Shown: positions 1-64,000 of the stretch, in pieces | Position numbering within the stretch: position 1 is the stretch's first letter | Layout: each line of letters starts with the position of its first letter | DNA from: Lepidodermella squamata | Taxonomy: Eukaryota > Animalia > Gastrotricha | DNA length: 64,000 bases | Direction: 5' to 3' | Assembly (NCBI GenBank): GCA_047495785.1 | Contig: JBLDXI010000017.1 | Span: forward strand, 62,001-126,000 | Program-made: the position numbers and the translations under genes | The notes under the pieces: generated by a model | Database searches by the model: none | What the model saw: only the letters and a program-made list of their open reading frames with translations | Told to the model about the DNA's origin: nothing

Positions 1-10892: not shown

Positions 10893-13800
10893 ATGTTAAT
10901 TCTTTTAACATGCTGCGCAATGCTTGCGTTCGGAAGTGCGAAGCCTCTCAATCTTTCGCTACTTGTAACTGTCACAGAGACTGGAAACGAGCCGATTCAA
11001 GGCATTGGTTGTAAAGCTGGCATTCAGGTTGCCATCGATGAATTCAATAGACGATTAGATGTGCTGCCGATGTACACAATCATTCCCGACTTTCGGGACG
11101 AGTCTGACGGATCGCTTGAAGCCACAACAAGAACCCTAGAATTTCTAAGGGATGCCGAAAAAATCGGGCGGGTGATTTCGCCCATTACCATGGGTTCATG
11201 GTTTTCATCAGGATGCGGGCCGTTAGGAAAGGTGCTCAAGCATATCAATCTCGTTCAAGTAGCGTTCGGCTGTAATTCTGCCAGTTTCGCGTCCAAGAGA
11301 AGCGTCTACCCTAACACCTTCAGATCAGCCTCGACTGCCAACTTGCTCGCCTATCCTTACTTGAAGTTTGTAATTGAAGTCGGAAAATGGAGCCGGCTCG
11401 CTATCATTACTCTGGCAACGAATCCATTCGATCTCTCGATAGCTGTGCGCATCAAAGATGAAGCGGAGGCTAATGGGGTAGAGATTTCGCACTTCGATGT
11501 GACTAAGGACATTGAGGATTTCACGATTCTCAACTTGATTAACAGCGACCCGAGGGTGATTGATTTACAGATCTCCTCTCCTACACTAGTGATCAGATTC
11601 TTATGCCTGACGCATAAGTATGGCTTGACTGGATCGAGGTTCACGTTCCTACTTCTGTTTGAAGCATTTTTTGAACCCATCGAGCTGCCAACTGAAGTAA
11701 TGCCTGGTTGCACACGACGAGCGATTGAAATACAGCTGAGATTTGCGATTTGGTCGGGCTGGACGTCTGAAGACCTAAAATCTCCCGGGATGAAATCATC
11801 TGCCGGTTACAACCTGGCTGAATTCGAAGAACGCTACTTCAAACTCACGAATGGCTTGAAAACCGCAGATTACGGCCACCGATTAATTTGCCACGATGCT
11901 GCTCTCAATACTTTGCTCGCCCTTAATGAGACAGAAACCAGATTGAACGAACAAAATATGACCTTGAGTGATTATCCGTCCTATCCCAATATTGTGATGG
12001 AGATTGCCAATGCTTCTGTTCCAAACGCTCGATTCGATGGGCTGCGCTTGAGGAACTTCAGCTATGATCCTAAAACCCTTGAGATGGATAACGCAGAGGT
12101 TCAAATCATTGCTCGATGGACACCGGATAGTGGTCTTGTCAACCATTATCGGGATGTGGTTCTCCCAGGCGCAAATCCTTACTCATTGAAAGGACATTCT
12201 TTTGAGCTACTGAAACCTCTGAAATGGTTCACGAAAAGTGGTCAGCCGCCCAATGATAGGAGCGTGGTGATAGATGTTAAAGACAAAGTTCCTATCGCCC
12301 TCTTCTACTCTGTTGTGGTCATATCCTCAGCGTTGGATCTAGCTCTGTTCCTTATACCAGTAAAGTATCTTCAACGTACGAATTCGGAATATGCTGTTCA
12401 AAAGTTAGCTGCGGTCATGCTTGCCTCCGGTTTGTTTCTTCTGAATGGCGCAAGCATTGCTTGGATAACGGAAACATCGAAGACAATATGCTACGTAAGA
12501 ATAGTTCTGGTTGTTGCTGGATTCGCATTTCTTCAAAGCTTTGTGTTTGTCAGCATATATCGACTAAAATCAAGTAAGCTTACTTCAACCCGTTCTGGTT
12601 CCAGAGTTCGACAGGAATCTCGGATGACTCGCATTTCGAGCTTCAAGGAGAGTGAAAACGCCGCAAAATCTAGAGCTATAGTTCCTCGGGCAAGAGGTGT
12701 CAAATTCGTTACTGCTCTGAAATTGACATGTTTGCCCTTATTTACATCTGCAATTCTTGTGGTTGTATGGCTGAGCAGCGACTATTTCTTTATTATTAAC
12801 GTAATTAATCCAACTCCACTTGATAAAGATCAAATTCAAGACGTATACAGTGTGTCCGTCAAATAATATGAGCCTAAATATAGCATTTTAATTGCGCCTG
12901 TTCACGAGTCGTGCACGAGGCAAAAAAAACGCAGCACTGAATGATAGTACAGCTATTGTTGTTCATTGCTGGAATAATATCAATTATTGCTCCGCCAAAA
13001 TTTGTATTATTTAATCAAGATAAAGAACATTCTTCGGAACGAAAGCATTAGCTTCGGGATTTTCACCTGCGAGCTTTGTACATTACTAAAGTTTTGGGGA
13101 CAACGAGTTGCCCTGAATATTCATGCAATAAGATCAAACGCGCAACAATGTCAACCTAATATCTGGAAAAAATATAACTATTTAACTGCGATTTAATAGC
13201 AAATTTTCTGATCCAATTCAGTTAAAACTGTTTGTACTAGCTATTGGACGTATTCTTGCGGATATGTGAAATTCACGTATATAACGGTTAGCCGATAGCG
13301 CCCCGGATGCTACACAAATTGGCGAAAGCGACATTACCCCTTTATTTCAAAACGCGGAACTTATTTCAAACAGATTACCAGGTCGTAATGGAAACTGCTT
13401 TAGTTGCTTTCATTGCATTTGTTGCATTTGTTGCATTTTATGCTTCAACGGCAGTTATTAAATTAGACATGCAAGATTACGAAAAAAATTTAGAAAATGT
13501 CCCGCGGCTGTTGAAGACCCAAGTCGATGGGCAAGTCGATGTACGCGAAAAAGGGGAAACCCGATTCCAAAAAAGCGGTTTGTAAAACTGGCCATGGCCG
13601 AATTCAAAATGGCCCTTGCAAAACAAAAAACTGAAACGGCTGAGGGAGAAGATGATGATGACGGAGATGAACCTGATAGTTAAGATAATTTTTTAAAGGC
13701 GCGGCTCGTTAAGAGGAAAATATGAGCATTCATGATGGTCAGAACATCACCTTCTCTATCACCTGAAAGAATTAAGACGAAGAAAGTTTAACCATCAACA

Positions 13801-14295
13801 CTAGCCAATGCATACAAATTTTAACTAGCAGTAGTAAATAAAGCTTTAGATTTCATTGACGTATTATTTTTTGCATCTCATGAAAAAAATGAGACGCCAG
13901 ATCTGGCACGCGCCACGCTTGCTGTTGCTTTTGGACTATAAATAGCCTCATATTATTTGACGGACACACTGTATATTCGTTCTGTTTCTTTGGTCTGCGA
14001 GTCCACTGGTGGTAATGTCTGGGCTATGGCTTTTACTTTTTCTCATTTAACATTGTTTCTCGTCGAGTCTGTCTTGCTGTTCATGCTGAGCCATATTGCC
14101 CATTTAAAACGTGATATTAATATCAAGTTTTTAAAAATTTTGACATTGAATTGCATTATTGCGATATCAGTCACGCTCCTACTTTCTGCCGTATTTGTGA
14201 AGGTTATTGACAAAATGATAACTGTCTCCTTGATAACACTTGTTTTGACCATTAGTACCATAGCAATTCAATTGGCATGCTTTTGGCGTGATTGA
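10893..14295 (+). CDS. GABA-B-like class C GPCR, paralog 2, interrupted by a TIR transposon at 12848-13971 (pseudogene or splice-rescued)
   Basis: Removing the element and one TA rejoins ...QDVY|IRSVSLVC..., matching paralog 3 DVYMRSVSMVC; both halves are otherwise open. Confidence 0.88.
12848..13971. mobile_element. Non-autonomous Tc1/mariner-type DNA transposon, 1124 bp
   Basis: Perfect 25-bp TIRs CAGTGTGTCCGTCAAATAATATGAG / CTCATATTATTTGACGGACACACTG; TA duplication at 12846-47 and 13972-73; no transposase recognised inside. Confidence 0.93.
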
Positions 14296-14492
14296 GGGCC
14301 ATATTATTTTTTAAATCGATGTAACCCACTCGAATACCACGTCAAAAACGATCAATAAACACTTCGCATTCTTACTTCCTACTTCTTACTGTACAATTAG
14401 ATGCAGGGTAAACTTGGAGGTGTAATTTTGGGCACTTCGGCTCTGCAGGTGAATGGCTTTGTAACTCCGTGCGATAAAGCTCCACAGACATT

Positions 14493-14891
14493 TGAGTCCT
14501 TGACAACTCAGCCACGACAACTCAGCCATGACTTTTCAGCGTGCGACAACTCAGCCTTTTAAACATTTATTTTAATTTACGACATCTCAGGCTGCGTCAA
14601 CTCAGCCTTTTCCTAATTCTAATAATATCGCGACAACTCAGCCTTTAAACTACTTAGTCCGGCTCACATGCTCGATCCGCTCGCATGGTAATATGGCTAG
14701 GTATTTTCACAATTGAATAAAGGCTAAGTTGTCGTGGGCTGAGTTGTCGCGATATTATCAGAATTAGGAAAAGGCTGAGTTGTCGCAGCCTGAGATGTCG
14801 TAAATTAAAATAAATATTTAAAAGGTTAAAGGAGTTATCGCAGGCTGAAATGTCATGGCTGAGTTGTCGTTTCCTGAATTGTCGAGACTCA
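14493..14891. repeat. Foldback/MITE with ~150-bp inverted arms built of GACAACTCAGCC subrepeats
   Basis: Left arm repeats GACAACTCAGCC, right arm GGCTGAGTTGTC; central CATGCTCGATCCGCTCGCAT matches, inverted, the cores at ~51165 and ~62190. Confidence 0.85.
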
Positions 14892-16505
14892 GTTGACGGA
14901 ATACGGCGATAAAACCACAGATTTTGTTGCATAAATTCCCCGTCCCTTACGAATGGCGCAAGTGCCAAGGTGATTAGGGCAATATTTGATTTTTAAGAAA
15001 TGTTATAAGCAAGGCGACTTAAACGTCGATTTGAGACCCCATCTTATCTCCCAAATAAATAATCATTTCGGGACGAAAATTGGCAGGGATATCCTAAGAG
15101 CTCTACTATCTCGGATACCGAAAGAAAAAAGGAAGATCCAACGATTGGAGGGCATTCACATGAAGTTCAGGCGAATAGCGGGTAATTTCTGACAATATAA
15201 AGATGCGGTTGAGCGAACAATAACTATCTCCCATCGCCAAAATTCAGGTGAAATTCGTAAAATCACCCAATTCTTCTACCGATAAATCGGGGCTCATCTT
15301 ACAAACCTTCGTACTAAAAATCATCGAGTTTTGAATTATGTCTGATTTTCAATCCTTGAAAAACATCGTCTTGCCCACAATTACCCGCCTTGCGGTACGA
15401 AAACGAAACGACAAACTTTTTTATTTTGTCCTTCTCTTCATCAGAGCTGACAGCAATTAAATAGAAAAAAATACATATAAAAAAGGCCGTCGAAAGATAG
15501 GCTCCAGCAGTATGGCGTATCGCCCTTGTCCGGGACAGTGCGCCTGTAACGATAGAGAACGAGCACATAAAGTATATCTAACAAAGACATCTTGAATGTT
15601 TTCGGTTCAGTTATTTAATAAAGTTGAGTAAATTTATGCGAATAAATGTTGCCAATAAGACCAAGCTTATGGCGGGCCTACAACTTAGCCGAAAATGACA
15701 TACGTTGCTCAACATCCGTAAACATAGACTGTTGGTTTACAATTTCACAAGTTGCATGCCTGGTTGCATATAATTTGTCTTGTCTCCGTATTCAACGTTT
15801 CATGGAATATGCTATTTGCCCTGACGCTATAATTATTATAGCCGTTAGTACCGTACATAAGTTCGTACGATTCTGATAAAGATGCTCTGGCAAACAAAAG
15901 TTTCGTATTTGCAATTTATAGCAATGAGATTTGCAGAATCGCCCAGGTGAAAATGATTGCTATCTGAATTTCACACATAATTTCGCCATCAAATACTGCG
16001 AGACTTTTATTGAAACCAAGGTCCCTGTCACCTTTAGTCCAAATCGTTTTCCATTTTCCAAAATTTGCCAAATTATCTTTATCCCACTTTGAAAAATATA
16101 AACCCTTCCTTTTTGAGCTCGCAATATTAATTCTCAGTAAAATGTTCATAAAAAGCGTCCATCAAAAGAGGGCTTTCCGACCCATATCAAAAAACCTTTC
16201 TGGACAATTAGAATAGCCAGGGTATACATGCCTTTGCCAAATGTCTGAGAGTGAATGTAATTGGGGCACGTGACTTGCAGCAGCGTGGAATATTAGCCAT
16301 AAATTCAACCAGAGAGTCACGATGAGTGAGGGTGAGGACGGGGACTAAAGACATTATAATGACGCTAAGACTTAATTATCCAATCATCATTAACGGTTGA
16401 TACACCAAACAATGCAAATAAGCGAATTTTATATAGTGATCAACTGCTTATATTCCAAGAAAAATTGCTTCTCTTTTCATTTTGGATATATTTCATGCTA
16501 TAGCC

Positions 16506-18785
16506 ATGGAAATCACAGCTGCTCTCATATTTTGCGCATTACTTGAGTTCGGAAACTCAAAGCCATTCAACTTGTCGCTACTTGTAACTGTCACAGAGAC
16601 TGGAAACGAGCCGATTCAAGGCGTTGGATGTAAGGCCGGAATTCAGGTTGCCATCGACGAGTTCAATAGACGATTGGATGTGCTGCCGATGTACAATATC
16701 ATTCCCGACTTTCGGGACGAGTCTGACGGATCGCTTGAAGCCACAACAAGAACCCTAGAATACCTAAGGGATGCCGAACAATTTAGTACGATAATTTCGC
16801 CCATTACCATGGGTTCATGGTTTTCATCAGGATGCGGGCCGCTGGGAAAGGTGCTCAAGCATATCAATCTCGTTCAAGTAGCGTTCGGCTGTAATTCTGC
16901 AAGTTTCTCGACCAAGAGAAGCGTTTATCCTAACACTTACAGATCAGCATCGACTGCCAACTTGCTCGCCTATCCTTACTTGAAGTTCGTGATTGAAGTC
17001 GGGAAATGGAGCCGGCTCGCTATCATTACTCTAGCAACGAATCCATTTGATCTCTCGATAGCTATGCGCATCAAAGATGAAGCGGAGGCTAATGGAGTAG
17101 AGATTTCGCACTTTGATGTTACTAAGGACATTGAGGATTTCACGATTCTCAACTTGATTAACAGCGACCCGAGGGTGATTGATTTACAGATCTCCTCTCC
17201 TGCACTAGTCATCAAATTCTTATGCCTGACGCATAAGTATGGCTTGACTGGATCGAGATTCACGTTCCTACTTCTGTTTGAAGCATTTTTTGAGCCCATC
17301 GAGCTGCCAACTGAAGTAATGCCTGGTTGCACACGACGAGCGATTGAAATACAGCTGAGATTTGCGATTTGGTCGGGCTGGACGTCTGAAGACCTAAAAT
17401 CTCCCGGGATGAAATCTTCAGCCGGTTACAACCTGGCTGAATTTGAAGAGCGCTTCTTCAAACTCACGAATGGCGCAAAAACTGCTGACTACGGCCACCG
17501 GTTGATTTGCCACGATGCTGCACTGATTACGTTGTTCTCCCTCAATGAAACCGAAGCAAGACTCAACAAGCAAAATTTGACCTTGGGTAACTATTGGTCC
17601 CATCCCAAGAAAGTGATGGAGATTGCCAATGCGTCTGTATCTAAGGCTCGATTCGATGGGCTGCGCTTGAGGAACTTCAGCTATGATCCTAAAACCCTTG
17701 AGATGGATAACGCCGAGGTTCAAATCATTGCTCGATGGACTCCGGAGGCTGGTCTTGTCTACCACTATCGGGATGTGGTTCTACCAGGAGCGCGCCCCTA
17801 TTCATTGAAAGGGCATTCTTTTGAGCTACTGAAACCTCTGAAATGGTTCACAAAAAGTGGTCAGCAGCCCAATGATAGGAGCGTGGTGATAGATGCCGTT
17901 GAGAAAGTTCCTGTGGCCCTCTTCTACTCCGTAGTAGCCGTCACGGCTATACTCGATCTCGTTCTGCTCCGTGTATCAGTAAAGCTTTTTCGGCGTAGAA
18001 ATTTACTGCCTACATTTCAAAAACTAGATTCAGTCATGCTGGTTATCGGTTTGGTTATTCTGAATGGAGCGAGTGTGGCTTGGCTTGTAGAAACGTCTAA
18101 GGCACTGTGCTACCTGAGGATTATTCTACTTATTGTAGGGTTCGCGTTTCTCCAGAGCTTTATTCTAGCTAGCATATATCGACTAAAATTTCGAAACCAT
18201 CCCTCAAGCCCTATTGCTGGTGCTCGATGGGAAGCTCAGGTTACTCGCGTTTGGAGTATCCAGATAGATAAATACTCCGTAAAATCTGCGGATTCAGCTC
18301 CTGAGGCTCGATCTTCAAAATTCATAACTGCTCTGAAGTTGAAATCCTTACCTTTAATTGGTGCTGCATTTCTACTTATTGTTTGGTTAAGCATCGATGA
18401 TGTCTCTGCTAATATTGTCATTAATCAAACTCCACTTAGCTACGACCAATTTCACGACGTGTACATGCGATCTGTTTCTATGGTCTGTCAGTCCGCAGAT
18501 GGTTACGCCTGGGCTATGGCATTTACCTGTTTAAATTTAACACTGTGTCTCGTTGAGGCTGTCCTACTTTTCAAGTTGAGCCATATCGCCCCTTTGAAAG
18601 GCGATGCTAACTTGATATTTTCCAGAATTTTGACATTGAATTGCATCATGATGATATCAGCAGCACTCTTACTCTCTACTGTATTCCAAGCGATTATTGA
18701 AAAAATGATAGTCATCTCCCTGACGACACTCATGTTAACAATTAGTAACGTAGCAATTCATCTTGCATTATTCTGGCATTATTAA
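16506..18785 (+). CDS. GABA-B-like class C GPCR, paralog 3
   Basis: Intact ORF from ATG 16506; VFT nearly identical to paralog 2; 7TM ends at FWHY-stop. Confidence 0.9.
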   Translation: MEITAALIFCALLEFGNSKPFNLSLLVTVTETGNEPIQGVGCKAGIQVAIDEFNRRLDVLPMYNIIPDFRDESDGSLEATTRTLEYLRDAEQFSTIISPITMGSWFSSGCGPLGKVLKHINLVQVAFGCNSASFSTKRSVYPNTYRSASTANLLAYPYLKFVIEVGKWSRLAIITLATNPFDLSIAMRIKDEAEANGVEISHFDVTKDIEDFTILNLINSDPRVIDLQISSPALVIKFLCLTHKYGLTGSRFTFLLLFEAFFEPIELPTEVMPGCTRRAIEIQLRFAIWSGWTSEDLKSPGMKSSAGYNLAEFEERFFKLTNGAKTADYGHRLICHDAALITLFSLNETEARLNKQNLTLGNYWSHPKKVMEIANASVSKARFDGLRLRNFSYDPKTLEMDNAEVQIIARWTPEAGLVYHYRDVVLPGARPYSLKGHSFELLKPLKWFTKSGQQPNDRSVVIDAVEKVPVALFYSVVAVTAILDLVLLRVSVKLFRRRNLLPTFQKLDSVMLVIGLVILNGASVAWLVETSKALCYLRIILLIVGFAFLQSFILASIYRLKFRNHPSSPIAGARWEAQVTRVWSIQIDKYSVKSADSAPEARSSKFITALKLKSLPLIGAAFLLIVWLSIDDVSANIVINQTPLSYDQFHDVYMRSVSMVCQSADGYAWAMAFTCLNLTLCLVEAVLLFKLSHIAPLKGDANLIFSRILTLNCIMMISAALLLSTVFQAIIEKMIVISLTTLMLTISNVAIHLALFWHY

Positions 18786-18810
18786 GTGGCATATTTCAAT
18801 ATTCCATCGT

Positions 18811-19689
18811 TTACAATCCCGTCACAAGGCAGTCAATAAAAATTTCGCATTCGTTGAATTTCAAAAAGTTTTTCAGAGATTTCGGCAGAGTAAGAGCCTG
18901 AATTGCATTGCTTCTTTGCAGCAGACCAACAGGAAAGGTAGCCAAAATAGCCCGACGCGCGTTTAATTGCAAATTCGTAATCTGAAACCGTTCAACGCAG
19001 CTTCTCGCCTCGGCTGAAATCGATTCCATTAAAGCAGGGTTCACAACGCCGTGTTTGAAGCTGTTGAGTAACAGTGGAAAGAGAACGCGTTGGCAATTTG
19101 CGAAAATGATTGTTTCCGCAATCATGTCGAAGTCGTCAGCATCTACATCTTCCAGACGAGCTCCAGCTCTGATTAGGGGCAAAATAACGGCTTTGATTAA
19201 ATTGAGAGTGGATTTGATCGGCCGATTTTGAATGAGACGATTTGAGCATTTCAACCATGCAACTAGAAGTGGGCTCCCAGGTCCATGTGAAAAATAGTCA
19301 GCGTAAGGCCCTGCAGACTCAATAATAAATCGAACAGGTTGAGGGCCCAATTCTTCAGCGAGTTCCGTCAAATTATCTACAATCCAGTATTGGTAAGAAA
19401 TGTGACCATACTTATCCACAGGAGGGGCGTATAAATGTGTAATCGGTTCGAAACCATACATTCCACCCAAGAGACGAGACAAGCTTTTCAAGAAAGAGAA
19501 TGTCTCTTTCAGTAGGTCTAGTCTGTTGTCCTCATTAGCATGCCTCAGCTGCCAGGTCAACGTGAAAATTGCGAGAGAAATAGGATGACGACGGCTGCGT
19601 AAGTCGAAGTCGTAGCTTTCTGTTGGCAGATCATATTCGCGGGTTTTTGAACGCAGGCACCAGCATTTGAAGCTCTCAATAGCGGCCAT
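18811..19689 (-). CDS. SOCS-box protein 1 (ASB-like putative Elongin BC/Cullin-5 substrate receptor)
   Basis: C-terminal NLQLNARRAIL...LPKSLKNFLKF matches BC-box plus Cul5-box; degenerate ankyrin-like SPLLVAW...LIRAGA; first ATG 19689. Confidence 0.75.
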   Translation of the reverse strand: MAAIESFKCWCLRSKTREYDLPTESYDFDLRSRRHPISLAIFTLTWQLRHANEDNRLDLLKETFSFLKSLSRLLGGMYGFEPITHLYAPPVDKYGHISYQYWIVDNLTELAEELGPQPVRFIIESAGPYADYFSHGPGSPLLVAWLKCSNRLIQNRPIKSTLNLIKAVILPLIRAGARLEDVDADDFDMIAETIIFANCQRVLFPLLLNSFKHGVVNPALMESISAEARSCVERFQITNLQLNARRAILATFPVGLLQRSNAIQALTLPKSLKNFLKFNECEIFIDCLVTGL

Positions 19690-20478
19690 AATTTTTATGG
19701 ACGAAGTAAGAAATAGGTTACATTTTTTGTCAACTTTCACGCTCTCGCTATATCAACACGAGAATAGTTGCTGCTTACGTCAATGATTCTATTAAACATG
19801 CTTATATAAACTAAGAGGTGTGCTGCACACGCAAAATGAAAAAAGAAAAATTCACGAAAGGGTAGTGAACTTACAAAGCTATTAAAAATGAATAAAATAT
19901 TGCGCAATGGCGGCGTGGCATATAATTACGATCTTCGTGGATGATTTCAGTTTTATTTGTCCTTTTATTTGTCCTTTTTTTAGCACGCAGCTATCTAATC
20001 CTATCTAATCCCAAAGGAGAAGCTTCTTTTGGCTTCAAATCATGCGTATTGCTTTATCGTGGGATAATGCTGGAGTCACGACTTCCTTTACTTAATGACG
20101 TTAGCTTCCGGTGATATGCAGTTTTCGTGTTTCCGATGGCTGCGACTAAATGTCTTTGAGGTAAGAAGTGTTGCGTGTTCGCGCCTTCCGCATTAAATTT
20201 GTCGTGCTCGTCTGCAAACAGATTATGAATGTAAACACGCCCTTGAAGCCTGTATGTGGGATAGCTTGATTCAAGGTTGTCGCAGTCTGATATATACTAA
20301 GGTCGAAGAAACGCCACGAGAACATATTATAAGCCTGCAAAAATTTATAGAAACTCACGTTTAAGATACCCGATACATATAATTAGCCCCATCGATAACG
20401 GTACAGGTTGCGTACTTTTCACAACATCGTGCACCCCAAGTTCACGGATCCGTACATTTTAGAACATTATTTTTTCTG

Positions 20479-22785
20479 ATGTTCGTTGTTTTCATAATTG
20501 CTTCAATTTTGACTGTGACAAGTAGCCGTAAGCCTTACAACTTATCGCTACTGGTCACAGTAACTGAAACTGGGAATGAGCCTGTTGAAGGTGTCGGGTG
20601 TAAAGCTGGCATTCAGGTTGCCATCGATGCTTTCAACAAACGGTCAGATAAGCTGCCAAACTACAACATCGTGCCCGATTTCCGCGACGAATCTGACGGG
20701 TCAATCTTTGCAACTGTCCGAACTTTCGAATTCCTGAGGGAAACTGAACAAGATGGTCGGTCGATATCCCCTATCACGATTGGGTCGTGGTTTTCAACCG
20801 GCTGTGGGCCTCTCGGAAAAACCCTGAAGCATATCAACTTGGTCCAGGTTGCTCTGGGCTGTAACTCGGCTAATTTCGCATCGAAAAGGACAATGCATCC
20901 TAATACTTATCGTACAGGCTCAACTGCTAACTTGCTAGCCTATCCCTACGTTAAATTTATCATGGATGTTGGCAAATGGACGCGATTGGCTATCATAACT
21001 CAACTCACAAACGGTTTCGATGTCTCAATCGCCTTGAGGATAAAATACGAAGCTGATCGAAACGGCATTGAAATTCCTCATTTCGATGTTACAACAGACG
21101 TCGACGATTACACGGTGTATTACTTGATGCAAAATGACCCTAGGGTAATCGATCTTCAGATCTCTTTCCCGCCACTCGTCGTCAAGTTCTTATGCCTGAC
21201 TCACAAATACGGAATAACCGGGCCAAAATATACTTTCTTGCTACTTTTCGAGGTATTCTTCGAGCCGAAAGAAGTTCCTGAGGAAATAATGCCTGGGTGC
21301 ACTCGGAAAACTATCGAAACTCAACTACGTTACGTAATCTGGTGCGGATGGACTACTGAAGATCTGATCACCCCCGAAGCCCCAACTGCAGCGGGTTATG
21401 GGTTGAGCACCTTTGAAAAGCGGTACTTTGAACTGACAAAAGGCGTAATGGCTGCAGATTACGGTCGAAGATTGAACTGCCATGATGCAGCCTTGAATAC
21501 AATTCTGTCACTTCATGAAACCGAGGTTAAACTAAACAAGCTAAACATGACACTGAGTGACTACCGAAGTGACCCTGAGCGGGTAATGCTATTAGCAAAT
21601 CAATCCGTGGCGTCCCTTCAGTTTGACGGGCTACGTCTGAAGAACTTTAGTTATCATCCAAAAACCATGGAAATGGATAATTCAGAGGTCCAGGTTATCG
21701 CTAGATGGACGCAAGAAACAGGACTAGTTATCCACTACCGAGACTACGTGAAAGCCGGAGCCGATGCTTACAGCTTCGCGGGACACGTCTTTGAAGCTCT
21801 GAAACCACTAAAATGGTTCACAAAAAGCGGTAAACCTCCACAGGATCGAACTGTTACATTGGATGTTGTTGAGCAAGTTCCAGTTCAGCTATTCTATTCC
21901 ATTCTGGTTATAGCGATAATCATCACAGTTGTCCAACTAAGAATTCCTATCCGAGGATTCGCCATGTCTGACGCTAGCTATCCTCACAGGTTGGTTCTGA
22001 CCCTTTTGTTCACGGGTTTGGTTCTCCTCAATATTACAAGTGTTTCCCTCTTGAGCGAGACGACGAAAGCTATGTGTATTTTTCGTAACGTTGTCATGGT
22101 TATGGGGCTTGGTTTCCTACAGAGCTTCATGGTTGCAAGTTTATCGACGCTGAACTGCGTGAAGCAAATCAGGGGATCATCAGTCTCTTCTCGCCGCGCC
22201 TCTCACTCTCGATCATCGCATCCTACCCGCTTTACCAGTTTCACGGGCATCCAACCACAAGGGAAAAATTCATCGGTAGGTCCGACGGAAATCAGTCCCA
22301 TCGTATCCCCAATCGATAAAGCCACAGTGGCGATGAAATGGTTGATTTTCCCCATAGCCGTGTCTGTCGTTCTGCTGATTGCTTGGCATTCAAGTGAAAA
22401 ATACAAGGTTAATACAACAATCAATGCCCGACAAATTGTTTACGACGATTATGAAGATGTCTATTTGAGATCCGTGTCTATGGACTGCGATTCCACGGGT
22501 AACTTAGCTTGGATAGTTACGTTCGTTGTCGCTCATCTTATTGGCTACTTTATCGAAGCTCTGTGGATTTTTAAGCTGGCCCATGTCAATTCGTTGAAGA
22601 GCAACCCGTTCCTCAGGGTTTTACGTGTTATCAGCATCAATGGCATTATGCTAATCATTCTCGCATTTCTACTCTGCATTGTTTCCTTGTCGATTACTCA
22701 GAAAATGATAGCAGTTTCGATCATCACCCTTCTGCTCAGCGTTAGTAACAGCGCCGTTCATATGGCTAGTTTTTGGAAAAGATAA
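20479..22785 (+). CDS. GABA-B-like class C GPCR, paralog 4
   Basis: Intact 768-aa ORF colinear with paralogs 1-3; stalk KWFTKSGKPPQDR. Confidence 0.9.
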   Translation: MFVVFIIASILTVTSSRKPYNLSLLVTVTETGNEPVEGVGCKAGIQVAIDAFNKRSDKLPNYNIVPDFRDESDGSIFATVRTFEFLRETEQDGRSISPITIGSWFSTGCGPLGKTLKHINLVQVALGCNSANFASKRTMHPNTYRTGSTANLLAYPYVKFIMDVGKWTRLAIITQLTNGFDVSIALRIKYEADRNGIEIPHFDVTTDVDDYTVYYLMQNDPRVIDLQISFPPLVVKFLCLTHKYGITGPKYTFLLLFEVFFEPKEVPEEIMPGCTRKTIETQLRYVIWCGWTTEDLITPEAPTAAGYGLSTFEKRYFELTKGVMAADYGRRLNCHDAALNTILSLHETEVKLNKLNMTLSDYRSDPERVMLLANQSVASLQFDGLRLKNFSYHPKTMEMDNSEVQVIARWTQETGLVIHYRDYVKAGADAYSFAGHVFEALKPLKWFTKSGKPPQDRTVTLDVVEQVPVQLFYSILVIAIIITVVQLRIPIRGFAMSDASYPHRLVLTLLFTGLVLLNITSVSLLSETTKAMCIFRNVVMVMGLGFLQSFMVASLSTLNCVKQIRGSSVSSRRASHSRSSHPTRFTSFTGIQPQGKNSSVGPTEISPIVSPIDKATVAMKWLIFPIAVSVVLLIAWHSSEKYKVNTTINARQIVYDDYEDVYLRSVSMDCDSTGNLAWIVTFVVAHLIGYFIEALWIFKLAHVNSLKSNPFLRVLRVISINGIMLIILAFLLCIVSLSITQKMIAVSIITLLLSVSNSAVHMASFWKR

Positions 22786-23008
22786 CGATTGTATAGATTT
22801 GAGGTTCAATTTTTCATGTTCGTGATCTCAATTTGAGTAAACACTATGGGTCTATTTTTGGTCCATATTTCGCAAGAGGCGGCGGACAGAGTGGCTGCTT
22901 CCTTCCTCTTAAAACACACCCCTGCAAGTTCCGTGCTACATGGTACCAAAATAAGCAGATAGCTTTGTCTTTGTGAAATGACTCACATTTTTATTAGATC
23001 TCACAACG

Positions 23009-24229
23009 TTAGAGAAATTTCAGATAGCTCTCCAACACCCTCGGGAGTCCAAAACTATTGCAAGCAGAGTCTCGTGACTTCAACCCAAGAGGTAAATGTC
23101 GTAGAACAACACGACGCGCCATGGCTTGGAGGCTTGTCGCGTAAAAATGCCTCTTGTTCTTATAAAAATTAGGGGTATCACAACAGAAGCCATCGTTAGC
23201 AGACGCGCCATCGAGACATTCGTAGTAAACAGCTAGTAAATCGTAATTACCTGCAGCGCAACAGACCGACCGTATTTCCGATTCGAGCCGCTCGCCCATA
23301 GGGTTGTCCAGTCTACAGCCAGCTCTCAGCAGTGGGAGTATGACATTTAGTACAATTACATGACGTATTTCCCCACAGTACTCAAAAGCTTCCGGTTGTA
23401 AAAGGTGTCCAGAAAATAAGGACCTGACATGCCATGCGTACCAAGCTGCGCACAAGGGGCTAGTCATAGCTCCGGATGACTTGAGATAGGGTTGACAAGC
23501 CTCAATGAAAAACTCCACGGCTCTCCGGCCGATGAACAGAGCGAAAACCGGTAAATTATTCAAAATCCAAGGTTTACCAGGCCGAGGTCTGAAAAAAGTC
23601 GGGATGTAAGATTCCCGCTGAGTCGAAAGTAGCTTTCGAAGCAAGTTGTATTGGTCGCGTATCATAGCACCTTCAACCGGGGACAGATAAAGAGGCGGAT
23701 ATTCTGAAACACTCATGGCTGATATCAAGCTTTTGATTGGATGGCTCTCTACATCTCCGACTATTAAGCAATCCACTAAGGACAGACCGCATTGTTTGAT
23801 GATCAAGTTGAATCGTGCATGCAAGTTAGGAGAAGACCAATCAGCCAACGCATCATTGAGCAGACTAATCGTTACGCATAATGGTAGCCTTGCCTTGGCG
23901 TTAAAATTGCTGAAAATCGATGAAACAACGCTCCATACTTTGGATCGGGCTGAAATTGAGAGGATCGCGAAAAGCTCTTCGTTTGAAAGTGAGACGTATT
24001 CAGAGTCTGAGTCACAGATACGTGGTAGAAGAGTTTCTCGCAGTTTTTGGACCGAATTCAAATCAGCTGGAGAGGTGAAGCTGGTTGATGAGCTTATCAC
24101 TTGAGCCAGCTCGAATTTCAGGTCTTGAGTAACAGATTGTAGGAAAAGCGAAGCCGGACGCTTCAAAAACCCTGGTTGGGATAGCGGGCATGATTCACCG
24201 CAGATGAGACCACCATGGAATAGTGCCAT
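23009..24229 (-). CDS. SOCS-box protein 2, distant paralog of protein 1
   Basis: C-terminal SLQAMARRVVL...LPRVLESYLKFL; shares F-x-IE-x3-PY, SPL-x2-AW and VILPL-x-RAG-x-RL with protein 1. Confidence 0.78.
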   Translation of the reverse strand: MALFHGGLICGESCPLSQPGFLKRPASLFLQSVTQDLKFELAQVISSSTSFTSPADLNSVQKLRETLLPRICDSDSEYVSLSNEELFAILSISARSKVWSVVSSIFSNFNAKARLPLCVTISLLNDALADWSSPNLHARFNLIIKQCGLSLVDCLIVGDVESHPIKSLISAMSVSEYPPLYLSPVEGAMIRDQYNLLRKLLSTQRESYIPTFFRPRPGKPWILNNLPVFALFIGRRAVEFFIEACQPYLKSSGAMTSPLCAAWYAWHVRSLFSGHLLQPEAFEYCGEIRHVIVLNVILPLLRAGCRLDNPMGERLESEIRSVCCAAGNYDLLAVYYECLDGASANDGFCCDTPNFYKNKRHFYATSLQAMARRVVLRHLPLGLKSRDSACNSFGLPRVLESYLKFL

Positions 24230-24632
24230 GGAGTTTTCGATTCACATGAAAATCACAGCCCACTGTGAATTATGTGGGGCGAATGTTTATATTGGAAATA
24301 TACGATAAGTAACTGTATGCGCTGGTTTCCGGTTACCGGTGCTTCTCATGTAAACAACGATAATGAAATGTTGGCGGCTGCACACTCGCTTTGAGAGTGC
24401 GGCAAATAGTGTATGTTCTGGCGCAGTGGTAGATCCAGGCATTAATGGTCAGTTTTTGTTGGCGCCGAAACAAGCTATCGTGTTTCACTTGTGGGCGTGG
24501 CTAAAAAGGCGTGGCCATTTTCACGTTATCAACGCGTCAAAATCACACTCACATCAAGACGTCAACATAGCGAAGAGATTACTTATTTTTATTGATATTA
24601 TCAAGAAAATAGTTGGAAAGATAAGCGCTCCC

Positions 24633-24899
24633 TCACTGACAACCAAGATTGTTAAATTTTCCTCGGTTCGCGGCTGTAGGATCCTGATTTGGCCAGCATG
24701 GTTGAAGGTCTTTCGGGTCGAACAGTTGCGGTGCCGGTGGCGCTGTTGCCGGCCGCGGGTTTTTCGCCAATAAATCCTGAATCTGCTGTTCGCCCGCTGA
24801 TTTGTTGCCGAAAAACGCGATCGCAAATATTCCACCACCTAACAGTAAAACCCCGATTGCGCCAACGGCTATGCACCAAGTGTTATTTGAGCCACCCAT
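24633..24899 (-). CDS. Small 88-aa single-pass membrane protein with Pro-rich stalk and C-terminal Cys pair
   Basis: ATG start, hydrophobic IAVGAIGVLLLGGGIFAIAFFG, PRPATAPPAP linker, CWPNQDPTAANRGKFNNLGC; no family recognised. Confidence 0.55.
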   Translation of the reverse strand: MGGSNNTWCIAVGAIGVLLLGGGIFAIAFFGNKSAGEQQIQDLLAKNPRPATAPPAPQLFDPKDLQPCWPNQDPTAANRGKFNNLGCQ

Positions 24900-25401
24900 G
24901 TTGGCTGCCTTGGTCGGAAAGATTCAATCTAGATGATTAAAAATGCGGTTTTCCGAGACACATTGCAGTAAACAGGGTTATTGACACTTGAAAAGAGCCA
25001 CGCGCGGCGGGCTTAGCTCTCGCTAAGGTGAGAGTCAAAACACGAAACACTTGCAGCAAAAGCACATACGCTACCTATGGGAATAAACTAGTTAGATAAA
25101 TGCGCTTTGTTTTGGCCCGCTAACTCATTTCATCAGCAACGCAATTCAAGTCTGTTGTTGCAAAAACTAGCAAGTCAGAAGTCTGAACAAAAAGTTGTCG
25201 AATCTTTCGAAATATGCGCAACATGTTCTCCAAAGAAATTCAGGATAGTTTTACTTGAAATATGTTTGCAACATTGGATATTCGATCGAGTGTTTCAGTT
25301 ATCTGAGAAGTAAAATTGTTTGAAAATCACGGACTTCAATGAATCTTATTCACAACAAATTGTACTTAGCACATGATTCTTTTTTACGTTATAACGAAGC
25401 T

Positions 25402-25764
25402 TCACAGAAAAGCAGTAGCTTTTGCGGCCTGGCCGTAACAAATTCGTGAGATGACTTTGATTGCCTTGGCCTGGGCGCCTCCGAAATGGCTGAAGCATTC
25501 TTCTATAGACCGAGCGCGCTCCTCAGCTAATCGTTGCTGAATTGCATTAGCAATATTACGAGCTGTGGCGCCGATATCATCATCCCGCATGGCGACTCGC
25601 TCCCTCAAAACATTTCCTATCGAAATAAACACAAGCTGTCAGCAGTTCTTTTGAAATAATTGAGGCTTACTCAATTTCTGATAGTCGATTGTTGGCTTGA
25701 CACAATAGGCGAGAGCGAAGTTGAGCACGAGTACGGCCGATAAAGCGATGAATACCCTGTTCAT
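25402..25764 (-). CDS. Small secreted prepropeptide-like protein (102 aa, two exons)
   Basis: Exons 25764-25671 and 25616-25402 with a 54-nt GTAAGC..TAG intron; signal peptide MNRVFIALSAVLVLNFALA, charged pro-like region, RAR, then SIEECFSHFGGAQAKAIKVISRICYGQAAKATAFL. Confidence 0.7.
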
Positions 25765-26480
25765 GTTTTCAGCTTATTTTTCGAATCTGAGATAATAGTT
25801 CTGCCTTGGACGTATTTATCACACTGAAGAATGCGTGGTGAGATCGTTTTAGCTAGATTGAACTGAGGTGCGATCGTAGCATTCCATCAAGGAAGGAAAA
25901 CAGAGGAGGAAGCTGTTTAGTTGTTGTTTTCGAAGAAATGCCTCGCTATATAATACGTAGGCGTAGGAGTGCTTCCTCATGCCTTGCACCCGGCGAAATG
26001 CATTGAGATGAGCATTTCAATCTGCTGATAGCAACGTCCTCTGGAAATATTTCGAGCTTCACTTAATAGTGTTCAAGGGGATTTAAAAGTTTCAGCAAAG
26101 CAGACCTCGCACTAACGACATGAAACTCGAGAATAATTCAAAGGCGGGCAAAACCTGTTCAAGAGCCACTGAATTTACGGTTTAGAAAACTCGTACGCAC
26201 ATTTCATTTAAATGTTGATGAACCACCAGGGCAATAAATTGGCGATCCAACTCAATTTTTGGACTTCGAAATTCCCACCGGCAGAACGAATGCGCAACCT
26301 TTTATCATTTTGTGATCCTGCAGCGCAATATCAATGATTCGAGGATGAGAAGCATGTTTGTGAACTCGCCAACTACAACATGACAGGAAATTGCGATTCA
26401 CGCGCCAAAGTTTCATTCTGTTTCTCCAGCCTCGGCAAAACTAATATCTGAAGATCAAATTTCAAAATAATAGCGCAGAA

Positions 26481-27729
26481 ATGTTACTTTTCCCACTGCT
26501 CATCGGGTTAGCATCGGCGGAGCTCTTGAGCCATGAGGGATTCCCTCTCAGTCTGTCACGAGCACTTGAGCTGGAGTTTCTGGCTCATTGCCCTTTAGCA
26601 TTAGCAAAAGATTTGATCACCGAAATTTGGCTGAGAAATAATGATTTGCTGGATTTGCCTATTTCAATTGATGTCGAAGTGACCTTAACAAAAGTAGCAG
26701 CTATCAAGGACATTCGGCAAAGGTAACACTAGCATACCTTATCGCACGACGTGTTACCTGCATCACTTGATATTTTTTAGCTTGACGCTAATGCTTGGAC
26801 TCGAAATTGAATGGGAATATCCAGTCCGTGGATGTAGCAGCCTAAATAGCAGCAACCTTCTCAACCCAGGTGCAGCGCACGAACTTGATTTCCAGAGAAA
26901 CAAAACCAAGACATGGTTTCCTCAACTTCTCCACCTCAATGCAAAGCGAGACGTTGATTGGATAATAAATTCACCTAAAGTAGTCTACGTATTCCCCTCC
27001 TATGTTCCAGTTCTCGGGGCTTTATCGGCGTATTCTCGCGTCGAGACAGGGTGTGATATTTTCGATATCCTCAAATTTCCTTTCGACCATATCAGTTGCT
27101 CGCTAGTGATCGCGCTAAGTCGGCCTCTTGAAAATGAAATTTTCCGCAAAATCGTTTGCAAATCCGAGCAAGATTTCGTCATCGAAACTGAAATTTGGCA
27201 TCTGGTTGAAAATTGCAGCAATCCTTTCGTTTCTAATTATTCGAAAGCAGGCGTGACGTACTCCAAGTTTGAGATACGGGTATCGTTCGCAAGAAAATAT
27301 CACTTTTATGTGGGAAATATATTTCTCCCTATTTACGTAACAATCTGGCTGCAAATTTCAGCTCTCATAATGCCACCTTCGCGGCCAGATCGACCGGCGT
27401 TCTGCCTCACTGTTGCTGTTGCTTTCTCTCTCCTGCTATGGCAGGTCAATTCGATAATAACGCCAACATCGGAACCAATTTTCCTTAGAACTTCAATAGC
27501 AGCTAAATTGATACTCTCGGCTGTGCTCACGATTTATTGCCTCATCACAAATGCCTGGGCGAAGTCGAAGTCGGCGAATCGTCGTGTGCAAATAACCGAC
27601 AGCTTCTCTATTCGATACATTCGAGTCGCTGACTTCACAGCGGCGTTTTTATATGTATTTCCTCTCGTTGTTGTTGACTCTCTTTGCTTCTTTGGAATGT
27701 TTGGCTGGCGAGAGACTTTTTTTAAATAA
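26481..27729 (+). CDS. Cys-loop ligand-gated ion channel subunit 2 (divergent)
   Basis: Exons 26481-26722 and 26781-27729; signal peptide, WFP, CDIFDILKFPFDHISC, four TM helices. Confidence 0.88.
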
Positions 27730-27814
27730 AATAATTTCTAATTTCCTGCACACAAAAATTGATTCATGCTGACTGCTGACTGACAAAAATCAAACATACT
27801 CGTTGTCAAATGCG

Positions 27815-29042
27815 ATGCTCCGAGTGTTATACTTTTTTATATTAGCGGCGGCTAAAGCCCTGTCTCTATCAGAACCGAAGAGTCTTTCAGAGGAGCTTTC
27901 AGACCATTTTTTCGCGGAGAAATGCCCACTCGGGACTGCAAAGCAGCTAATTCAAGAAATCTATCTGCGGAGAAATTCCACCGAGTTGCCAATCGTTGTG
28001 GATGTACGCTTTGATATACACCAGGTAACAGAGCTCGATGATATCAACTTACGGTAGGTTTCTTGTCACATACAAGTTAAGGAATCTCCTTTTCCTTAAC
28101 CTTGCGACCAGAATGACGTTCCTCTGTGACGTTGAATTGACGTGGAAGCTACCAAGAAGCGGCTGTGAGCCATTGGACCACGACCACAATACTCATCCGG
28201 CTATGCAATTCTCCGTCGAAAAAGAAAAAGTCTGGTATCCCATGTTATTCCACGAAAATTCACATGACAGCGTCACCTGGATAATGGATAACACTCGCGA
28301 TGTTTACTTCGAGGCATGCAGCGACCCTGTCATGGCTTCTGTTACAACTACATCCTTGGCACAAACCACTTGTGAACAAATAGACCTGCCAAAATTTCCG
28401 CTGGATCATCTCATTTGTTCAGTTGTCGTACAATCGTTGGATTACGCGAAGGACATTGACTTTGGGCAAGTAGCCTTCGAACTTGCATCGATGGATATTA
28501 TATCCAAATCGGATGTCTGGGAATTTCTGCCAAGTTTAGATAACACCACACTAGGAAACGGGAGTTATCCATATAAAGAGAAATATTATAATTATAGAAA
28601 AGTACGCTTCATAGCTAAATTTGGGCGCAAGTATCAATTCTACGTTGGTCACGTTTTTATCCCAATTTATACCATGATAGTACTTCAAGTCGCAGCATTG
28701 ATTATGCCGCCATCCCACCCGGATCGGCCGTCATTTTGCATGGGCGTGGTGATGGCATCATCGGTAAATCTATGGCTTGTTCACTCAGTGGTACCTCGAA
28801 GTTCAGAAAAACTCCACTTAGCATCCATGATCGAGGCTAAGATAGTGATTTCAGCATTGGTTACCATCTACTGCTTGATCGCCAATGTTCTCACGAGGTA
28901 TAAATTCTTTAAACAAGTAGTTACCATAGCTCGTTTTGTGAAAATTCGAAAAATAAGAATAATTGATTCAGTAGTTGGCTTTGTGGCTTTTCTATTATTG
29001 TTCACTGTTGATTTCGTCTGCTTCTGGCTCATCATGGCTTAG
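27815..29042 (+). CDS. Cys-loop ligand-gated ion channel subunit 3, tandem paralog of subunit 2
   Basis: Exons 27815-28053 and 28112-29042 (same intron position as subunit 2); WYP, CEQIDLPKFPLDHLIC, four TM helices. Confidence 0.88.
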
Positions 29043-29302
29043 TTTCTCGGTAAGAATAAACTCATAATTCAACAAGAAAAAGTCAGACATCCAAGATTCA
29101 TTGTTTATTAATATTATACATTATCGTTAATAAGTTTCAACAGGCACCGTTCAGTTAGTGTTTTGGCAATACCTATCACTGAAAGCCGCAGTTTCGAAGA
29201 CCCGCAAGAAATTCAACAACAAAAATAACAACCGTAAATTATTATTCTTTATGTCAGGTTATATATTGGAATTATTTCTGTTAAATGAGCCAAATTATCT
29301 GT

Positions 29303-32300
29303 TCATTCCGACCCATTTTCAGCGTAGCCCAGGTAAGGTCGCAGCCATTGCTCGACCTCCTCGAATTTCATAGCCTTCCGCGCCGCGTAATCAGCGATTT
29401 GATCACGGGCCAACTTACCCGCTGCAAAGTAATTCGCCTTAGGATGAGCGAAATACAGCCCGCTCACACTGGCAGCCGGGTCCATGGCTAAGGAATCCTG
29501 AACCAGCGTGATGTCAGTGGGTGACCCTAATAGGCGGAACAGGGTCCGTTTTTCAGTATGATCCGGCTGGCTTGGATAGCCAGGGGCAGGTCGAATGCCG
29601 CGGTATTGAACTCGCAGCATTTTCGCAACATCAGTCTCATTCTCTTCCTCAGCAGCATAGCCCCAGAGAGCTGGGTCAGTTCGAACCTAAAGCGAGACTT
29701 TGAATCTAAGGAAGGAAAATTACGCTGCAACCCACCTTAAAATGCAGAAATTCAGCAAAGGCCTCCGCGAGACGATCGGCTAGGGCGCGCAGCATAATCG
29801 CGCTGTAGTCGTCAAAGTGCTTCGACTCGAGTTCCTGAACCTTCTCCGCACAGCCTAGACCAGCGGTAACCGCAAACATACCCACATAATCCGAGCTGCT
29901 GGACGCACCCGCTGGCGCGACCAGGTCCGACAGGCAGACGTACGGCTCCGGGTCCCCTCCACTCATGTCCTTCGCCTCTTGCTGCCGCAAGCCGTAGAAC
30001 GTGCCCACTAGCTCATTCGCGTCATTGTACAGCTGAATATCATCCCCGGTAGAAACAGCACGGTAGAAGGCCACAACGCCAGAGGCCTGCAGCCAATTCT
30101 CGTCGACGATTCTACGAGGCAAGCAAAATATATTACGGCGAGCGGGTGATGTGCTGCGCAAAGTGCGAATTGCTATATACGCGCCGCCAGCTGGACGAAA
30201 TAAACTACTACTACGCCGTGCCTTGAAGCTAACGCAAAAACTACACACCGTGATATGCTGAGTACTTTTGCTTTCGCTGGCCTGCCTCCGTATGCTGCCA
30301 TACTGTGCGCGATGCTGTACTCACGCATACGAAAGGTACACGTATATACACACATCGCAAGTTCTGAGTGCCCGTTTAGCAGCATACTAAAATGAGCATT
30401 TTCCTCGCGTATAAATATAACCATATACGTTTTTCTCCTGTTGCCGTTTCTTGCATTCATTTACCTACTGTTTCTACCTATGCTCGAAAAAATGAGCATA
30501 ATCAAGCTGAAACTAAACGGCACCGTGCGAGTTGTCCATCTCGAGGACGCGAAAATCGAAAATCTCTACAGCAGAGCTAGAGAAGAGTTCGAAACAGATG
30601 CTAGTCTCAATTTCACCTGGAGTACGTTTTTTATTTAAATCAAGTCTCATCGCTATTATTTTAATCAATTTTTAGTGTCAGATGGAGATTTGATTCCGAT
30701 CGATAACGACAGGAATTTGCACGCAGCACTAAAAGCAGCAACCTTAATGAACACGATTTTAAGACTTGAAGTTTCTGTGTGCATCAATCAACCAGAAACA
30801 GTGTTCCCAGAGCAACAAACCCCACTGCAGCTAACGTTAGATGAACCTGTTGAGGTTAAATCTGAGGATGGTGCTAAGAGGCGAGAAGTCAGAATACGGG
30901 GTCGATTTGCGCCCATCAATGGAGTAATCAAATCATCGCATAAAAAAGGTGAGAAATTAATCAATAAATTATTTTTAAGGCCATATTTTTTGTTTTATTT
31001 TGTAGGTTTGGGTCGAAAATGTCTACGGTGTGACAAACTGCTATGCGATGCAACTTCTTTAAGGCGGCATCTGACTAGCGCATGCTCAGAAGGCCCGCTA
31101 CCCGAGGGCAGCGATCTGGTGATGGACCAGCTTAACAAGTCAAAAGTCGAAGCTAAACGCCGCAGCAAAAAACACATCGCACAGAGCAGTCTAGGGCCAC
31201 TCCTTCTCGCGCAAACAGCGAGTAGCAGTTCATTCTGCTAGCTGCGTCCTTATTTTTCTAAGAATTATTTTAAATAAAACGAAATGAAGAACGTACCTAT
31301 CAAGCATTTTTAGCGCGTCTTCGTGTAGTTTTTTCGCCTCACCACCAACATCAGGGTCGTTGAACAGCTTAGGATAGCCGCGATTCGGGTACTTGCCTCG
31401 CAGCTGCCAAACATCGAAAAACGGCTTCCAATCGATAAAGTCGAACAACTGACGCAGGCCATCAGGACCCTTCACGAGATGATCCACGTTCCTATAGCCG
31501 ATAAAAGCGGGCTTCCTCATGGAGGATAGGCAAGAAAAGTCTAGTTGAAGCTTTTGGCGACGGGCCTCGGTCAGTGAAATCAGTTTTCGCTCGCGAATTG
31601 TAGCCAGGTACTCCTCGCGGATGTCCTGATACTCCAGTACAAGTTCGTCGACCAAATCGTGGTAACGATCCTCGCCAAAGCCTGAAATTAAGGCGGAACA
31701 CACCGGAACGCTGCGAGAAGCGTCCAAAACATGAACAGTCGGCGCAGTTTTGTAGCGAGGGGCGATTTTCACGGCCGTATGTGTTTTCGACGTAGTAGCA
31801 CCCCCAATCAAAAGCGGGACTTTCATGCCCAAACGGGTCAACTCATGGGCGACGTGGCACATTTCATCCAAAGATGGGGTGATAAGACCTGATAGGCCGA
31901 TTACGTCTGCTTTGTGTTCAATAGCTGCGGCGATGATTTTCTCGCAGGGTGTCATAACGCCCAAATCTATGACCTTGTAGTTGTTGCAGCCTAAAACGAC
32001 TGCAACAATGTTTTTTCCGATATCGTGAACATCGCCCTTCACAGTAGCCAAAACAATGACACCAGCATTAGACGCTTCAACAGGCTGAAAGGAAAATATT
32101 TTCTATACATTTTAAAGACGGAACATTAAGAATCTCACCTCGCCATTTTGAGCGCTGTTCTTCTCAGCCTCCAAAAATGGGACCAAATAGCCCACAGCTT
32201 TCTTCATAACTCGGGCGGATTTGATAACCTGAGGCAAGAACATTTTACCAGCCCCGAAAAGATCGCCGACTTTCGACATGCCAGACATGAGTGGGCCTTC

Positions 32301-35300
32301 GATGACTTGCAACGGGCGTTTGTACTTGAGTCGAGCTTCTTCTACATCTTCGTTGATGTGGGATTCAATGCCTTTCAGCAAGGCGTGTTCCAGGCGCTCT
32401 TCGACTGAATTTAAGCGCCAAGCTTCAGCCGCAGCGTCGGTTGTAGCTTTCATTCCAGCGCCTTCTTCTTTAGATAGCGAGTTCGCGTAGACGAGCAGAT
32501 CTTCACCGGCATGTGAGTTTCGGTTCAAAATTACGTCTTCACAGAGTTTCAGCAATTTTGGTTCGATATCAACGTAGAGAGGCAGAGCTCCAGCATTGAC
32601 GATAGCCATGTCCAAACCTAGAAATAAGTTGATTAAGGTACTTCAAAATAAGGCAGGCCTTGGAGAAAAACTCGACTTAACCCAATCAAGCGAAAATCGA
32701 AGTGAAAACTGGTCTTGAATCGATGAAATCTAATTTTCGAATGAATTTCGAATTCAGCTCAAGACTTTCTTTTTTAATAGGCATCATAATGTTCGAAATC
32801 CTCATACTTCAGTTTGTTTTATCAACAATCCCAACAGGCCATAAAATTTCTTCATCCTGAATTCTTCTGCGGCCATATTCCTTTACCAATGCAGGCTGTA
32901 GAACATCAAACGCGTGATTACAGAATTAGCTGCATTCGCCCTTTCATCCGCGTTATCACTGTTGGACAAGGCAATCATTTACCTATCAGTAATTCAAGCC
33001 TTGGATTATTTTTCTGTCAGTCTCTCAGAGCTCATACAAATCTACGCCACACCTTTTGCATAAACTGAAACCCTTTCGCCGAGTCGCTGGATGGCTTAAC
33101 TCTCCCTCGTCGCATCGGCATAATTGCTGTAATCACAGAACAATAACCAACTGATGTATGGGCAGCGGCATCGTGTTTTATCTTCAACTTCGACAAAGAT
33201 GAGTATGATAGGCTGCACACCTGATGTGGAGATTTCTCATTTCTCATTTCAGCACTGAAAAATCTGAAGTTGTCGTTCCTTTATTTGCGATTCAGGGCAA
33301 TGTTTCAAGATAGGATCGAGCGGTGTTGTACTCGCTGCCCAGAGAATCATAAGGGATTCATCACTTATCCTCATTTAGTCATCACGATCCACATCGTCCA
33401 CCACCTTTTATCGCTGTGGAACATCTCGATTTGCTGAATCCATTGTCGATCTTTGTAATTAGTCAACTTTGTAAGTACTGTTTAATGGCACTGTGTTGCA
33501 GAAGAAGAACATAACACTGGCTCTGCCCGTCGAGAACGGATCTTGCAGACTAACGATCTGGGAGAAGGACATCAATCGCCTTGGCATCTCGCCACTGGTA
33601 GAAGGGGTCCATATGATAGCTATCAAAGACAGTCACGTACAACTCAAGAACGGCAACATTACCATGTCAACAGTGTATCCGGTACAAACGCTGTTTGCCC
33701 ATTTTTAATCCTACAAGAAGCATGAGAGGCTTTTCTTCCAGCGATCTTCGAATAAGCAATAGGCAGTTGCCATCTTTTACTCGCAATTATAATTTGCCAA
33801 TTCGAGTTAATCTGAGTTAATCTGAGTTAACAACACGGGATGATAACTCATCGCCGAACCCAACTTAGATCTGGCTACAGATCTGGCCGGCCCAAAATTT
33901 TCGATTATAGCTGTCTTGGGCTGCAATTGAAGCTCAGGTGGGGATGTTCGTGCAAAACTATTCAAGGCAATTCATATTAGCTACGACGATCGCATGTGCC
34001 CAGAAAATTACTACACTACCCGTAAAAACTGCTAGCCTGGATTACCGCTTTTCGATAAAATGTCTCGGAAAATCCAAAACAAACGATTGGGAACTGGTTC
34101 GGCGATTTTTGGTATTTAGCTTAGTTGGATCGAATTTCCTCGGATTTTTTAAGAAATTGATATTTTTCAGACCATGCTTTAAAATTTTCTGCGTATTTCT
34201 CGTGCATTTTTCTGATTTTTATGTCGTGCTACTAACTGCGTCTTTCAAATAAATTAAAATTAAGCAAAGCAAAACAAACCTGCTTTTATGGCGTGGTACA
34301 GGAACACGCTGTGCATAGCTTGACGAACAGCCTCCAATCCACGGAACGAAAACGAGAGATTCGACACACCCCCAGACACGCGGCAGCCCTTCAACCGGCG
34401 TTTAATCTCCTTGGTAGCCTCAAGATACGACACCGCATAATCGTTATGCTCTTCAATACCCGTCGCAATCGTCAAAATATTCGGATCGAATATAATATCA
34501 GTCGGATCGAAACCAGCTTTTTCGGTCAACAGCTTGAAAGCTCGCTCACAAATCGCAACTTTTCGCTCGAGCGACGTAGCCTGGCCCTCTTCATCAAACG
34601 CCATAACCACAACAGCCGCACCGTATCGACGAACGAGCCGCGCTTTCGCCAGAAAATCAGCCTCGCCTTCCTTCAAACTCAAGCTATTGACAATACATTT
34701 ACCCTGGGCGCATTTCAGCCCAGCTTCGATAACGCTAAACTTCGAAGAGTCGACGCAAAGCGGAACCCGGGCGATATCCGGCTCGGCTTGGATGAAATTG
34801 ATGAAACGAGCCATGGCGGCAGCGCCGTCTAGCATGGCCTCGTCGAAATTCAGATCAATAACCTGCGCGCCGTTTTCAACCTGTTGCCTCGCAATGACGA
34901 GAGCCTCCTCAAATTTACCCGCCTTAATCAAATTCGCGAATTGACGAGACCCGGAAACGTTACACCGCTCGCCGATATTCACGAATAGCGTGTCTTTCCC
35001 GATACGGAATGGCTCTAGGCCGGAAAGCAACAGGTGACCCGGGTAGATTGAGCCTGGTTCCGGCAGTTTTCTCGGAGCGATTTTCGCCATTTCATCCGCG
35101 ATTGCTTTAATGTACTCAGGGCCCGTGCCGCAACAGCCTCCTACGATATTTATCAACCCATCTCTGGCGAATTCGCTCAATTTTGCCGCCATTTGAGCCG
35201 GAGTTTCGTCGTATGCGCCCATAGCATTCGGCAGACCGGCGTTAGGGTAGCACAAAACGTAGTTTGAAGTGTTTTTCGACACCATTTCAACAAATGGACG

Positions 35301-36958
35301 CATTTCATGGGCGCCTAGAGCGCAATTTAGGCCAATGCAAAGTGGGTCAGAATGCGAGACTGAAATTACAAAGGCGTCTGTAGTCTGCCCGGACAACGTT
35401 CTGCCACTTTTGTCGACAATTGTGCCCGAAATGAAGACAGGAATGTCGCCATACGGCGATTCCGGGTCGTCCAGCACGCTTCGAACCGCGAATAACGCTG
35501 CTTTTGAGTTCAACGTATCGAAAATTGTTTCGACCAATAGAATATCAGACCCGCCGTCTAATAGGCCCTTGACCTGCTCCGTATAGGCGTCGACAATTTC
35601 GTCCCAGGTGCAGGCTCGGTAGTCGGGTCGGCCGACTTGGGGTGAAATTGACAGGGTTTTGTTGGTTGGGCCCAACGCGCCGGCAACATAGCGTTTCACG
35701 CCAGTTTCGCGTTCGACTTCATCGGCGCTTTCTCGGGCGATTTGAGCTGCGACTTTGTTGAGGCGGTAGGCCAAATGCTCGAGGCCGTAGTCGGCTTGCG
35801 AGATTTTCGTTGCGCTGAATGTATTGGTTTCGATTATGTCGGCTCCAGCATTCAAATATGCCTAGAAAAAATCGACAAAATGTTATTTTGAAATTTTTCC
35901 ATCGAATTTAAATTGAATTGAATTTAATTGAATTGAAAGACCTTTTATCCTCGGAAATTTAAAATAGGTTGGGACCCGTATAAAATATAAAATTGTCTTA
36001 AATTTTCGATGGGAATTCCTCCTTAATAACCCACTTGGAACGGAATCAGAACAAAATTTCAAATAATTTATTCGAAGTGCAGTTTCATACATATTTATGT
36101 ATGAAAAAATTAACTTTCATACATATTTTTCTTCATAAAATCGTGTTTTATAGCCAAACTGTGATTAGGAATAGGGGTTAGGGGTTAGGGTTAGGTGCAA
36201 GGGTTCGGGTTCGGGTTAGGTTTAGGGTTTGGTTAGGGTTCAGAATTAAGGTTAGGGTTCAAGTTGCGGGTTTCTACGAAACTCGATTTTTGGGCCCTTG
36301 CGCTTCCCCAATAACCATTTTCATGCGGAAAAAATTGACTGCGCTTTTGGAACCCCGTTTTTCTTTTACATAAACCGAAAACTAGTCATCTGGCATTTCC
36401 CTAATGTTTTCAGCTTGAACTTAATGAAAACAAATATGTATGAAAGTTGGCTCCCTAATTTATTCGTCCAAAACTTCATTTTCTGAATTTTCTGGAATTT
36501 CACGAGTAATTTAAAAAAAATCAAATAAATTGCATTGAAATTCTCCTATAGATTTTCTGCATAAGGCCTGGTCTTCACTTTAGATTCATGATCTAAATTA
36601 AATATTAGAAAATGGCATCTTTCATAATTTTGCCTATTTGGCAGTCAATTTTGGTTCCGAAACGGAAAGCCCCTAAAAGATATTCTAAAAAATAGGCTCG
36701 GACTGAATCTTTTGTTCTGGGAAAATATTTAGAGGAACTCACCTTATGAATTTCTTTGACAATATCAGGACGAGTCAAGACCAGCAAATCGTTGTTTCCG
36801 CGCAAATTTTTCGGATGATCCACGAATTCTTGTCCTCGGAAATCGGCTTCAGTCAAAGTGTACCTCTGGACCATGGTACCCATAGCGCCATCTAATATTG
36901 CGATTCGCTTGTTCAATAGCTCAACGAGCTCTTTGCGGCATGACTTTTTAGTCACCAT
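29303..36958 (-). CDS. MTR: Cobalamin-dependent methionine synthase
   Basis: Six exons (36958-36743, 35861-34280, 32617-32139, 32084-31297, 30111-29736, 29686-29303); LDGAMGT, GGCCG zinc motif, pterin domain NIGERCN, B12 motif GDVHDIG, activation domain GIRPAPGYP. Confidence 0.97.
30492..31241 (+). CDS. PB1-domain plus C2HC zinc-finger protein nested antisense in MTR intron 4
   Basis: Exons 30492-30621, 30676-30948, 31006-31241; N-terminal IKLK and acidic OPCA-like [11 protein letters not shown]; CLRC-x12-H-x4-C finger. Confidence 0.72.
32790..33720 (+). pseudogene. Possible decayed coding sequence in MTR intron 2 (OB-fold-like fragment)
   Basis: Coding-like composition, short frames broken by stops; [11 protein letters not shown] resembles OB-fold [IV]-x-LTLW motifs. 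Weak. Confidence 0.25.
36083..36448. repeat. MITE-like element enclosing a degenerate TTAGGG telomere-like tract (36172-36260), MTR intron 1
   Basis: 17-bp inverted repeat AACTTTCATACATATTT (36112-36128) / AAATATGTATGAAAGTT (36432-36448); internal GGGTTA/GGGTTC hexamers. Confidence 0.7.
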
Positions 36959-37061
36959 TATTTCAGAAAAATAAAATAAATTCAGATCTAAATTCGGGAA
37001 AAAATCAGCAGTTTCAAAATTATATCTCCTCTACTTGCACCTTGGATTTTTCATGAGAAAA

Positions 37062-38153
37062 TTACGAATTTGTGACGGGTTTAACAGGCAAAACAACAAC
37101 AGGTTCGTGGCGCTTCAGTATCAAGCCAACGCGACCTCGTTGCTCGACTCGATCTGGTCGCATTTGGAAGGCCGGAGTAACCCATCGGCCGCATTTGCAT
37201 CGCTCGCCAATCCACGTGAACGAGCCAATTTTCACGCCGCACTTTGCATTCGGGCAATGTAATTTACCGTCATAGGTTAAAATGAAATCAGACATCCACG
37301 GAAGTGGGTCGACGAACAGCGAATCGCGGCAAGGTGTCACCGCATTTTGGCCAAACTCACCCTTGTGGCCTTTTCGCCTTGCTTCTCCAGGTTCTGGAGC
37401 AATAAATGCGATCGGACCTGAAAAATTTATTAAAAAATCCGAATTTTCGGGGGATTAAATTGTCATACCTTTGCCACGTTCATGAGTGACTAAATCTGAT
37501 GTTGAAAATAAGTAATGACCGCAGCTGCAACAGCGATAGGTTTGAGCCTCAGGGTTCTGAGCTTTTTCCTCCTCGGTCAAAACGAAAGCTCGAACAGCAT
37601 GGGAGATGCTCTTATCCTTGGCTTCGCTGCTTTTCGCCAACCATTCCTCCAGCTTCGAACAGTACCACTTTTTACACTCGACATTAACGTCGTCAAATCG
37701 ACAGCCAAATCGTGCGTATAAATGCAGCTGTTCAACAAGCCCATGCATAGAATCAAGGTTAATGCCTGGTATAGCTTTTAAAGCTTCCGCGACCGCCATT
37801 TTTTGAGCCTTCATTAAATATGCAGCTACCAGTGTATCTGCACGTGATTTATAGCCCCATGAATGAATCAGCACAGAGCCATTATTTTCTCCAGGATGCA
37901 GATTTTCGTCAATGAATTTGCAAGCATCGTCAAAATTTGTTATTAATTCCTGGTTATTCGCATCATCTACTTGAATGTGTAACTTAGAAGATCGCTTGCT
38001 GAGTCCAACTTTGTCACCGTGCGACTTCAAAGCCTCTTCAAAATCAGTCGATGAAATTGTAATAATGCCACCGATTGAATGCTTAGTCAACAAATCAGCA
38101 TCCGACAAATCATCAGCGGAACTCAAGTATAATCCAGGTTTAATTTCGTCCAT
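37062..38153 (-). CDS. DUSP12: Dual-specificity phosphatase 12 (Yvh1) homolog with catalytic Cys replaced by Ser
   Basis: Exons 38153-37469 and 37417-37062; DSP domain with HSWGYKSR; C-terminal zinc domain GKLHCPNAKCGVKIGSFTWIGERCKCGRWVTPAFQ typical of DUSP12/Yvh1. Confidence 0.9.
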
Positions 38154-38224
38154 AACAGTTAACTCCCTATGTAAGATCAAATTATTTGGTGAATGGAAAA
38201 TATATTTATTGATTGTATTTTCGC

Positions 38225-39322
38225 TCATTTGTTTGACTTGCCAATGAAGCGAAAAGTATCTCGCATGAATATATAACTAATGCCTGAAATAAATGTGGAA
38301 GCTCCGGTAAAATAGCACAAGCCATCAAGATAAGGATGCCCAACAAATCCGAAAACTGGTGCCGATAGATGAGTAACAATGCAGAGCAGTTGTACGCCAG
38401 TGTTGAGCTGTGTAAGCGACGATAAATATAGAGGTATGCGTTATTGTCGACATACTTACCTTGCTGATTGTCAAAGGTTTCATTTGCACACTTGGTAAGC
38501 CAAAATCAAAGTATCGCGCCAGAGTTTTCTGAAATAACATGTGTTAAGCAAAGTGAACATTTCCAAGTGACCCTGAAATACCGGTGGGGGTAAGGATACA
38601 TATCGGAGGTAGAAAGCACCAACAACAAGGCAGAAGTCACGGAACAATATGAGAGATACCAACCACACTTTTATATCAGAAAAATTAAGTACCGATTTTG
38701 CTATTCTTACATTAAAAATTACCTGGCATCATACTGACGTAAGCCAGCGATATCGATAGTGTTGTCACAAGGACCTTGTCAGCCAAAGGATCCATGGCGC
38801 TACCGATAACTGAACTTTGACCTTTCCAGTTTCTGGCGATGTATCCATCTGCCTATTACGATACAATGTTACGAAGGATTCAGCTTAAAGTTATCAGAAT
38901 TTACCAGATCTGATATGCCAGCTATCGTGAACAAACCGAGCGCGTAAGGAAACGCATCCGTCATAACAAAGTAGCATATTAAAGGCGCTGAAAACAGACG
39001 CCCAAACGTAAGAATATTCGGAATAGTAAAAATTTTGTCAGCCTGAAAAATCCTTGGATATAATGGTAGCAGACTATCAATAAAGACTCACTTCAGCTCG
39101 TTCATTCTTTTGAGGTAAATCTGCGAATGATCGGATCGAAACCGGTGACGTTAAATTTTTCAACAAGCAGTGTCGGGAACGATCAGCAGAGTAAGAGGAT
39201 GGTCGGATGGATTGTTCTTTGTTCTGTGAGCAGAAGGAGAGAGCTTGGAATCGTTGGCTATATTTGGCTGGGATCGACCATCTCAAGGCAGCTTTAAAGC
39301 TGCATCTCGAAGCTAGAGCCAT
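38225..39322 (-). CDS. CRLS1: Cardiolipin synthase (CMP-forming)
   Basis: Mitochondrial-type N-terminus, [16 protein letters not shown]-alcohol phosphatidyltransferase motif DGYIARNW-x7-G-x3-[14 protein letters not shown]; several ~50-nt introns; TGA at 38227-38225. Confidence 0.92.
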
Positions 39323-40092
39323 GACAGTCAACAGAGCAGCAGCTTTCGATAGCACATTTAGCTACGGATTTTGGATTTTGGCCGACAAACCATTCACGTG
39401 ACGTTGAAACCGAGCCCGTCTGGATGAGCACGCTTGCTCCAGAATTTTTGAAATAATTTCCCGCTCATCTTTGACATTAAAAACTATTTAAACCCAAATG
39501 TGGCTTTAAAATTTGTTATAAATTATATTTTGGCATTATTTATTTTTTGTAGTCATAACAACGCGCCGCTTCGACGTCAATCGTCTTCATATTTCCAAGT
39601 TATAAGTGCTGCGTATTTCTCATGTGGAACATGGTCAATGTGAGTTATTCATAACCTCGCAGTCATGATATAACGGCGGATTGATTTGCATTAGAGTATT
39701 GACTGCTCTCAGCCATGCCAACGTTATGCCAAGTGCCACACGCCTTGTATTTTTTATTGGCGATCGGTTGAATAGACGTTTATTTGCAGCTGTGGGGCGC
39801 CGTGCCTATGTTGTTATTTGTTATTATAAACTTTCTTACTATTCGGATTCACTGAATACAGAACTGAATAAGCGCTCCCAGTGAATTTTTATAGCTGTGA
39901 ATGCGGTCTTCTGATAGGAAGGCAACTTGTCACTATAGTTTGTTTTGCGCTATATTGGTATGAAAGACCTGTCTATTAGTTTTGCCCTAGATTTACAGAT
40001 TTGCTGATAAAATTGAAGATTGGATTCTACCCGAGCTGTGAAAATGGAACGTTAGAATACGCTTGAACGCATAATTTAAGTTTTTCTTCCGA

Positions 40093-43000
40093 ATGGCTGA
40101 CTCGTCGTTGACTGAGAACTTCAAGGAGCTTCGCTTGAAGGTATTAATTTTGGTTATTTTCCCCGTTGTTGTTATTTATGGTAATGATTTTAGACTCCAG
40201 AGGAGATAGAGAAGGCAGTTGTCGATGAGTCGTTGAGTCCAGTTGAACGCGCTATATTTCTGCTATGGTGAGTATACTTATTCAAAACGGGCTTTGTTTC
40301 ACGTCCATATAACATAGCTCTGGCGAAGATGTGCAAAAGCTCAGCGTTCTTTCAGATCTATCCCAACTGCTGAAAAATTATTCGGATGAAGTTCAAAGAC
40401 GAGTTTTACCGAAGATTCGTGAGACTATATTGGTGGGAGCGACAGAGCTACATCAAGCTGCTACCAAGTAAGTCATCTACTTTCTAATTCACAAGAAAGT
40501 TTCATTAATCGCTGTTTTAGGTCATTCATCGACATACTTCAGAAGAGCATCCTTCCACCAGAAACATATGCGAAACATTTCGTTAGTATGATAATCACCG
40601 GAATCGATGCCCGAGATATCGGTTTGACCTGCCCAAACTCAATATTTTCACCCTTCATTTCTGAATTTTTTTCAGATACCTCTGTGCTATGGTTAGATAC
40701 GCTCCTTGAAGTTGTAGATTTGCTCCCTACCGATGTCATTTTTGCTCAAATTCTTCCAAAAGCCCAACACTTTTCGCATTCCAATCAACCTGCCTCGGCT
40801 AAGCTAGCAGCGTGTAAATTGTTGGGTAAAATCGCCGTTCGTCTTAATTCTACTCAACGGAAGAGCGATATCATGCCTCATATGAAATCTCTAGCTCAAG
40901 AACTAGAATTCGATGTCCGGGCTGCTGTTTGCTATCAGTTGAGTTTGATAGCGAAAGGCCTGTCCCAAACAGAGGTGAAGGAGATGATACTTCCAGAATT
41001 GCTCGAACTCTGTCATGATGACGATTTTCACGTTCGAACCGCCGGTCTCGAAGCTGTAATAGCATTAGCACCGCAACTCGACAACGACTCGATTCGATCA
41101 GCCGTCATTCCGTTTATCCTCAAATTCTTTCGAGAGAGCATTAGCTCAAATTCCAGTGCTTTGCCAGCTATTGCCTCAGCGATAGGACGCGTTTGCTCGG
41201 CTTTTTCGGCTCAATTAACTACTGAGGAACGACAGTTTTGCGTCGAGTGTTTCAAGCGGCTATGCACAATTGGTCAAAATGCTGATGGTTTAACCACGAA
41301 TGCGAAATCGACTTCAAACAACCAACTATTAAGCTCTGCAAAGGGCATGGGTCACCTTCATTCGCTGAGCATACCTAATTCGCTGTCATCCTTTGGCGGA
41401 AAATCGAATTTACCATTTTCAGACGTCGAGGCGCGGCCGATTTTGTGCCGGGAAAATGCGGCGAAGAATTTTCCGTTAATTTTCCAGTTTTGCGGTCTTT
41501 CACGATTTAAACAAGATTTACGGCCCTGTATTACAGCACTCTGCACCGACCCGAGTCCGATCGTACGGCGGTCGATCGCCTCAGTATTACACGAAATGAT
41601 TACATTACTCGATGTCGATGCGCACATGCTGACCAAAGACCTATCATCCCTACTCGATGATGCGAACCTCGACGTTCTTGAGAAAATCGTAGCAAATTTT
41701 GATAAAATTGCTGCCGTTCTCGCGAAGAATAGTTTCAGAATTCCAGCTACCCCTGACTCAAAGCCGACTAATAGCGGCATCGTGTTGACCTCACTGCTAA
41801 ATTGCGATCAAACTCTATCGAGAACGTTGAGGTGGCGCCTTCATGTTGATTTAATCACTAAATTGGCGAGTGTTCGTCTCTTCTGCTCGAGCGATGTCAT
41901 TAGTCTAAAAATTATGCCTACCCTGTTCAATCGGCTTTCCTCAGCGGTAAGTGAAATTTAAATTTTTGTTGAATGAAAATTCGAGATTCTCGACATTTCA
42001 TCTATCTTTTTGAGAAAAATCATCAATCCGAATTTCAAAGGGCATGAAATCTCGTTCGTAAATTATTTCGGATTGGCTTCCAAGTTTTTCGAATTCCTCA
42101 TTTAATTTTTTATAAGGCTATTATAATTGCGTGAATGCGCGTTCTGATGGTTTATTCTCAGATTTTTATATCAAAAACATGTATTTTTTTAATTGTATTT
42201 TTCACGGCTGATCTCATCCATCAGGGGTAAAATTTTGCGTCTATTTCTCAAATCGGGAAAATCGGTTGTAAAACCTCTTCAATTCCATTGTTTTTTCCTC
42301 ACATGTACTGCGAATATTTTGAAGAGGTAAACAAGGTTATACGATGATTTCCTAACTCGACTTCCTCAATTAACGCGACTGAAAAAATTCATCTTAACAA
42401 TACGTTCACATTTTCCGGTTCATTGAAACGTTTCCTCATTAGCGCGCAATGCGTACACATTTTTCAACATCCATTCACTAATTTTGAAGTTTTGAAACCC
42501 AGAAATTGAAGCCGCGCAATCTAGAATGACCTGAAAAATGTGAAATTTTAAAGTCACGTTTGAATTAGAAATTGAAATTGAAAAATTGAACTGGGATTAA
42601 AATATTCTGTAAAATTTGATTTTCTGGGTTTTAAATGTAAACAGCAATCAGCAATTTTTAGAGTTTTAATTTTTTTGAAATTTTCAAAAAATATCGGTTT
42701 TTTCTAGCGCCAACTTCCTCTGAAACTTGCGTGTATCAAGACAATGTTAATATTGACGCGAGGTATCGACCGTTACGAAAAATGGATGGAAATATTCCAC
42801 CGGCTAACCGAAGACCTACTACGGTCGCCGAATGCCTACCGCCGTTCGCTCTACATCGACTTCTGCCACATGGTGCTCGACCTGTACTCACGGGCGTTCT
42901 TCAAAGCCAACTGCCTCGAGGCTGTGCTAACGCTGGCGCAAGACCCCGTGCCGAACATGCGCATCCGCCTGTGCGAATTGTTGCTCAAGGTGAAAACTAT

Positions 43001-45069
43001 CATCCGGCTGCCTGCTGATCGCACGCTGCTTCAAGCCCTCGAATCAGCCGTGAGAAAACTGCTGTTGAACGAAACTGACAAGGCCGTGTCTTCTGTTGTG
43101 TTGGCAACTGTCGATAAGCTGGACAGAATCGAGGTTAAAATGCAGCCGATTGGCCGGTCCACGTCGCACCCGACAGGCACCGAATCCGAGGCGGATCTTG
43201 AGGATATGAAGCGCGAGGAGGAGGAGAAGGCGAGGCAGGAGGTTGAGGAGAAGAAGGAGGATGATTTGAAGGCTAAGGCGGATGCTAAGTTGGACAAGGC
43301 TGGCGGGGCGACGTTGGCGAAACCGACCAATCGAGCGATGCTGGCGAGTCGGGAGTCGAATCCGATTGCTCCGACCCCGGCTACTCCGGCTACTACAGGA
43401 ACAGCTGCGGCGAGAAGAGGTAACAATTTCAATTTCAACTGAAATTTTTCCATTTTTCAAATATTTTTGATTGTTAAACGGAACTTTAAAAGGTTGGGAC
43501 AGTAGCCTACCATAAATTTGGGACTCCGATACGATTGAAATTCAAATTGAAATTTGTGAAATTTTTTGAAAAATGAATGAAAATTTCGGCATATTTGAAT
43601 GTTTAGGAAAATACATGAATCTTATTTTTGCTCTGCCATATACCGTATTTGTTCCTATTGCCGCCCGGGCTAGTTGAAATTTTTAAAAATTCGAAAATTA
43701 ATTTGCGGTCAATCGTTCATTTTTGTCGTTTTCGAACCGACTTGACCCCTCAACCCTGGAAACAAATATTGAAACTATTGAAACAAATACGGTAACATGA
43801 TTTCAGATAATTTTCTGATATTTTCTAGGTTAAATATTTTTTCGATTTTTTTTCGAAATTTAGAAATATTTGACTGGAACTGATGCATAATTTAAGCGAT
43901 AAATTTTTTAAATTTTTTTTATGAAATTCTAGAACTGTTAAAAATGTAATTTCTGGCGAACTCATTATTCTAAATTTGGCTGGACTGGAAGTGGAACCTT
44001 TTAATAATAATGCTATACTACTGGTGTTAGGTGTTAAGAATTTGAATTTTTGAATTTTTCTCTAAAACTCTGAACTAAATTTCAAAGATAGCTCAGATAA
44101 TAAGCAGCCAATGCTTTCATACTTTGTTGTTGTTCATGGACATTTTTTCATCCAGTTTCAAAGACTTTGATGGAAAGAAATAAAGGTATTCTAGATTTAT
44201 CAGTAGCCGGTATTACATCTTCCGAATTTCTTCATCGTAAATTTGTCTTAGAATTATTAGGATGGATAATTGTTACAATTTGTATTAGTTGAAACACCAA
44301 AAGGCCTGCTCTTTTTACTAATTTTGTATATTTTTATCAAATTTCTAGTTCGGACAAGTAAAAAGCCGTCTGGCGGCGCGGCAACGCTCCCGATCTCAAC
44401 AGGCGGCATTCCTACAACAGAAATTCTAATCGGATCTATCGCAGCTTCGAACAACTCTCGGGCAATTCCATCGACCCCTTCAACAATCGGCCAACCTCGA
44501 CGAAACACCCTATCTAAAACCGTGCCAGGTTAGCGAAAATTCTAAAAAGAAAATCTGAAAAATTTAATTATTTTCTGCTAATGTGTTAATTTGTTGTGTG
44601 TTGCTTTTTCACCCCATATTTTTCGCTGCACGAAAAACCAACAACAGATTCCGATGAACTTTGGCCGGATAAAGACCACGCCGAATTCGATAATGACCCG
44701 GACTTATTCCCAGTTGATGATGCTAAAAAAGCAGGGGCTTCACTGCCCCGTGGGGTGTCTAGAAGGCGCCAGTCCCTACCCAGCGTGCCGCTTGCGTCTA
44801 GCAACGTGGCTAGTTACAGCATAGCCCGGGGTAATATCAACGGCAATCCGGGCGGGTTTTTGCCGTTTTTAGTCAAGCCAAAATCACGCCAGCCTAGTGG
44901 GTCGAATAGTTCTCGTACGACCCCAGGATCCTTGCCCCAATCGTCGAATAAGCCGGATGAAGGCGGCCTATTGAAGCCGCGGCCGCCAACGGCAGGTAAA
45001 GTTTACCTTTCGAAGCGCGAGCGACTGCCGTTTTTCAAAAAGCATGCTGGCAAAATAACCCTATACTAA
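40093..45069 (+). CDS. PPP4R4: Protein phosphatase 4 regulatory subunit 4 (HEAT repeats)
   Basis: Spliced N-terminus LKTPEEIEKAVVDESLSPVERAIFLL resembles PP4R4; HEAT repeats; DPVPNMRIRLC; low-complexity tail (3' exon borders less certain). Confidence 0.88.
43641..43794. mobile_element. Small MITE in a PPP4R4 intron
   Basis: Inverted termini TACCGTATTTGTT / AACAAATACGGTA including flanking TA. Confidence 0.7.
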
Positions 45070-46086
45070 ACTAACTCTGATGAATCAGCAATTATTCCCT
45101 CTTTTTATTATTCCTTTTGCAAAGACAAAAATCCGCCTTAAAACTTGCGAAAAACTTCATTTTGGACAAATTTTGAAATTAAATTCCAAAATTTTCTCAA
45201 CATAAATTTGTTCCCAATTTAAGGTTTTTCGCATGTTTTTTCTTAATTTCTCTCTGCATTTTCTATAATTTTTTATCCAGCTTGAAATTTACGTTTCGAA
45301 CGCTGCTGCATCATTTTTTCAAAATTAGAAAAAAATTGAAAAATTAGACTCGACATTTTTTAATTTTTATTATGAAGAAGAACTAAAAGCACGTACCTAA
45401 ATTTTGTAATTAGGCTATTTTGGTATATTATTTAATTTTGTTTTTCATTTGTCCTCTGTTTTTTCTTTCGGCAACCTGAACAGGCGCGAAAGCTTCATCG
45501 ACGAAAAACTGATTGATATGGCCAGCACCGATATTTGTTCACCCTGCATATCCACCACTCAATATAAAATCGCACACGCAACGACGGGCAGAAAAATAAA
45601 TGAAACAATATTTATTAATTTATTGATTAATTATAATTTTTGTTGTTTATTTTCGCCTTGTTTTGTTACCTTACTTCCTTATCGAAGTGCGACTATATAT
45701 AATCCGGCGACGGAAAGGCCCTGCGAAGAAATAGAATATTTTTTCTAAAAATAGCAGTATAATAATTAGAATTTTACATTCCGATTTAGCACAAATAAAT
45801 TTTATCGCACGTAATTTTAACATTGAACAATCACAGAGAATGGGTCTTGTTATTTGAAATAAATTTGAAGACCTGAAAAATCGACTGTTAATATTATTTT
45901 GCGTGTGTGACCCTGCTTCGCCAATTAACTATAAAAAAATTGTATTTTCACTGTCAATACAAATTAACGAAAATAAAAAAGGAGGAAATTATCAACAAAA
46001 AATTATATTTTTTATTGCGTTATTTATACACACAAATATTTATTTTTCCAGAATAACAGAAATAAATTCACACCTTCGAAAAATAA

Positions 46087-49000
46087 TCAATTTTGCTCAT
46101 CAGATTCGACTTCGCCTTCCATTGAATCGTCCTCAGAATCGTCGTCGCAATTTTCCATAAAAACAGGCTGCTGCACCGGGTTTGAATTGCCAGACGTAGC
46201 TTGGCTGATATCGCTATTACTCGAATTTTGCGACGAGCCCGTTGAATTCGAATGCTGTAGCATGTGCTTCTTGTAAAGCTGTTTATTGCGATAAGATCGG
46301 TCACAAACGCTACACCTGAACGGTTTTAGGCCCTGGTGAATCAACAGGTGGTAGCTGAGCGAATTCTGCTGCGTGAAACGCGCATCGCAAACGTTACACG
46401 CGTACGGCTTTATGCCGGCGTGCGATCGATAGTGGCAAAGTAGCGAGAAGGCTGATGATAGCGTTCGGTTGCATAGCTTGCAAATGAAAGGCTGCTTTTG
46501 CCGATTTGCGTCACGCTTCGTCAACTCCGCAATGCACTGCAAGGCCATGTCCTAGTGAAATAACGACTTTTGACCTAATTCCGGACATTTCCAAAATTTC
46601 GATTAAAATTCATTTCTTTCGAGTTTTTTTTCAATTTCAAAAATTATCAGCAAAAAAGCCAACCTGCATTTGACCGTTACATGCAACCGTAGAGGAAGAC
46701 GAAGGAGAATTAGCAACGGTCCCGCTATCGCTCGTTGACGCTGAAGCTGATTGGCTGCCGAAGCCTTGATCTGGCTTCTGCTCAAACGAACCCGTTCTCT
46801 CTAGATTTCGAATCGAATTGAACGGATTCACCGGGCCCATATTCGACGGTGGGAATAAATTGAACGGTTGTTGGCCAAACTGCGGCAATTTCTGTTCGCT
46901 CATTTTCATGAACGGCTGAAAATTATGAAATTAAAAAAAAATTGAATAATATTCAAAATTTCTCAACTCACATTTGAATCGTAAGGCGAGAAGCTAGGGA
47001 ACGAATTCGGGGCACTCGTCGGGCGAGTTCCAGCATTCATACCTGGAATAGGTATCGGATTCGAGTCGAAAACTGAAATTGAAATTTTTTTAAATTTGTT
47101 TGAAAAAATTGAAATTTTGAAATTACGCGGGCAATTAGCACTGGTAAGTCTCGCTAGGGCTGCAGCCGCTGCCATGGTGACAATAGGTGTGAACACCCTA
47201 GGATCGAACTGTTGATCAGACGATTGCTTCGAATCTTCACCACTGGACACGCCATAGATAGACCCATCGCTATTGGACCTTTGCAGAAGGTGCTGATTCG
47301 CAATATGCTTATAGGCCTCGGCAAACGAATTGAACACCTTGCCACAGGTGTGGCACGGGTAGGAAGCATCTGACGTGCCAAATGGGAGATAAGGGTGGAA
47401 CTGGTTGCTATGCCCCTCTTGGCTGAAAAACGACGACAATTTGCACCTGGTCATAGGAGGCGTCGGAAGGGTGCTCGACGGGTGCTTCGTGGGTGTCGTA
47501 GTGGGTGCCACGTTGGAACCGCAGCTGTGTTTCGCTTGAACATGAAGCTCCAACGCCGGGTAATTAGGAAACGCCTCGCTTTGGCACAGGATACACTGAA
47601 CCCATCGGTGAACATTGACCAGGTGCTGGCGAAGGGTGTCGGGTGACTCGAAGGGTGACATGCATTCGATGCATCGATTAACGATCGAGGCGCCATCTTT
47701 CGCACAATTCTTCGACGACAAGTCCATACCTTGTTTGACAGGGAGTTGAAAATTGTTGGACTGATTGCTGTTGCTATTTGGGTCCTGTTGATTAGATGGT
47801 GACGGTGAGGGCCTGTTAATTAGCTCACGGCGCGCGTGCGACTTCCAAAAATGTTCAATCACTGCTGCCCTTTCCGTACCAACGAACGTGCACAATGAGC
47901 AACCATACGTGACAACACCTAATTAACAAGGAAAAAAGTTCACGTAAATTGGAGAAAAAAAACAGAAAGCAGCTATTTAAAGATCTAAATTAACCTCGCA
48001 AGTCAATTAATTAGAAGGAGAAAAATGATATGGACAAAAATTAAGAATACATTTTCGAAGCATCGCCGATGCCAAATTTGGACATGATTTAAAAAATGTT
48101 TTTCGGCTATTTTTAGGTGATTTAACTATCACAAAAAAATCGATAAAAATTCAAATTTAAAAATAAAAAAAAATCGATTTTGCATACGCGATTTTGCACT
48201 CGAAATTAAGGTGGATGGCCCAGCCCGAACTACTAATTTTAGTTTCGTTATTCTGTTCTTCTGATAAATAATGAGAGGTCCCAAATCGGCAACCAGTGTC
48301 GCACAGAAGTTGCGCAACTATTTTTTTTATTCAACAATTTTTGGAGGAAATTCAACTACTTTTTTTAAAATCAAACCTACCGAGAGAATCTCTGATCTTT
48401 TCTTCACAATTTGACCGAATAAATAAAAAATTTACCGGTGAAAATCCGGAAAACCCCGATGGTTACTGGTTCCATAATTTTCGGTATTTCCCCGGTTTGA
48501 CCAAATTTTTTAATCCCATTAACAAGTGGCATAATTGATTACTATTCTCGAGCTTTTTTCTAAACATTTTCTGGCCATCAGATGCGACTTTGTCTCTCAT
48601 TTCAGAGTTACTGAACCTTTTCCGTGCGCATTTACGCAACCAAATTTACGGTGATCGGAACCAGATTTGCTGTTAGCGGAACCAAATTTTGGAATTCACT
48701 AGTGGCCGGAAATTGCATATTTTTCGCGTGTCAAGATTGAGCACAATAATTCTACAAAAATCACCAGTAAATTCAGCGTACCCTTCTCTATAAGACAGTT
48801 CAATTCGCAGAACTCATGCTTCGCCTAAAATTCGTTGAATTATTCAAAAAAGGAATATTGGCATATTTCGACTTTAGTTCCGCTCACCGTAAATTTGGTT
48901 CCGGTAAAAGATATTCCGTTTTCTTTGCTTGCGTTACTTATGGGACACGCTGTATTAGAATACTGTCGAGACAAGCCAAAGGCGATGTTATGAAAATTTC

Positions 49001-49331
49001 AAATTGTTGACATCAGTATAGAAAATTTTCTACGCTAAATTTGCGTGCCAATAATTTCACATTAATCAGTGAAAATACAATTTTCGTAGTGCGGATGTAA
49101 AATTTAAAAATTAAAAATTAAAAAAAGAAAATTACAGTGAATAGCATCGATATGCCGCTTCAAATCGTCCAAACCCAGCGTTGAAAATTGGCATTTATCG
49201 CAAAAATACTTGAATTCACTCGCATTCGACTCCATATTGTCAGCATTCGTATTATTACTTGATATAGCCGAAATTGAAAACGGTTGGCTGCCAACGTTTT
49301 GGCCCGCGCTAATAGACTGATTATTTGCCAT
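46087..49331 (-). CDS. Multi-C2H2 zinc-finger transcription factor
   Basis: About five exons; scattered C2H2 fingers plus a C-terminal triplet with linkers HAGIKPYAC and HQGLKPFRC; acidic tail. Confidence 0.85.
48295..48953. mobile_element. Degenerate Tc1/mariner-like MITE; related partial copy at ~60345-60591
   Basis: Imperfect TIRs; terminal TTTCTTTGCTTGCGTTAC-TATGGGACACGCTGT and internal blocks recur near 60350-60590. Confidence 0.6.
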
Positions 49332-51074
49332 ACTTTTTACATAGAAAATTCTACTCAGAAATATAGAAGAAAACTCGAGACTATAGCAGGTGATGAATTT
49401 TTATATATATAGCATAGATTGGCCCAGGTCAAACAAAGCTATTTGTGATAATGAATGGTAATAAAATATTGGTTAAATCTAGTTTCAGACAAATAGAAAT
49501 CAGTAGAAATAATAGGCCTCCTATAGCGGTGTTCCCAATATTTGTGCGGTATTATAACCTCATTCGTGGACAGGCCGTAGCACGTGCGAATAGAAAGCAA
49601 TTAAGCAGTGCAAGCAAAAACTGCTGCTCCCCGCGGACGTGAAAACAAGTGGTCCGGGTCACCGTTTTCTTATAATTAACACAGCAATAATTTATTGTGT
49701 TAAATTTTTCGAATTTAATTTAAGGAATGAAAACGTAGAAAATTTTTTAGATTTTTACGCAATTTATAGGTCATCATGCTCTAAATTAGCGCGTGAAATC
49801 GCTAAAACGAGACATTTATTCTCAACTCTGTGTTCTTATATCAAATTACGTTCAATGAGACAATATACGTGTCATTTTCTGATTAACAATTGTTACGATG
49901 ATGGCCCACGTGTTTTAAATAGAAAATAAATTATTTATTAAACTTTGATAAACTTCAGGACTTGGCCATAGTAACTAGGGCGAAATTGTAAAATCTATTT
50001 ATAGAAACCCGGCCGATGTCTTTTTTGTTTTACGCCTAATAATAGACCAATTTTCTAGAAAATTTGTTCACGTGAATGTTGGCTATAAACATGCACTGGA
50101 AGTCCCCAGTCAGGTTTTCTTTCACAAAATTTCTATAAAATCCAGCTGCGTTAGGACGCGTTCTGGATCCGTGACTCGAGAAATGAACCTGGCAATGAAA
50201 TTTTAAAATTATATTTCTCGGCGCAGTAATGACCTTCTTTACCGCGTGCGGTTTTTTAAGCCGAATTATACGTGTCATCATTATTTTTAATTCGAAGCTA
50301 TTTTTTATCTGACAATAGCTCGCGGACATCACGTCATGCATTTAGAAAAAAAATCTCGAACAATTGTTGTTCGATACGCCCGATGTCCACGTGGAATCAG
50401 TTTTATCGAAATGCGTTCTAAAACATGCCTAATGAAGTCACACCACAGCAGAAGTAGGTATTACTCTGCGAATAAAACGACGAATAGCGGATGGAATATT
50501 CAATTGCTGTATCGTTGCGATATCCTTTTATTTTACCACACAATAAGGTTACATATTATCCACGTAAACCTTAGCTAATCATATTATGCTTCGGGTAATT
50601 TCGAGGTATAAAGGGTGCAGTGTTTTCTACGGGTTGGCAGTGTCCCAATATTTAGACAGAGAAATCAGAGCAATGAAGTATGCGTGCGTTTAATATCCTA
50701 TCTTATTTATTAAATTTGGGTAATTTAAGAGGGCCATTTCGTTCAATTTTGTCATGTAAATTCGTCAAAATCAAAGTTGATGGCTAAAAATCACGGGGAC
50801 ATTTTTCCAATTATCAACATGAGCGCAATACGAGCGGGTTATAGCCCATGTTCCATCAAACCATCAAACAAGCAATTTCGAGTTATGAATGAAAATTTTC
50901 TTGCAGACTATGACTAGCTACATCTTGATCGATTGCGATTTGCAATTCGGAATCGATAGGCCCAGTTGCAGCTTGAAGTCCTGGTTAGCTCTAAAAAATC
51001 ATAGATTAAATTGAAAAAATCGCTGGCAGCGGGACAACCTCATAATCATGCTCACATTGGTTTATGCAAGTTGC

Positions 51075-51365
51075 GTTTCGAAATTTCGCACGCTCTGCGA
51101 CATTTGCGCTAACGACACATGAGCCATTCATATATTAAATATCATTTAGTTATGACCCTTGGCTATGCGAGCGGAGCGAGCATGCCCAGCTCGACCTCTA
51201 TAGTGTTCAATGTGCAATATATTTGAATAACAAAAATAAAATAAATTTGGCTCAAATGTCGTTTTAGAAAATATATATAAAATTTAGCGCAGTTGTCGTT
51301 GGCGCAAATGTCTGGCTGAGTTGTCGCTTGGCTCAGCTCAGTTGGCGCAAACGTCGTAGAACCTG
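51075..51365. repeat. Copy of the CGAGCGGAGCGAGCATG-core repeat family
   Basis: Core 51160-51203 nearly identical to 62184-62229; GCTGAGTTGTCGC subrepeats as at 14.7 kb. Confidence 0.7.
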
Positions 51366-51887
51366 CATTTCGTATCTGTAACGCCATCTCCAACCTCTAA
51401 CACTGCCATTTATTCGAGGGTGACTACTTCTTCGGGCAGGCGGGCAATTTCTTTCAGCAGCTTTTAGAAAAGCACCCTAACGAAGGGTAACGAAGGGGCA
51501 ACCCCAAACTTGATCACTTTTGTGATACCTATAATTCGCGTAGGAGTTATGCTTACCCCCTTTTATATTTTTTGTCAGCTGATGTCACCACTGTTTATAG
51601 ACACTAGAAGGTGGACGCCGACAAAGTATCGGGCTTTTGAATCAATCGAAAGTCAAGACAAAAAAATCAATTTTTTTCGATAATGATCGAATATTCAATG
51701 ATCAGGTTTATTCGACTATTCAAGATGACAAATAATAACTAGCAGAAAACAAGCTCTTTCATTAGGAGCATTTTAGTAATCCAATATAAGCAAAATAGAT
51801 AGCTTTGATAAGGATAGTCGACGAAGAAGCCTCAAAACCGGCAGTTCTCGTCAAAAGTCGAAAGTGAGAATGTCAGTAGATCTTTGT

Positions 51888-54800
51888 TTAAATGGCATAA
51901 CAGGCAAATGGATCAAGGAACGGGCCATTCGGCGACTGCAACGAAGCGAGAAACTAACAAGGCGAATAAATGAAAGAATATACTGACCTCACCCGGGCGG
52001 CATTTATCACGGCGGCATTCGAAAGATTCGACACCCTTGAAGCAACGATAGTAAGTCTGCACAAGGGAACAAACATAGACAATACAGATACTTTTTGCGC
52101 CAAAATGACCTTATAAGCGGCTATGTGGTTGCACACCAGCAGATTGCGGCCGAAATACCCGTAACCGTTGAAGTTCGGAGACTGGTTGGAGTGAAAGGTT
52201 TGGAGGTTGGTAATCAGTTATAATCTCGCAATAAACCCACCACTGTTGTTTCGTTAGCCATGCACTTCATACCACCTGCTATGCATCGGAATCCGCCATT
52301 GCTCTCGCACTTTCTAGCCGGCTTGAAAAAGGATTCAAATAAGTATACAATATACAATTTACAACGAAGCGAAATTCCCGCGGGCAATAATTTTGCAAGT
52401 TTAAAAAATTCCACGAATTCCAGGAAAGAGCCGATTCATGAATTCTTGATCTAACTATACATTTAATGAAATCAACTAACCCCAAGATTGCATTTACTCA
52501 ACGGGAAAGTCGTGTTAGGGCCACCAAGCTGTTCCTCACCAGCCAGGCATGGCTTACGGCAACCTTCGAACTCCTTCGTTTTTGAGTTGATGCAGCGAGC
52601 CCTCCGCTCCTCCTCAGCAGGGGGCTGCTGAGGATCAACTGCATAAATTAGCAACATTACAACACTCACTGAGGTTTAAAGTGCGGTGTTGAGAAAACGT
52701 TTCCTTACCCAACTTCTTAGGAGAAGCGCAGGGTGACAGACTTGGCGGATTTCCAGCCATACAAGTGAGCCCAGGACCATTGCCCAAGTTGCGGCACGCG
52801 TTACCGGAGTCGTTGCGGCTGCCGCGGGGGAACAGCAGTTTCGTAAAGTTCTGTTGAGTCGACCATGGCAGGCACGGGCCGTTCGAGAGGCTAGTCGCAA
52901 TGGCGGATCCTTCGTAATCGTAAGCACTCTGTGTGATTGTCAATTCTAGGTCCACAGAGGTCGCAGCAACTTGCGGACAAGTCGCGTAAACGACTAGCTT
53001 AAAGCCATTCTGTGGCGTGAAGCCCTTCGATCTGAAATAGACCATCGCCCGGTTATTGTTCGTGACGAAGGCCCGTCCGCTGTTAACACCGCACTCGCAA
53101 AACCTGTAAAATAGGAAAAATCAGGATTTTACACTAAAAAGCTGAAAAAACTGAACGAACTTGAATCCAGGGTATCCGTCTTCGCCAAAGTCGCGAATGA
53201 TGACGTAGTCTTCACATGCTCTTGTGTCTATTACGTAAAAAAAGATATTAGACATTTTAGTTTGTTATACGATATTATTTAGAAGCAACGAACAGCTCAT
53301 ACACGGCATCTTCGGTCGCTCTTCGAAGGCGAAAATCAAGCCACTCGTAGCATCCTGTGACATAAACGATTACAGTATGCAAAAGAAAACGTATCATTCT
53401 TATACCGTTGAGACAAGCCATGAGCAAGAACTGCCGGCAGTGTATTGACCAGGATAGTTTGGCGAAGTAATCACAGCTGATTTGCAAGGTGTCACGGTCA
53501 CAAGGCCGCCGCAGCTGTTGGGCGGGATTGCCGGGGCGAACGAGTCACACAGGTCCGAACCGAATCCGGGCGGGCATCTGCATTTTTCGCACGCTTGTGT
53601 CGGGTCGGGAAACCCGCCGTTATGGCAAACCAATTGCTGACATTTTGGGAATGCGTCTAAAAAAATATTTGGAATAATTCATCTGCTATCCTTAACTGCT
53701 ACTAGTGGTAGCAATAATCATGATCTACCTATAATCTACGATTTAATTATCCGCATTTTTTTTTGCAAAATAAAATTTCAGAAGCAGATTTTTCTTATCC
53801 ATCGGATATTATTGATAGGTACTAGTTATAAATTGTTTCGGACTGAAGCTAAACATAATTTATATTCTGGGACTTACTTTTACCGTGACGATTTTCGATT
53901 TCGGAAATTTCTAAAATCCAACAATAAGTTACCACAATCCTGGCCACCACAATCAGGCCACCTGTAAAAATCAGGCCAGTTGTGAGTCTGAAAGACACTG
54001 TTATAACTGGTCTAGACTGGTTTCTCTCTTTGATATATGCAAAATTGGCTTCTACTTCACGATTCCGACTTTTGAATTCTAAACAATTGCTGGATGATCT
54101 CAAACCGGTAGTGGATAACATGGACACTTCTGATTTCCATTATCTGAATCTCGTAAGCTTTGACGTTTCATCACTGTTCACCACTATACCGCGACAAAAA
54201 TTTTTGCAAGTACTTAAGCATGAATTCGAGCAGGTGATTGAAAGCCAAGTACTTACTATTTATGACTTATTCGGCCTTAATGTTGATGACATTTTGGAAT
54301 TGACTGAAATTCTGTTGGATAATATCTACTTCTGTTACAATAATGAAGTTTATAAACAAGTCTCTGGAGTTCCGATGGGTGGACATAGCTCACCAGCTGC
54401 AGCTGAGATCTACATGATGGCTTTTGAGAAACGGATCTCTGTTGATTTTCCGAGACACATCAGGTTCTGGCGAAGAATGGTGGACGACGTTTTCTGTATG
54501 TGGGTACGGGATCCGCTGATCAACGTGACTGAGATCCGAGATTTCTTCGAACATCTGAATAAGACTGGCGATGACTGGGGGTTGAAGTTCACGGCGGAAT
54601 TCGATACAGATGGTATACTAAATGTCTTGGATCTCAGCTTTATCGTGAAACCAGATGGAGGACTATCACATCGATTTTACAGGAAACCTATGGCGCCTAC
54701 TAATATTCTGAATGCTAAATCTAATCACCCTCGCAATATTCTGTATAACACTGTCTTTAACTTCGCGAAAAGGGTTTTTCAGAACTGTAGCACCGACCAA

Positions 54801-57800
54801 TTCGCCTTTGCTTGCTCTACGATTTATAACACATTGCGCAACTCGGACTATTCGGACACTTTCGCAAAAATTATCATAAAAAAAGCCCAGGTGGCTCATG
54901 AGACCACAAAAAACGCCAAAAGTGAAGCTGAGTCAGAGACGGAGATAAAGCCAGTGTACTGGAAATTGCAGTACTTTGGGAAACGATACGAAAGACAGGC
55001 GAGAAGAATCGCTGCCAATTTGTCCAACAACATCAAAACACCTGTCAAGATCATATGGACCACACAGAAGGTGTCGCAAATGTTTGTAAGACCACGTTTT
55101 TGGCAAGACAGCTGCCGCACAAAACTCACCTGTTATGGGTGCATCTTCGATCTCAAATACAGGCATGACGCGCGTTTCGTTGTGTACAGACTAGATTGCA
55201 TGTTGTGTAAGAGTTTCTACGTCGGTATGACGGGTAGGACCATTTGCAAACGCCTCAGTGAGCACTATGGTGCCTGCAAAAATCACGACGATAGTTACGC
55301 GATGTCTATACATGTGGAACAAGTACACAAAGAACAACGCTATTCATATCCTCGAACTAGGAAATACTCTCTATTCTTCAAACCCTCTATCTTAGCTAAA
55401 AGCAACTTCATGGAAGTGAAGTCTTGCGAAGCTTACTATATTAAAAAGCTGAATCCTGACCTGAACAACTTACTAGCTTGTTGAGTTTGCTGATGCCTTT
55501 TTCATCTTGTTGATTGTTTTTAGATACTGCTTGACGATGGCCACTTTGTGGCCGAAACGTCGCACGAATAAATATATGTAACACCTTATGAAATAAATGA
55601 CTCGAAACTGCAAAAATATCCTGCTAAAATATTGTGTTTAAATACACCGGGTCTATAATGCAATACGATTCGATACCAACATCTATCGGTTCGGTATTCA
55701 GTACCACAATCCTATTCTGCGTTTCAGTATTAGGCCGAAAATTAATTATCATCATTTTCTGGATTGATTCATTTATCAGAAATCCAAGTTAATGAACAGA
55801 TTAACATCAAAACTGCGGAAAAAAATGTGCAAATAAAATTGAAAAAGCTTATTTGGGCGAAATGATTAGTCAGTACCTGTTAATTTCCGCGCAAAGTAAG
55901 ACCCTTCAATGAAATATACTTAGGGTAGGGCCCGAATTGAAGGCTAAGTGAAAAGATCGACGGTCGACCAAATGAATAAAGGGCAGAGCCGAAATTTAAA
56001 AGATAATTTATAGCAGATAATTTCGCATATCGACAATCCTTCTTTTAGCATTGCAATTAATAAAAAATCAGCAGCGAAAGTGTTCGTATTTAACTTCTGA
56101 TGAATTTTAGTTCTGAAATTAAATGCATTCTAATAATGGATTTTTAGGACCTTGTGAAATCGCAGGTGAAAGAAGCGGAATTCAGTATTTAAACGCAATA
56201 ATGTGAGGAAAATGCTCATTCGAGGAAATTTAGGCCAGTTACAGGCCTTAAATGCCGATTCAAGCCGGAAATGTATCATTTCACCGGCCTGAGCTATTGA
56301 CCCCAGCCGTGCCTGAAAACTGAAAGCTAGCGATGAAAATCATCGAATTGCTGAGGTGAAAATCGGCAGTGTAATTTTAATCAGCCTACCAAAGCATTGA
56401 TACGCGCGATTAAGCATCAGAATATCGTAGTGCGATAGGCGATCTAAGCTGCTGATGAACATCAGGTGGCGCAAATCAAGAGGTTCAATGGTAGCGTCAT
56501 CGCCAACACGGCGGTTATTGTCCGATAACAGAGTGTCGTAGTCGTAGGGTGTGCCATATATTGGCATGTTCGCAACTATATCGTAACTAAAGCCGGACAA
56601 TATTTAACTGACAATCGACCGCAAATGAATCAATTACCCATAAGCAGAAATATCGCCATTAAATTTGACGTAAGCATCGCGCTCAGGTCTTCGGAAGCCC
56701 CACCTGAACCCCATAATGTACATCATCGCTTGCACTATCCATTCGGGCTGGGCCAGAAAATAATTTCAAAGATGACGAATTATTAATCTAATGATAAGTA
56801 CTTACGTAAAACGATAGCCCTTTGTAAATGCTGGCGTCCACCTCGGGCAGGCTCATACACAGGGTATTCGGGTATAAGTTCATATAATCAGCGAGGTGAA
56901 ACCAGTTACGATTGCTGTAAACGAAAACGTTGCGAAAGAATTCACGCAAATTCAAGCTGATGTACCTACCCATACTGCCCCAATATGACGTATCCAGGTT
57001 CACCCAGCGTGAAGTTGTCCTTTGTCTGGATTTCGAACTGCAAACACGTCTGGCTCGAGAACTGTTGCATTACTTGCTGGAAGACGTTGCGTGCCGTAGG
57101 ACCTGTCTAAAACGGATTAAATAGCAAGTGTGAAAGTTAATTCTTACAATAACCGATTTGAGTGCGCAAACAGGCGTTAATCGCGTAATTTTCTCAAAAC
57201 CTCGAAAAGCCGCTAATTTTAAAGATGTCAAAATATTCGCCACTGATGGCTACAAGAAAACTCCTGACTTTGAAGTATACCCATAACGATTAATTATAAT
57301 TTTAATTGAATCTAATTTCGGAGGTGTAAACAAGCAGAAGAGGCTGTGAAAGCCAGGCATGTACAGTATCAAAAAGCGGAGAATACCAAAGAAGATTACA
57401 ACAAGGTCCAGCATTGGAAAAAGACTTTCATATAAATCTATCTATGATATTATCTGGGTACTCAACGCTGCTGCCCTTCGCCTGAACGGCGTGCCGCGAG
57501 GTTCGCCCCTTTCACCCCTGCGCTTCGATGATACTAACGATCTCCTCTGCCGACCATTTGACGGTGTTCAGCACCGGCGATACGTTCCCAGAAGCCGAGA
57601 TGCACGCTCAGGCGGAGGTGGCTCGCGTCGCTGCTTGGGCCCGTATGTGGCGGCGGCAATTAAACGTCACCAAGAGTAGTGAGGTTGTCGCATTCTCCCG
57701 TCGCCCCCAAGTTGAGCTGGAAGCCCCATAACGACCACGTGCTCAATCGCTGTGGGAAAAATCTGTTGTGATTCCGCTCCGTTGTTAGCCGGTCCGGGCA

Positions 57801-58950
57801 GGCTTCCCGTTGGCGCCGTACCGCTTACCTGGCGCTCGGCCGTTCTGTTACCACTTTCGGCTTTGTTTCCTTCGCGCGTGCTGCGAAGACACAGCTCCGC
57901 CACCTCCGCCTGAGCGTGCATCTCGGCTTCTGGGAACGTATCGCCGGTGCTGAACACCGTCAAATGGTCGGCATAGGAGATCGTTAGTATCATTAAAGAG
58001 CAGGGGTGAATGTGTTTCAGTTCGTCATTGAAATCGAAATACGAGCTCGTTGTGTGAATTCTCGGTGTTGGATAAGGTGCTAGTAGAACCAGCATAATCA
58101 GCATAACACCAGCATAATAAGCAAGTGTCTATTCAAGGCGTTGATTTTTTTATGTGACTAGCGCCATGCCGGTTATGCTGGTTCTACTAGCACCTTATCC
58201 AACACCGAGAATTCACACAACGAGATCGTATTTCGATTTCAATGACGAACGTCCTGGTCCTTGAACGTCCTTGAAATTCATGTGAAACATGTTAAAAACC
58301 CGAAAGAGCCAGTTAAACGCGGTAGACCTCGTAAGTCGACCCTGTTAATACGGCGCACTGAAAGGCACAAAATTGCGGATCTAGAGTGCTGAAATAACGG
58401 CCAGAGATCGGGATGAATGGCAACTAGCATGTAATAGCATCGAAAACTATGAATTTTTGGGTAAAAGCAGGTTGTTCGCGACCGGCCTCTGAAGCCGTTC
58501 GCTTCCGTCCCCTAAACCCTCACTTGTAGGGCACTTTTTTCCATCTAATTAACATCACAATGCCTAAAAGGAGGACGTGAAATAAAACACAGTCTCTGGT
58601 CACTTGTTCATCATCTGCTTGTTCATTTATATAATTTTAAAATTCGTTTAAAATTTGATTTTGTGACGCTTTTGAATAAACCCGAGATTTAATTTTCCGA
58701 AACTCCTCAGTTGCGTAATCTTACCAGCGATTGACCTTCCAATTGCTTTGGAAAACCCGCCGTCCCACTTCTCATCATCGGGAATGTAAATCTTGGTTGG
58801 CGACCCTGGGAAGGGCCCAACGCCCCGAAGCAAGGGCAGATCTTCCCCACCAGCAATCTCAGCCGGGCCCGGCAAACGTTGGTTGGCTACCGGGGGCTGA
58901 GCGATCGCCAGCAAAGCAACACAGCTGATAATTATCAGCAATTGAAGCAT
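51888..58950 (-). CDS. Catalytically inactive astacin-like protein with EGF, CUB and kringle-like modules
   Basis: Signal peptide at 58950; astacin-like IVQAMMYIMGFRWGFRRPERDAYV and YGTPYDY; EGF CHNGGFPDP..CRCPPGFGSDLC; CUB CGG..ITSPNYPGQY..CSW; kringle-like YEG..CLPW..NACRN. Over 10 exons; 3' end approximate. Confidence 0.8.
53930..55572 (+). mobile_element. 5'-truncated Penelope-like retroelement (RT + GIY-YIG), antisense in an astacin intron
   Basis: Uninterrupted 500-codon ORF: RPVVS, LVSFDVSSLFTTIP, GVPMG, RRMVDDVF, then VVYRLDCMLCKSFYVGMTGR..RLSEH; 3' hammerhead and AATAAA. Confidence 0.93.
55528..55564 (+). ncRNA. Minimal type I hammerhead ribozyme at the Penelope 3' end
   Basis: TGC-TTGACGA-T-GGCCAC/TTT/GTGGCC-GAA-ACGT-C-GCA: stem I TGC/GCA, 6-bp stem II, palindromic stem III, GTC cleavage triplet; C3 is T. 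Confidence 0.8.
57480..57995. mobile_element. Decayed non-LTR (LINE) reverse-transcriptase fragment with an inverted duplicate
   Basis: NGVPRGSPLSP and [SY]ADHL..W...LNVTKS motifs (degenerate GVPQGS and YADD); 57528-57622 is repeated inverted at 57899-57993. Confidence 0.75.
58020..58250. repeat. Near-perfect ~78-bp inverted repeat
   Basis: 58020-58098 is the reverse complement of ~58173-58250 with about one mismatch. Confidence 0.85.
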
Positions 58951-59297
58951 TTCACTGCTGCAAAATTTAAAAAATACCTAAATTTAGCATTTAAAAAAAA
59001 CATTAGAATCATTATTTTCTTATAAAACATCGGTTGAGCTGCCTTTCCTTATTGGGAGCGAACTTGAATTATTTTTTCCTGATTTTCTGGGAATTTTAAA
59101 GAATTCCGCGTAGAAAAAACAAAATGCAAAACCGCCGACTCTGTGGTGGATTCAATCCTGAACCTTTTTAGACACTTGCGACGCACACGCACGTGGCGTA
59201 GTTGGAATGTGTCCAGAATAGGGTCAGTGTTGAAAAATCAATGCAAAATACCATTATCGGAGATGTGCAAAATTTCCAGAAAAGTTTGCTCCGAGTA

Positions 59298-60223
59298 GAG
59301 CACCCCGCCCTAATTTCGGCCGCTTTTCAGGTTTATCCTACTTTGCCAGCCAGGTGAATTTTTAGAAAATATTCGACAAAAGCAGAATTAAAGAGGCGTT
59401 CTTAGGCTATCGAATGCCGCTTTCCACAAGTCCGGACGATTTTGCCTTGATTTATGGCTATTTTTTTAGTCACCCAGACACCCGGCCGGGATTTTAGGAC
59501 GCGGGGTGCCCTAATTTCGGCCACCTCATCCAGGTACACTAATACCATAAGTTTGGTATCGTTAGATTTGTCTCAAAAAGCTGACTATAAAAACCGCCTT
59601 TGTTGCTCCACCTATGAACTTTTCCTTGACGACGTGATGCCTGAAACTCAAACTTTTTTGAGAGGTACAAGTTTGATAACTTGTTTTCTACCCAATAGCC
59701 TAACTGCGTTTGACTCACTAAAATTCTGGAAAAATATCTAAAAAATTCCTTTGCTTCTGTAGAATGAGAGTATCGATTTTGTTTTCCCGAATTCAATTCC
59801 ACTATTGACTGCTAAATTTTGGAATCGAACCCTCGAAAACCCTAAAATTGGCCCACTCGATCTCTTCACCTGGGCGGTTTTGGATAGAATATTATTTTAT
59901 ACCAAAATGAAGCTGGCGTTTAGCTGGTAATTACTGAGGTGAAAGCAGTAAATTTTAAAGAGCCAGTTTAATGTAAATTATACCTGCAAAGTAGCGGTAA
60001 CAGAGCACTCAAGAAGCTCGCTCGCATTTAGAATTATTTTTTTGCGATCACGTGCTTGAAAAATCATGAAACGGATGGGCGATGGGCTCAACAATGCAAA
60101 TTTCTTGAATTGCGTGCAAATAAAACTGCTGCACAGCACGTCGTGTCCAAATTTCGGCTGGTGGCCGAAGTTAGGACGCAGCGGCCGAATTTAGGAAGCG
60201 GCCGAAATTAGGGCGGGGTCCTC
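59298..60223. mobile_element. ~0.93-kb non-autonomous TIR element upstream of the astacin-like gene
   Basis: TIRs GAGCACCCCGCCCTAATTTCGGCCGCT / AGCGGCCGAAATTAGGGCGGGGTCCTC with internal subrepeats. Confidence 0.75.
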
Positions 60224-60896
60224 AATGGAAAGGTGGCTCTTGGTGTGAAGAATCTAATTTCCTCGAAAACTAGTTCAATTTACGTTTTTCGAAACAGTTG
60301 TCATGATTTATTTCCGAATTATTTGAACTAAAGCTTTGTAGGAAATTCCACTAATTCTTTAAATTAAATCTACCGAGAGAATATTCTATCTATATCTTTT
60401 ACCCAGCCGGACCACATTTCTCCGGACAAGTTAACAAATTACTACAAACTGGATTACTATTCTCGTGATTTTTTGAATTTTTCTAAAATTCTTCTGAGAT
60501 GTCATGAGATGTGATTTCGTGTCACATTTTAGAGTTTCTTAACCCTTATCAGTGTATTTTCTTTGCTTGCGTTACCTATGGGACACGCTGTGTAGTATAA
60601 AACGAGTCTGTAAAACGAGACAAAGGACTAATAAACAAACTTTCATCGTCCATTAATCCTAAAATCATAAGTCTAAAATTAATAATGGAATGGTCTGACG
60701 ATATGCAATACTTGATCTAAATGTGAAATGTGCATATGAATCGAAAGTGATGTTTTCTCGCGAAATCGCCCATACACCTGTCGAAAGTTTTACCCAGAAG
60801 AAGAAAAACTAGACTAATTATAGATTTTTGTCTTTAGCATTCATCTTAAAAATTAACTGAATTTCAAATATGATCTCATTTTTTAAATCATTTTAC

Positions 60897-60939
60897 CTGA
60901 AGATGGTATAGAAAATAACCGAAACGTCGCACGAATAAA
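60897..60939 (+). ncRNA. Second, solo Penelope-type hammerhead motif (probably degenerate)
   Basis: CTGAAGA-TGGT..ACC-GAAACGTCGCACGAATAAA; last 21 nt identical to the Penelope 3' end; stem I does not pair. Confidence 0.6.
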
Positions 60940-61008
60940 CTTTTTAATCTTCGTTAAAAAGATGAGATACAACTTAAGTATTATAAAAAATTCTTTACTT
61001 GAGTCATG

Positions 61009-61205
61009 CAGGGTTGTCATCGAAGGAAAAGTGTAAATTTGCAATTTTCGTTACGCAACAATGAACGGCCCGATAAGAGCAAAATTTTACCCGGCGGTAG
61101 CCATACCTAAGAGCTACCTGTGGTAGAAAAATGGGACCGGCAGGATCACCCATTCAAATGTTTTCAAGACTCAAGGTTTGCACTTTTCTTTCGATCACAA
61201 CCCTG
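61009..61205. mobile_element. Small MITE with CAGGG termini
   Basis: CAGGGTTGTCATCGAAGGAAAAGTG / CACTTTTCTTTCGATCACAACCCTG; no clear target duplication. Confidence 0.7.
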
Positions 61206-62079
61206 ATATCATCGAATTTGAAATAAAATATGCCGCGAATTGCATTAATTCCATTAATTAGGATACCCTCAGCCTCCAGGCCATGAATTATAGAAAGTTT
61301 GAACTATCCCAGATTTATCAAATGAATTCATGGATGAAGATACAAGATGAAGATAAATAGAAAGAAAAGGCCAATTTTACCCTAAAAATAGGCGAATAGA
61401 CGAAATGGGTGCGAGCCCGCCCTTTTGAACCCTGTGTGCGCATAGGAAAAAAATTGACCTCGGCAAACTTCGGTGGTAAAAACTCCACTTTTTATTGAAG
61501 AAACGATTGATTGATCGTTGAGAAAATAAAATTAACGATTATTTTCAACGGTGTTGGCGGCAGTTTAACCAGTTGTAAATTTTATCGCTTTGTTTTTCTG
61601 CCTTATGAGCCCTGGACGTGTGCTGCCAGCTCACAATGGGTGCGTTTCTTTATCTCAATTTTATTTCATTTTTTAAAATAAAATGAAAATAAAATGGTCG
61701 TTTCATTGATATTCATCGTTTATAAATTTTTTGTGTTTTCACGTTTCTTTTCGTCATTTTATTTTATAAAATGGCGCAAATAAAGCACGCGTTTCATCGA
61801 AAAAATCCATTTTTTTAGCTCAAGGAAAAACAGGGGGTAGAGCCGTTTTGGTCTTATTTTACACTTGTATTCTGAGGCTTTTCTGCGGAAAAACGTCCAT
61901 TTTTATATCGTCTTATATAGAATTGCGCTCGTAGAAGAGTTCAGCGGAACTAGGTTCGACAACGTCACTTCTCTATGGCAATGTTTGAGCAGTGATACTT
62001 CAGCAACTGCCACTATAGCAGTTGTGTTATTCAGCAATACAACTATAGAGCCCAAGTCATTTCAGTTGAGGTTTTTTAA

Positions 62080-62345
62080 GCTAACGATATCTGCTCAGTG
62101 CGTAGTGCGACATGTCAACCACGACATTCGCGCTAACGACATTTGAGCTGACTATAAATTAATTATTAATTTAAGTGTTGAATCTTGGCTATACGAGCGG
62201 AGCGAGCATGCCCAGCTCCACCTCTATAGCTTTTTGAAGGTCCATTGTATTTGAATAATAATAAAAATAATTAACATAAATTTAGCTGATTTGTCGAGTG
62301 GCTAAGTTGTCGCTTCGCTCAGCTCAGTTCGCGCAAATATCTTAG
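62080..62345. repeat. Third copy of the CGAGCGGAGCGAGCATG-core repeat family
   Basis: Colinear with 51075-51365. Confidence 0.7.
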
Positions 62346-62378
62346 AGCCTTTAATTCGACGAATGTGGAAAACTTCTA

Positions 62379-63454
62379 CTGCCCAAATATATTATTACAA
62401 ATCTTTTGCGAAAGTGGCAGTTGCTGAAGTGTCGCCTGCTCAATCGGCAATGCTGAGGTGAAGTCGTTGAACTACGTTCTACTGAACTTTCCTAAAACCT
62501 ATAATGTTTCGATGGGACGAATTTGAGATCGGCGCTTCCCCGGACGCTCTCATGCTCCTATGGGCTTAGGGCAATCACGTTCATACGTTCAAACTACGCT
62601 CAAAACATTCATTTTTTTCATTTCTTTATCAGTGCGTAGTTTATAAACAGCACGTGTCGTTTCATTCACATTTTCTTTTCCAAAATCATGAAAAAAATGT
62701 GATAAAGAAATGACGTTTTATTTTATAAAATAAAATGGAAAAAATCGAATAAAGAAATGATATTTATTTTAATTTTAAAATTTAAAATGGTAAAGAAATG
62801 TCAGTGTTTAATTTTAATTTTAAAATAAAAAATAGCTTGTGATAAAGAAACGCACCCAATATTGTACGTGTTCGATCGCGCGAGTGATTGGCGGCAAAAT
62901 GAAAGTTGTTTTCAGCGTCGCTGGTTTCGCCCTTCTCGCGCGCGACCATTTGAAGTCATGTGACTTTAAAGTATTCGTAATATTGGGTGCATTTCTTTAT
63001 TACAAGCCATTTTTAATTTAAAATAAAAATTAAACACTGACATTTCTTTATCATTTTAAATTTCAAAATTAAAATAAATATCATTTTTATTCGATTTTTT
63101 CCATTTTATTTTATAAAATAAAACGTAATTTCTTTATCACATTTTTTCATGATTTTGGAAAAGAAAATGTGAATGAAACGACACGTGCTGTTTATAAACT
63201 ACGCACTGATAAAGAAATGAAAAAATGTTTTGAGCGTAGTTTGAACGTATGAACGTGATTGCCATAAGCCCATAGGAGCATGAGAGCGTCCGGGGAAGCG
63301 CCGATCTCAAATTCGTCCCATCGAAACATTATAGGTTGTAGGAAAGTTCAGTAGAACGTAATTCAAGGACTTCAACTCAGCATTGCCGATTGAGTAGGCG
63401 ACACTTCAGCAACTGCCACTTCCGCATAAGATTTGTAATGATATATTTGGGCAG
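62379..63454. repeat. 1.08-kb foldback with ~485-bp near-identical inverted arms
   Basis: 62379-~62865 is the reverse complement of ~62977-63454 with few mismatches; ~110-bp spacer. Confidence 0.92.
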
Positions 63455-64000
63455 GGCTCACCACCAAGCGTCACAGGAATACACCGCTTGCAGCAGCGAT
63501 TACGCAACGCAAATAATGCGCATGCAGCGTGAGTGCACAAGGTGGCGCACGCGCGCTTGACTTGCAACATAAATATTTTAAACGCAACCGTATTCAACCA
63601 AAGTGCAGCAGGAATTAACCAACCCGAAACACGATTTTTACAATTTTGTAACAGGCATTTGAACCGCTTAAAAAACATTTTGGCTGGCAATATTTGCTAC
63701 CGCCATGGTTTTCATTAACGATTTTCAGACTTTTCATCAAAAAATTGCCGTCAGCTAAAAGCTCGCTTCGCTCGCATCTATGTAGTTTGGGCTTAATTTG
63801 GGTCAATGAAAAATATCCCCTCTCCCCTCCAACTATTAAGAGAAGTGTTTTGGTGCTTCGCACGCGACCGCTAAATTCAAAAATCCCCCAAAAAATCTTT
63901 AACCTTCGAAACAGCAACAAGTCATTTTACGGGACAGCCGGGGGTGCTGATGTAGTGGTTATTTATATTGATGTCGAAATAAAGGTGGCCGTCGACGACA

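Follow-up and report, generated by a model that had tools for sequence, protein, structure and literature searches.

Here we describe a locus in which tailless class C GPCR genes stand beside genes for SOCS-box proteins, and we establish how its genes are ordered, what their homologies and families are, and how old the duplication is. The pairing is most likely due to passive co-duplication; the copying of one juxtaposed receptor/SOCS block is the best explanation of the locus as a whole and is probably correct. The pattern needs only one duplication of ~4 kb, and it therefore counts as one event. The adjacency of the GPCR and SOCS genes is inherited from one juxtaposition and gives no reason to regard the receptor as the target of the SOCS protein.

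Gene order and spacing

The window (the whole stretch of DNA analysed, 64,000 nucleotides) contains an array of four GPCR copies. In positions 16506-24229 the ORF list gave four intact single ORFs, in the order GPCR3 (16506..18785, + strand), SOCS1 (18811..19689, - strand), GPCR4 (20479..22785, + strand) and SOCS2 (23009..24229, - strand); both this order and the intactness of all four agree with the preliminary description of this DNA. Its further claim of a repeated two-gene module stands for the pairs GPCR3-SOCS1 and GPCR4-SOCS2; the other receptors of the four-copy array, GPCR1 and GPCR2, are not followed by a SOCS gene.

SOCS1 is placed tail-to-tail with GPCR3, with 25 bp between the stop codons (223 bp for GPCR4/SOCS2), and also head-to-head with GPCR4, the divergent start codons being 789 bp apart. 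Thus, where a module begins and ends is a matter of parsing. Furthermore, the first AATAAA for GPCR3 that can be read from the sequence is located within the SOCS1 coding region, at ~18836, so that transcription of both genes would necessarily entail overlapping 3' UTRs. These distances, the internal AATAAA and the divergent starts would suit a co-regulation without physical partnership, in which the neighbours are co-expressed or mutually antisense-regulated through common chromatin, a bidirectional SOCS1/GPCR4 promoter or overlapping convergent GPCR3/SOCS1 3' ends, and the SOCS proteins have different targets. However, gaps of less than 100 bp, both tail-to-tail and head-to-head, also separate other gene pairs of the window (3772/3863 and 5185/5263), indicating that tight spacing is the norm for this compact genome, and comparison of the intergenic regions of the two pairs revealed no conserved non-coding block. 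We consider co-regulation of this kind unlikely. Rfam and tandem-repeat scans returned nothing relevant.

A tandem array of tailless GABA-B-like receptors

The array is best explained as four tandem copies of lineage-specific, tailless, GABA-B-like class C genes. All four copies matched ANF_receptor above the Pfam cut-off of 25.4 (35.8-47 bits), and a profile built from the four sequences matched GABA-B receptor 1 chains (E 2e-10), with an alignment to the GABA-B1 chain that covered the flytrap and extended to profile position 564, into the membrane domain. GPCR3 (759 aa from the first ATG; ANF_receptor 35.8 bits) was the only copy with a 7tm_3 match, at 23.6 bits and hence below the cut-off of 33.5, and seven hydrophobic segments were evident in the receptors from hydropathy. 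GPCR4 (768 aa; ANF_receptor 36.1 bits) and GPCR3 were 54% identical over 760 aa. Upstream of them, GPCR1 (7367..9751, + strand) is an intact GABA-B-like class C paralogue with an ORF of 794 aa (ANF_receptor E 2.4e-12), 55-58% identical to the other copies by tblastn. GPCR2 (10824..14295, + strand), the closest paralogue of GPCR3 (78% at the amino acid level by tblastn), comprises ORFs 10824-12866 and 13957-14295 and is split by a 1.1-kb terminal-inverted-repeat element (12844-13975), the 40-nt inverted repeats of which are 93% complementary. Word searches with GPCR4 and with the GPCR alignment found no relative in a collection that does not hold the query proteins themselves, an exact look-up of GPCR4 gave no record, and a scan of metagenome contigs with the GPCR alignment yielded 573 pattern matches and 0 relatives.

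The receptors stop 4-6 residues after TM7 (6 in GPCR4), as expected from their earlier designation as tailless, and they have no C-terminal coiled-coil tail for heterodimer assembly. The variability that had been ascribed to ICL2 was likewise confirmed: in a region-wise comparison this long loop between TM3 and TM4 (~55-60 aa) was the most variable part of the GPCRs, at 12-29% identity, compared to 67-72% for the flytrap and 18-42% for the intracellular and membrane half. In GPCR3 it occupies 18177..18347 (+ strand) and is the most variable segment; the ICL2 of GPCR4 (22144..22341, + strand) is rich in Ser and cannot be aligned with the GPCR3 loop. The receptors would bind a ligand through the flytrap, which is strongly conserved, and diverge from one another in the membrane and intracellular halves.

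SOCS1 and SOCS2 carry a BC box and a Cul5-like box

SOCS1 (292 aa) and SOCS2 (406 aa) match SOCS_box with E 8.5e-4, at the C-terminus, and 1.3e-3, respectively. They are true paralogues, with 28% identity over 187 aa (E 3e-16), and have in common the blocks WI(V/L)(D/N)NL, IE(S/A)..PY, SPL..AW and VILPL(I/L)RAG.RL as well as the C-terminal box; the identity and the aligned blocks bear out the earlier view of two highly diverged proteins that nevertheless share motifs and a BC-box/Cul5-like box. In the family alignment the N-terminus of SOCS1 is shorter than in the rest of the family. An N-terminal C-x-G-x-x-C-P motif, at residues 9-15 of SOCS2, is common to the metagenomic relatives.

The BC box follows the consensus (S/T/P)LxxxCxxx(V/I/L), in which C is often replaced by S or A. 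In the SOCS box of SOCS1 (18856..18978, - strand) the BC box (T)NLQLNARRAIL precedes the Cul5-like box LTLPKSLKNFLKF, and in that of SOCS2 (23015..23137, - strand) the BC box TSLQAMARRVVL precedes the Cul5-like box FGLPRVLESYLKF. The BC boxes lie 30-40 residues from the end, and their consensus positions (NLQLNARRAI in SOCS1, SLQAMARRVV in SOCS2) hold Leu, Ala and Ile/Val. The Cul5-like boxes, LTLPKSLKNFL in SOCS1 and FGLPRVLESYL in SOCS2, retain the L..(F/Y)L end and, of the two prolines in LPxP, the second; the first one is missing family-wide. The Pfam SOCS_box (PF07525) scored 19.9 bits in SOCS1 and 19.4 bits in SOCS2, below the gathering cut-off of 23.5, and in 8 of 10 relatives it scored 32-40 bits, with P0002 (21.4) and P0006 (20.7) also below 23.5. 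From these boxes we infer that SOCS1 and SOCS2 would be substrate-choosing subunits that dock on Elongin B/C and a cullin via the BC box and the Cul5-like box, and that they would mark putative targets with ubiquitin. Their cullin partner is probably Cul5, although the Cul5-like box does not separate Cul5 from Cul2.

The SOCS proteins belong to a divergent ASB-like family

The two adaptors had been regarded as orphans, an assignment that we reject: judged from profiles, a language model and the predicted fold, they fall within a very divergent ankyrin/SOCS-box (ASB-like) family. A family profile of 17 SOCS sequences matched Ankyrin-1/ankyrin repeats (E 4e-14), ASB8 through its SOCS box (1.5e-7) and ASB9 (1.8e-6), and the nearest Atlas cluster of SOCS2 was ASB17 (0.96). 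A model of SOCS2 with pLDDT 66 gave its best fold match to ASB9-Elongin B/C (Z 8.8 over 240 residues) and a match to ASB8 of Z 7.8, the Z values for ASBs being within the band common for helical repeats; a single-sequence AlphaFold prediction (pLDDT 38) was set aside. Foldseek against the PDB returned generic helical repeats only (E at least 0.07). SOCS1 and SOCS2 themselves showed no match to a Pfam ankyrin repeat, and ankyrin repeats were present in the relatives P0004 and P0008. A profile of the two SOCS sequences alone matched neither the PDB nor, by hhalign, the ankyrin protein of the window (probability 0.2). Relatives are few: only 15 were detected at E<=1e-3 among 1.84 billion representatives, and a word search with SOCS2 returned nothing from a collection that does not include SOCS2 itself.

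One old duplication as the probable origin of both pairs

The two pairs have identical order and orientation, with a period of 3970 bp between the GPCR3 and GPCR4 starts and 4198 bp between the SOCS stops, and SOCS1 and SOCS2 were sisters in a tree of the accessible relatives (support 97/93, long branches). Co-duplication, as the preliminary description had proposed, is thus upheld by order, orientation, matching period and sister relationship. Synonymous sites were saturated both in GPCR3/GPCR4 and in SOCS1/SOCS2 (pS 0.77-0.84), demonstrating that the duplication is old; with all reading frames still open, the pairing is, as had been stated, old and intact in both partners. Recent gene conversion as the source of flytrap conservation in the old pairs was rejected, since dS is saturated in both halves. 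For GPCR2/GPCR3, gene conversion is possible. GPCR2-GPCR3 is the youngest split of the array (78% at the amino acid level, dS 0.26-0.68), and its similarity extends upstream.

A separate arrival of the SOCS genes, through two insertions or retro-copies behind two receptors and without co-duplication, has in its favour that SOCS1-SOCS2 (E 1.6e-14) are about as distant as SOCS1 and a metagenomic relative (E 1.6e-11). However, such an origin conflicts with the sister relationship of the two proteins, albeit on long branches, and with the location of both genes on the same strand and in the same position behind a receptor. Furthermore, the SOCS period matches the receptor period, and no inverted or direct repeats were found flanking SOCS1 and SOCS2. 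Separate arrival is therefore extremely improbable.

Passive co-duplication, which had earlier been named as an alternative, accounts for the pattern with one duplication event. One member of the ASB-like family would have come to sit tail-to-tail behind one receptor copy, and a single old tandem duplication of ~4 kb would have copied this two-gene block, giving rise to GPCR3-SOCS1 and GPCR4-SOCS2. GPCR1 and GPCR2 would stem from a later GPCR-only duplication or from SOCS loss; a search for a SOCS relic behind GPCR1 (9752-10823) and GPCR2 (14296-16481) gave only tblastn/blastn noise (best E 0.12).

Receptor-adaptor coupling

Down-regulation signals are usually carried by the receptor C-tail. 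In the receptors of this locus ICL2 could take its place if the SOCS protein were an Elongin BC-cullin substrate receptor dedicated to the adjoining GPCR, reading ICL2 and driving receptor ubiquitination and down-regulation, with the pair kept by selection. Several observations favour such an adaptor, and some of them count against a passive reading of the locus. The pair is repeated and old with four of four ORFs intact, and both SOCS copies have long been kept open beside a receptor. The receptors have no C-tail and have a long, variable and fast-evolving ICL2. The SOCS body evolves fast, as does the cytoplasmic side of the receptors; the divergence between the SOCS proteins (28%) is nearer to that of the receptors' intracellular/membrane half (18-42%) than to that of the flytrap (67-72%), a pattern expected of co-evolving partners. 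In addition, Elongin BC-type ligases that act on receptors have precedents in pVHL (PMC12452932) and ASB3 (PMC4812663).

However, the repeated pattern reflects one duplication event, an adaptor gene is missing both from the intact GPCR1 and from GPCR2, the youngest copy of the array, which has not retained a SOCS gene, and the equally head-to-head position of SOCS1 and GPCR4 leaves 'cognate' undefined. Moreover, no GPCR adjoins any detectable SOCS relative: in 11 loci, covering 104 kb of metagenomic contigs, 0 class C GPCRs lay near relatives of the SOCS family, the neighbours being other SOCS-box genes, RasGEF, an ABC transporter, an aldo-keto reductase, FGGY kinases and Tom22. Neither in the four-copy array nor in these 104 kb were the two families adjacent at independent loci. 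Of the earlier proposal of a co-duplicated receptor with a dedicated adaptor, the co-duplication half stands and the dedicated-adaptor half is unsupported; family members are unlinked where examined, namely at GPCR1 and GPCR2 and at the loci of the SOCS relatives. We regard a dedicated adaptor for the adjoining receptor as very unlikely, and the full proposition, that each tailless GABA-B-like receptor is controlled by a linked, co-evolving ASB-like adaptor that recognises the hypervariable ICL2 and brings in an Elongin BC-cullin ligase, as more doubtful still. A putative functional coupling of the GPCR and SOCS proteins is unsupported.

If the two partners did work together, theirs would be the first described cassette of a GPCR and a cullin adaptor linked in the genome, a hard-wired receptor/E3-adaptor unit in place of tail-based desensitisation, and it would open a way to learn how class C receptors without a tail are turned off. 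The passive origin that we favour carries a caution, as in a compact genome a single tandem duplication suffices to give the appearance of a repeated 'module'. The locus also documents a very divergent ASB-like family, for which public data yield hardly any detectable relatives, and a receptor family with a conserved ligand-binding half and a diverging signalling half.

Comparison with known systems

Like ASB9, ASB8 and ASB17 (Elongin B/C-Cul5-Rbx2), SOCS1 and SOCS2 have a C-terminal SOCS box of the ASB type (..SLQ..CRR.IL..LP.G...R..AI..L.LP..L..YL.F) and a body of helical repeats in which the turns 'LL..GA.P' and 'ILPLLR.G.R' are ankyrin-like. Unlike ASBs, they are without a Pfam ankyrin repeat and the first LPxP proline; a further difference is the N-terminal C-x-G-x-x-C-P motif of SOCS2 and the metagenomic relatives. 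The receptors resemble GABA-B receptors, class C receptors without a cysteine-rich domain, in that the flytrap (ANF_receptor) joins the 7TM directly. They differ from GABA-B receptors in having no C-tail, so that the coiled-coil through which heterodimers assemble is missing too, and in being intronless, arranged in a tandem array and equipped with a long variable ICL2.

BC-box substrate receptors that ubiquitinate membrane receptors are exemplified by the pVHL-Elongin BC ligase, which acts on the beta2-adrenergic receptor (PMC12452932), and by ASB3, which acts on TNF-R2 (PMC4812663). These cases are not known to involve gene linkage, and they concern receptors of other classes.

KCTD8/12/16 are auxiliary subunits of GABA-B receptors and are BTB proteins; most members of their family work with Cul3 ligases. 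They attach to the C-tail of GABA-B2. KCTD12 is not known to bind Cul3, and KCTD genes are not known to lie beside receptor genes. In contrast, the receptors described here have no C-tail, and the putative adaptors encoded beside them are SOCS-box and not BTB proteins. As cullin-adaptor-family proteins associated with a GABA-B-type receptor, KCTD8/12/16 are nonetheless the nearest described analogue of a dedicated adaptor. For the KCTD family in general, see PMC5664961 and PMC4431850.

Gene order and open reading frames

Four long uninterrupted ORFs were read in the window in the order claimed in the preliminary description: GPCR3 (ORF 16482-18785, first ATG 16506, + strand), SOCS1 (ORF 18811-19740, first ATG 19689, 292 aa, - strand), GPCR4 (20479-22785, 768 aa, + strand), and SOCS2 (23009-24229, 406 aa, - strand). 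All gene models were single ORFs, none spliced together. Since chance is unlikely to give frames of 290-400 codons at the window's 43% G+C, the sequence indicates that all four genes are real, or were until recently. Only 25 bp lay between the stop codons of GPCR3 and SOCS1 (window 18786-18841), and transcription of both genes would necessarily give overlapping 3' UTRs; the first AATAAA past the GPCR3 stop falls within the SOCS1 coding sequence. Gaps of <100 bp also separated other, unrelated neighbour genes in the window, and we consider co-regulation of the GPCR and SOCS genes without interaction unlikely. Furthermore, SOCS1 was also head-to-head with GPCR4, with 789 bp between them, so that the choice of its "partner" receptor is a matter of where the array is divided.

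SOCS1 and SOCS2 are divergent ASB-like proteins

The two SOCS-box proteins were 28% identical over 187 residues (E 3e-16). They shared several short blocks (WI.(D/N)NL, IE..PY, SPL..AW, and VILPL.RAG.RL) and a C-terminal box, consisting of a BC box (NLQLNARRAI in SOCS1, SLQAMARRVV in SOCS2) and a Cul5-like box (LTLPKSLKNFL and FGLPRVLESYL, respectively), an LPxP without the first proline. The Pfam SOCS_box matches at the extreme C-terminus scored 19.9 bits in SOCS1 and 19.4 in SOCS2, both below the 23.5 cut-off. An exhaustive HMMER search of 1.84 billion representatives with a two-sequence profile yielded only 15 proteins at E<=1e-3 (best 1.4e-11). SOCS_box was matched by all ten relatives scanned; eight reached 32-40 bits, above the gathering score, and the other two stayed below it. 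Pfam ankyrin repeats were present in two of the ten. The relatives' alignments extended 120-200 residues upstream of the box, showing that the kinship is not confined to it.

A 17-sequence alignment showed two ankyrin-like helix-turn signatures (LL..GA.P and ILPLLR.G.R), an extended ASB-type box, and an N-terminal C-x-G-x-x-C-P motif at SOCS2 residues 9-15 that was degenerate in SOCS1. The longer form of this motif, (H)..L.C.G.CP, was conserved in the first 15-25 residues of SOCS2 (window 24185-24205, - strand) and of the relatives P0001, P0002, P0005, P0010, P0013, and P0014, and had no Pfam coverage. The 17-sequence profile matched Ankyrin-1 (4e-14) and designed ankyrin proteins, as well as ASB8 via the box (1.5e-7) and ASB9 via the repeats (1.8e-6), and a language-model search placed ASB17 at the top (0.96). 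AlphaFold, run with the alignment, gave an all-helical model (pLDDT 66, pTM 0.61) for which Foldseek returned no significant match. A Foldseek-independent fold search ranked ASB9-Elongin B/C first among 48,161 chains (Z 8.8, 240 residues, rmsd 5.1) and ASB8 ninth (Z 7.8). Z values of this size are common for helical repeats, and the fold match is therefore taken as no more than consistent with the sequence evidence. SOCS1 and SOCS2, previously presented as "orphan" adaptors, are instead very divergent ASB-like proteins by profile, relatives, language-model and fold matches, and SOCS-box adaptors of a known kind. Their predicted role would be that of substrate receptors for an Elongin B/C-cullin ligase; their adjacency to the receptors is no evidence for a GPCR as target.

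The receptors are conserved in their ligand-binding half

All four receptor copies matched ANF_receptor, the ligand-binding flytrap domain, above the Pfam cut-off, while 7tm_3 was matched in GPCR3 only, and sub-threshold. A four-copy profile matched GABA-B receptor 1 chains in the PDB (E 2e-10) in an alignment running from the flytrap into the membrane domain, and hydropathy showed seven hydrophobic segments. The receptors are GABA-B-like class C receptors, a known kind, and are indeed "tailless", ending only 4-6 residues past the seventh segment.

GPCR3 and GPCR4 were 54% identical over 760 residues. Identity among the old copies was 67-72% in the flytrap (90% for GPCR2/GPCR3), 31-42% in the 7TM half, and 12-29% in ICL2, the TM3-TM4 intracellular loop of about 55-60 residues, which is as variable as had been noted; for region-wise identity only, the pieces of GPCR2 were compared with X at the break. 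Synonymous sites between GPCR1, GPCR3, and GPCR4 were saturated in both halves (pS 0.71-0.84), so that flytrap conservation points to purifying selection rather than recent copying. Between GPCR2 and GPCR3, dS was 0.26 in the flytrap versus 0.68 in the 7TM part, a contrast that suggests some gene conversion. It is the ligand-binding half that is conserved, an unusual pattern in a family presumed to be chemoreceptors; the ligand would be sensed via the conserved flytrap, and the copies may differ in coupling or regulation.

A single duplication probably accounts for both GPCR-SOCS pairs

Although two GPCR-SOCS pairs are present, the proposed repeated module belongs to an array of four receptors, in which GPCR1 and GPCR2 have no SOCS gene. 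GPCR1 (7367-9751, +) was intact, with no SOCS trace in the 1072 bp behind it. GPCR2 (10824-14295, +) was split between ...DKDQIQD and (V)YIRSVS... by a 1.1-kb element (window 12844-13975) with 40-nt terminal inverted repeats (93% complementary), and tblastn and blastn found no SOCS trace in the 2.2 kb behind this receptor. The GPCR2-GPCR3 spacer held a palindromic MITE-like element (window 14487-14898) whose nested inverted repeats have 89-nt arms (97% complementary), together with the 14-nt tandem unit GACAACTCAGCCAC. GPCR2 and GPCR3 are the youngest receptor pair (78% identity), and their similarity reached into upstream but not downstream DNA; thus, the latest receptor duplication carried or kept no SOCS gene.

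Immediately upstream of the array were two intact MACPF/perforin-domain genes (3863-5185, - and 5263-6642, +), head-to-head and 78 bp apart. Cys-loop (Neur_chan_LBD) receptor-like short ORFs occurred on both sides of the array (2615-3772, 26767-27729, and 28038-29042, +).

The two GPCR-SOCS pairs matched in period (3970 and 4198 bp), and SOCS1 and SOCS2 were sisters among the accessible relatives (support 97/93), both on long branches. Judged from these sequence features, a block of about 4 kb duplicated once in tandem suffices to explain both pairs, which are therefore counted as one event; independent arrival of SOCS1 and SOCS2 is highly improbable.

Linkage at other loci and the origin of the adjacency

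Eight SOCS-family relatives led to eleven loci (104 kb) in metagenomic assemblies from eukaryotes with compact, intron-poor genomes. Other SOCS-box genes lay next to them, as did genes for RasGEF, an ABC transporter, haspin kinase, aldo-keto reductase, FGGY kinases, P450s, topoisomerase I, and Tom22. Neither an ANF_receptor nor a 7tm_3 gene appeared among the neighbours listed for these loci, and tblastn with the four receptors gave no match; because the relatives are distant, this absence weighs little. One metagenomic contig from a compact eukaryote carried seven consecutive SOCS-box genes on one strand (L011:4698-15668), and SOCS-box expansion is thus not limited to the window's genome. In families of such size, an adjacency by chance would be unsurprising; as an illustration, assuming 150 SOCS-box genes and 75 receptors among 20,000 genes, about one chance GPCR-SOCS adjacency is expected.

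The adjacency is probably passive co-duplication within a birth-and-death receptor array. Of the earlier interpretation, co-duplication is upheld by the matching periods and the sister grouping, whereas the remainder, a dedicated ubiquitin-ligase adaptor possibly reading ICL2, found no support. That each SOCS-box protein serves its adjoining GPCR would fit several features: both SOCS copies have been kept for a long time, their bodies evolve fast, and the receptors lack a tail and have a hypervariable ICL2. Nevertheless, we consider it unlikely, slightly more so than co-regulation. Compared with known systems, BC-box ligases with receptor targets do exist: pVHL acts on the beta2-adrenergic receptor (PMC12452932), and TNF-R2 is a target of ASB3 (PMC4812663).
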